Assembly (NCBI GenBank): GCA_963514005.1
Contig: OY740808.1
Coordinates: 23,746,001 to 23,810,000 of the forward strand
Length of the DNA stretch: 64,000 nt
Source: Raja brachyura
Taxonomy: Eukaryota
Reading direction: 5' to 3'
Below are positions 1 through 64,000 of this stretch, piece after piece (position 1 is the first letter of the stretch; each line of letters starts with the position of its first letter). Position numbers and translations under genes: made by a program. The notes beneath the pieces are model-generated. The model ran no database searches, had not been told where the DNA came from, and saw only the letters and a list, made by a program, of their open reading frames with translations.

Positions 1-915
1 GCAGCTCCACCTCACGTCAAATCAAAAGAAAAGAATATTGGTAACCTATACTACAACATTCATTCGCTGTTAGAAATATAACGAGCAGCAGAATTACTTT
101 TAATTACTGAAAATTGAACACCACCACCAATGATCACAATAATCACGAACATTAGGTCTCACCGGTGTAATGGAGACTTTAACAAAAGACCATAAGGGCT
201 ATAAATACACACCCATGCAATTCTCCATGGTGAACAACAGTATTAACTTGCGATGTTTTTAGATCAATATGAAACTGGTTTAAGAATATTGTCAGAGCCA
301 TATAAAACTGCTCACACATGCACATGCCACTCAGGAATAAAGGCTTCTTATAGTATCGACAGGAGCCAATGAACTGTCAGAAGATGGAAGAAGTATTTGC
401 CACAATACGAGCATGAGTTAAAAATCGCATGGAAGCTTATCTTTCCTCCATTTTCTCATTTCATTTCAGAAGCCAGAATTCCATTTTGGCAAATTTCATA
501 AGTTATGCGCAGAATTAAGCTATTCGGCCCATCCAGTCGACTCCGTCATTCAATCGTGACTGATCTATCTTTCCCCCTCAACCCCATTCTCCTGCCTTCT
601 TCTCATAACCTTTGACACCATTACTAATCAATCTCCACTTTAAAAATACACAATTACAGCTTCCACAGCCGTCTGTGGCAATGAATTCCACAGATTCACC
701 ACCCTCTGACTAAAGAAATTCCTCATCACCTTTCTAAAGGTACGTCATTTTATTCTGAGGCTGTGCCTCCTGGTCCTAGACTCTCCCACCAGTGGAAACA
801 CACTCTATCCAAGCCTTTCACTATTCGGTAAGTTTCAATGAGGCTCCCCCTCATCCTTCAAAACTCCAGCGAGCACAGGCCCAGAGCCTTCAAACGCTCA
901 TCATACTTTAACCCA

Positions 916-1691
916 AAATCAAAGTCAATTTTATTCGATGAATTTGCCAGCAGTGATACAATTAAAAACACACAATAAGATTTAACACAAACATTCACCA
1001 CAGCATTCTTCACTGTGGTGGAAGGCACAAAGTTCAGTCAGTCCTCCTCCTTTGTTCATCCGTGGTCGGGGCAATGAACCCTCGTGGACGCCTCTACGGA
1101 CAGCCCGATGTACAGGCCTTCTCGTCGGGATGATGAAAACTCTGACGTCGGGATGGACGGACACTCTGCGGCTTGGAGTACCCGACTCAGCACTTTCCTA
1201 CCGGAGATCGCGGCTTCAGGATGTTATAGGCCGCAGGTCGGAGCTCTTCTCTGGCGATCCCCGGCGAGGGATCCCAGGCTCCGGATGGTAAGTCCACGCC
1301 GCACCCGCGGCTAGAAGCTCCGCAGACCACGAATTCAGGATGTGACAGTCCGCGGGCCAATGATCGGAGCACTCCTCTCTGGTGACCCCCGGCAAGGGTT
1401 TGCCAAATACACGATGGAAAGTCCACGCAGCACCTGCTGCTGAAGCTCTGGTCCTGACTCCGGGAAAGGCCGCTCCAATCTATGGTGTTAGACCGTGAGG
1501 GAGGCAACATGGAAAAAGTCGCCTCTCCTTCAAGGAGGCGACCAAAAGCGGTTACACCCTTTCCCCCCCCCCCCCCCCCTCCCCTCACACAAGACATACC
1601 AAGAGACACTAAAACAGACATTTGGACACACTAAAAAAAATTCAAAATAACGAACACGCTGCTGGCAGGGCAGCCGACTCCCAGCGCCCCG
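916..1691 (-). mobile_element. Non-autonomous LINE-derived element with GC-rich body; related to 25632-26406
   Basis: Shared block ACACAAACAT(T)CA(C/T)CACAG..CACTGTG(G/A)TGGAAGGCA; minus-strand AATAAA plus short-repeat tail; no coding motifs. Confidence 0.55.
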
Positions 1692-2069
1692 ACTGACTAT
1701 ATACCCTTTAATGAAATCTGACAATGCACTATCATTCTCATAAACCTCCTTGGGTCCCTCTCCAACGCCAAGATATTTAGCTGCCCATACCCCTACCCCC
1801 TCAACCTTCCAATGTAATGACAATCCTGCTTAATCAACCCTACCTTCGTTTGCTTAACAGTTATGGACCGACAGCTAGATCATCCCAAAACACGTAATGC
1901 CTTGGTTAAAACTTGGAACAATGCACAAGAGTGGAACATAGCGATGTTACTGTTGATGCATTATGTTTTATGATATATTAAAATAACAGGTAATACCATA
2001 AACCAAATTATTAATCTACCTTGAGAGTTGCATTCCGCACCTTCAGACAAATACTGAAATAGTCAGCTA

Positions 2070-3590
2070 CAGTGCCCTCCATAATGCTTGGGACAAAGAC
2101 TCATTATTTACTTATTTGCCTCTGTACTCCACAATTTGAGATTTATAAAAGAAAAAAACACATGTGATTAAAATGCACAGTGTCAGATTTTATTAAAGGG
2201 TATTTTTATACATTTTGATTTCACCATGATGAACTATCAGCTGTGTTTATACATAGTCCCCCCATTTCAAGGCATCATAATGTTTGGGACACATGGCTTC
2301 ATAGGTGTTTGTAATTGCACAGGTGTGTTTAATTGCCTCCTTAATGCTGGTATAAGAGAGCTCTCAGCACCTAGTCTTTCCTCCAGTCTTCCCATCATCT
2401 TTGGAAACTTTTATTGTTGTTTATCAACATGAGGACCAAAGTTGTGCCAATGAAAGTCAAAAAGCCATTATGAGACTGAGAAACACGAATAAAACTGTTA
2501 AGAGATATCAGCCAAACATTAGGCTTACCATAACTAACTGTTTGGAACATCATTAAGAAGAAAGAGAGCACTGGTGAGCTTACTAATCGCAAATGGACTG
2601 GCAGGCCAAGGAAGACCTCCACTGCTGATGACAGAAGAATTCTCTCTACAATAAAGAAAAAAACCCAAACACCTGTCCGACAGATCAGAAGCACTCTTCA
2701 GTAGTCAGGTGTGGATTTGTCATTGACCAATGTCCACGGAAGACTTCATGAACAGAAATACATAGGCTACACTGCAAGATGCAAACCACTGGTTAGCCGC
2801 AAAAACAGGATGGCTGGGTTACAGTTTTCCAAGAAGTACTTAAAAGAACAACCACAGACTTATGGACAGATGAGATGAAGATTAACCTATATCAGAGTGA
2901 TGGCTTATCTTTATTGATGATACAACTGCTGATGGTAGTAACATAATGAATTCTGAAGTGTATATACACATCCTTTCTGCTCAAGTTCAAACAAATGTCT
3001 CAAAACGCATTGGCCGGCGGTTCATTCTACAGCAAGACAATGATCCCAAACATACTGCTAAAGCAACAAAGGAGTTTTTCAAAGCTAACAAACGGTCAAT
3101 TCTTGAGTGGCCAAGTCAGTCACCTGATCTGAACCCAATTGAACATGCTTTTTATATGCTGAAGAGAAAACTGAAGGGGACTAGACTCCAAAACAAGCAT
3201 AAGTTAAAGATAGCTGCAATACAGGCCTGGCAGAGCATCACCAGAGAAGACACCCGGCAACTGGTGATGTCCACGAATCACAGATTTCAAGCAGTCAATG
3301 CATGCAAAGAATAGGCAACAAAATACTAAACATGACTACTTTCATTTACATTACATTGTTGTGTCCCAAACATTATGGTGCCCTGAAATGGGTGGGGGGG
3401 GACGGGACTATGTATAAAACTGTTGTAATTTCTACATGGTGAAACCAAAATGTAGAAAAATGGCCTTTATTAAAATCTGACAATGTGCACTTTAACCACA
3501 TGTGACTTTTTCCATTACAAATCTCAAATTGTGGAGTACAGAGGCAAATAAATAAATGGGTCTTTGTCCCAAACATTATGGAGGGCACTG
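2070..3590 (+). mobile_element. Tc1/mariner transposon (IR/DR type) with decayed, internally deleted transposase
   Basis: TA|CAGTGCCCTCCATAATG ... CATTATGGAGGGCACTG|TA; ~220-bp TIRs with inner direct repeat ATAATGTTTGGGACA; ORF 2946..3314 has QQDNDPKHT and WPSQSPDLNPIEH. Confidence 0.95.
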
Positions 3591-6245
3591 TATTTAGCAA
3601 AAGTACTGTACAAAAGTGGCTTTGAACTATAACTCTAATCCTTTTATGCAGCAAAGGATTAATTGGTATACATTTTCTGCAAACACAACCATGGTGTTTA
3701 CATTAACACTTCCAATGAAATATGTCCTGATATAATTGAGAACATTACATTCAATACATTTTATGAGGCAAGGGCAATAACAAGCAAATAATATGCAAAC
3801 AAGCAATTCAGGTGAATGCAATTCATCAAATTGGAGTCGTATATGGTGGCTGCAATGTGGCAAATTGAGATTTCTGAGTAGTGTAAGTAGTCAGTCACAA
3901 ATTGTAAAGGCAGATTCTGTTTTCATCTTCATATTTTAGTTCTCATTACTGTTATTGGTGTTTTCAATATTGCTTTCTGCACATTTAACTCCAAATCCAT
4001 GGCACTTGTACCAGCATGAATTTCCCACCTACCATGACATTTAAAAATAAGCATTTATAAATAACTTTGCTGCACAAAACAAGTTTTGGAAACACTGCTT
4101 TTGCAACCAATTTACGTACATCCTGGGATTCCAATATCTTTAGTAAACTAACAGTATAGGATCATGTACTTATTATTACTTCAGGGCAACTTTGAACAAG
4201 GTTAACAATTGCAATATTAGTTTCTGGAAATAAAACGTCCAGTCAATTTTAAAGCAATAGTTCTCAGTTAAAAATTATTTGAATTCATTTAACTGACAAT
4301 TGCATTTTGTTTAGCCATTACCTGCTATATACTGTGACAATGGAACTTACAAATGGTTTCAGGCACAATTACCCCACCTGTCGATGATTTTGGTCTCCTT
4401 TTCTTTCCTACTGATCCCACATTGCAAACACACTAAACAATTCAATTTCCTAACCACTGCACAACTGGATAACAAAAACAAAAAATCAAAATAAACTTAT
4501 GGGCTACTGCTTTAGCTGCTCTTTAGTTTATTATTATTGTCATGTGTACCGAGGTACAGGGAAAAGCTTTTATTGCGTGCTATCCAGTCAAAGCCTATAC
4601 ATGATTACAATCAAGCCATCCACGGTGTACAGATAAAGGGTACAACATTCAGTCCAATTAAAGCTTTGCCATGCGCGGCCTTTTTTCTGACCTCACCAAC
4701 ATAATTTATTTACAAGGCTATGAGTAAATTATCTTAATAAAGTTAGACCCTAGATGAAATGAGAGATGAGATATTTTTATTGCCACATGTGACAAGTCAT
4801 AGTGAGATGCTTTGCTTTACATACCTCGGCATACAAACAACAACAATTAACTGAGAGTTCCACTTAAAAAAGTTGTCACTTCTCACAGGAGGCAAAAGCA
4901 GCTCATAATTTCAAGTGTAACAAATAAGCAGAATTACATTTACTCAATCTGCAAGTGGACTTTTGAGATTCATCAATACCAGCAGTGCTCACGAGTTGTT
5001 CAGCTCGCTGAGATAAATTATATATTCAGTGCAGCAACTGATCATTAAACCCTTCTGATTCTTCCACATAATTATCCTTGAAGATTATTAGTAAAATTAT
5101 AGTCAAGTCAAATGATATTTGCAAATTTTACATCAACATTGAGGATACTTGATATTTTTTCTTTTTCGGTCACAGCAAGACGCGAGAGGCCACGTTTGAA
5201 CAATAAAGACATCAGTTATCCATAATCAGTATAATATGTTGAGTTCTTATCATCGTGCAATAGGAAGAACATCATAAAACCATAAATTATAAAAGGCCAC
5301 AAAGGAGATTTATGAAAGTGATGCCAGATTTGGGCTATGAAGATGAATTAACTCTTCTGGAATTGTTTGTTTGGTAAGAGACTGAAAAGAAACATAACGG
5401 AGGTTTACAGGATAATTAGAGGCCTGGATAGAATAAATATTAAGAGCCCAACTTCCTTATCACAGAGGTCAATAACTAAGGGAAACCGATTTAAAGCACT
5501 TGCAGAAGTGCTAATGGAAATTTCGCCTTTTTTCATCTGGAGGTTAGTAGGACTCCAGAACTCACTGCCTGAAATGGTAACAGAGGCAGAAACTCCGATA
5601 ACATTCGGGAAATTAAGACGGATGAGTGCTTTATGTGTCCTAGCCTAAGGATTGGTAATTAGATAAGGATGTACATCATTTGTTCAACTTGTTCAACTCA
5701 AAGGCTGAATGATTTTGCCAGGGTCATAAAAGTCCATGGTCTATCCAGCAAAGTCCCTAATTTCTAGCTTCATTCTAATTAACCCATTTGGTCTCATCTC
5801 TTTTATCAAATTCTCTTTGTCCTAACCCTCTCTCATCCACCTATACTCCAACTTTAAAATAACTGTTTCCCACAATAGCAATGCGTTTTGGACCTTAAAC
5901 GATAACTCCTCTTCTTTCCACAGATGCTGCCTAACCTCCTGAGTGTTCGCAAATGTAGCATTTTTATTTGCATCTCCAATTTTGTTTATTTTTTGGTTAT
6001 CATTCCAGGAAATCTGCTCTACCCAAAAATGAACATGACAGTAAACTAAATCTTAGCAGTCCTACTTTCAACTTCCTCATCAAAATATCTACTATCCCCA
6101 TCACAAAGTTACACTAGAATTCATTGCAAATGAAGACAGTATTCTGGTTCACCTGCAACTTGTTTGTTAATGAAGCTATCCAAGCCACCTGAGCCTGTGC
6201 TGCTAAATGGCAAGTTACACAATACCCACACTCAAGAAAGACTAA

Positions 6246-6472
6246 AGGGTCTTTCCCACTTTCATGACCTAATTCACGACCTCTGCCGAGTTTGCCCTTG
6301 ACTCATACTCGCAGCATGGTCGTCACAAGGTCATAGGAGGTCTTAGGAGGTCGTGATGCTAGTTGTAGGTACTCGTGGTATCAAGTAGGCCGCAGCGTTT
6401 TTTCTAGCCTGATCAAAGAAATCCACGAGTAAAAAAGGTTGTGAATTAGGTCGTGAAAGTGGGACAGGCCCT
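6246..6472. mobile_element. PIF/Harbinger-type MITE
   Basis: ~35-bp imperfect TIRs AGGG(T/C)CT(T/G)TCCCACTTTCA(T/C)GACCTAATTCAC; 3-bp TAA TSD at 6243-6245 and 6473-6475. Confidence 0.85.
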
Positions 6473-7312
6473 TAACTGTTTTCCCTTGGCATTGTAAAGT
6501 ATTATTATTTCCATGTTCCCCATCATTTCTCTATCAAGTCTCTATCCTATTATATACACCTGTGGTAACTGGTGCAGTTCGGAGGCTGTATACAGTGGTT
6601 GATGGTTCAGTTAGTGAAAGAGCAAATGAAGTGTGGAAAACTTAATTCCATTTGTTTGATAGAACCTTGACACCACCCAGAAAAATGTAGTCATCTTCAT
6701 CAGTACTCCATTCACTAACATCAACGCCCATCTCTTTCCACCATCATCAGCACTTGTCACTCCCCTTTATATCATTTACAGGTAGAACTGCAGCAATTTG
6801 ACAAGATTTCTCCAGCAAATACTTTGAAAACCATTATTTTGACCGCTGAGAAAGAAAAGGCTAAAGATGCACAAGAACATTGCTGCCCCCAAGTTACACA
6901 TTATGCTGAGATATATCATTAGCCTTTCATTGTCATTGGATAATCCTGGAAAAAAATGTACTCATGTTACTATGAGAATACATTGATACTACAGAAAGCT
7001 GAAGAGAAAGACCACCACAACGAGGCCTACACAATATTGTCACCTAAATGAACACAGCAGCAGGGCAATTTTCATCACAGTTAACTTCTTGTTGAATGTA
7101 GACTAATACTCTTAATACACACTCTACCAATTTTGACTTTAGTGATTGGCTTACATGACCAACAATTAATTAGTCACTAAACATATAACAAATTAAAAAT
7201 ATCACATAACAAATATGCTGTCATTTCTACAACCGATTATACAGGAAAAAAAACATTAATTGCCAATAAACCAAAGATACCTTAAATATGCATATTAAAC
7301 AGTTTATCTTAC

Positions 7313-7459
7313 CTCATCACCTTTCAGAACTTCTGTGCCGTCAAAATCACGAGCCTGATTTGATTTCTGAGCCAGTTCCTTCTCCATGCTCAAAAGTTCT
7401 TCTCTGCATTCTTGCAACTCTTCAGCCTTTGCCTCTTTTTTTCGGGAAATGATAGAAGC
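7313..7459 (-). CDS. IFT81: IFT81 coding exon 10 ([49 protein letters not shown]); gene continues beyond the window start
   Basis: AG/GT bounded, 147 nt; lies within ORF 7304..7510. Confidence 0.96.
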
Positions 7460-8707
7460 CTGGGTGAAAATTAAATTGTTACTTTGGAATTTGATCACTT
7501 CTAACAGCATAGGAGTATAATTTCAAAAGCAGACGATGGAAATCAGAAACAATACAAAATACTCATTACATTATGCAAGCATGTATTTTTGTTATTCGCT
7601 CAAACACAAGTCAAAGTACTGCATACAATTTCTAGAGAAAAGCCTAAAGCTACAAACCCCATGCACAGACTTCTACATGGCTGGTCCCAGTAATTGGCAA
7701 CCTTCCTCAAGAACCTACTCCAGAATGACATATAGAGATAGTTATACCATGTCCAGACTTAACTGCCTCTAACATTCCATTACTGTACATTCAAAAAATT
7801 ATAAACTCTTCAGAAAATAAGTCAATGAGCTGCACGCGAACAAGGAATTTCATGACGATTAACTAATCTGAATCTAGGTTTGTAACAAATCACAACGTAA
7901 GATGACAAGAAAATAGGAATAAAAGTAGGCCACTCTTCTCAAGCCTACCCACTATTTATATTTGAGCTGTCTAAAGCCTCACCTCTTCATCAGCGCTCAA
8001 ATCACCAATCTTTAAAAAATGTATTGACCCAAGAATTTCCTTTGCATCTCGGTTTTAAATAACCCACAAGCCCCCAATTTGTAACTCTGTCCCCTCATTC
8101 ATATTTCCCACACAACTAGAAATGTCTTGATATCATGTCTCCTTAGGATATCACATTTCAATAAGATCACCCCTCATCCTTCTAAATTAAAGAAAATATC
8201 TTATTTTTGATTGCCTCCAGTGCTTTGCATTTTTTTAAATCAAATAAGGAGGACCAAAGTAAATCTACATCTAGCTGGCAAAATCACAGATGTCCAGCTA
8301 AGAATACTTTCAAAGGAAGAAGTGAAAGTCCATTTTTGGAGGGGGTGGTATATAGGGATAAATACCGACTGGAGGACATATTACCAGTATTAAGCTTCAT
8401 ACTAGCAGCTTCTGCAATAGATTACACGTTATTGAGCAATTTAATTCCATACAGTGGTAAACTGTAAGGGCTACCATTAGTTATTAATGAAGAATATCAC
8501 TATATCTGCCAGAGACAAGTTCCCAGAGTGATATCAATCCAGAACTTCAGTAGCTCCAGTAGCCAAGCCAATGGGGCTGTATCACATTAATCAACTAACT
8601 ACCATACCAAAAATTAGTTCTCCATTAAACATATTAGTCCATACAGATACCTATCTAGAAATATATCTAGAGCTCACCTTCTATACTAATGTTTACATTT
8701 TCATTAC

Positions 8708-8803
8708 CTGCTGGCGGAAGAGGAAAAGCTTGTCATCCATGGGATCATTTCTCATCATCTTCTTTTCAATTAGTTGATTAATTTGTGTATTAATTTCCTG
8801 GAT
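8708..8803 (-). CDS. IFT81: IFT81 coding exon 9 ([32 protein letters not shown])
   Basis: AG/GT bounded, 96 nt. Confidence 0.95.
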
Positions 8804-9725
8804 CTAAAAAAAAGTAATATCAACAGAGACAGGCTTTGAGTTTGTAAAAAAGTACTAACAAAATTGAGAGAGAGTATAACTTTGCAAGCATAGTGCAGTA
8901 AAGTTCCCCGTATGGCTATTTCACAACAGCAGCAATATCTTGAAACACTTGGAAGTCGAGCAGCATTTGTGGAGAGAAACACAGTTATCACTTCAAGTTA
9001 ATGTAATAAATGTTTATTGAACTGAAAAGTTTGTGAGTAGATCAATATATTGCAGAAAGTTCCTTGAAATGCCACAAGTGGTGAAGAGTTCCAATCATAA
9101 AATTTAAAAAATGATGGAAAAAATATAGTATCTAGTATTATAAGAAAGTATTCAGCATTTAGGTTAATTATTCTTTAAATTTGTTTGTGGGGGACTATTT
9201 TTTATTACAAACGAAGGCAAAGGCTCATACCTGCTGTCAAAAAACTTCTAGGATTAAGACCTGCTGTTTTTGACAGTATATTCCCATGCACCATAGAGCC
9301 TCACTAATTAGTAGCAGGCTTCGGAGAACTGGTTGTTGATCCTTTCCTCCAACAAATGTATATCTCTGACAGGAGTTTTGAGCTGTGTCATGTGGCGAGG
9401 CAAACATAAGAAGGACCTAGTTGCATGCATTGAATAGAGCTATTAAATTTCTTCTTGGTGAGAGTATTATGTAGTTATCTACAATTGGAGAATTCAATGT
9501 TCATACCATTGGTTTGTAAGCTACCCAAGTGGAATATGAGGTGTTATGTAAAGGAAATATTCCTGACGTTTTACCAAATTGTGAGGGCAGAAATTGTAAT
9601 TTCCCTTTCATTTTTATGTATTATTCTATAGAATTTAACAAGCCTAGAATGTTTGCTCTCCAGTTGGGACACTATAGTCGTCATTCTGTCTAGGAAATGG
9701 CTTAAAAAAGGTCACATCACAGCAC

Positions 9726-9889
9726 CTTAGCTTCAAGTTCGCTGAGATCAGATTGTCCCATTGCAGGTTCCACAACAACTTTTTGTAAAAAATGAACAGT
9801 TTTCTTCTTGCTCTCCAATTCCTTAGGAAGCTTGTCAGACACCATATACGTATTAAATTTGATCTCCTCATCCAGCCTTTTCATCAAAC
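9726..9889 (-). CDS. IFT81: IFT81 coding exon 8 ([55 protein letters not shown])
   Basis: AG/GT bounded, 164 nt; lies within ORF 9717..9902. Confidence 0.96.
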
Positions 9890-10727
9890 CTGAAATGAAC
9901 ATTCAGTTATTACTAGGCATTCATTATGTTAATCACCAAACTAAAACTATGCAGATTAACTGATTGGTTATTTTGAATTGTTTTATTTTTGTTCTATTAA
10001 AATACCACATTGCTCAGGATGGAAACATTTGAAACTTTGTTATTTATAAGCATCACAATTCAAAAATGCCTAAATCCACCCTCACTTCTGTGGAAAGATT
10101 TCAATAATCCTCGCAGTCTCATTGTTTGGCAGATCACCTCAACCTCCTAAAACAGAATGACATTTTTGTTTCATCATGCAACAACTCTGCCTTCTACTGG
10201 CTGATTGCGAGGTTTCACTTATGGAGAACTATTTATCAGGTACAAATCTTTATAACAAAGTCTGCACTCGCTCAAGGTAGCTCAACACCGCCTTCTTAAG
10301 GGCAATTAAATGTGAGGCATTACCAGCAATGCCCATTTCCAATGAATGAATAAGTGTCTGTGTCTGTGTGTGGCACATGCAAGCATTCTTCACTGCCTGT
10401 GCAACAGAGCCTTGTCTCCAATCATTAGGGACCTCCTTGCCACTGAACTAAAATCTTGCTATATCAAAACCATCTAGTAACAAGAGTGCACCAATTAACC
10501 CACTTCAGAGGAATTCACAAAAGGCATAATCAATTCCTCAGAATTGGTGCAGAAGCAAGTGATAAACAAACTCAAGGATTTTCCCAAGCAGATAGATATC
10601 TTACCACAAGGCAGAGCTGCTTAATGAACAACCTAGTTTCTAGCCGATTTTTGGTACTAATCACAGGCTGTTTTCCCTGGCATTTCCATTTGAACACCTT
10701 GATTTACATGGTTTGGTCAGCACTTAC

Positions 10728-10812
10728 TTTCAGGCTTTGCATCAGCTGAAGCTTGTCGGAGGTCCTTCAACTGCTGTTGCGCCCTTTGCAGCCTTTGCTC
10801 TGCATGGAATAA
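10728..10812 (-). CDS. IFT81: IFT81 coding exon 7 ([28 protein letters not shown])
   Basis: AG/GT bounded, 85 nt, ends in phase 1. Confidence 0.95.
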
Positions 10813-11168
10813 CTGTAAAATTAAAAATACAATGTAAAGTTCAACAGAATAAAAATGGCAAATGATGACAAAAATATTTCCTCTGAATGGATTGTAACCA
10901 CGTGTGGTTTACTTTCATAACATCAACATGTCAACAGTCTTTCATATTTCGTACATCTTCCCCCATATGGTCTGTTATAGTGAGGGTTTACTGTACAATA
11001 AATGTAGTCATTGTAATTTTTTTTTACAGGGAGAATAAATTATAAGAATTTTGTAGTTTTCCTTCATGATTAAATTAATATGGTGGTACTATTCTAAACC
11101 TGTACTACTATTCAGAATAATTCTTCATGGCCTTGCATAACTTGTCATTTCTACTGCATTTCTCACAC

Positions 11169-11279
11169 CTGATTTTTCTGTTCCTGCTTTTGTTGCATTA
11201 AAGATTCTTCTCTTTCCTTCTCCACACGAAGCTGCCTAGCCATTTCCAACATCCGCTGGTGATTTGATACTGTGTCCAC
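11169..11279 (-). CDS. IFT81: IFT81 coding exon 6 ([37 protein letters not shown])
   Basis: AG/GT bounded, 111 nt, in frame. Confidence 0.95.
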
Positions 11280-11567
11280 CTAGTGAAAGCATGCAAACAT
11301 TGCTTTTTACTATTAACATCTTAAGAAAATATGTTACTATTAATAAGTAGCTGCATTGACAGTGTGGAATTCACACCAGTTACATGAAGTGCATTCATTA
11401 AGTATACATCTCCTTCCAGATATTAATTACTCCCAAGTCTCCGTTTAGTCAGATGTGTTATTCAATCTCTCCCTTAAGCATGTTTCTTCAATCCAGATCC
11501 ATGTTATTTTAACATGTGATAACTACAGCTGAGGAAATAATATCCTTACAATATAACTTAATCATAC

Positions 11568-11633
11568 CCTCTTTTTTAAACGCTCGACTCGCTTAATGAG
11601 TTGATCCTTCTCTTCCTCCATTGCATTTATATC
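11568..11633 (-). CDS. IFT81: IFT81 coding exon 5 (DINAMEEEKDQLIKRVERLKKR)
   Basis: AG/GT bounded, 66 nt, in frame. Confidence 0.95.
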
Positions 11634-14059
11634 CTGCCGATTCAACACAAAAATGTATTGCATTTAACTTGCATTTTAAGTTTTAGATATTTTTTTATAG
11701 GTTGAGTTTCACATTAAATACCAGACATCTCTGGTTTTCAGCAACAATTTATACATAACATCTTCTGCATGGTGACACATTAGAAATAATTCTGAAACAT
11801 AATTCTTTAACGTGATAACAGAAATGTATTACACAAAGTTAAACATAAAAAGTATTTGCCAGTCTTAGTGGTGACCATTTCAAAAGGATGGACTTGGACT
11901 TACACAGCTCCATTCACAACCTCAGCAGATGCTAGTGTTAATAAGTTCTTCTGCACGAACACCCATGACACTATAAAAAATATATACATCTACTTATGGG
12001 ACATGGTAAGTACAACAACAACATTTCAAAGACGCTTGGACAGGTACAGGGATAGGAAAAGTTTAGAGGGATAATGGGGCAAATGGGAATAGCTTAGAAG
12101 GGGGACCTTGGTTGGCATAGATGTTGGGCTGAAGGGCCTATTTCTGTGCTATACGACTCTATATAGCTGCTCTTCCACTTTTATTTTACATTAAATACCT
12201 CAGCCTCAAGACTAACAATTTGCCCCTGCTGCAGCACACAGAGAAAGTGAAAATCAGGTAGAGTCAATGTAGCTATTTCCACAAAACACCAAATTTAAAA
12301 AACTAGAAAAAAAATGTAATCAAGCACACCAGATGTGATGAATATCAGCAGTAAAAGATAACGTCAAATCAAGAGTCATGGAGTCATACTGCTTGTAAAC
12401 AGACCTTTCGGCCCAACTTGCCCATGCTGACCAAGATGGCTCCATCTACATAATGGTAACTCAATGCAAATTAATGCAGGAAATTAACTTTTGGAACACA
12501 TTTTGACAAACAAATTGGTTTGTGTATCAGTAGAATCTGCAATACCTTGCATAGTTTGGATACTTTGAATATACTCAATGAATTCAAGTTGGAGATTCAA
12601 ATTTAAACTACGACGGAATCAGGTATGGGGTGGGAGAGGGAAAGTAGTTTGTAGCCAAGAATGGATCAGTAACAATCTTATTCATGGACAAAATAGACTT
12701 AAAGGGACAATTGGCCTAATGCTGCTCCTGTTTCTTATGCTCTTGTGAGTGCTATTGTCTTTCTGAATGACACCCCCCCGTCCCAGGAAAGGATCACAAG
12801 AGGCGAGTTTCAGTGTAAAATTGGCTTCCACAAGTATAGATATTTATCATTGCATACTTCTAAAAAAATTGGTTCAAATTTAAGGGGTGATAAATACAAT
12901 CTCTACAATAGATAGATGGATAGGTATATTTGCATGGATAGGAGAGGTTGAGATGGATATGGGACAACAGGCAAATAGGACAAACCTAGATGTGGCATCT
13001 TGATTGGCGTGGATGATATGTGTCAAAGTGCCAGTTTCCGTGCTATTCGACTCTATAACACTACAATATCATATTGGTTTAATAGAACTGATGGATGAAT
13101 TCATGAAAGAATTTCCCACCGATTTGAAATTCAAAGTTTCTACTATCTTCTGAAACTGTGATTTTAACATTCTCATACTTGCCTTTGATCCTTGCATGAT
13201 TTTGTGGGATCCCAATAATATTTCTTATCTAGCATCTTCCACATCTCCAATTTTCATTGCTCCCCCTTTAGTAAGTCTGTCCTTAACTGTCCAGCCCCAA
13301 GATGTAAAATTCCCTTCCTAAACATCTCCACTTTTAAGACGATCAAGATAACCTACACATTTTGATCACTAGTCCAGTCTACTATTGTAGTCTAAAATTG
13401 CTTAGTATTACACTAAGGTTATTAACCATTCCTCTAAAGCACCTAGGTTAAAGGTACTACGTAAATACAAATAGTTGCAAAGATTTTAATTCTACAAACA
13501 GGTGAACACGATTTTCTTTTTAAACAGTTAGGCAAAACACAAGATTTAAATTTTGGCTAAAAGACAACTAAAGGAAAATGTATTACCACAGAACAAGCCA
13601 CAAAAAGAAACAAAAGCAGCAATGCTTCCTTATTTACTGCCACGCCAAAAATGTCATTAAAATATTTAAAGTTGAATAAAAATGAAAAGTCAGGAATTTA
13701 GAATAAAAGAAATGTTAATGGTACACTAAAAAAAATGCATGGAGGAATTTCAATTCTTGTGCATTCAGGCAAATATCCAAGAAATTGTCTTCCCACATCT
13801 GGAACTAGGAGTTATTAATGGGCTGGAAGATTCTGGAAAAATAACTTTTAAATGAATTTGTGGGAAATAAACCAAAGGCATTGATATAAATACTTCATAT
13901 TCAAATCACAAGGAAGTAATTGCAAGCATTGTTGAGTCACTATTTCAGGCGGTTAAAAGAAAAAATTACACTCATATGATCACACCAAGTCACACATAGC
14001 ATTTGACATATCCATATCCACATGCAAAAAAGGTACTTTGAATTGCAGTCATTGGTATA

Positions 14060-14480
14060 GCATAGAAAATTCCCACAAATCGCAGTTGGAGGAATGAACG
14101 TGTTTTACAAAGAAATCGCCTAATCTCCAATTGATTTCTCCAATGCAGAGTAGAACACACTGAACACCAAATAAGAAGAAATGAAAGTGAATCTCTGCTC
14201 CACTTGAAAAGACTTGTTGGATCCCAGGTTGGTGGGAAGAAAATAAGTGAAAGGGCAGGGTTGCATCTCCTGCAGTTGCATGCAAATACTGTAAAATGGG
14301 GATTAGCTGTTGGAAATTGAATCACTGACTAGAGTCAAGAAAGGATGGCCGCTTCACAATGCTGAAAGAGCAGGGGAATAAAATATGTATCTGATGGTGT
14401 AATCTTGTTAACGGCGGCAGTAATTGCAACGGTTGATCTGCTGTTTGTAAAGCCTGGTGGGGTGAAAGGCAAGAAACAGT
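14060..14480 (-). mobile_element. Decayed Penelope-like GIY-YIG fragment
   Basis: ORF 14049..14285 contains LCIGEINWRLGDFFVKH, resembling YIGETKRRLGDRFAEH. Confidence 0.65.
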
Positions 14481-14990
14481 GAAACTATCCTCCTCTATCC
14501 AGAAGTGTGTAAAATGAGATACAGGAAATAAATGAGATGTGGCCAAGATGTCCCACTCATCAGATCCAAAAAATTAGTTCTGTGGCTGCAAATGTACAAA
14601 CATCACTATTTCTGGCCCTTCTTTGACTCTTCCCTTTCTGGATCTTCCCCGTCTTCATCTCAGGGGATAGACTCAGAGCAAATATCTATTATAAGTCTAA
14701 AGAGTCGTGAAGCTATCTCAACTATACTTCCGAATTACACAAGGACCTCATTGCGTCCTGTTTAAAACTCTCACTATTACAAATAGTCCAAAGGGTACCG
14801 ACCCAAAACGTTATCTATCCTTGTTCTCCATAGATGCTACCTGACCCGCTGAGTTACTCCAGCAATGTCATTTTTAGTAAACCAGCATCTGAGGTTCCTT
14901 GTATCTCATGTTTAATATATTTGCATGTTGAGGCAGGTTACCCCAAATCACATGACAAAACTTGCACCTTAGCTGTAATTTATCACTTAC

Positions 14991-15080
14991 CCGTCTTATT
15001 TCTGCAGTTGAAAATCCAGAGTTCTTCAGCTGTTCACATTCCTTGTGTAAGGTTTTGAACCCTTCTACTAATTCCTCATA
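14991..15080 (-). CDS. IFT81: IFT81 coding exon 4 ([30 protein letters not shown])
   Basis: AG/GT bounded, 90 nt; lies within ORF 14874..15086. Confidence 0.96.
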
Positions 15081-15335
15081 CTGCAAACATAAACCAGAAT
15101 GATTCTTAAACTCATTTCTGCCAGCTTCAATATCCTATAGATTTAAACAAATCTAGCTTGTTTTATTCTATTAGTGTTTGTAATTAATTATGAAACAAAG
15201 GTGAACTAAATATTGTATATGAACAATTAACAGAGTAAAATACAAATTGGAGCAATTGGAGAATATAAATAAATAAGCATCCATGCTATGTTATAGTAAC
15301 AATCCATACTCTGAATGACAGGTATAACTACGCAC

Positions 15336-15516
15336 CTGATGATAAGTGTCAGACACCACATCATCCTGCAGAAAGTCGGCAGGGATCTCCACCTTGACAA
15401 GAAAGCGTGCCAGATATGCTCTCTTTTTAAGATCATTTGTTCGTTGTAGGAGCCAATGTAAAATGGGATGTATTATAGACTTACTCCCGGTGACCAGACC
15501 TGGTCGAAAGGCATTC
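15336..15516 (-). CDS. IFT81: IFT81 coding exon 3 ([60 protein letters not shown])
   Basis: AG/GT bounded, 181 nt; lies within ORF 15291..15542; [11 protein letters not shown] motif of IFT81. Confidence 0.96.
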
Positions 15517-15597
15517 CTGGAGCAATTAACACAGTAGCACAATCAGATTTATCAGTCAACCGGCCCTTTGAAGTATAACATCCAACTATCACAACTA

Positions 15598-15960
15598 GAA
15601 ACAAGGAACTGCAGATGCTTGTTTACAAAAAGAGGAACAAAAGTGCTGGAATAACTCAGCAGGTCAGGCAGCATCTCTGGAGAACATGGATAGGCGATGT
15701 TTTGGGTCAGGACCCGTTCTTCAGACTGATTGGTCTAATTTTGTTTGTAAACCAGCATCCGCAGTTTCTGGTCACAACATTTTACTGCTCCACTACAAAA
15801 TCTCCCCAAGATTTGCCCACTTTGAAATAGTCTTCTCCTCTCCCTGACAGACAGTCTGAAGAAAGGTCCCGACCTGAAATACCACCTATCCAACCATGTT
15901 CTCCATGAGATGCTGCCGAACCCCGAGTTACTCCAGCACTTTGTGGCTTTCTTTGTGGAT
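15598..15960. repeat. Penelope-derived fold-back repeat (similar copies near 14790, 23590, 24550, 38200, 52228, 52510, 52850, 61235, 61755)
   Basis: GGAACTGCAGATGCT...TAACTCAGC.GG.CAGGCAGCATCT arm plus its reverse complement. Confidence 0.75.
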
Positions 15961-17088
15961 TAATTTTGCAATAAAGTTGCAAATGAGATAACATGAAATT
16001 ACAAGCTGCTTTTGAGTATTTTTTTTATTCTCCTTTATTTGTTGAAGGTAATTCAAATATTTTATCGTATTAATATTTGCTCTTCATTAAATAATTGGCT
16101 AAAAGAGACTGTAGATGCTGAATCTGGAGCAAGAAAATGAACTTGGAAGAATTCAGTGGGTCAAGCATAGGTAAAAAGATTGTCTCGAAGCAGGGTCTCA
16201 GCCCGAAACAATGAATATTTTGCTTTTGTGCTCCAAAATTATTAAATATAGTTGTACTTTAAGGGCACATTAGAATTACAAATTAAAACATACATTTTTT
16301 AAATAATATCTTGCTTTAAATTTTAAACAAAGTAGATCTTACTAATGAGAATTATTATTTTTCCAAAATTCTCATGAAGCAAAGTGATCTTAACACAGGC
16401 TTGCAATCGTCTATATATTGAATATCCTCTGCCAGTTCAGTCGAAGACCATGCGGAGAATGTAGGATGAAATATGCAGCTCCTGTTACACAGCCAAAATA
16501 AACTGGAAGATTTTAGCCAAGTAGCCACTTCAATTATCACACTGGTAGATGATGACAGCATCCTCCTAATTTCTTTCAACTGCTCCGGTTGTATACAAGA
16601 TCTAATCAGTGCGACAAAAATTCCTCTTTTGTTCTTTTCCAAAGATAGGTAAAGAAATAAGTGCACAGTAAAACAACAAAGGAAACTACTGAATACCAAT
16701 TAGGTAATCAAGAGGAAACATTTGGATGCTTGGTAGAGAATTGGCACTTGAGACGTAGTAAACAGAGCACTCAATAGTAAAATGCAAATCCAAAACTGCA
16801 TTCTGATAACAACTTACATTGAAATAAGTTATTTATTCCTGACTAATCCGTCCTTACTTGGTCTTCCTTTTTTCCATAACAGTATATATTCTAAATGGCG
16901 AACACACAGCCAGAAGATTATTTTATGTATTGACAGTGCTTCCTCGATGATTGCATGCCCAATTAGTGGATATAAGGTAATAAAGAGAGAAGAATAAAAA
17001 CAGGTTACCTCAAACCTGACCATTTTTCCCACTGAAGAAAAGGGAAAATAAAACAGCTAAAGGGAAAAATAGTGAAATAAATACCTAC

Positions 17089-17192
17089 AGATCAGAAACA
17101 TTTCCTGGTGGCTTGTACTTCAGAATTCCCAGAAGGCTAAACATTCGTTTGGCTGTTTGATCTGGTGCTTCCTCTCGTATGTCGATATTGTG
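17089..17192 (-). CDS. IFT81: IFT81 coding exon 2 ([35 protein letters not shown])
   Basis: AG/GT bounded, 104 nt, phase fits neighbouring exons. Confidence 0.95.
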
Positions 17193-19114
17193 CTACCAGA
17201 AAAGACACATATATTGTTATTAATATTTGATGTAAAATTTGGTATTTGCATGTTTAAATTATAGAGAAGTGGGTGAATGGGGACTGAGTGGTGTAAATCA
17301 TTGGAGATGGGAGAGTGATAAGCATGTGAGAGTTTCTATGATTCGCCTTACAAACAGTTTTGTACTGTAAAAATGTTATGGGAATTAGACAATTGCTCCT
17401 TTAATGGTAAAGACAATGTGCAACTAAATTAAACATGCCAGATAATCCCATATCTAATTCCTGAGTTAATGAGATAATTGATTGAGTGAGGATGCACCAT
17501 TAGTTATAGTGCCCCATACCTGGATAATAACTAGGGAAAACAAAAGCAAAGTATCACAATACTGATTGTAATCAAGAAAAAAGTGTTAAAATGCATTTGT
17601 TGATATCAATGAAAATAGGCTGAGGTTATTTGTGGTGGCTCTACAACTGAATACCTTGGCACTATTCAGCTGTCCTAACTTCATGCACAAAGAACAACCT
17701 TATCGAATACAATGGAATCAATGTTTTATACAAGTGAAATGTTATAAAAAACATGTTTGTTCAAAGTCTGATACTTCTGACTGCAATGCCTTCCATCAAA
17801 TCTGTTAAAGGCAAAACATTCAAAAACACATAAAAACTATTTAAAGCAAAAGAACATCAAAAATGAAAAGGTTTAAAATGAAATCCAAATCTCTTCAGAG
17901 TAGTTTTAATTATTAAGTAAACGATAACGATTTATCTCGTATCATCCCTCCAATCACTTGTTTAAAGAATAAGTTCACAAGGTTTAACCTGGTGAGGGAT
18001 CCAAGCTAATATGCCATACTGTAAATACTGACAAGTCTCAGAAAGTCCCAGTTCATTGCTGGGTAACCACCAGGCACGAATCAAAAAACAAATTGACATG
18101 AGAAATAAAATCCAGGCTCCCATTAACTTAATTGTTTTGGCAACCTTCTAAATCATGGACGATTTACAATCAGAGTTGTTTAAGAATAAGGGGTAAGCCA
18201 TTTAGAACGGAGATGAGGAAACTCTTCTTCACACAGACAGTTGTGAGTCTGTGGAATTCTCTGCCAGTTCTCTGGATACTTTCAAGAGAGAGCTTGATAG
18301 GGCTCTTAAACATCGCTATCTTTATCTTTCAGGGGATATGAGGAGAAGGCAGGAACGGGATACTGATTAGAGATAATCAGCCATGATCACATTGAATGGC
18401 GGTGCTGGCTCGTAGGGCCGAATGGCTTACTCCTGCACCTATTGTCTATAATTTTCACTATGGCCAAATTTTGTGTGGCACACATATTTTTGCAGGCTTT
18501 TGTGCTGGAACAAAAGTGTGAAAACTAAATCCTTACCAAAATAATGACAATATGAATTTCCTGGCACTCAAAGGTGTTTACAAAAATATCTCTAGATTAA
18601 TCCAATTTTCAATTTCATATATGAGCAAAGTTCTGATCCATTTGCTTTGACATGATGTATTACTGCGGATTGACATATTCTGTGAGAAAATGTAATGGAA
18701 TCCGATATCAATAGTAATTGGAAAACTATATCAAATAATTAGCACATTAGCCATTAAATGTGCTACCATAAAGCAATCCCCAGACTGGCGAGAGCTGTGC
18801 AGCCAAACAAAGAGAGAGAGGGGAGATAGCAACTTCCAATACATCTAACAGGTAATGATGAGAGATTTAAGGATCCAGGTGGTCTCTCATCATACACCAC
18901 AGGTGCTTCCCATTCCTCAGCAATGCACGTGGTCACTATGCCTGCTTAAGTGCGGCCCTGAGCATCACATCGGTAGCACTATCTATATGTTATAATTACC
19001 TATTTTAGTGCTAATCCATTAGCACTTGTGTATCTGAGGAAAGTATCTTGCACATTAAGCAACATACAAATGCGCCAGTTAGGGTGTGGCAGCTCCATTA
19101 TTCTTTAAACATAC

Positions 19115-19258
19115 CTTTGGATCAATCTCAGCCAGAACTTCATTGAGAACCTGTAGCAGCTGCAGTGGCTCTAATGAATCAAAGGTGATCAAGTTGAAAT
19201 TTTTCTTGAAGGGGTCCTTATTGAGCTGTTCTACAACAAACTTGATCTGTTCACTCAT
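19115..19258 (-). CDS. IFT81: IFT81 first coding exon ([48 protein letters not shown])
   Basis: ATG at 19258-19256; 144 nt to GT donor; AG acceptor at 19271-19270; translation closely matches the vertebrate IFT81 N-terminus. Confidence 0.96.
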
Positions 19259-20408
19259 TTTAGTTGGTCCTGAAAGAAAACAAAAGCGTGTAATTCATAG
19301 ATGATCAACTCTTTTTGGTATCAAAATGTAAGTGAACTTTCTAGAGTATGACAGACCTTGAAGAAACATGCAGATTATTTCATTTTAGATTCCCTCAGCA
19401 AACTAATAAACGCTAGAAACAGTTCAAATGCACAAATATGAGTATAACATTTTGAGGGGGAAATAGAATTGATTGGATGACTGGAGCTTAACCTGGCATT
19501 AGTTCTGTCTCTCTCACTTTTCCACAGAGGTTGCCAGTAATTTAAAATAAATCTAGACACTGTTAATGATGCAAACAAAACTATCAGATTGTTGTAAAAA
19601 ACCTACGTTCCTCACCAGTGTCATTCAAGAGATGAAATCTACCATATAAAGATTAAAGTCACACAAAATTAGAATAGAATATTGTTAGAATATTGTTTTT
19701 ATTAGAATGAGGAATAGAAGAACTTGGCCAAATTAGCAATTTACCTCATCCTTGTGATGTCTGTTTAGTAAGGAAAAGCATTCAAGAGTAAATTCACCAT
19801 CTCCTTCAATAAGTCAGCACAATCTTTGGCAGACTAAGCACCAGTGATTCCTGCATGCTATATGCTTTTGAGACTGGGACTACGTGTATACGTTAATTAC
19901 TGCAACAAAGCAAGACCTTATGACATTGGATAGAAGATGATTTCACAAAAATCTGATTGGGGATAAGTAAATAATATTTTACCATCATCAATGACGCCAG
20001 CCGTCACCAATTGCTGCTCACTTAGTATGTTTTTGTTGGTTTACTTCAACAAGCAACGTTTAACAGTTTCAAACTTATATTAGAATAAAATGTAGGCCAA
20101 ATTAAATATCCGAGGTCAGAAGAATCTTGACTGGGAAGACAGGTTTGACTTTAAATTGCGAACAGTTATTCAACCTTTCGGATTTTTTATGCGCTGGGTG
20201 AATATGACAGGACAACCAAATCTGTCGCGTGTTTACAGATAAACATTATATGACAATATAATATTAACCATCAGATGCTCGCTGGGTGCTTGAGGCCTCC
20301 ACTACTGGAGGAGGACCTGATGTCACGGGTTAGCAGCGCCCGCTTTTAATTTACCCACAACGTCAACTGTTGTAAGATTAAGTAAATAAATAACAACATA
20401 CAACTTAC

Positions 20409-20490
20409 AGGGGGATTTTTGTTCGGAATAATGTAAAACTCTTTGAACGAAGCTGCTTGGAAACCGCGAGTTGTTTACCGGAAGTAGCTT
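20409..20490 (-). other. IFT81: Putative non-coding first exon of IFT81 (start position approximate)
   Basis: Minus-strand donor GTAAGT at 20408-20403, just downstream of a CpG-rich patch with ETS and X-box motifs; the ATG exon has its own acceptor, so an upstream exon is required. Confidence 0.5.
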
Positions 20491-20524
20491 TTCTATGAGC
20501 GGAAACGAGCGGTTGCCAGGCAAC
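20478..20524. promoter_or_regulatory. IFT81 promoter: RFX X-box GTTGCCAGGCAAC (20512-20524) and ETS/GABP-type CCGGAAGT (20478-20485)
   Basis: Fits the X-box consensus GTNRCC(N0-3)RGYAAC typical of ciliary gene promoters; locally CpG-rich. Confidence 0.75.
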
Positions 20525-20741
20525 GAAGGCGCCCAGGCCGGCCGGCCGGCGCTCACAGGGCCGTTTAAACGATGCACTTTAACGGGTTTGCTTGTCCCCA
20601 CGCTGGAATATTACTACTAAAGCAACGGGTAAGAAATTAGTGTGTTCCTTTGCAAATAAAGAAGTGAGAAACGTTAGATATAAAGAGGATGGCATATCTA
20701 TCATAGTATCAGCACAGAAACAGGCCCTTCCCCCACAAAGG

Positions 20742-21776
20742 TAGCAATGTTACAACATTTTGAGATTTAAAAAATCAAGTCCGCAATTTATCCCATCAGA
20801 TAAAGCATAAAAAGAAGTTTAATTTGACACCTAATCCACTTTCATATCTTCTGTATTAAGAAAGTTATGACCATTTTCATACTCGGAAATTAGCATCTTG
20901 GTCCCCATTGCCTTTCAATTGACTTAACTCAAAAGCTGTGATCTAGAATCGTTAAAAGCCCATAACTTTGTTAAAAATGAAAAGAACTCAATGACATTTC
21001 CAGTTATTATAGATTGAAGCATTCTGAAACAATTATGAAACAATCTTACTTGGATGACCTGAAATTAAAGCATATAATTAGTTAGTTATCTAATTGTAGC
21101 TAATTACAAAATTCAATGAGTAAATCTAAACATCTATCCATTTCTTAAGAAAAGATAAACTTTTTTTAAATTGCCTAAGTGTTCAAATAACATTCACACA
21201 ATAATCCACAATATAACATAATTTTAAAATCTAATTTTCATGAATTTCTGGGCCAAATGGAAGGAACGTACTGTTTAATGCCTGTAAATTAATGGCCATT
21301 AAAATCAACTAGTGAGTGGGTTTTAGTGGAATGCGGTGGATTGGAACGTTGCGGTTTGCAGTGAAGTCGGTATGAAAAATACAGCCGGTTCATATATTTT
21401 TTTGGACCCCATTTCGCAACATGAAAATATTATTAAAGCCTCCATAAAAACCAACTTTTAATACAAAAAATAAACTATTTACCTTTTTTTCTCCCCTACG
21501 CAAAATCCTTCCCGTTATCGGCGCTCACGACTTTTGAAGGTGATTTTTAAATTACTCTAGATAATAAATAATCTAGCGTAATTTAAAAATACCTTCATTA
21601 ATGAAATGTCGGAGCAATTTTTCTTCCGCAACGAAATTGCCCGACATTGATCGATTTGCCCAATCTGTGGAAAAATGGCACTTTAAGCCTGCCCCCCTCT
21701 GAAAGGCGCCAAAGTCACGCACACGGGGAGCGGCAGAACTGAAGCGCTGCTCAAGGTAAGTTTTGTAACATACCTA
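20742..21776. mobile_element. ~1 kb non-autonomous TIR DNA transposon, copy 1 (TAG...CTA ends, 7-bp TSD)
   Basis: Ends TAGCAATGTTACAA / TTGTAACATACCTA; ACAAAGG duplicated at 20735-20741 and 21777-21783. Confidence 0.85.
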
Positions 21777-21925
21777 ACAAAGGTCGTGCAAACATGATGC
21801 CAAAATAAACTAAATACAATACAATATACAATACAATATTTTATTCCATGTCATTTGAACCTCAGTGAAGCTCAAACGAAACTCCTTTTCCGCAGCCATG
21901 CAAAGACAACTCCAACAAAACATGC

Positions 21926-23435
21926 AATCAAGTCTGCAATTTATCCCATCAGATAAAGCATAAAAAGAAGTTTAATTTGACACCTAATTCACTTTCATAT
22001 CTTCAGTATTAAAAAGGTTATTGTCATTTTCATACACGGAAATTAGCATCTTGTTCCCCATTGCATTTCCATTGACTTAACTCAAAAGCTGTGATCTAGG
22101 ACAGTCAAAAGCCCACAACTTTGTTAAAAATTAAGAGAACTCAATGACATTTTCAATTATTATAGATTGAAGCATTCTGAAACAAATATGAAACAATCTT
22201 ACTTGGATGACCTGAAATTAAACCATATAATTAGTTAGTTACCCTAATTGTAGCTAATTACAAAATTCAATGACTAGATCTAAACATCTATCCATTTCTT
22301 AAGAAAAGAAAAACATTTTAAAATTGCCTAAGTGTCCAAATAACATACACACAATAATTCACAATATAACATGGTTTTTTAATCTCATTTTCATGAATTT
22401 ATAGGCCAAATGGAAGAAATTTAGTGTTTAATTCCCATTAATTAATGGCCATGTGAGAGACAGAATGATTAAACCACATTGTGAGAGACAGAATGAGCAA
22501 ACCATCGTCCTTGGGAAGGGAATATTGTTTGAAAACAGGAGGAGATTGCTGATTAAGCTGTAACTGCAAGAAACTGGCTACTAGGCTAAAGGGGATTAAA
22601 TAGGTTATGTGAATAACTACTGCGCTTGCTTAATGAGGTAAATGAATATTGCTTATACGCCCCTGATCGGGAAACTGCTAATTACCATGAACATGCTATG
22701 TATGATCTGGGAAGTACCCTGGGCGTTACAGGAAGAGTGTGCACCTCAGCGCTCCGATTGGAAGGAGCCAGAAGGGGAGGCTGATTCAATGTAATGGTGT
22801 TGTATAAGGGGAGAATACTTTCTTGACCTTGGTGTGTCTCGGTTTGGAGAGGCACCCGATTCTGCAGACTCGTCAATAAAAGCATTTCTTGTTTCCACAG
22901 CTTTGTCTCTGGCATAGTGATTGTGGGCACCAAAAATACATCTCACAGCCATTTAAATCAACTTGTGAGTGAGTTTTTGTGGAACACGGTGGATTGGAAC
23001 GTGGCGGTTTGCGGTGAATTTAACCCAGTCGGCAGGAAAAATACTGCCAGTTCGTATATATTTTTTGTCCCCTTTTCACAACATGAAAATTTGATTAAAG
23101 GCTTCCTAAGAACCACGTTTTTATGTAAAAATAAACTGTACTTTCTTTTATCCCCTACGTAAAATCCTTTCTGTTGTCGGCGTTCACGGCTTTAGAAGAT
23201 GATTTTTAAATTACTCTAGCTAATAAATGATCTAGCGTAGTTTAAAAATACCTTCATAAAACAAATGTCGGAGCGATTTCTCTTTAGCAACGAAATCCCC
23301 TGAGATGGATCGATTTGAATGGTCTGGAGAAAAACGGCATTTTAAACCCGCCCCCCTCTGAAAGGCACCAAAGTCGCACACACGGGGAGTGGCAGAACTG
23401 CAGCGCCGCTGAAGGTAAATTTTGTAACATACCTA
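21926..23435. mobile_element. Copy 2 of the same TIR element, left end truncated and interrupted by a solo LTR
   Basis: Colinear with 20775-21776; ends TTGTAACATACCTA at 23435. Confidence 0.85.
22452..22947 (+). mobile_element. Solo LTR (Gypsy- or ERV1-like)
   Basis: TGTGAGA...TCTCACA termini; 4-bp TSD GCCA at 22448-22451 and 22948-22951; TATA-like TATAAG near 22803 and AATAAA near 22875. Confidence 0.8.
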
Positions 23436-23846
23436 CAATAAATCTCCTTTATCATGGCCCTCCATATCAAAAATTACAGCATAATCTTGATCAACTAGGC
23501 AAATGTGCTGATGGCTGGTTAATAGAGTTTAATGCAAGTAAGTGTGAGATGTTGCAATTTGGAAGTCAAATAAGGATAGTACCTTTTGTAGGAAGGAACT
23601 GCAGGTGCTGGCTTAAATCGAAGATAGACACTAAGCTGGAATAGACAAAAATGCTGCAAACGTTTCTCCAGCACTTTTGTCTACCTTCGATTTTCCAGCA
23701 TCTGCAGTTCCTTCTTAAACACTAAGCTGGAGTAACTCAGCGGGACAGGCAGCATCTCTGTAGAGAAGGAATGGGTGACGTTTCAGAATTGAGACCCTTC
23801 TTCACAGTGCAGGATAAACTGATCTCCTCTGCTTGCACGTGATCTA

Positions 23847-24527
23847 CAGTGGCTTGCGAAAGTATTCATACCCTTTGAACTTTTCCACATTTCATAACGT
23901 TATGACCACAAACGTAAATGTATTTTATTGGGATTTTATGTGATAAACCAACACAAAGTGGTGCATAATTGTGAAGTGGAAGGAAAATGATACATGGTTT
24001 TCAAATTTTTTTACAAATTAAAAAACTGAAAAGTGTGGCGTGCAAAAATATTCGGCCCACTTTACTCTGATACCCCTAAATAAAATCCAGTGCAACCAAT
24101 TGCCTTCAGAAGTCACCTAATTAGTAAATAGAGTCCACTTGTGTGTAATTTAATCTCAGTATACATGCAGCTGTTCGGCGAAGGCCTCAGAGGTTTGTTA
24201 GAGAACGTTAGTGAACAAACAGCATCATGAAGCCCAAGGAACACACCAGACGGGTCAGGGGTAAAATTATGGAGAAGTTTAAAGCAGGGTTAGGTTATAA
24301 AAAAATATCCCAAGCTTTGAACATCTCACGGAGCACTGTTCAATCCATCATCCGAAAATGGAAAGAGTATGGCACAACTGCAAACCTACCAAGACATGGC
24401 CGTCCACCTAAACTGACAAGCCGGGCAAGGAGAGCATTGATCAGAGAAGCAGCCAAGAGGCCCATGGTAACTCTGAGTGGTAAATGTGGAAAAGTTCAAG
24501 GGGTATGAATACTTTTGCAAGCCACTG
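23847..24527 (+). mobile_element. Internally deleted Tc1 element retaining the N-terminal DNA-binding domain ORF (24227..24508)
   Basis: TA|CAGTGGCTTGCGAAAGTATTCATACCC ... GGGTATGAATACTTTTGCAAGCCACTG|TA; GYKKISQALNISRSTVQSIIRKWK and GRPPK motifs. Confidence 0.92.
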
Positions 24528-25631
24528 TATATCCCTCCATATCCATGTGCCTGAAGAAGGGTCATGGCCTGAAACATCACCTATCCTTTTTCTCCAGAGA
24601 TGCTGAGAGACCTGCTGAGTTACCCCAGCACCTTGTGTCTTTCTTTGGTATAAACCAGCATCTGCACTTCTTGGTTTCTACATTAAAATGCACAAATGGA
24701 ATAACCAAATGAGGTAGAGTTAAGAGTATGTGGCAACGCCTCCGGGAATGGGCTGTGAGAAAGATGATTTGTTCTAAAATCTGGTAGCAGTGGGAAAGAA
24801 GCTATTGTTAAGGCTGGGTGTCCGGGCCTGAGCTTGTGTGTCTTCTTTCACAGATTGGAAGAGAGAAAAGGGAATGGCCAAGGTGACAGGCATCCTTGAT
24901 GAAACTTACAACCTTCCTGATGCAACATACTGTGAAGAAAGATTGGATGGAAGGAATAGGCCTGTGATGGACTGGGCTGCGTTCACCACTCTCTACAGAT
25001 TCAGGCAGTCAGGTGCAGAGCAGTTGCCACACCAGGCTGAGATTCATCCCATCTGGATACTCTATAGCCCATCTCTAGAAGTTTGAGTATTCTCGTGGCT
25101 ATGCCAAATCTTGTCGTGTGAGCTCAGTGGAGCAAAATTTAAAAGAGGTGTGTGTGGCAAGTTCTTTGACAAGAGAGTCTGGGTGTCTAGAACGTGTTGC
25201 CAGGGGTGGTGGTGGAGGCAGTTACGATAGTGGGGTTTAAGATAGGCACATGGATGTGCAGGGAACGGAGGAATATGCATAATGTGCAGGCAGATAAGAT
25301 GAGTTTAACTTGGCATCATATTTGGCACAGACATTGTGGGCTGAAGAGCCTATACTGTGCTGTACAGTTCTATGTTTTTGTGTAAAAGAAAGTAAATATG
25401 CTGATTTCCTTTAGTTTATTATTGTCATGAGTACCGAGGTACAGTGAAAAGGTTTTGTTTGCGTGCTATCGAGTCAAAGTAAAGACAGTCAAGCCACCCA
25501 CAGTGCCCAGTGCTAGATTTGTTTTACAGATTGTCCATTATTAGATCTTACTTTTAATTTTGTTGTACTCCTACTATTCGGAAAGGTAAGTTGGCAATGG
25601 AAAAATGGGTGTCAGCACAGGATCTTGTCAA

Positions 25632-26406
25632 GCAGAATAGAATATAATAGAATGCCATTTATTGTCATTTAAACATACAAGCTTCAAACAAAATTACGTT
25701 CCTGCAGTCATAACAGCAAAAAACCAAAACACACAATTAACCACAAACATCCATCACAGTGAATCTCCAAACACTTCCTCACTGTGATGGAAGGCAAAAG
25801 TCTATCTCTTCCCTGTTCTCTGTTCTTTATTCTTCTTCTCCCGCAGTCAAGCAGTCAAACTGCTGCATCAAGCTGATCGAGGCTTTGATGTTAGAGCCCC
25901 CGGAAGGCGATGGTAAGTCCCGCGGCGATGCAAGGCCCTGCTCCGGGTCGATTTAAACCCCTCGATTCGGGCGGGAGAAGTTGCCGTTGCTGGAGCTCCG
26001 AAAAGCGGTCTCCCATCAGGGACCCGTGAGCTCCCGATGTTACCATCCACAGGGCCTGCAGCCGGAGCCTCCAAAGCTCCGAGGTCAGGTCACAGCCGTG
26101 TGCCACCACAACGCTCCGAAGTCGGCCAGCTGCGCGATGGTGAGGCCGCAGGCTCTGCGACTGGAGCCCCAGGTCGATTCCGGTTGGAGGCCGCCAGCTT
26201 CATGATGTTAGGCCCCAACGACAACGGAGACTCGACAGGGAAAAGGTCGAGTCCCCGTGCAGGGAAGAGATTTAAAAGTCCCCCTCCCCCACGTATACAC
26301 AGCTAAAAATAAAATAAAACTAAAACCAAAAACATACACCTAACAGGACAAAAAGAAAGAAAAGACAGACGAACTGCAGTCGAGCCGTTGCCATAAGGCG
26401 CCGCCT
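25632..26406 (-). mobile_element. Non-autonomous LINE-derived element related to 916-1691
   Basis: (TTCTA)n-like tail and AATAAA on the minus strand; GC-rich 5' end GGCGGCGCCTTATGGC. Confidence 0.55.
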
Positions 26407-26733
26407 AATTGCAGATGCTGGGGATATGAAATAAAACACAAACTTGGGGCTGCAACTTTGAGAGGAATTTAGTGAAGTTTCCACAAACGCTGCCTAATCT
26501 GCTGAGCATTTGTTACTTTTATTTTAAATACGTTTGGTTCTCTACAATGTTCATGACACTGTTAAATGATACTGACCCAATTCCGCAAGTTTTATGAAAA
26601 AGCGAGGGAAATCAGGTTTTTTGTTTGAATAGTGTTTTGGAGGTGTTGGAAACAGGTCCTTTGGCCCATCGAGTCCATGTCCACCAGTGATCACCCATAC
26701 ACTAATTTACAGAAGCCAATTAACCTACAAACC

Positions 26734-27731
26734 AGTGATAGACATAAAATGCTGGAGTAACTCAGCGGGACAGGCAGCATCTCCAGATTGAAGGAATGGG
26801 TGACGTTTTGAGTCAAGACTCTTCTTCAGACCGAGAGTCAGGGGAGAGGGACACACAGATATAAGCAAGTGTAAGGTGTGAAAACGAGATATCAAAAGAG
26901 ACGTGGAACAAGGAAAATGTAGAATAGATCATTGTTAGCTAGGAGATGGTAACAACAAAGCAAACACAGATAAAATGTATTCAGGACGACAGTCAGATTG
27001 GTCGGAGAACTGGGAAGGGGGAGTGATGGAGAGAGAGGGAAAGCAAGGGTTACTTGAAGTTAGTATTCATACCGCTGGGGTGTTAACTGCCCAAGTGAAA
27101 TATGAGTTGATGTTCCTCCAATTTGCGCAGGGCCTCACTCTGACAATGGAGGAGGCCTAGGACAAAAAGGTTAATGTGGGGGAGTTAAAGTGTTTTGCAA
27201 CCAGGAGATCAGGTAGGTTTAGGTGGACTGATTAGAGGTGTTCAGCAAAAAACGATCGCCGAGCCTGTGCTTGGTCGCACCAATATTTAGGAGTCCACAC
27301 ATGGAACAGCGGATACAGTTAGAGGAGGTGCAAGTGAACCTCTGCCTCACCTGAAAAGACTGTTGGGGTCCATGGACAGAGTCGAGGGAGGAGGTTTAGG
27401 GACAGGCGTTGCATCTCCTGTAGTTGCAGGAAAAAGTACCTGAGGGGAGAGAGGGTGGTTAGGGTGGCAAGGAACGAGTTAACCATGGTGTCTTGTCGCT
27501 AACAATGATCTATACTACATTCTCCTTGATCTGCATCTCGTTTGATGTCTCGTTTTCACCTTACACTTCCTTATCTCAATGTCTCACTTTCCCCTGACTC
27601 TCAGTCTGAAGAAAGGTCTCGACCGAAAACGTCGTTCCTTCTATCCAGAGATGCCGCCTGTCTTGCTGAGTTTCTCCCGCATTTTGTGTCCATCTTCGGT
27701 GTAAACCAGCATCTGCAGCTCCTTCCTATTC
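26734..27731 (-). mobile_element. Penelope-like element 3' fragment (decayed GIY-YIG endonuclease) with inverted terminal repeats, inserted in a SINE
   Basis: Minus strand reads ...FQVRQRFTCTSS..CIRCSMCGLLNIG.TK.RLGDRF; 12-bp duplication AACCTACAAACC at 26722-26733 and 27732-27743. Confidence 0.8.
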
Positions 27732-28084
27732 AACCTACAAACCGACACGTCTTTGGAATGTGGGAGGAAACCCAATGCACACGTATGAGAACTCCGTACA
27801 GACAGCAGCCGTAGTCAGGATCGAACCCGGGTCTGTGGCGCTGTGAGGTAGCAACTCTACCGCTGCATCACAGTGCCGCCCCTTGAGGTATGATTCTGGA
27901 AGGTTTAAAACGGCCGATCACAATTCATAGTCCTAAAGATGTGTAATTCATTGGAGCGGATGTAGATAATTCGACGAGGAACAGAATAGTGGAATCACAT
28001 GATGAATGTAACCGTACAGTGGGAGATAGTCACATCCGCAACGTTTAAACGATTCAGATCCTTTTTTTAACCAGAGACGAAAGA

Positions 28085-28218
28085 ATGCAAAGCTTCTGTG
28101 GTTCAGTGTGGGATTCAGTTTGGGATTATGATACTCCCAGGATTTTGATCATCAAAAACAGAACAGTTGGGGCCGTGAACAGGTTTATTCAATGCGTAAT
28201 CATTGCATACATTATTGG
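28085..28218 (+). CDS. P2RX4: P2X4-like receptor exon 1 (MQSFCGSVWDSVWDYDTPRILIIKNRTVGAVNRFIQCVIIAYIIG)
   Basis: ATG at 28085; YDTPR motif and TM1; 134 nt then GT donor. Confidence 0.9.
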
Positions 28219-28884
28219 GTGAGCTCTAGTTAAAATACTTTATTACTTTCCGGTCGCATACTGTTAGAATTGTGTGGAACTGTGAACACAACGTGTTGCA
28301 CAATTATTTTCAGTTTCGAAATCCAGAATGAAAAGACCTTCGACATTGACCAATATGTCATGCAAATCGCCACGGTGTATTTCTATGAAATTTTCATTAA
28401 GTAGTTTTGAAAAAAATGCTGATGTTAATTGCCAGTGGCTTTTGAGATGTTTGCGAGTTAGTCCTATACAGTTATTTTAGTACGGATATGTATAAATTTA
28501 TGAGTACGTGCGCGGTAAGTATACGGTGATATTGCATCGGAACTCCAAATTTTTGAGCCATCTCTGAGAAGGAATTAATTTATATTTCCGAGACAGGTTG
28601 GTTCGTAACTGGGATAGGATCTTATAGTGGAGGAGCACAATTCTTATGTGGCGGTGGGGTACGAGTGGTGTGGAGTGAAGGCGGCGATAAATGTTTTTCA
28701 ATTTGTCCGAACCCGCGGAGTTACTAGAACACTTTGTATCTTTTTGTAAAGCAGCATCTTCCGTTCCTTGTTTCTACACTTTATTCGATTTTTGTATTTC
28801 CAAGGACCCCACTTAAGTTATAATCAATTACATTTTGTGTAATAGACCTTTTTTTTAACCATAGGCTTCTTGTGTCCGGTAATC

Positions 28885-28970
28885 AATGCTGGAGTAACTC
28901 AGCGGGTCAGGCAGCATTTCTGCAGAAAAGGAATAGGCGACGTTTCGGGTCGAGACCCTTCATCAGACTA
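28885..28970 (-). ncRNA. Minimal hammerhead-ribozyme-like core within a Penelope-derived repeat
   Basis: Minus strand CTGATGA-A-GGGTC-TC-GACCC-GAAAC-GTC (28966->28939); stem II is a perfect 5-bp helix. Confidence 0.6.
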
Positions 28971-30276
28971 AGAGTCTGTGCTGCGTCTACCCTCCCATGC
29001 TGCAATAATCAATGGGAACTGATAGTTATTGTGCAACCTTAAAAAAAAAGCAAGTTCTGTTAATGTTTCCAGGAATGAGAAAGGAGGGGGCGAAACGATG
29101 GAGCACAATGGGCGGTGGGGAGAGGGATAGTATGTAGAACAGTCAGTACATTTGGGTCTGGGTGGATGCAGTGCGATGGGGTCAGCATCTGTTAAATAAT
29201 GGGGAGGGGAAATGGTACTGTTTACTAAGGGTTTTTGGAGTAATCCACAAACCAATGAGAGGCACCATTGGCAGAATGGGACCCACTGTACAGCTGGATT
29301 GGGTTGACTGTTGGGGCCACGACTCGTCGATTTCTTCTAAGATTTGGGAATTAAATAGCAGAATCTGGTTCATTAGTGCAGTGTGCTCTGTGGTGGCAGC
29401 TGATTTTTAACAGGATCCATTGAACACTACATTTTTGCAGGTAATGTTTTAACAATTATGAAGTGTTTATGTATTTTAAGGAAACACATTTGCCTACTAA
29501 CCTTTACAAATAGTGAGCCATAGTTATGCAGCATGGAAACGGGCCCTTCGACCCAACTTGTCCATGGTGACCCAAGTTAGTCCAGTTTTACTTCAATTGC
29601 CCAATATCCCTCAAAACTTTTTCCATCTATTCCAGATGCCTTTTAAGGGATGTAATAACATAGCTTAAAAGGTTTAAGGTTGTAATTCCTCTAAACTTTT
29701 CCTTTTCTTGTATCTGTCTATGTGTTTACCTCGACCACTTCCTCTGGCAGTTTATTCTACGTAAGCAATAATTCATGCTGCAATGCTGCTTTCATTTTTG
29801 AAGTGTTTTGCTGTGGTTACTTTTAAGTTGGCAAAGCAAACTAAATGGCTACCAGATAACATTAATTATTTGCAGCATGTCTAATGACTCCAGGGTGTAA
29901 CCCAAACATAGACTTACAATATGCATACAATGAACCTGTTTAACCATGCAAAATCGGTAGATTGATGATGAACCCAATGTTCTGCTCGAGCCATTCTCAC
30001 GTGGCATTCTCACGCAAACCATTCTCATGTGGCAGGGGATGTCAAAATTAGTGGCGTTGTATTGCAGAACCCACTATCATGAGGGCCACACACACTATGT
30101 GGTAATAAGATGATTGGGTGATAAAGAAGTGAACTGAAGAAAATGAAAGGCGTAACTCTTCTCTATTTGGGACGCACATTAAGAACAATTGAATGCAGTA
30201 ACCTCCATTCCAATTCCCATTTGGGAACCATTCCTGAAGTTAAGGAATGGTTCCCAAATGGGACGATTACGCTTTT

Positions 30277-30480
30277 GGGGCAGAACGGTAGCGCAGCGGT
30301 AGAGTTGCTGCCTTTCAACGCCAGAGGCCTGGGCTCGATCTTTGCCACAAGATAGGTGCTATCTATACGGAATTTGTACGTTCCCCCCATAACCAGCGTG
30401 GGTTTTCTCCACGTACTCCGGTTTCCTCCCACACTCCAAAGACTGTACAGGTTTGTAGGTTAATTGGCTTCAGTAAAATG
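30277..30480 (+). mobile_element. tRNA-derived SINE (HE1/V-SINE-like); other copies near 27732-27881(-), 40065-40440, 44270-44560, 51360-51575(-), 56500-56825, 58380-58590
   Basis: Pol III A-box-like GGTAGCGCAGCGG and B-box-like GGCTCGATC, then the V-domain-like GCGTGGGTTTTCTCC..CTCCGGTTTCCTCCCAC. Confidence 0.8.
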
Positions 30481-31313
30481 TTCCTAGATTCACAGTTGGA
30501 ATTTGGAGTGGAAGCCACAGCATTTCCCTTGTATCTCAGTAGATACAAGTCAAAATTCAAATAACCTGCTAACCAATTATCCAAAGATCGTGATGGCTCA
30601 GGATCTGGATCACTAGGCTGTTATTCCTGCATTTCTGTTACCAAACTAGGACCACTGCGTGTTAAAAGATGTGCAGAGATCCCACATTGATTCCCACATT
30701 CCCTTTAACACATCGGAGCCTTTCTTTCCACTCACCTTTTAATAAACTATGACCCTAGATCCTGCACACACTTTGATCACATCGATGCTGTGGTTCCAGG
30801 GCCGGCCGTAGGAGGTGCGGAGCCCAATTAGGAATAATTTTGGTGAGCCCCAGGTTCCCAGCCAGGGTCTGTAGAATCATATAAATAAAGTCTATTATAG
30901 ACTTTAAATATCTATGGTAGAATGGAAAGTAATCAAAATGTGCGCTTAAAACGTGCATGCGACTTAATGGACCAAACAGATCTAAGCTACATTTTAATAT
31001 AAAATTGCATACATGTAAGCCTACAAGTAACAAACAAAATGTGTAGATCACCTCTGAAAAGTACATAATTACAATACCACTTGTTTTAGTGACTGAAATG
31101 AAAAAAGAAAATGTAATTAACTAGATCCTGAAAAACCAATAACCATTGGCGAAAAACCAGTCGAGGCATTACATTTTGGTTTTCAGCCCCATCCTACCCT
31201 TTGGGCTTCTACCCCATCCTAACTTAGTTGTGTGTGTGTGTGTGGGAGGGATGGAGAGAAGAGAGGGAAGGGAGTGAGAGGGCCGGCGGCAGGAGCGGAT
31301 GCCGGGGTCTGGG

Positions 31314-31351
31314 CTATACTTTTAAGGATCATTTCTATAGTCTGTGACTAG
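31314..31351 (+). ncRNA. U3: U3 snoRNA 5' fragment (about nt 5-42, boxes A' and A); retroposed, not a complete gene
   Basis: CTATACTTTTAAGGATCATTTCTATAGTCTGTGACTAG versus recalled human U3 CTATACTTTCAGGGATCATTTCTATAGTGTGTTACTAG, 34/38 identical by eye. Confidence 0.85.
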
Positions 31352-31399
31352 ATCGCTTCTCGGCCTTTTGGCTAAGATCAAGTGTAGTATCTGTTCTTA
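31352..31399 (+). ncRNA. U2: U2 snRNA 5' fragment (nt 1-48, including branch-point recognition sequence GTAGTA); not a complete gene
   Basis: ATCGCTTCTCGGCCTTTTGGCTAAGATCAAGTGTAGTATCTGTTCTTA is the canonical U2 5' end; match stops after nt 48. Confidence 0.95.
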
Positions 31400-31568
31400 C
31401 ACTTGAAGGAGTGAAAGAGACTATCTGTTCTTTTTAGAACGGTTCTGGCGGTCCCTTGGGGACAAGGGCCGTGGACTGCGGAGCGAACTGGGAGACGAGG
31501 AGTTGTGGCTGCAGGCTTAGAGGTGGATCCATGCTGGTTGGGTAACCAACCTAACACCTTTAGCCACA

Positions 31569-33225
31569 ATGTCAGCAGGAGCAGGAGTACAGGGTATTCG
31601 CAATACCCTGAGAATAAGCGTGAAGGACATCAGCGAGGGGACCCTCTTTTCAAGAGACCTGTTTGTCAAGAAGGTCTTGCTAGGGGCCCTCAAATTTGAG
31701 GCTAAGGACATCTACTGCCTCCAGGATTTCCCGGGTAACGGATATTTCGACGTTACCTTCAAGTATCCGACGGGATGGCAGAAGGTGATGGAGGACTTTC
31801 GGGAGAGGGGGAATGAAGCTCCGCTGTCGCTGCTCAAAGTGCAGCCGCTCTTCACCCTCCCCACCCAGAAGGAAAGGTTGATCACCGTGCATATGTTCAA
31901 CCCACATGTGCTGGTAGTCGATGTCCTCACGTTCCTTGCTCGCTACGTTGAGGGAACAGGGAACTGTGTGGACGTGAAGGACATGCATGGAATTTGGACA
32001 AGCAAGAGGCAAATCAAGGTGAAGCTGAGGGTGGACAAAGACGGAGAAATTGTCCACCCCCCCTCGGTTTTCGCGATTGGAGGAAACCGAGCTACCTCAG
32101 CTACGTAGGGCAACCCAGGCTGTGCAGGAAATGCAACAAGCCTGGGCATGTGATGGCCCAATGTACAGCAGTTGTATGCAAAAACTGCAAGACAGAGGGC
32201 CACGAGACAGTCAGGCCAGTAAGAACTGCAACCTGTGCGGGGAGGCAGGCCACCTTTACAGGGCTTGCCCTAAAAGAGCCTGCACTTATGCACAGGCGAC
32301 AAGAGGGGCTGCTGCCAGCACCCCCAAGGTGGGCGAAGCACCCCCCAACACTACCAAGGCCCCAGCAGAGAAAGGAAACGCAGATGAGGACAGCCCAACC
32401 ACCTTGAAGCCCCAAGTGCCAGAAGGAGACGCCCAGCATCTTGCCCAGGAGGGAGAGTCAATGGAGGAGGAGGAACTGAAGGAGAAGTGGACTACAGTGT
32501 CGTATAAGAAGCCGAAGGTTCAGCCCAAGGAGCCGAGGCCGCAAAGGACTGGTAAGTCTAAAAGCAAACAACAAAAAAGATGTCTTTCTATTACAGAAGG
32601 CAGCAATCTCTCCTGTTCGTCGGAGGATGAGGCGACCGGGAAGTCCCAACGAGGGAGACAGAGGAGGAAAACGGGGGAAGAGAAGAGAGAGGCCACGACG
32701 ATCACGACCCGGCCCCAGGAGACCGAGAACAGAGAAGCGGCGGAAGGGCCACAACCCCAGGACACCAGGAGCAGTGCAGCGGTCGAGGGGCCCCAGGCCC
32801 AGGACATCGGGAGCAGTGCAACGGTCGAGGGGCTCCAGCCCCTGGAGACAGGGATCATCACAGCGGCCAATGGGCCACAGCTCCGGGCAACCGGGAGCAG
32901 CGCAACGGCCGAAAGGCCCCAGCTCCGGGCGACCGGGAGCATTGCAGCGGCCAATGGGCCCCAGCTCCGGGTGACCGGGAGCAGCACAAAGGCCGTTGGG
33001 CCCCAGCTCTGGGCGACCGGGAGCAGTGAACCAGCCACCACGACCCAGCTACAGGAGACGGAGGAAGCCGTGTGCCCGAAAGGGGGTGGAACGAGAAGGC
33101 CCCCCTCAACGACACCATTGGCTGCGCCACCAGAAACCCACCTCATCGCTGGATTCCTGAGCCCAGGAAAGCTGAGGCAATTCACCGAAACGGTGGGAAT
33201 GAGGGGACACGAAAACGGTCAGTGA
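31569..33225 (+). pseudogene. Tx1/Keno ORF1 (gag-like nucleic-acid-binding protein), frameshifted
   Basis: ORFs 31569..32108, 31994..32407 and 32050..33225 join into one protein with CRKCNKPGHVMAQC, CKNCKTEGH and CNLCGEAGHLYRAC knuckles. Confidence 0.85.
32746..33039 (+). repeat. About seven 42-bp coding tandem repeats (GPQLRATGSSATAE-like) in Keno ORF1
   Basis: 14-aa periodicity in ORF 32050..33225. Confidence 0.85.
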
Positions 33226-33236
33226 CTCTAAAGACA

Positions 33237-36200
33237 ATGGAGCTCAAACTGGCATCTTTAAACGTGCGCAGTATAAAGAGCACTGCGCGATGTGTGAACG
33301 CCTTACAGTACCTGGCCAAGGTCAAGGCAGATGTGACTTTTATTCAGGAGTGCGGGCTGCCACACCTCCGCTGCTATCGGAGGTGGTCGCGATGGTGGCC
33401 CCACGGATTGTCGGTGTGGTCGGGGGGCAATGACTGTCGTGCTTCCGGCCTGGGGATTTTGCTGCGGGGAGGGAACTTCGCCATCAATGAGGTTAGGGAG
33501 GTGGTTGGGGGGCGGCTCCTTGTGGTGGATGTTATGTACCGTGACTCTCCGCTCCGGCTGATTAATGTGTATGCCTCACCCACGCAGAGCAAGCGGCTGG
33601 CCGTTCTCCAGCAGCTCCCAGTGCTGCTGGCCACGTCCCGGCAGCTCGTTTTGGCCGGTGACTTCAACTGCATCATTGATGCGGCTGGACGATCCGGCAG
33701 TGCCGACAGCAGACTGGACAGCACGTCCAAGTTCCTGAGGGATATGGTAAAAGATGCAAAGCTGCGCGATGCCTTCAGCGACCCTGCAGGCGGGTCCCAG
33801 CCACGGTTCACCTGGTCGAGATCGGACGGTTTAGCCTGATCTCGGATAGACTTTGTCTTCACGACGAAGGCCGCCACGGTGAGACACACTGACCTCACGC
33901 TGGTGTTCTTCTCCGACCACTGCCTCCTTCAGGCTTCCTGTCACCTACAGGAGGACCGGAAGGCAGGCAGAGGGACGTGGAAGTTAAACATGAAGCTGTT
34001 GACCACAGAGAACATCGAAGAGCTAAAGAGGGACTACGCATGTTGGAGAACGGTGAAGCCCCTCTTTGACTCCCCCACACTCTGGTGGGAAGCAACCAAG
34101 GAGAACATTAAGAGGTTCTTCATAAGTAAAGGGGTTCAAAGAGCAAGACAGAGTCAGAGGGAATTGTGCCAACTCCAGACAGATTTGCAACAACTGCTCC
34201 TCCTGCAGTCGAGAGGGGTGGACGTGAAGGAGGAACTTAGAGACGTGAAGGACCGGCAAGCTCGGCTCTTTACCTCTGAATCCTCCAAGATCATCTTCCG
34301 ATCCAGGGTCCGCCATGTGGAGCAGGATGAGACGTGCTCACGTTTCTTCTTCCATAAGGTTCACAGGGGGAGCTCTGTGATGAACAGCCTTAGGGAGGAG
34401 GACGGCTCGGTAGCATCCTCACACACAGACATGCTAAGGATCTGCAAATCCTTTTACACAGATTTGTATGACCAAAAGGCCATAGACAGCACCTCCTCCC
34501 AGAACTTCCTGTCCTCGATCACGGAGGTCTTGGAGGACAGCAAGCGGGAGAGTCTGGACCAACCACTGACCCTAGAGGAGCTGACTGGCTCCATCCGTTC
34601 CTTTGACTCGGGTAAAACTCCCGGAAGCGATGGCTTACCGGCCGAGTTGTATTCGGCTCTGTGGGACTGGATGGGCCCGGACCTGCTAGAAGTGTACAAC
34701 GACATGCTTCTAGCTGGTAGCATGTCAGACTCCATGAGGAAGGGCAACATCACCCTAATCTACAAGCAGAAGGGGGAGATGAAGGACATAAAGAATTGGA
34801 GACCCATAACGCTCTTGAATGTAGACTACAAGATCCTGTCTAAGGCCATCGCCAACCGGGTCAAGTCTGCTCTGGGACAGGTGATCCACCCGGACCAAAC
34901 TTGTGCTGTACCTGGCAGGAAAATCTCAGACAGCCTAGCGCTGCTGAGAGATACCATCGCCTACGTGCAGGACAGACGGGTGGATGCCTGCCTAGTCAGC
35001 TTGGACCAGGAGAAGGCCTTTGACAGGATTTCGCACACGTACATGAGGGACGTGCTCTCCAAAATGGGTTTTGGGGAGGGAATCAGGAATTGGATCAATC
35101 TGCTCTACACCGACATCCGTAGTGCAGTCCAAATCAATGGGTGGGAATCAGACAGTTTCCCTGTAAGGTCTGGAGTCAGGCAGGGTTGCCCTCTCTCTCC
35201 TGTCTTGTTTGTCTGCTGTATTGAACCCTTTGCCGAATCCATCAGGAAGGATGCGAGCATTAGAGGAGTGACACTGCCCGGCAGTGGGGGCATTCAAGTA
35301 AAGACCTCCCTGTACATGGACGATGTCGCTGTCTTCTGCTCGTTAGTATCTGCGACCAGTTTGAGTCGGCCACGGGAGCCAGGGTGAACCGCAGGAAGAG
35401 CGAGGCCATGCTCTTTGGCAACTGGCCCGACAGATCTTCCGTCCCCTTCACCATCAAGCCTGACTTCTTGAAGGTGCTGGGGATCTGGTTCGGGGGGGCT
35501 GAGGCGTGTAACAAGAATTGGCTGGAGCGGATAGCCAGGGTGGGGAAGAAGCTGGAGCTGTGGAGGCAACGCTCCCTCTCCATAACGGGAAAGAATTTGG
35601 TCATCAGGTGTGAGGTGCTCTCGAGCCTGCTGTACTTGGCACAGGTGTGGCCTGTCCCCCCTTCCTACGCCACAGGGATCACCCGGGCCGTCTTCCAGTT
35701 CATCTGGGGGTCGAGGATGGACCGGGTGCGACGGGCCACAATGTACAAGTCAGCAGACAACGGGGGTAAAAGCGTGCCCAACGTCGCCCTCATCCTGATG
35801 GCCACCTTCGTGTGTGGCTGCATCAGGCGGAGTGTAGAGCCAAGGCACGTGGGCACCAAGTGTCACTACTTGCTGAGGTTCTACCTGTCCCCGGTGTTGC
35901 GAAGGATGGGCCTGGCGCAGATGCCACGCAATGTGCCAGTCAGCTGGTCACTGCCACCCCATCTGTCGTCTGTGGAAAGGTTCTTCCGGACCAGCACCTT
36001 TGACCACATGTCCATCGGGCAGTGGTCAGCACAGAATGTCCTGCAGGCACTGCAGGGAAAAGACTCGATGGACCCGGTGGCGTGGTTCCCTGAGCAGACT
36101 GCCCAGCTTGTCTGGTAAAATGCCTCATCGCCAGAACTCACCAACAAGCACCAAGACCTGGCTTGGCTGGCGGTGAGGGGAGCCCTCCCAGTCAGATCCT

Positions 36201-36620
36201 TCCTGCACCGTCGGAACCTCACTACCAGCGCACGCTGCCCTCGGGACGGCTGCTATGGAGTGGAGACGGTTGCCCACCTCTTTGCAGAGTGTGGGATTTG
36301 CCCAAAGAGTCTGGAGAAAAATGCAAGGGTCCCTGGTACGCTTTATTCCAAACAGCTCCGTCACAGAGGACTCTGTGATTTACGGACTGTTCCCAGGGAC
36401 ACATTCAGAGACTGACATCAAGTGCTGCTGGAGGGTCATCAACTCGGTGAAAGACGCTCTGTGGTCTGCCCGAGCGTTGTTCACCACCCAGCAGAGCGAG
36501 ATGTCCGTCGGGGAATGTTGCCGACTGGCCCACTGCAGACTGCAGGAGTACGTACTGAGGGACGCACTGAAGCTCGGTGCAGCCAACGCCAAGGCTCGGT
36601 GGGGGAGGGCCACAGTCTAA
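33237..36620 (+). pseudogene. Tx1/Keno ORF2 (APE endonuclease, reverse transcriptase, zinc finger) with stops and frameshifts
   Basis: LASLNVR, FIQEC, LAGDFN, SDH (APE); WRPITLLNVDYK, DQEKAFD, GVRQGCPLSP, YMDD (RT); CPRDGC..ETVAHLFAEC; TGA at 33837, frameshift near 35340, TAA at 36116. Confidence 0.92.
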
Positions 36621-37067
36621 GGTCCTTCCGCTGCTGGACATGGGGGGCACTGTATGGTGGAGACGCCCCTCAAAATAAGGGAAGGTATCCCATGCCGGGG
36701 GGCCACATGAGTGGCACGGGTGGGGGATCAATTCGTGAAATTTGAAAATTTTGAAAAATGTATAAAGACTGTATGGAGACATTTGTATAGCCTCCGAAAA
36801 TGTTGGATGGTTTTTTGTTTTTTTTTCGCACGGTTGATGTATTGTATATATTTATTACTCGAATAAAGTCTATTTTGAAATTTTTAAAAAAGGGTCTGGG
36901 CGGACGGGTGTGAGCTGAGGCCGAGGTTTGTAAACATCGCTCCAACCCCCGACCCGGCACTCTCTGTATTGTTCACCGCGTTTCTCCGGGGAGAGAGAGG
37001 GGTGGAGCCGGGGCACGGCGATTGGAGGGGTGGGAGCGCTGCGCCAGGACCGTGAAGGAATGACCCA

Positions 37068-38012
37068 CCTCCCCCTTCTCCATTCCCCCCCCCTTCTCCA
37101 TTCCCCCCCCCTTCTCCATTCCCCCCCCCTTCTCCATTCCCCCCCTTCTCCATTCCCCCCCCTTCTCCATTCCCCCCCCTTCTCCATTCCCCCCCCTTCT
37201 CCATTCCCCCCCTTCTCCATTCCCCCCCTTCTCCATTCCCCCCCTTCTCCATTCCCCCCCTTCTCCATTCCCCCCCTTCTCCATTCCCCCCCTTCTCCAT
37301 TCCCCCCCCTTCTCCATTCCCCCCCCTTCTCCATTCCCCCCCTTCTCCATTCCCCCCCTTCTCCATTCCCCCCCCTTCTCCATTCCCCCCCTTCTCCATT
37401 CCCCCCCCTTCTCCATTCCCCCCCCTTCTCCATTCCCCCCCCTTCTCCATTCCCCCCCTTCTCCATTCCCCCCCCTTCTCCATTCCCCCCCCTTCTCCAT
37501 TCCCCCCCTTCTCCATTCCCCCCCCTCTCCATTCCCCCCCCTCTCCATTCCCCCCCCTCTCCATTCCCCCCCCCTCTCCATTCCCTCCCCCCTCTCCATT
37601 CCCTCCCCCCTCTCCATCCCCCCCCTCTCCATCCCCCCCCTCTCCATCCCCCCCCTCTCCATCCCCCCCTCTCCATTCCCCCCCCTCTCCATTCCCCCCC
37701 TCTCCATTCCCCCCCTCTCCATTCCCCCCCTTCTCCATTCCCCCCCTTCTCCATTCCCCCCCTTCTCCATTCCCCCCCTTCTCCATTCCCCCCCTTCTCC
37801 ATTTCCCCCCCCCTTCTCCATTTCCCCCCCCTTCTCCATTCCCCCCCCCTTCTCCATTCCCCCCCCCTTCTCCATTCCCCTCCCCTTCTCCATTCCCCCC
37901 CCCTTCTCCATTTCCCCCCCCCTTCTCCATTTCCCCCCCCTTCTCCATTTCCCCCCCCTTCTCCATTTCCCCCCCCTTCTCCATTTCCCCCCCCTTCTCC
38001 ATTCCCCCCTCC
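37068..38012. repeat. Polypyrimidine/polypurine minisatellite, unit about CTTCTCCATTCCCCCC(C)n (17-20 bp), ~950 bp
   Basis: Directly visible; produces the spurious G/E/K-rich and P-rich ORFs. Confidence 0.97.
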
Positions 38013-38717
38013 TCCGTCTACCTCTTTCTTCCCCCTTCACCCCTCTACTCTCTCTTCCCCCTTCCACCCGGGGTAGATCTACCCGAGCCGAGAATAGATT
38101 ACTCTAGCGTGGGGCCCCCTTAGGTGTGGGGCCCAATTCGTTCAATTGGCTTACGGCCGGCCCTGTGTGGTTCCCACACTCCATTAAAACTTAAGGGCCT
38201 AAAGTGTTGGAGTAACTCAGCAGATCGGCCAGCATCTCTGGAGAACATGGACGTTTTGGGTTCGGTCCTTTCTTCAGATTGGTGAGCCTGAAAAAAGGTC
38301 CTGAACCGAAATGTCCATGTTCTCCGGAGATGCTGCCCGACCTGCTGAGTTACTCCAGCACTTTATGTTCTGCGGTGTAAACCACCATCTGCAGTTCCTG
38401 GTTTCTCGATGAAATCGTATCTGGTTCGCTTGAGAATTTATTATATTATCTATAAAATCATAAATAAAACTGATTTAAATGTGCTTTTAAATATTAATTT
38501 GAATTTAATAGACCAAAAAATCTAGCAATTCAGCACTAAAGTCTCAACAGTGTTGGCTTAAAAGTGTTTTACTGTGGACATGACTCATTGGCCTACGAAT
38601 GTATTGCAATGCATATGTACATAGCTTAGCATTTCCCTTAGTATTATTAAGCAAATATTAATCTGAGAATATTATTACATAATGACCAGACCAGTTCCAT
38701 TTGTTGTTATATTCCAG

Positions 38718-38865
38718 ATGGGTGCTCGTATGGGAGAAAGGCTATCAAGAATTTGACTCTCCCACTGCCTCAGTCACCTCCAAAGTGAAAGGTATTGCCT
38801 TTACAAATTCCAGCCTACTTGAAGAACACCTATGGGATCCAGCTGATTATGTTATTCCTCCACAG
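38718..38865 (+). CDS. P2RX4: P2X4-like exon 2 (WVLVWEKGYQEFDSPTASVTSKVKGIAFTNSSLLEEHLWDPADYVIPPQ)
   Basis: AG/GT bounded, 148 nt; EKGYQ motif and the ATP-binding KVK lysines. Confidence 0.92.
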
Positions 38866-41560
38866 GTATAGTTTTCAAATGGCAGGGGGGGGGGGGGGGG
38901 GGGGGAAAGGCAAGCTTTTGAACTTCTGGATATTAACACACAATTCCATTTAATCTCTACAGTTTGAACTTCAAATAGTCCTTTCCAGTTATATAATTTC
39001 TGATCTATTGGACACTTGTGAAATAGATTAACTGTCATGATCTTAGACATCCAGATAACAAGAAATCCCGCAATTTCTGCATTAACTTTAAACACATTTA
39101 TGGAGGAAAATGCTGATTAAAGCGGGAAAATTGGGGTGAGAGATATTTAACACAGGTCTGTCTCCCCCATTAGCTAACTGAACCAAACCCATTTGAAAAC
39201 TCAGCGTGTTCCTGTTCCATAAGCCCAGTGTGGCTCTGAGGTTGAAATCTTCTCTACTGCTTTTAATGTATCCTCTAAAGTAATTTTGTCAGATATCTTT
39301 ATTTGACGCTTTTTATTGAAGTTTTTACCTATTTTTAAAAAGCTACGCATTTGATGTAAATATCTTCATTTGTTAGGTAAAGCAAGAAGAAACAAATGTG
39401 TATTTTGCTGCACAGCCAAAGAACCTACCTTAAACACAATGCCAATTTAGACATACAAAACCATTGTTCATAGTTAAGAATCAGTCCGTGTCATACAGGG
39501 CAGCATATGGTGGCGCAGTGATAGAGCTACTCCCTTACAGCACTAGACACCCAGATTGTGTAACTATCTCTTACACATGTAAGCAATACATGCTGTATTC
39601 CTACAGTATTTGGCCATTCAGGCTGCAAAATGCAGAGAGAATGCTCCAAATTTATAGCAAATTGCAATGGGGTTATTGCCATAATTATAATAGTCAACTT
39701 CTGGATCATGTACATAAGCAGTTGAATGTAAAAATGCAGAAGATGCTGTTGGCAACTTGATAGGAATAATTGTTGCAACTTTTCTGATATCAATCAGAAT
39801 ATTGATAATAAATGTCAACTATTTATACTGGCTGTTTTTCTAAACGGCCAAGAAACATTATCTTTAAATTGTGTAAGATATGACTGTTTTTAACGCATAC
39901 ATAACCATATTAACGGCTTAGAACCTCTCAAGCGCCAGATAACTAATATTGCATATGTTGACATATAAATTCCTTGGATAATGATTTTAAAATTCCATGT
40001 TTTTTTTCAAGTTGATGTTGCACTTTAGTTTGTTCTCCGCAAATGATTTAAAAACAGTTAAAAAAAGGTGGCACAATTGTGGAGCTATTGGTGCCACTGA
40101 CCAATGGGTTCCATCCAGAACTAAGTGGGGTCCAGGTGAAGATCGAATGTTCTCCCTGTGAGTGCGAGGGTTTCCTCCGGGTGTTCTGGTTTCCTCCCAC
40201 ATCCCAAAGATGTGCAGGTCGGTAGGTTAATTGGACACTGTAAATTTCCCCTAAATTGTGTAGCGAGTTATAGAATCTGTGGGGAAGCTGATGAGGTGAT
40301 AATATGAACTGATAATAGAATCCGTGGGGAGAATAAACAAATGGAATTAATATAGGGATAAATGTAAGTAGGTGGTTAATGTTTGTTGTGGACTTGATGG
40401 AGCTAAAGGTCCTGTTTCACTGCTGTATATCTCTACTGTAAAAGTGCAGCTATTTATTTCCTGGCTTTCCAGCTGTGGTTTATTCAATATGATTGATGCT
40501 CCTCCAACTTAAAGGCAAAAATGTTGCTGTAACTCTAAATGTTTATGGCCATTGATGATGATAAAGGGGATATTTATTTCATTGAGACAATTAATATATT
40601 ATTTATTATCTTTCCAGTCAGCTTAAACCGATGTTTTTAACAAACTGCACATCAGAAAATCCAGACAGTTTGTGCTGTGTCAAAAAAAAGTGTTTTTCAT
40701 AAAGTATTTGATTTCTCTTTGCCAGTATGTGTTTTCTTTTTATTTCAATTTGTTGGCAATGATAAATGGAGTGCCCTTCTTCTGGTTGCTAAATAAAGAC
40801 TTCTTTGTCGACTTTGAAATTCTTTAGCTATTTTAGAGAACTTGGTAGGGCAGTCAACACGTATTTAAAGGCATTTGATAAAGCTCCCGGGTGATCCAGA
40901 AGATTAAAATGCACAGGATTACAAGTGAGTTGATGGAATGGATTCCAACTTGTATACTGAACGGTACTGGATTGTGTTTGAAGGACAGACAATATTCAGG
41001 CTGGAGCTTAGTGTTGAGTGGAGTTCCACAGGGATCTGTGCTGGGACCTCTTTTAAAAAAAAACTAGACTAAGTGCAGATTACTCCCCAAATGGTGTGCG
41101 TTGGGGAGCCGATGAAGCTGTTTTTGAAATGAGGCCCTCCTCCTGACGTCACTGGAAGCTGTTGTTATAAAAGGTGTTTTTGGCTTTGGTTTCGGGGGGG
41201 GGGGGGGGGGGTGGAGGGTGTGAATAACCTGGGGGGAGGGGGCTGGGGGGGATAACCCAGGGGTGGAAGGGGGTGGGGATGTGAATAACCTGTGGGGGGG
41301 GGTGTGAATAACCGGGGGGGAGGGGGCGGGGAAGTGTGAATAACCCGGGAGGGCGGGGGTGGGGGTGTGGCACTCGGCAACTTGAGAGCCCATTGTGATT
41401 ATCATCACTGGAAGCTCCTGGAAAAAAGGCTGTGAGAAGCTGCGGTTACTGTTGGCAACGTTCCATTGTGATGTAATTGTGGTACTCGGCAGCTTGAGAG
41501 CCCATTGTGATTGGTGCACTGTGAGTGGCATTGTGACATCATCAGTGGAAAGTCCTGGAA

Positions 41561-41845
41561 ACATAGAAACTAGGTGCAGGAGTAGGCCATTCGGCCCTTC
41601 GAGCCTGCACCGCCATTCAATATGATCATGGCTGATCATCTAACTCAGTATCCCGTACCTGCCTTCTCTCCATACCCTCTGATCCCCTTAGCCACAATGG
41701 CCACATCTAACTCCCTCTTAAATATAGCCAATGAACTGGCCTCAGCTATCCTCTGTGGCAGAGAGTTCCAGAGACCCACCACTCTGTGTGAAAAAAGTCC
41801 TTCTCATCTCGGTCCTAAAGGATTTCCCCCTTATCCTTAAGCTGT
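41561..41845 (-). mobile_element. CR1-type LINE 3' end fragment (similar fragments near 500-905, 5230-5740, 18180-18450, 51080-51355, 55545-56010)
   Basis: Conserved 3' UTR GCCATGATCATATTGAATGGCGGTGCAGGCTCGAAGGGCCGAATGGCCTACTCCTGCACCT on the minus strand. Confidence 0.85.
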
Positions 41846-41997
41846 GGAAAAAGGCTGTGAGAACTTTTTTTTTACTTTAAAAAAAAAACTTGAATCGTCA
41901 ATAACTTGTGAAATATAGGATGAAATCTTAAGTGAACCTAATTACTGCGTGGAGGGGAAAAATGTGAGAGAGTATGAAAACATTTAAGCGCTACAGG

Positions 41998-43044
41998 TAG
42001 CAATGTTACAAAATTTTGAGATTTTAAAAATCAAGTCTGCAATTTATCCCATCAGATAAAGCATAAAAAGAAGTTTAATTTGACACCTAATTCACTTTCA
42101 TATCTTCAGTACTAAACAAGTTATGGCCATTTTCATACTCTGAAATTAGCAATTTGTTTCCTATTGTTTTTCTATTGACTTAACACAAAAGTTGTGATCG
42201 AGGACAGTCAAAAGCCCATAACTTTTTTAAAAATTAAGTGAACTGAAAGAAATTTTCAGTTATTATAGATTGAAGTATTCTGAAACAAATATGAAACAAT
42301 CTTACTTGGATGACCTGAAATTAAAGCATATAATTAGTTAGTTACCAATTGTAGCTAATTACAAAATTCAATTACTAGATCTAAACATCTATCCATTTCT
42401 TAAGAAAAAATTTAAAAATAATTTTAACGCCTAAGTGTCCAATTAACATTCACGGAATAATTCACAATATAACATGATTTTTAAATCTGATTGTCATTAA
42501 TTTATAGGCCAAATTGAAGGAATTTAGTGTTTAATGCCCATAAATTAATGGGCATTTTAAACAGCTTACGAGTGGGATTTTCTGGAACGCGATGGATTAG
42601 AACGTTGCGGTTGCGGTGAATTTAAACCCCATATCGGCAGGACAAATTCTGACGGTTCGTATGGGGACTAAGTCACCGTTTCGCAACATTAAATGTTGAT
42701 TAAGGTCATCTAAAAAAGCAGGTTTATATGTAAAAATAAACAGCTTTCACTTACCTGTCCCCTACGTAAAATCGGTCCCCGTTGTCGGCGTTCACGGCAT
42801 TCGGAGCTAATTTTTATTTTACTCCAGCGCTGAAATAGTCGGGCTATTTATTAAAAAAAATTAACTTACTGGCAGTCGGAACGAATCTCCAGAAATAAAC
42901 CGCACTCCGACAAAAGAAAGCTCCAGATGGCAAGGGGAAAAAAACGCATTTTAACCCCGCCCCCCCCTTAAAGGCGCCAAAGTCGCGCACACGGCCAGTG
43001 ACAGAACTGCAGCACCGCTAAAGGTAAGTTTTGTAACATACCTA
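41998..43044. mobile_element. Copy 3 of the ~1 kb TIR element
   Basis: Same termini; flanks CTACAGG (41991-41997) and CTATAGG (43045-43051). Confidence 0.85.
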
Positions 43045-43135
43045 CTATAGGGTAGTGTTTTGTCGAAGGTAGAAAAAACACACACACACACGCGCGTATA
43101 CATACAAGATGAGACTTAGAGAATAGTGGATAGAA

Positions 43136-43905
43136 AGATAAATAAATGGCTTGGATATGAATGTTTGCAGATGACACCATGACTGCTGGGGTTGCGGATT
43201 GTCAGGAAGGCTGTCTAAGTATACAGCGTGATATAGATCAAATGCAGAAGTAGGTGGAGAAATGGCAAATGGAATTTTATCCAAGCAAGTGTGAGAAGTC
43301 GCTTTGGGAGGTTAAATGTAAGGGGAGACGATACAATTGATGGCAAGATCCTTAACAGCATTGATATACAGAAGGATCTTGGGGTCCAAGTCCATAACTG
43401 CCTGAAAGTAGCATTACAAGAAGATAGAGTCGTATTGGAATGCTCGCCTTCAATGGTTGGGGCATTGAGTACGAGTCAAAAATACATGATTTACAGGACT
43501 TTGGTTAGGCAGCAGCTTTGGTCACCCCATTACAGGAAGGACGTGGATGCTTTGGAAGGAGCACAGAAGAGGTTTACCAGAATAATGCCTGAATTAGGGG
43601 GTATTTGCTACAGAGTTTGGACAGACTTAGATTGTTTTCTCTGGAATACCAGAGGTTGCGGAAGACCCAATAGAAATATATAAAATTATGGAAGGCATAG
43701 ATAGGGTAGACAGTTAGAACATTTTTCCGAGAATATAAATGTCAAAGGCATAGATTTAAGGTGAGAAGGTAAACGTTTATAGATGTGCAGTGCTAACGGG
43801 GTGGTAGTGGAGGCAGAACAATAGTGCCATTGAAGAGACTTTTCGATAGACACATGGATAACGAGGAAATGGGGGGGGGGGATATGGATTATGTTCAGGC
43901 AGTAA
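43136..43905 (+). mobile_element. CR1-type LINE fragment, continuing from 40850-41052
   Basis: FADDT, KDLGV, WSPHYRKDVDALE.AQKRFTR; upstream part ends in GVPQGSVLGPL at about 41052. Confidence 0.8.
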
Positions 43906-44611
43906 ACTAGTAGAACTTTTTTTTCCGTTATAAAACCTGACTAATTTAACATTACATTTATTTAATGGAATAAAAATTAAACTTATTCTCTAAAGAATCT
44001 CTGAGCTCAATCTTTTGACTGTAAACAGAAACACGTATTCCTGTTGCAGTAAGAGTATATTTCAATACCCACTGAATCACTAATGTTGAACTTATAGGAG
44101 GTAATATTGAAAGTTCAGTTTCACTATTTCCCCCTCGTTTCTGCAAAGGTCATGTCCCAAAGTGTTGGGAAATTAAAGCATTTTTTGTTGTAGTTATTTG
44201 TGTCTTCAGTCCTTTGTAATAAAATGTTAATTAAACAAAAAACAACTTTTATTTTAAAACATCCAAATATACAACATGGTGATGCACCACAGTTCCAGTG
44301 ACTCGGGTGCAATCCAGACCTCTGTATGCACTTTCCACATTTTACCTGCTGTAACTGCATGGGTTTCCAGTGGCTGCACCAGTATCCTCCCGTATGGGGA
44401 CAATGAGTTGTAATGGGTCACTGCAAATTATCCTCGGTGTGTGGATGAGTGGTCGAGTCTTGGGGAAGGTGATGGGGATGTGGAAGGAATAAAATGTAAT
44501 GTAGAATTAGTCCAGCTGCATCTCAGTTGTTGGCACAGACACAATGGGCTAAAGGTCTTTTGTTGTTTACACACATAATTACAGTTAATCTAACATTTTT
44601 TCTCTTAACAG

Positions 44612-44683
44612 GAAGAATCTGCATTTTTTGTTATGACCAATGTCATTGTTACCAGAAATCAGGTGCAAGGCTTGTGTCCTGAG
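44612..44683 (+). CDS. P2RX4: P2X4-like exon 3 (EESAFFVMTNVIVTRNQVQGLCPE)
   Basis: AG/GT bounded, 72 nt. Confidence 0.92.
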
Positions 44684-45566
44684 GTAAGAATCCAACAGCT
44701 ACACCAGATGCTGAAGGACTATCTTTTTAGTTAAACATACTGTAGATTTGCATCAATCAGCATTTGCAATTAAAATAGATTGCAGCCCATTATCACGCTG
44801 TAAGATTTGACCACCAAGTCGCAAACATTAATTCATCTCCGTAGTCCCTCAATCCTTTAGTTTGGTTTCATCAACATAAAGTAATAAGTATACATTAGGC
44901 ACATTCATTCTTAAGTACAGGAGGATAGGACTGTTGCAATCTATGATTGTGCCTATGTTTGGTAAGATTTTTACTAAATTGTACACAAAAAAGGAATTTA
45001 ACTGTATCAAAGCACAATAAAGTACCATTAACAATAAATATACAAGTTTTCAAAAGACCATTTGAAGTTAGGAATTTAATGTTTGATTTATTGTTTCAGG
45101 GCTTTCGTTTTGTGTACATGTGACAAATTTTAATCTCTTGCCTCCTGGGTTGTCATTCTTCTCTTCAATTAATTCTTAAATTATATATACCTCATGTCTT
45201 CACACACCTTTACTAATTAACAAAAATTCATAAGTAATTTTACAAATTTCATTTGACAGATGAGGAAATAGTTTGCCAACACTATTGAATCTATCATTTA
45301 AGACAATTCAGTTACAGGATCTTGCATACTGAGTTAATCCCCTTATTTTTACCTTTAAATCCCTCACATAATTCTAAGGACTCTATGCCATATCCTTTCC
45401 AAAGCCAAGATGCATATCATGTGGTGTTGTGCCAAAATATATGATATCTAGCCAAGGTTCTGTTCAACTGAAGCCCCATTTATGGTTGAATTTTAATCCT
45501 ATTCAGGTAATCCCAATGTTTCATTAATTGTTTAGTTTGTGCCTGTGCATTAGCTTTTAATTGTTA

Positions 45567-46426
45567 CTAGGCCAAGGGGGACCCGTTGGGTCCCTTCTCC
45601 TCAAAGTGCGGTTGCGGGAGGGGGAAGCCTGTGGCGTCACGCACACACTAACCACCCCCCACACATGAGGGGGGAGGTGGCGGGGGGGGGGGGGAGGGAG
45701 AGAGGGCGGGGGGAGGGGAGAGGGCGGGGGGGAAGGGGAGAGAGGGGGGAAGGGGAGAGAGGAGAGGGTGGTGGGGGGAGGGAGAGTAGAGGGGAGGGAG
45801 GAGTGGGGAGAGAGGAGGTGCGGAGGAGGGTAGTGGGCAGAGGGGGGGCATGAGGGGGCAGAGTGGGGGAGAGGGGAGAGTTTGCGAGATGGGGGGGCGT
45901 GCCTCTCAGAGGGGGTTCTCGAATGCAATAATCACTCGCTCCCAGCAGCAAGAGCAAGAAGACAGCGTGTTTTTTTTCAAAGGTCTTGCGAGCATCGCGA
46001 CAGGCAACATGACTTGCAGCGCTGGGATGTGTCTTCACTCGCTGTGCAGGCTGCGAGGAGAAAGTTCTTCAAAAGCAAGCCGGTAACGTCCGGTGACCTC
46101 AGTATCTGCAGAACTTGATCGTTCTTTCTGTGCCTTTTGAAGAACGAGAGGGGTGGTGATGTAACCCGTGGAAAACAGTGCGCCTGCGCTTTGACAGCAG
46201 CTACTTTAATCCTTAGCTGGGGGTGGACCCACGAGCAAAGGCATTGAGACGACATCAGCAGGCCAGCAGTTAGGTTTGAAACAAAGTCAGATTGATGAAC
46301 AATTTTAGTAAAAAACTGGGGAAGTAATTAACCAAATTTACAGAGGAGTGGATTTTTGAAATCAGAAGGTAAATCTCTACCGGAATATGGAAAAATACAC
46401 ACACACACACACACTTTTAGTAAGTA
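45567..46426 (-). mobile_element. Helitron-like non-autonomous element A
   Basis: Minus-strand 3' end: hairpin GGGACCC-AAC-GGGTCCC a few nt before terminal CTAG followed by T; no TSD seen. Confidence 0.7.
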
Positions 46427-47640
46427 CTAGATCAAGTGCAGACCTGTTGGGTCTGTTCCCCCACAACAAGCGTTTACGGGCGGGGGGAATATTATTAATT
46501 TGTTCCTTTTACCCCATAACCGCCCTATTCACTGACGCAGAGCCCGCAACTCGCAGCTGCGTCGAGAGAGGGGGAGGGGAGCAGAGAGAGAATGGGGAGA
46601 AACCGAGAGAGAGGCAGAGACAGAAAGGCAAGAGACAGAGGTGGAGGAGGAGAGGGTGAGGGGGAGAGAGTTGGGGAGGAGGGGGGAGGAGAGGGGGCTG
46701 AGAAGGTGGGGGAAGGGTAAGGGGTGGAGGGAAGGGGGTAGGTAAGGGTGTGGGGGTTTAGGGGAGGGCAGGGAGGGGAAAGAGAAGGGGGGAAGAGAAG
46801 GGGGGGGAAGAGAGGATGGGAGGAGAGGGGCGATGAGGAGAGGGTCGGGGTGGCAGCTCGTGGGGGCAAAGGGAAGCGCACCCACCAGCGTGACAGAGCC
46901 GGGGATGGGGGGGGGGGGGGGTACAGACGATCGGGCCTTCCCGGAGAGGAGGTCGTCCCCTGAGGGGGGGGGTCGGGCGAGTGAGTGGGCTGTGAAATGC
47001 GAAGAGTGACAGAACCGGCCTCTGACTCTCTGGAAACCGGCAGCTTAGTGAGCGGGTGGGGATGGGAGGGGCGGGGCTTCACAAGCTGCGCCGAAAGTGA
47101 GGAGAAAACTTCTTTAGCACATGGGCGCCGCTGAGCCCGCGATCTGCAGAACATAGATCCTATAGCGGGATCTTTCTGCGCCTTTTGAAGAACGGGGTGG
47201 GCTAATGTAGCACGTTGACAGCAGCTGCATTAATCCAGAGCGGCGGGGGGACACGAGGAAAGGCATTGTGAGGTCAGCAGCTGGGCAACCTTAATATTTT
47301 TTTTAAAATGTCAGTTTGGTGATAAATTTAAGTAAATATCTCGGGAAATAATGGACCAAATTTGTAGAGGTTTGGATTTTTGAAATCATAAGGAAAATTT
47401 CTTTATTGTAATGTCAGCAGCTGGGCAGTGGTCAGATTTTTTTAAAGTCAGATTGGTGAACAATTTTAATTAAAAAGTCAGGAAAATATTGTACCAAATG
47501 TACAGAGGAGTAGATTTCTAAAATTACAAAGAAAATCTCTACTTTGTATGTAAAAATGTTCCCGTTTTGGCGTCTGGTTTTCAAGGAGATGCATTTCACA
47601 GGCAAATTGACACACCCACACCCACACCCATTAAGAAAAT
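46427..47640 (-). mobile_element. Helitron-like non-autonomous element B, directly abutting element A
   Basis: Minus-strand hairpin (CAGACC...GGTCTG, 46439-46455) before CTAG; internal blocks shared with A (GCCTTTTGAAGAACG, GGATTTTTGAAATCA). Confidence 0.68.
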
Positions 47641-47805
47641 ATCTCAATTTTGTCTTTCTTGGATCTAAAGTAGACTTCTCCATAATTTTATCCTCTCATC
47701 TAGTCCATGTCCCTTTGTAACTTTCTGCTCCCATCGACACTACTTACTATGGCTCCTATCTTGTGCCTTTGCAAATTTATTTAAAACATCCTACTTAATT
47801 ATTTA

Positions 47806-48030
47806 CCGAATCCGACCTTTCTGTCCTGGGCCGCCTCCGTGGCCGGAGTGAGGACCACCGTAAATTGGAGGAGCAGCACCTCATATTTCGCTTGGTATGA
47901 ACATTGACCTCTAATTTCAGGTAGTCCCTGCTTTCTCCTCCCTTTCTCAGCTCTCCCTCAGGCCACTGGCTCTGCCTCTTCCAGCATTTTTGGGTACCTT
48001 CGATTTTCCAGCATCTGCAGTTCCTTCTTA
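47806..48030 (+). mobile_element. Penelope-like C-terminal fragment
   Basis: Reads SDLSVLG...RKLEEQHLIFRL..MNIDLSNFR*, followed by the CAGCATCTGCAGTTCCTT terminal motif. Confidence 0.7.
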
Positions 48031-50724
48031 AACTATTTATATGTCTAGTCCTTTCATGTGTATGGGGAAACTCAGACAGATTCCTGGAGAAAACCATTTG
48101 TTACATCCCACCCTGTCTGTCTCCTATTTCCCAACAATACCACCAGATTTCCCCAATTTGTTGCAGTTCCTTTTGCTGGTGTGGAACTTTACCTCATGGA
48201 AGTATACATAGTCTAAACAAAAAGCCAATCTTGGCATGCACCTGCCACCATGGTTTATGAATCTCATATGTGCTCAGAAGCTAGTATTATAATGTATTAG
48301 TTTACCAATTTTTGACTTTTTCCTAAGGTGATCAGCTCTTTTCATAATGTGGTCATGCAACACTGATCTCATCGGTGCTCTGTGGGTTGTCAGTATTGCT
48401 GGGCTGCCATAGTTTTATCTACATATTCTGAAGCTCTATGAACACTGGTCTATTTGTCTTGGCAGACATTGACAAACAAAGAAACAGTGCTTTGAATATT
48501 TGACAAACATTCACACCCAATAACATCCCTATTCCTCTTTGTATAATAATAATGTACAGTAGCAATCTTTCAACACTATAATTTATGTTTGCTGTAAGAA
48601 ACATGAAAAGGAATTGTTGCATGCTCGCAGCTGATCTAGCATTCAGTAGATTAAGGCTGATCACTTTCATACCTTTTCAATTTATCTCTTTAAGTTTAAA
48701 GAATATTAATTTTGACACGATGCAAGAAATGAGCACTCAAAGCTCTCTGGGATAGTCCCAAATATCCATTTTAACTATGGGAGCTTCTGTACCATGTGGC
48801 CATCAGCAATTTACTGTAATATGATCCTGCCATCACCTCTTCAAGTGTAGACCGTGGTCACTGAATGCTGGCCACACCGTAACATCCATATCCTGCACAG
48901 GTTTACAAAATAGAAGCAATCTAAGCTCTGATGCGATTTGGTTGTGACTCTGGCCAGATGAAAAGCAGTTCTTGCCAACAACCCTGTCAAACCATCTTAG
49001 TATTTTACTTATAACAACAGTAAATGTTGGAAACACTCGGCAGGTTGGGCAGTATTTACATTCTTTGGAACGAGAAACGGAGTTAATATTTCAGAATCCT
49101 CCATGTATGCAATTTAGTTCCAAATACAGAAATATCTTGATATTTTACGACCACTTTAAACATATTAGATTGTTATGTAAATTGATTTTAACATATTAGA
49201 TCCGGTTACGTAAATGTATTTACTCAAGAAAGTTTTTTTTGAATAAATTAGTCTTTTTCAGACTGAATGTCAGTAAGTGCCCCAAGGATCAGTTGTTGGC
49301 CCTCAATTATTTACAGTTCATTAATGAACATGATAAAGAAGCAGATGGAGTGAGGTATCCAGGTTTGTCAATGATACAAGTACAAATGAGAGGGTGTATT
49401 ATGATTAGGATATTAAGATTCTACAAAGGCAGCAACTCTACCGTTGTGCCACTGTGCCGCCCACAGCTCCTATTTCGGGGAATTGAAGTTTTGGGCAAAC
49501 AGGCACCAGAACAGAAGATGAGGGTTTGAACAGAACTGTCATGATCATTTTGAATGGTGAGCTAGGCTTGTGGGGGTGAATCTCCTGCTCCTACTTTCCT
49601 ATGTTTAAAAGAATATTGGGCCATATCTCATTTGTGTTCTTTTCACTTATCTCAGTCTTACACTGAGGGCTGATCTCTATGGCCGTCCCACAGCCATGTC
49701 CACCAGTGAGATCTGGGAGAGCAGCCCCAACCTAATTTGTGACCCCACCCTTAAAATCTACCTTTCAGACTTTGACCGAAAGCAAAGACAGTGATGGAGC
49801 TTTTTCTCTCTTCAGAGTTGTCAAGTATTTTTTTTTACAGTTTTTAAATATCTCAAACACTAAGAGACTTTGAATACATCAAAATGCAATAATTAAAAAA
49901 TCTATTAAACATTTGTTATGAAATTATATCTTTAATCAATGACATGTCGGAAATAATTCAACACATTTAATAGTTAAATAACTAAAAGCAAATTACTTCC
50001 TCCTCTTCTTAACTTCTCTGGAATTCACAACTCTGGAATTCTTTTCAAAATCCATCTGCTATCTGATCCCAAGCTAGGTCGGACTGAATTGGAGTCCCTC
50101 ACAATCCAAGGCTGGATTCCCTCAGTGAAATTCACATGGAATTGTGCATGGAGTTCACTGACAGGTGTCGAGCCAAGTATGTCTGTATCTGCACACTTGT
50201 TGCTGAATGCAGAGGTTGGAAGCAATGAGCATTGGCAACTCCAACAAGGAAGATTCTTCCCATTGTCCAGTGGAATTTCTGTAAACCTTGGATATTTACC
50301 ATCATAAGTGAATGTGGCTGAACATGCTGAATGCTTTCAATAGATTTTGCTTTTGCTTTAGATTTTTATATATGCAGTTTTTTGCTTTAGAAGTAATAAT
50401 AGCAAACTATCAATATTGCGTAGAATTTCTGCTGGGCCTGAGTTGTGAACTTGTGCTTTGGTAAACCGAATTAAAAAAACAAGACTCTTATGTAAACATC
50501 TGTATATAAATTCAGTTTTATATTTACAATATTCACAATTCTGTATATGTTAAAACATCATTTTGATCCTAATCTGCAGATTAAACCCAACAAGGTAATT
50601 GCAATTTCTTAAATATGCTCTGAATTGATATGTAAATGCTGTAAAAGTATATGCTCTGTCAGTATATCATTTATTACATTAATTAAAAAATTATTGACAA
50701 GTTTTCTATATTTTGATCTTCCAG

Positions 50725-50797
50725 TTCCCAAGTAAAACATCTGGATGCAAATCAGACAGTGATTGTACAGCTGGATATCATGATTCACACAGCAATG
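50725..50797 (+). CDS. P2RX4: P2X4-like exon 4 (FPSKTSGCKSDSDCTAGYHDSHSN)
   Basis: AG/GT bounded, 73 nt; two conserved head-domain cysteines. Confidence 0.9.
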
Positions 50798-51806
50798 GTA
50801 TGTTACTGAAGGCGTAATGAAGAGTGAAATGTTGGTCAAAATGCAGGTACATAAGATACCTGAAAGGTACTTAAAAAAAAAGTAATTAGGAGGATGAAGT
50901 CGGCACAAAGAGGCACGGGTGGGCAGTATAAGGACAATCCCAAATGATTTTCAACTTTGGAAATAAAAATCATATCTGGTTTACTTATCTTCCTCCTGGA
51001 AGGATACCTAATTGCAGGAACAGCACCTCGTATTCCACTTGGGTATGAGCTCACGGTATGAACATTGGATTCTCCAATTTTTGGTAAACAAGCTAGGAAG
51101 GAAAAGAAATGCAATGTTGGCATTAATTTCAAGAGGACTAGAATATAAAAGCAAGAATATATAATGCTGAGGCTTTATTGGGCACATTTGGAATATTGTG
51201 AGCAGTATTGGTCCCCAATCTGAGAAAAGGATATGCTGGTATTGGAGGTCCAGCGGAGATTTTTGAGAATGATCCTGGGGATGATTGGGTTAAAGTATGA
51301 GGAGTGTTTGATGGCTCTGGGCTTGTACTTACTGAAGTCTAGAAGGATGAAGGATGCCTTCAGCACACCAAGTCCATGTCGACCAGTGATCACCTGTATA
51401 ATAGTTCTATACTATACACTTGGGACAATTTACAGAAGCCAATTAGCCTAGAAACTTGCATGTCTTTTGAATTTGGGAGGAAATTGGAGCACCCGGAGAA
51501 TACCCACATGGTCACAGGGAGAACATATAAACTCCATACAGGCGCTGTAAGGCAGCAACTCTACCGTTGCACCACTGGTGGTGTTCTATGGGCATTCTCT
51601 TGTTAAGCCTTTGTGTCTGATATCTGTACTGGGATGCCGAGACAATGGACCCATTTATTTTTACAAGGATGGTATAGGTGTGGGGAGAGTGCAGGTGGTG
51701 ATTCTGGGTTGCTGTCTGAACCGAGCACCGTTTGACCCATGAGAAATAAATCTGTTAGTTTTCAATCGCAAATGTGACTAATTTTGAGTTTTTGATTTTG
51801 CTTCAG

Positions 51807-51894
51807 GCGTTTTAACTGGAAAATGCAATAAACACGTAAACACGTGTGAAATTTACGGATGGTGCCCTGTGGAGAACGATTCTGTTATTCCCAA
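51807..51894 (+). CDS. P2RX4: P2X4-like exon 5 ([30 protein letters not shown])
   Basis: AG/GT bounded, 88 nt; TCE..WCP motif. Confidence 0.92.
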
Positions 51895-54055
51895 GTTAGT
51901 GAAATATTGATTTGATGTTGTTTAAGTTAATGCTGCCAATTATTACAAATAAACCTAAAATGATCCAGTTATCGGTTTTGAGGGAATCTTTCAAAAACTT
52001 TGTATTCTTTCCACATATTTTGAACAATATGGAATCCAATGCTCCATGCAGTTTCAACTATGCCATACACAACTTTAACATTTCTTTAGCCTATTATGCA
52101 CACTTAGTTTTGTGCAGTTTCATCTTCTTTACTACTGAGTGAACTGCACACTGAACTAAAGGTTCAAATTACAAATTGCCAAAAGTGACTTGCAACTGGC
52201 TTGCATGCACCACTGTCACTTATGTTTATTAAGAAAGAACTGCAGATGCTGGAACAATCGAAGGTAGACAAAAATGCTGGAGAAATTCAGCGGGTGAGGC
52301 AGCATCTATGGAGCGAAGGACTAGGTGACGTTTCGGGTCCAAAGAAGGGTCTCATCCTGAAAAGCCACCTATTCCTTCGCTCCACAGATGCTGCCTCACC
52401 CGCTGAGTTTCTGCAGCATTTTTGTCTACAGTCACTTATGGATTTCTAAATTACTAAATTACATGAAGTTTGATGTCTTCATAATTGAACCATTTATAAA
52501 AAGTAAGCAAAATCAAAAGCAACGTGTTGGGGGAACTCAGCAGTTCAGGCAGCATCTGTGGAAGGAATGGACAGATGATATTTTGAGTTGGGACCCTTCT
52601 TGAATCAGTCTGAAGAAAGGTCCCGATCCAAAACGTTGCCTATTCATTCACTCCACACATGCGACTGACCCACTGAGTTCCTTCAACACTGTGTGTTTTG
52701 CTCAAGATTGCAGCATCTGCAGTTCTTTGTGTCTCCAAGCAAAATTAAAAACTGTATGCTGAAAAATTGAAATAAAAAGTGGAAATGTTGGAAATACTCA
52801 GTAGATGTGGCACCGGCTGTGGAGAGAGAAACAGAGCTAACATTTCAGTATAAGAAAGAACTGCAGATGCTGGAAAAAGCAAAGGTAGACAAAAATGCTG
52901 GAGAAACTCAGCGAAGGGTCTCGACCAGAAACGTCGCCTATTCCTTCTCTCCATAGATGCTGCCTCACCCGCAGAGTTTCTCCAACATTTTTGTCTACTA
53001 ACGTTTCAGTTATCAGAACTGGAAAGTATGTGGGGATGTAACAGGATATAAGCAAATACAAGGGTAGCTTTGGTTGCGGTTGGAGCTGAGGAGGAGAGGA
53101 ATGAACGGTACAAAAGATTATGGGGGTGAAAGAAAGCCAAGATGCCTGCCATATTTCACTATCCAATCTCTACTATCAACAACCATCTTAAGAACAATAT
53201 CTCATTACTGACTCCTTTGGAACATAAGTGGCTTTTTAAGCATGAAACCTTCTGATACACCAATACTGTATGTTGTCTTTCTTTGTTATATATCCTTTTT
53301 ATTGCCACACACTCTCTGAATTAGATATTACATGAGAATTTGTGTCCCGAAATCCAAGTATTTGTCGTCTATCGTTCAGATCTGCAATGTTCTAACAAAC
53401 ACTTAAGAACAATCAGGCTTGCATCAATCTTTTGGGTGATCTTTTGTGTTGCCCTGCAAAAGGTTTGGACCCCACACCCAGCAATTAAAGCAAGATTTTT
53501 AAGTCATTAATATTGCAGTTCCTGGTTACTACGTACCAATGCATTGTGATATTAGACAGGATCGCACTAGACCTTAACCTTAGCGAAGCACATTGGGTTC
53601 TTGGACAAAGCTTGTAGTCATGCTTTTGAAACCACTGTCTTCCAATGTCCTGTTGATCTCGATGCTGTGGTGATGGGTCTGCAGGCTGCAGAAAGTTACC
53701 CTTCTTATAGTAAAAAGAGCCAACTGTCCTCTTCCATTATTTGCAAATGTATTTAACGATTGGAGACTTTAAACAATAGTTGGAAATCGTGTGAGTAGTT
53801 AGTCCAATTTATAAAAAATATATATATACAAGTCATTTGGAATGTGTTCAACATTTAAAAATGTATAGTAATTAAAATAACATTTTACAAAAATCAAAGT
53901 AAGCTATTTCTCTTTTAATATTAAAATTGCAAATTAATTTCAAGACTTTTAAACAGTATACATTACCAATATAGCTCCTCAGACTAAACTATGCTGAACA
54001 ATAAGAGAACTTTAGAAGAAAACAAAGTAAAAGTTTAAGGATATTTATATCAATC

Positions 54056-55005
54056 ATAGACAATAGGTGCAGGAGTAGGCCATTCGGCCCCTCGAGCCAG
54101 CATTGCCATTTAATGTGATCATGGCTGATCATCCACAATCAGTACCCGTTCCTGTCTTCTCCCCATATCCCTTGACTCCGCTATCTTTAAGAGCTCTGTC
54201 TTGAAAGCATCCAGAGAGCCAGCCTTCACCACCTCTGAGGCAGAGAATTCCACAGACTCACAACTCTCTGTGTGAAAAAGTTTTTCCTGATCTCCAGTCT
54301 AAATGGCTTACCCCTTATTCTTAAACTGTGGCCCCTGTTTCTGGACTCCCCCAACACCAGGAACATGTTTCTTGCTTCCAGTGTGTCCAAACCCTTAATA
54401 ATCTTATATGTTTCAATAAGATCCCCTCTCATTCTAAATTCCAGAGTATACAAGCCCAGCCGCTCCATTCTCTCAGCATATGACAGTCCCACCATCCCGG
54501 GAATTAACCTTGTAAATGTACGATGCGCTCCCTCAATAGCAAGAATGTCCTTCCCAAATTAGGGGACCAAAACTACACACAATACTCCAGGTGTGGTCTC
54601 ACTAGGGCCCTATACACTAGGGCCCTATACCTCTTTGCTCCTATACTCAACTCTTGTTATGAAGGCCAAATGCCATTCGTTTTCTTCACTGCCTGCTGTA
54701 CCTGCATGCTTACTTTCATTGACTGATGAACAAGGACCCCCAGATCCCGTTGTACTTCCCCTTTTCCCAACTTGACTCCATTTAGATAATAACCTGCCTT
54801 CCTGTTTTTGCCACCAAAGTGGATAACCGCACATTTATCCACATTAAAGTGCATCTGCCAACTCACCCAACCTGTTCAAGTCACTCTGTATCCTCATAGC
54901 ATCCTCTTCACAGTTCACACTGCCACCCAGCTTTGTGTCATCTGCAAATTTGCTAATGTTACTTTTAATCCCTTCATCTAAATCATTAATGTATGTTGTA
55001 AATAA
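54056..55005 (-). mobile_element. CR1-type LINE 3' fragment
   Basis: ORFs with YINDLDEGIKSNISKFADDTKLGG, WQMHFNVDKC, RDLGV, RGHSLRIRGKPFRLEIRKNFFTQRVVSLWNSLP; (CTAT)-type tail. Confidence 0.9.
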
Positions 55006-55043
55006 TATACAAAAATAATCATATAAATGATCTTTCATTTTAG

Positions 55044-55124
55044 GCCAGCAATTCTTGAACAAGCTGAAAATTTCACTGTGTTAATCAAGAACAGCATTAT
55101 CTTCCCTAAATTTCAATTTTCAAA
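55044..55124 (+). CDS. P2RX4: P2X4-like exon 6 (PAILEQAENFTVLIKNSIIFPKFQFSK)
   Basis: AG/GT bounded, 81 nt; AENFT motif. Confidence 0.92.
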
Positions 55125-55202
55125 GTAAGTTTTTATCCATTTATATAACACATACTCATAATGTAACAAGTATCTAACAGACATCCCTTTGTCTTACCAC
55201 AG

Positions 55203-55344
55203 GAGAAATATATTGCCGAGTGCAAATGCAAGCTACTTAAAAGTTTGTAGGTTCAATCAGAAAAATGATCCGTCCTGTCCAATTTTTATCCTGGGAGATA
55301 TGGTTCGAGACGCAGGAGAAAATTTTCAGGAATTATCTGTTCAG
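55203..55344 (+). CDS. P2RX4: P2X4-like exon 7 (RNILPSANASYLKVCRFNQKNDPSCPIFILGDMVRDAGENFQELSVQ)
   Basis: AG/GT bounded, 142 nt; lies within ORF 55189..55458; CPIF motif. Confidence 0.93.
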
Positions 55345-56946
55345 GTTTGTTTTATTTATCTCAATCTTGTATTATGTAGATATTTATTAATCCATCTAAT
55401 AGGCTGTAATATCATAACCTACTCTGAGCAACTGATATCTTGCAAGATCATGTTATAATTGAAGCAAAACTGTCTCACACTTGCTAAACAATTACATCCT
55501 GTACAAAAAAAGCCACAATGGTTGACAGAGAAAAGTTTAATTTAAAGATAAAACATGAAACAGGCCCTTCGGCTTACTGAGTCCATGCCGACCATCGATC
55601 ACCCGTTTGCTAGGTCTATGTTATTCCACTTTCTTATCCATTCACAACACACTCACATTCACAACACACAACAGTAGGGTCAGTTTTACAGAGGGCAATT
55701 ACCTGTGAAAGATTGAAAAGGCAAATTCAGACATTTAAAGGGACATGATAGTTTTATTTCAACTCTGTCTACTTGTGTCCTCACTTTCAGGGAACTATAG
55801 TCCTGGACACCAAGATCCCTCTGTACATCAATGCTGTTAAGAGTCATGCCACTAATTGTATATTTTCCCCTTATATTTGACCTCCTATAGCTCAACACCT
55901 CACACTTGCTTTAATTAAACTCCACCTGTCATTTCTCCTCCCATTTCTATAGTTGATCTATATCAAACTGTGCACTTTGACAGTGTTCCTTATGGCAATC
56001 TTGACGTCACCTATGCCTCATTTTATATAACGGATCAGATTTTCTTGCTTGCTACTTAATTCTATCTTTTTGCCATTACATTTCATCCCTTTCCTCTTTT
56101 GTATCTTCAATTGTTAATTTCTAATTGCATTTTCCTTCTTATTTGGAGCTGCAGAACGTGGTGTGGAAAATGTCCAAACTGCTTGATGTTGGTACTGTTC
56201 TAACTTGTGCACACTGGCTCTATTATTTACATGATCACCAAGCTATTGTTGGCAGGGAAATCTGCTGTGTGGTTCCACCACAGTAGATGTCAATCCCTTC
56301 TTTGTGTTATCACTAATGCTCATCATTGGATATAAGGCCCTAGGAAAAACTGGGTCAATCAAAATATTTTCCGGTGGTCTGAGAAGGATGCGGTGAACAC
56401 AGACCAAGGATAAAATGTGTAGTCTACCTGGCATATTGACATGAGAATTGTCATTTTTTTCCCTCCATTTTACCAAAATATGGGCCTCATTCCAATACGT
56501 TCTTCCTGTGACCGTGTGGGTTTCCTCCCACATCCCAAAGATGAACAAAATGTGTAGTCCTCCTGGCCTATTGACATGAGAATGGTCATTTTTGTCTCCA
56601 TTTTCCCAAAATATAGGCCTCATTCGAATAAGTTCTCCCTGTGACCATGTGGGTTTCCTCCCACATCCCAAAGATGTGCTGGTTTCTAGGTTAATTGATC
56701 TATGTAAATTGCCCCTAATGATGAAAAAGAGGGATAACATAGAACTGGTGTGAATGGGTGATTACTGATGGTCGATGTGGATGAAGGATCTGTTTCCATG
56801 CTGTATCTCTAAACTGAAACTAAAATTAAAGCTTTAGGTGATCTTCAGATATCAATTATGCAAGGGGTTGAGTTAGCTGATATTAGCTAAAAAACTTTCA
56901 TTTTAATTTAGCAAAATTTGTACTTTGAATATCATTTCTTTTTCAG

Positions 56947-57080
56947 GGTGGAGTGATGGGTATTTTCATAAACTGGAATTGTAACCTGGATCGACCGGCA
57001 TCTGAATGTTTCCCAGTGTACAAATTTCGCCGGCTTGACAAAAGTACAAATGAAGCACTGGCGCCTGGTTATAATTTTAG
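56947..57080 (+). CDS. P2RX4: P2X4-like exon 8 (GGVMGIFINWNCNLDRPASECFPVYKFRRLDKSTNEALAPGYNFR)
   Basis: AG/GT bounded, 134 nt; WxCNLD, FRRLD and PGYNFR motifs. Confidence 0.93.
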
Positions 57081-57211
57081 GTATGTATAGACTTCAAAAT
57101 ATTTGTCAAATAAGAGATCAAACATTAGCCTCCACGTTTTCTGTTTTCAATGAGAACAAAGACCTAGCCTCTTTATCTGCTTTACCAGGTGGCAGAGCAG
57201 TTGCTTACAGC

Positions 57212-57485
57212 AGGGCGGCACAGCAGTAGAGTTGTTGCTTACAGTGCCAGAGACTCGGGTTCGATCCCGACTACGGGTGCTGTCTGTACAGAGTTTGTAC
57301 ATTCTCCCTGTGATTGCGTGGGTTTTCTCCGAGATCTTTGGTTTTCTCCAAAGACATACAGGTTTGTAGGTTAATTGGCTTGATTAGGTGTAAATTGTCC
57401 CTGGTGTAAGTGTGTTGGGATCTTTGGAAGGTGCGGACTCGGTGGGCCGAAGGGCCTGTTTCCGCGCTTTATCTCTAAACTAAAC
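57212..57485 (+). mobile_element. tRNA-derived SINE (HE1-like) with CR1-type 3' tail
   Basis: B box GGTTCGATCCC; GTGGGTTTTCTCC; GGGCCGAAGGGCCTGTTTCCGCGCT..ATCTCTAAACTAAAC tail. Confidence 0.85.
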
Positions 57486-57880
57486 TTTAGGATGTTGGAG
57501 GAAACTGGAATACCCAGAGGAAACCCATGAGGTCACAGAGAGAACGTACTAAAATGAGGCCAACATTTTGATAGTTTTGTAAGATGGAGACAGAAATGGC
57601 CATTCACAAATACACATATGCTGCCTTCTCCTCATTGTGAGCTGCATATTAACTTTCAGTGAATTGTGTGCAAAGACTCAAGTTTCTCTGAACATGGACG
57701 TTTCCCTATCACCCATTGACGTACTTTGTTTTGGGAGAACCATTCAGGTTCAAGTTTCTCCAGAGTTTATGCTGCTCAAGTGATTTCTTTTTTGTATGGC
57801 ATGGTTTAAACCAATATTTGAATTTGATTATATTTAAAGTTAAGACACAGTTTCCTAACTTGAACAATAATATAAAACAG

Positions 57881-57974
57881 ATTTGCTAAATACAACATAA
57901 ATGAAAATGGAACACAATCAAGAACATTATACAAAGCTTACGGTATACGATTCATCATTGACGTTTTTGGTAAG
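57881..57974 (+). CDS. P2RX4: P2X4-like exon 9 (FAKYNINENGTQSRTLYKAYGIRFIIDVFGK)
   Basis: AG/GT bounded, 94 nt; RTLxKAYGIRF motif. Confidence 0.92.
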
Positions 57975-60208
57975 GTGAGTGATTTTTTTCTGTATCTATT
58001 CATTCTTGAGATGTGGTGGTTGTGCCTGACAAGACCAGCATATTGTCCATTCTAATTGGTGTTGAATTGGTGAACTGCCATCCTGAACATGCTGAGTAGT
58101 TACAATAACAGTGCTGTTAAGTAAATGCTTCTATGATTTTGGCCCAGTGACAAAAGAACAATAATTATTTTTCAAGTTGCTATTCCGTAAGAGGAGGGAG
58201 GGATGATAGATGTGGACTTTGTTCCAATTGTATTAATCCAGGCAAGTGACAAGTATTCTATCACCATCTTGCCTTGTCATTTTCTAACAAGTCTAACTTC
58301 TGACATTGTGTGTTACTGGTTGAATTACATTATTGGAGGCTATAATGATAACTACCAAGAAGAAATAAGTACAGTTATGAGGGAAAACTGTAGCAACGCA
58401 GCGCACTTCACAACGCCAGAGACCTGGGTTCAATCCTATCTTCGGGTGCTGTCTGTGTGGAGTTTGCATGTTTTCCCTGTGACTGTGTGGGTTTCCTCCC
58501 ACATCCCAAAGACGTGCAGGTTTGTAGATTAATTGGCCTCTGTAAATTGACCTTGGTGTGTCGGGAGTGGATGAGAAAGTGCGATAACTTACAACTGTGA
58601 GTTTATCAGCCTTGTGAATGTAGACTAGGTCTTGCTATAGGCACAGATCTTAAGCCAAGTCCCAGATTTTCTCATTTTACAGCAATGTGCATGTCCAAAA
58701 CTTTTTTCACCTTCAATGGCTCAATGCCAGTGGTTTAGCCATAACCTTTGGCAATATCGACATAATGTGACACATAATATTTATTTAAAATGGGATGACA
58801 ATACCAAATTGTAGAAGTATTTAATAACCAGATTAATATGGTGACATAAAATAAAATTGTCTCAATAATTTGTAGAGGCAGTTAACTTTCCTGGTTGCCT
58901 TTGTCTTTATTCCTATTTGTGGGGGATCCCTTATATGTACAACACACAATACATTACTGTGTCCTAATAAATGTACAGATATCAGTTGCTATTGGACATT
59001 CCAATGTCCTTGAAAGGTTATAAAAAATTATTCATTGTAAATTGCTTTAGGATGTCTTGGAAAGAGTATGAAAGATAACATTCACAAAACATGATCCACT
59101 TCTAGTGATGTTGAATTCTGTTTTGAGGGCAAGATCATAACAAGTTTAAAATTGTTGAACAGTTTTTGGCTAAAATTTGATGAGGCGCAGAATGGAATCT
59201 AGTTTTTAAACTGGTCAAAATAAATTTTCCTTTTCAAAAAACAATGCTGGCTATTCATTATCATTTTTTCAATTTTTAGTTTTTCTATTTCCCCTAGTGG
59301 GATTCTATTTAAAAAAAAATTATATTACATTATCTCAGGCATGACACCTTTTATCCAGTAATTTATCAAATATCTATAGTGATGTTTTCTCTCTCATCTC
59401 ATAAAATGAGTGAGTGATCCATCCGAATCTGGGATATTTTCTTTATTTTGTCCCCCTTTCTTGATTTCAAATGGACTTATCATTATTTGTGTTATCCAAT
59501 GCAATGTCCACGTGTTATCTCTTCAGTAAATGATTTAATATTTCTGCCATTTCCTAATCCTTCCAAACTTTTATTTTGTTGGTGCAATAGTGAAATATTT
59601 TGCTATTTTATACCCCTTCCTTACTTTAATATAATTTCACGATTGCTCCATCTTTTTTTTGATGGGTCATATTCTGCATTCTTCTGGTGTCTGTGTAGTT
59701 ACTGTATGCATCTTGTCTTGCCTTTAATTATTCTCATATTCCTTTATTCATCTACTATGCCACGAGTGTTTAGCTTATTTTATTTCTATTTTCCCTCTAC
59801 TCTGTTGGGCACCATTTTAAATTTTGTTGTGGTTGCTTTACCAATATTATTCCCAAATTCTATTCCCAACTTCCAAATTAACTTTTCTCTGATCTATTAA
59901 TTTTTTTCTCCATGGTCACTGCAGCCTAAGCAATCCCTAACTATTACTTTAGATAAGTGAATTTATGAATAAACATTTAGATACGTTTGAAAATTAATGC
60001 AGTTTTGAATATAACTCTCAAAGTGAAAGTAGTGAACTTGCTAGAAGGTAATGAATCTGCTGAAAACTAAACAATTCAGGTTGAGGCCAAAAGGATGATT
60101 TTTTTCTTCAAGCGATTATATTCCTTCTTCATATTGTTTATAACAGAAATATATAATCCCTGCTTCCAATATTGATAAATACTGCTTTAAAACTATTATT
60201 CTCCACAG

Positions 60209-60274
60209 GCTGGAAAATTTAACATTATCCCAACATTGATAAATATAGGATCTGGTTTAGCCTTACTGGGAATG
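60209..60274 (+). CDS. P2RX4: P2X4-like exon 10 ([24 protein letters not shown]2)
   Basis: AG/GT bounded, 66 nt; TM2 nearly identical to P2X4 ([17 protein letters not shown]). Confidence 0.93.
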
Positions 60275-61031
60275 GTAAGTTATTTTGTGTTTTTAAAATA
60301 GACATATGAAATAGTTAAGGTGTGTGAATTTATGCATTATTTACAGCAAATATTTTTATAGATCATATTGTTGCTTTGATAGTTTTTTGTTGAGGAAATT
60401 GAGGAAAACAAATCAAACTATCACTAATCATATCTAAAACCATCAGCTAAAGCAACCAGGTTGTTTTATTTGGAACCTGGTGCTTCATTTTATAGTGCAC
60501 ACAGCTCCACTTGCAGCACATTAAGCGTGATTGCTATTATTTTATCTTTATGTATATGGCACATGGAGATATTAATCATCAATGCTTTACAGCTCTCAAC
60601 TGTTCCATCCCACAGTAATTAGCTCCCAAAGCCAAACCCATTCTTGATCCTTCAAGTTATACTTTATGCTCTTCTGTTAAAGTTATATAGCAGCACTTCC
60701 ACTTTACCTTATTCATTTTTATGACCATCCTAACCATATAGTAGTTTTATTAGCCACTGTAAACTGTTCTGAGTGGTATACTGGATATTATAATCTGAAA
60801 GGAGTTAATGAGAATGAGGGGAGAATAAAATTGGGATTAGTGTAACCTTAGTGGACTAAAGAGCTTGTATATGCATTATATTACCCTAAATTTGCAAACA
60901 ACAATTAAAATGAGGCAGTGTACCAGTGACATTTATTGAATCTTATGTTTATAAACGTCAGATATTATATTAATCTATTTTAGATCGAAATATCTTTGAA
61001 GTTGCATTATAATTAAAATGTTCCCTTTCAG

Positions 61032-61127
61032 GCAACAATTGTGTGTGATATAATTGCTCTGAACATCTTAAAAAAAAAACATCATTATGAAGAAATGAAG
61101 TACAAATCTATTAGAGACGGTGAATTG
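61032..61127 (+). CDS. P2RX4: P2X4-like exon 11 (ATIVCDIIALNILKKKHHYEEMKYKSIRDGEL); terminal exon unresolved
   Basis: AG/GT bounded, 96 nt; YxxxK motif; no P2X7-type cysteine-rich anchor. Confidence 0.9.
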
Positions 61128-64000
61128 GTAAGCCAATAAAATAAAATTCCCCCCTCAAATAATATATTTAGAAATTAAGTATTTTAAATCAGAAATCAGA
61201 TTATTTTACAGTAATTAACTTCAACTGGATCAGGCTGAATAGGGGTCCAGACCCAAAATGTTGTCTGTCCAATTCCTTTGATGTGCTGCCTGATCTGTTG
61301 AGTTCCTCAAATACAGTTTTGCCCAAGATTCTGGCATCTGCAATCTCTCATCTACAATTTAAACTATTTGATAGTATTCCTGCTGAATAGTGTGATTGCA
61401 AAAATAAATGTAATGAACTAATTCTTTATGTTATGTTGCTTAGTGATTTTTTGTTTTCTCTAGATGTCTAAAGTATATTTTTATCATAAACATATGATAC
61501 CAAATTCAATTGAAAATATAGTAAATCTTGACAGTTCTCTATTACATTTAGTACCTTATAAATGTCTATTTTCATGAATAAACTATTTAAAAACTTTAGT
61601 AATATTTCAAGCTATTTTCCCCCTGAATCTGACCACATGATAGTGCGATATAAATAAGAAATTCCCAAACTAGTTTAAGAATGTGTTATAGTTAAGAAAA
61701 TCCAGGAAGTATAACTTTTTTTTCTCTCCCCCTGTTGAAAATCAATATGCTCAGTTGGAAGAAGGATCCTAACCCAAAACATCACCTGTCAATTTTCAAC
61801 AGAGGCTGCCTTACTCCAGCATTTTGTGTCCATCAATAGGCTCGGCTGGAATGATACAAAATTACAGGAATCCAAACTGGCTTTTGGCACAAGAATTGGT
61901 GTAAAAAAAAAAACCATTTTCTATTTGGCCTTTGACAAACATGTCCATTTCAAGGCTATATATGTTTAATCTTAAATGGGAAAAAATATTCAAATTGCTA
62001 TTAATAACTAATGAATTTTGATGTTGAAATAGAAATAGCAGTTATTGACATGCAGAAAGTTATTGTGAACAACAAATTTTACTTGCTGAAAACAATCATT
62101 TGAGAACTGTTGTCGATGTGGATCAGTTTTTCCTTTGAGATGGATGGCCATTAAAGTGTTGAATGGAAAAACTCGAAAGCCAGAATTTTCTTTCTACCCT
62201 GAACTTGAACATTTGTTCTCAAAGTTGAATGTAGAGAAGCTGGACTAATAATGCAATATAATATTCTAAAGTAATTTGGCAGCTTAAACACAATTCTGTT
62301 ACCAAGAGCTTCAAATCATCAAGTTTTATACGGACACTTTCCAGGAGTGGACGAAGCCTACAGTAATCACTTTCCTTCATTTGTTTAACAACTTAGTTTC
62401 TTTGCTCCTTATTTGCGCAATCAATCAGTCATCAGAAATTTATCATTTCCCAAATATATTGATTGGAACATCATTCAAGGCTGCTGCTGTTGAAGAACAC
62501 AAACAAGCACCATCAGCTTCTCGGGTTATCATTGATAAAGATTACTGTTTAAAAGTTGTTTTATAGGTGGTTACAGTAAAAACAATGATGTATATTGCCC
62601 AAGTGAAAGGTTAGTTGAATGGCTTGCTTTTGTGTTGTAATTTCTATTTTCTTTAAAAATAATTTACTAAACTCTAATTGTCTGCCTGTCAATATTTGAA
62701 AAACATATTTTGGAAGCTGCAGATTTATTTTATATATAATAATAAATAAATGTATTTGTGGCTGAAAACATCAATTTATTAAGTAAATAATACAATTTTA
62801 TTACAACTACTAAATCTATTTTAATTAATAAAACTGAAGATATTCCTTATCGACATTAAACAATCATTTATCTGCAGTCCATCACACAATTTCCCATATT
62901 TATATAATTTCATTAAGCAACTTAATTAAATCGAAGTAACAGTGCCCCCCAGGTTCCAAAAATAACATCCATATTGCAAGACATTAAGGTAAGGTTTAAT
63001 TAAAATTTATCTATACATATAAATTGAAAGCATTTGAGAATGAAATATCAAATATGTTGGAAACATCTAGTATGCAAGAATAATACTGATATTAAATATG
63101 GTTGTTTTCATAAATACATAATACAGATAATATTTGGCCATCTGTATAAAACATCAGCGTACATTGTTTTAGTAAATATACATTATATTTGGCAATATAC
63201 CAGAAATATTGTAGCAATATCATAACTAACTTTTACATGAACACTTAAACTGTAAATATCACAAAAGGATAGAAGGCCACTATGTCCTTTGTTCTCAAAA
63301 TGTTAAAAGATATTTCATCAACAACTTGCACGTACACAGTGACATGAAATTAATAAATTGCCTCAAGGTAATTGGATATAAGCTAACAGTCGCGAATAAG
63401 GACATATTCGGATAAGTGGCTAGAAGAGGTAGGTTTTAAAGAGTATCTTAAAGCAGTGGATAGGTTTCACCCAAACTTACATTTCAAACAGTTACATAGA
63501 TAGCAAAAGATTTTTCTACATTATGCTCACTATTCATCATTCATTGACATGGTAATAAACTTAGTTTCTAATTAAATATAATGCACACTTCATCAAATTC
63601 ATACGACCATCTACACAGAAGCATCATTCTCCCTGTGCATGTATTTCAAGGTTTCAAGGTCAGTTTATTATCACATGTACCAAATAAGGCACAGTGAAAC
63701 TTACAACATTGAATCTACTATTGTGTATTATGGAAAGATCTGTGCCCACACTACAACATATTGAACATAATTCACACTGAGAAGTTCACAACAAAGATAG
63801 AGCATCTGTTCCATGCATATTAATGATGCATATTGTACATCATAGAACAGGTACTTGCCCTCTAGAAAAACATTATTAAGAAATTATAGCACTTTGTTTT
63901 GTATTTGTTTACTTGCAACAATTATATCTTCCCGGAAAAGGGGGAAGGTTCGATAATTGAAATGCGTACAGGAAACAAGTGGCAACATTTACAGCCAGCT

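What the first reader, a model, noticed from the sequence alone, without database searches (positions are those of the whole stretch)
31305..36901. Three-part U3 snoRNA - U2 snRNA - Tx1/Keno retrotransposon chimera inside one target-site duplication
Seen: the TSD GGGTCTGGGC (31305-31314 and 36892-36901) encloses three seamlessly joined parts. These are 38 nt matching the U3 snoRNA 5' domain (31314-31351, 34/38 to recalled human U3, first C shared with the TSD), U2 snRNA nt 1-48 (31352-31399), and a full-length Tx1-clade element ending in AATAAA plus A6. Known: Keno Tx1 elements target U2 genes, and mammalian L1 makes U6-L1 and U3-L1 chimeras by template switching during target-primed reverse transcription. 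Inference: the Keno RT copied its own RNA, which carried a U2 head from a donor copy inside a U2 gene. At that 5' end it jumped onto U3 RNA before integrating. A double small-RNA-headed chimera made by a Tx1 element in a cartilaginous fish is not something I recognise as described. It would imply the Keno RNP meets other capped U-RNAs.
Basis: partly seen in the sequence, partly recalled or inferred. Interest (0 to 1): 0.9.

Follow-up and report, generated by a model that had tools for sequence, protein, structure and literature searches.

The report
Tx1 retrotransposon collecting snRNA 5' heads
This jumping-gene copy carries the first 43 bases of U3 RNA and 48 bases of U2 RNA at its front; it belongs to a family that keeps landing about 35-45 bases inside several small-RNA genes and keeps gaining their front ends, which may be how it borrows a promoter.

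Summary
Confirmed, but not a one-off. The U3 piece is 41/41 identical to this genome's U3 (nt 3-43) and lies inside a real 10-nt TSD; 176 empty host sites exist. The U2 1-48 head is a fixed family trait (110 exact copies). A second head is common: of 89 non-duplicate copies, 38 carry U1 and 4 carry U3; U5, U4 and U8 heads also occur. Seven U3-headed loci have seven different junctions. The family inserts in sense at +32 to +43 of U1 (41 tail matches), U2 (6, the Keno site), U3 (2) and U5 (1) genes; controls at U6 and further into U1 gave 0. Intact copies sit directly behind U1 promoters, and heads usually start with an extra G (U1 12/17, U2 23/31). Best reading (0.5): heads are 5' flanks of donors transcribed from host promoters. 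Rival (0.38): template jumps onto short capped RNAs. Stacked U1/U2 heads (SINEU) and triple chimeras are published; position-like targeting of several Pol II snRNA genes was not found in my searches. This scan noted similar U1-stacked and U1/U4-headed elements in other genomes. Junctions were not checked in reads.

The parts
30797..38165 (.). Host non-autonomous DNA transposon (hAT-like): 14-nt terminal inverted repeats, 8-nt TSD at 30789-30796 and 38166-38173
   Evidence: 176 empty sites in the genome
31305..31314 (+). Left TSD; its last 3 nt also match U3 nt 3-5
31312..31352 (+). U3 snoRNA nt 3-43, 41/41 identical to this genome's U3 genes
31351..31351 (+). G before U2 nt 1: U3 nt 42, and also the extra G seen in 23 of 31 copies that start at U2 nt 1
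31352..31399 (+). U2 snRNA nt 1-48, the fixed head of the family
31400..31568 (+). 5' UTR; holds a second U2-target-like motif at 31423-31433
31569..33225 (+). ORF1 (ZCCHC3-type RNA-binding domains, CCHC knuckles), two frameshifts; intact relatives about 566 aa
33237..36620 (+). ORF2 (APE endonuclease, RT, zf-RVT), two stops and two frameshifts; intact relatives 1135 aa
36621..36891 (+). 3' UTR with AATAAA at 36862-36867 and A6 at 36886-36891
   Evidence: 2146 exact tail motifs in the genome
36892..36901 (+). Right TSD

Best explanation
Serial promoter capture. This Keno-like Tx1 family nicks DNA about 32-43 nt downstream of the transcription start of strong Pol II promoters (U1, U2, U3, U5 genes; also an LTR). 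A full-length copy landing there is transcribed from the host's upstream promoter, so its RNA begins with the cap, the host RNA's first 35-55 nt and any older heads. Daughters carry that stack elsewhere. The window copy is a daughter of a U2-headed copy that had inserted into a U3 gene near +43. Shown: the targeting window, promoter-backed intact copies in U1 genes, and heads moved as a unit from an LTR donor. Inferred: transcription from snRNA promoters and the U3 donor itself.
For: Sense insertions at U1 +33 to +43 (41 matches, control 0), U2 +34 to +39 (6), U3 +37 and +41, U5 +32; none at U6 or further into U1. 13 of 32 U1 5' ends with the gene-like upstream AGC are interrupted, with 5' junctions at U1 nt 34-57 in most; U1 heads end at 31-62, median 47; median nick 40 plus median TSD 11.5 predicts about 50. 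L270, L272, L273 are intact-ORF copies directly behind U1 promoters; L270 and L269 show a second head created by insertion. L233 carries 13 nt of L232's LTR flank inside its own TSD and the two are sisters (0.98). L152 and L235 share a linker and a clade. A U2 head ending at nt 49-50 was gained again on a U1-headed copy, as a Keno-site insertion would give. Extra G at -1: U1 12/17, U2 23/31, U3 2/2, against 0/5 poly(A) U1 retrocopies.
Against: No U3-promoter donor with a full-length element among 12 exact U3 5' loci, no U2-promoter donor (11 intact genes only), and only one U1-promoter copy with a U2 head, which is internally broken. All seven U3 junctions differ. Near-identical young bodies carry different U1 junctions and identical junction classes are not monophyletic, so many short-lived donors are needed. 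The three U1-promoter donors have at most one variant-matched daughter among 27 other U1-headed loci. That an snRNA promoter yields a 5.5-kb polyadenylated RNA was not tested; my recall of that literature is mixed.
Confidence: 0.5

Rival explanations
1. Per-insertion template jump onto short capped nascent RNAs. The RT reaches the cap of the U2-headed RNA and jumps to a 30-60 nt m7G-capped 5' fragment of U3, U1 or another Pol II RNA (paused or prematurely released). The same affinity for such RNAs would draw the particle to +32..+43 of these genes.
For: Seven of seven U3 junctions unique and spread over the tree; young clade with a different head on nearly every copy; matching donors absent; microhomology at most junctions; needs one event, not two; Kojima 2015 drew the template-switch conclusion for 26 SINEU-2 copies with U1 extensions.
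Against: No evidence here that such fragments are in the particle. Head ends match the 5' junctions of real gene insertions. Stacking by insertion is directly seen (L269, L270) and multi-head RNAs were moved as units (L232 to L233).
Confidence: 0.38
2. Internal switch onto mature U3 snoRNA met by the particle.
For: Human U3/L1 chimeras are sense and mostly 3'-truncated (passages, bioRxiv 10.1101/2025.02.02.635956; PMC4476161). Head frequency U1 > U3 > U5 roughly follows RNA abundance (recalled).
Against: Heads from unrelated RNAs all end at about 31-62 nt. The extra G suggests a monomethyl cap; a trimethyl cap should template poorly (inference from recalled chemistry; control only 0/5). 14 of 39 U1 heads are of a variant with no intact promoter-bearing gene in the assembly. 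No U6 head seen, whereas U6 dominates L1 chimeras.
Confidence: 0.07
3. Two separate events or an assembly artefact: a truncated U3 retrocopy and the element inserted one after the other, or a mis-join.
For: Junctions were not checked in reads.
Against: One TSD encloses all parts; the host site is otherwise intact in 176 copies; six further U3-headed loci, three with clear TSDs outside the head.
Confidence: 0.05

Closest known systems
Keno (Tx1 clade; Kojima and Fujiwara 2004, not held; seen through passages of PMC4640811, PMC6136364, PMC4494074)
   Same: APE-type Tx1-like element; six tails are followed by U2 from nt 34-39, two by the exact reported 3' target; a 10-nt TSD there gives a U2 1-48 head.
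   Different: Not U2-specific: U1 is hit more often, U3 and U5 too, and most of about 2100 tails lie elsewhere.
Crocodilian SINEU and Tx1-Mar (Kojima 2015, PMC4494074, main text read)
   Same: Keno-related Tx1 families with U1 or U2 heads; recurrent U1/U2 additions with varied junctions and microhomology; 5' extensions from flanks.
   Different: Here an autonomous element, with U3, U5, U4 and U8 heads, and with insertions in the snRNA genes themselves. The paper reports Mariner targets and leaves transcription open. Its supplements could not be read.
Mammalian snRNA-L1 chimeras and triple chimeras (passages of PMC4476161 and bioRxiv 10.1101/2025.02.02.635956; Gogvadze 2005, 2007 as cited there)
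   Same: Sense small-RNA piece fused 5' of a LINE inside one TSD; truncated U3 and U5; three-part forms exist.
   Different: There U6 makes up 71%, chimeras are rare and do not propagate. Here about 45% of full-length copies carry a second snRNA head, none U6, and some stacks were copied onward.
Dictyostelium TRE5/TRE3 (abstract of PMC5006619)
   Same: Non-LTR elements that insert at a set distance from unrelated small-RNA genes.
   Different: Those flank Pol III tRNA genes and leave them intact; this one enters Pol II snRNA genes downstream of the start.
Dada-U1 (passages of PMC3706591, PMC8869645)
   Same: Inserts in U1 genes.
   Different: A DNA transposon with one sequence-defined site.

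Membership tests
Tx1 clade | ORF2 with APE endonuclease, RT and C-terminal zinc finger; ORF1 with CCHC knuckles | tested here: met
Tx1 clade | Poly(A) tail and TSD | tested here: met
   median TSD 11.5 nt (n=50)
Tx1 clade | RT phylogeny with named Tx1 references | not testable with these tools
   36 hits, best 45-48% identity, none named Tx1 or Keno; the label rests on architecture and target site
Keno | Insertion about 37 nt into U2 with the reported 3' target | tested here: met
   6 matches, 5 on the U2-cluster contig, 2 at the exact site given in PMC6136364
Keno | Specificity for U2 genes | tested here: not met
   6 U2 against 41 U1, 2 U3, 1 U5 and 2146 tails
Keno | Clusters with Keno RTs | not testable with these tools
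   no reference sequence available
SINEU / Tx1-Mar | snRNA-derived head with recurrent 5' additions | tested here: met
SINEU / Tx1-Mar | Preference for Mariner-N4 | not tested
   other repeat hot spots were seen but not compared with Mariner-N4
U6/L1-type chimera | Complete small RNA joined to a 5'-truncated LINE, U6 dominant | tested here: not met
   heads are 5' fragments on full-length elements; no U6 head seen in 100 copies viewed
Position-specific integrators (TRE5-like) | Set distance from the start of genes with unrelated sequence | tested here: met
   +32 to +43 in U1, U2, U3, U5; 0 further into U1; U3 and U5 rest on 2 and 1 events
Position-specific integrators (TRE5-like) | Tethering to a transcription factor | not testable with these tools
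   needs protein interaction or profiling experiments

The most novel reading that the evidence does not exclude
A vertebrate LINE that has widened Keno's U2 target into a position rule: it homes to the promoter-proximal zone (about +32 to +45, where Pol II pauses) of strong Pol II promoters, lives on borrowed snRNA and LTR promoters, and records its passage as a stack of capped 5' heads (U3-U1-U2, U1-U3-U2, U5-U1, U2-U1). This would explain how promoterless snRNA-headed elements such as SINEU are transcribed.
Probability: 0.4. Interest if true: 0.87.

Novelty: new variant of a known kind. Interest (0 to 1): 0.72.

Why it matters
Kojima 2015 left open how elements with U1/U2 heads, which hold no internal promoter, are transcribed. 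This young family (12 of 16 full-length copies examined keep an ORF1 of 540 aa or more and 11 an intact ORF2) has both the heads and copies sitting behind snRNA promoters, so the question can be tested directly. If its targeting follows distance from Pol II start sites, it would be a Pol II counterpart of tRNA-gene-targeting elements, and the heads would map germline start sites and pause zones.

Tried and rejected
One-off chimera: rejected. U3 piece as U2 flank or host sequence: rejected. One propagating U3-U2 subfamily: rejected, junctions differ and the window copy's four nearest neighbours (42-45 differences in 4050 columns) are not U3-headed. RNA ligation as for U6/L1: unlikely, since an extra G persists between head and U2 (inference). 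Head-guided homing by R-loop: considered, about 0.1; truncated copies and four gene types are hit at similar offsets. Two interrupted U1 genes of the commonest head variant were examined for a hidden donor and held only truncated inserts. Same-junction copies are barely closer than others (median 18 against 23 differences), which does not separate the two main models. Rfam gave U4 (21.8 bits) and U8 (26.8 bits) heads only below cut-off and missed U5; U5 was confirmed against the genome's own gene, 35/35. Sequencing runs: none held half the words and no RNA holder was listed; no reads were laid. Homolog search named no Tx1 or Keno protein. Kojima and Fujiwara 2004 and the SINEU supplements were not available.

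Full report
Observation. The 10-mer GGGTCTGGGC occurs only at 31305-31314 and 36892-36901. Rfam finds U2 and U3 between them. This genome's U3 genes match 31312-31352 at 41 of 41 bases (U3 nt 3-43), so three bases are shared with the TSD and two with an extra G plus U2 nt 1. The element has Tx1-like ORFs but is dead: compared with an intact relative, ORF1 has two frameshifts and ORF2 two stops and two frameshifts. The host is a hAT-like repeat with 176 empty sites; the 100 listed hold no U3 piece. Read support was not obtained.

The U2 head is a family trait. An exact U2-to-element junction occurs 110 times; 100 were listed and all 100 examined. I set aside 11 as tandem or segmental duplicates. 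Of the other 89, 38 carry a U1 5' piece and 4 a U3 5' piece in front of U2; 3 carry two such pieces. Where the 3' end was recovered, TSDs usually lie outside the heads. One head is U5 nt 13-47 (35/35); U4 and U8 heads score below Rfam cut-off; other heads are unassigned or come from repeats. A sister subfamily with a fixed U1 1-55 head has 32 loci, with U5, U2 and U1 pieces stacked on some.

U3 heads. An exact U3 5' pattern gave 12 loci: four full-length U3 sequences, one truncated copy, one interrupted gene and six chimeras; a seventh chimera came. The U3 pieces end at nt 35, 35, 37, 41, 43, 46 and 50, and the forms are U3-U2, U3-U1-U2, U1-U3-U2 and U3-U1. TSDs outside the head are clear for four of seven, unresolved for three. 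The copies do not group in a tree of 23 full-length elements. The window copy is one of several independent U3 additions.

Targets. Element tails are followed by U1 sequence 41 times, control 0, mostly in U1 gene clusters; in the 30 loci fetched the flank starts at nt 33-43, median 40. The 41 include tandem and segmental duplicates, so independent events are fewer, and the tail motif is shared with older relatives. L253 shows promoter, U1 1-48, truncated element, poly(A), U1 35-164. U2 is hit six times at nt 34-39, two at the exact Keno target quoted in PMC6136364. U3 is hit at +37 and +41 and U5 at +32. U6 and a window further into U1 gave none. With 2146 tails, my arithmetic puts chance hits in an 11-base window of about 45 U1 genes near 0.0002. 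The four sites share no clear sequence, only distance from the start. A solo LTR is hit at about +36 to +51 from a start inferred from its TATA box and from daughter heads, and another repeat is hit repeatedly at 44-59 nt from the point where one daughter head begins.

Mechanism. Heads often begin with a G that the genes lack: 23/31 for U2, 12/17 for U1, 2/2 for U3, against 25% in flanks and 0/5 in poly(A) U1 retrocopies. I read this as a copied cap, probably monomethyl (inference). So heads were copied from capped RNA starting at +1. Two routes fit. In promoter capture, a full-length copy inserted at about +40 is read from the host promoter. For this: 13 of 32 U1 5' ends with gene-like upstream bases are interrupted (promoters confirmed for seven, absent for one); L270, L272 and L273 are intact copies behind U1 promoters, and L270 and L269 gained a second head by insertion; L233 carries flank of its sister L232 inside its own TSD; head ends match gene-insertion junctions; a U2 head of Keno-site length arose a second time. 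Against: no U3 or U2 donor is in the assembly, young near-identical bodies carry different heads, and same-junction copies are not clades. Those points favour a jump onto short capped nascent RNAs at each insertion. I put capture at 0.5, jumping at 0.38, a switch onto mature U3 at 0.07. Both main routes may operate; for U3 neither is shown.

Known systems. Kojima 2015 (PMC4494074; parts 1-4 of 5 read, main text complete, supplements unavailable) describes Keno-related Tx1 families with U1 or U2 heads, 26 SINEU-2 copies with independent U1 extensions, and transcription as an open question. Triple chimeras and truncated U3/U5-L1 chimeras are reported (passages of PMC4476161 and bioRxiv 10.1101/2025.02.02.635956). 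PMC4640811 (passages, 2015) lists only Keno, Utopia, Dada-U1 and Dada-U6 as snRNA-targeting; a figure legend in PMC4494074 also names a U5 target among Tx1 families. Nine searches showed no U1-targeting Tx1 and no LINE hitting several Pol II snRNA genes at one offset; Repbase entries, the 2004 Keno paper and unseen supplements may hold such cases. The family works like Keno but fails its specificity test, so I call it Keno-like. Earlier notes of this scan mention U1-stacked LINEs and U1/U4-headed Tx1 copies in other genomes; I did not test them.

Verdict. The chimera is real and of a known kind; the family behind it is a new variant, with very frequent head stacking and apparent position-based targeting. 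Interest 0.72.

Noticed in passing
G000 C35:20587100-20603700 (L270, L356); C37:14943600-14956100 (L354, L355); C19:43.65-43.77 Mb: Head-to-tail arrays of the element inside U1 genes: three full-length copies behind one promoter on C35, six truncated copies on C37.
   Followed up: partly
L161, L163, L164, L243: Insertions also lie 120-450 bases downstream of U1 genes, a possible second preferred zone.
   Followed up: no
L208-L218: An abundant repeat carries U2 nt 1 to about 89 at one fixed position; possibly a U2 piece amplified inside another element.
   Followed up: no
L207: A poly(A)-tailed U2 retrocopy sits in the same repeat hot spot as the Tx1 copies, suggesting mobilisation in trans.
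   Followed up: partly
L063 1538-1824: A full-length copy is inserted antisense at the 5' end of a complete 7SL sequence (Pol III).
   Followed up: partly
L105, L120, L121, L128, L132, L140: Six copies share one junction inside an LTR, with no 3' end at the expected distance: one insertion probably multiplied with its host.
   Followed up: partly
L222 7000-8700; G000 C2:59693344: U1 promoter, a 24-nt spacer, U1 1-16, truncated element, then a whole U3 sequence; the same spacer end precedes a dispersed U1-headed copy.
   Followed up: no
window 31423-31433: The 5' UTR repeats the U2 target motif 35 bases after the head.
   Followed up: no
At least six U1 sequence variants differ in stem-loop I; one variant common in heads has no intact promoter-bearing gene in the assembly.
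   Followed up: partly
window 37070-38010: About 950 bases of a 16-17 nt C/T-rich tandem repeat inside the host transposon.
   Followed up: no
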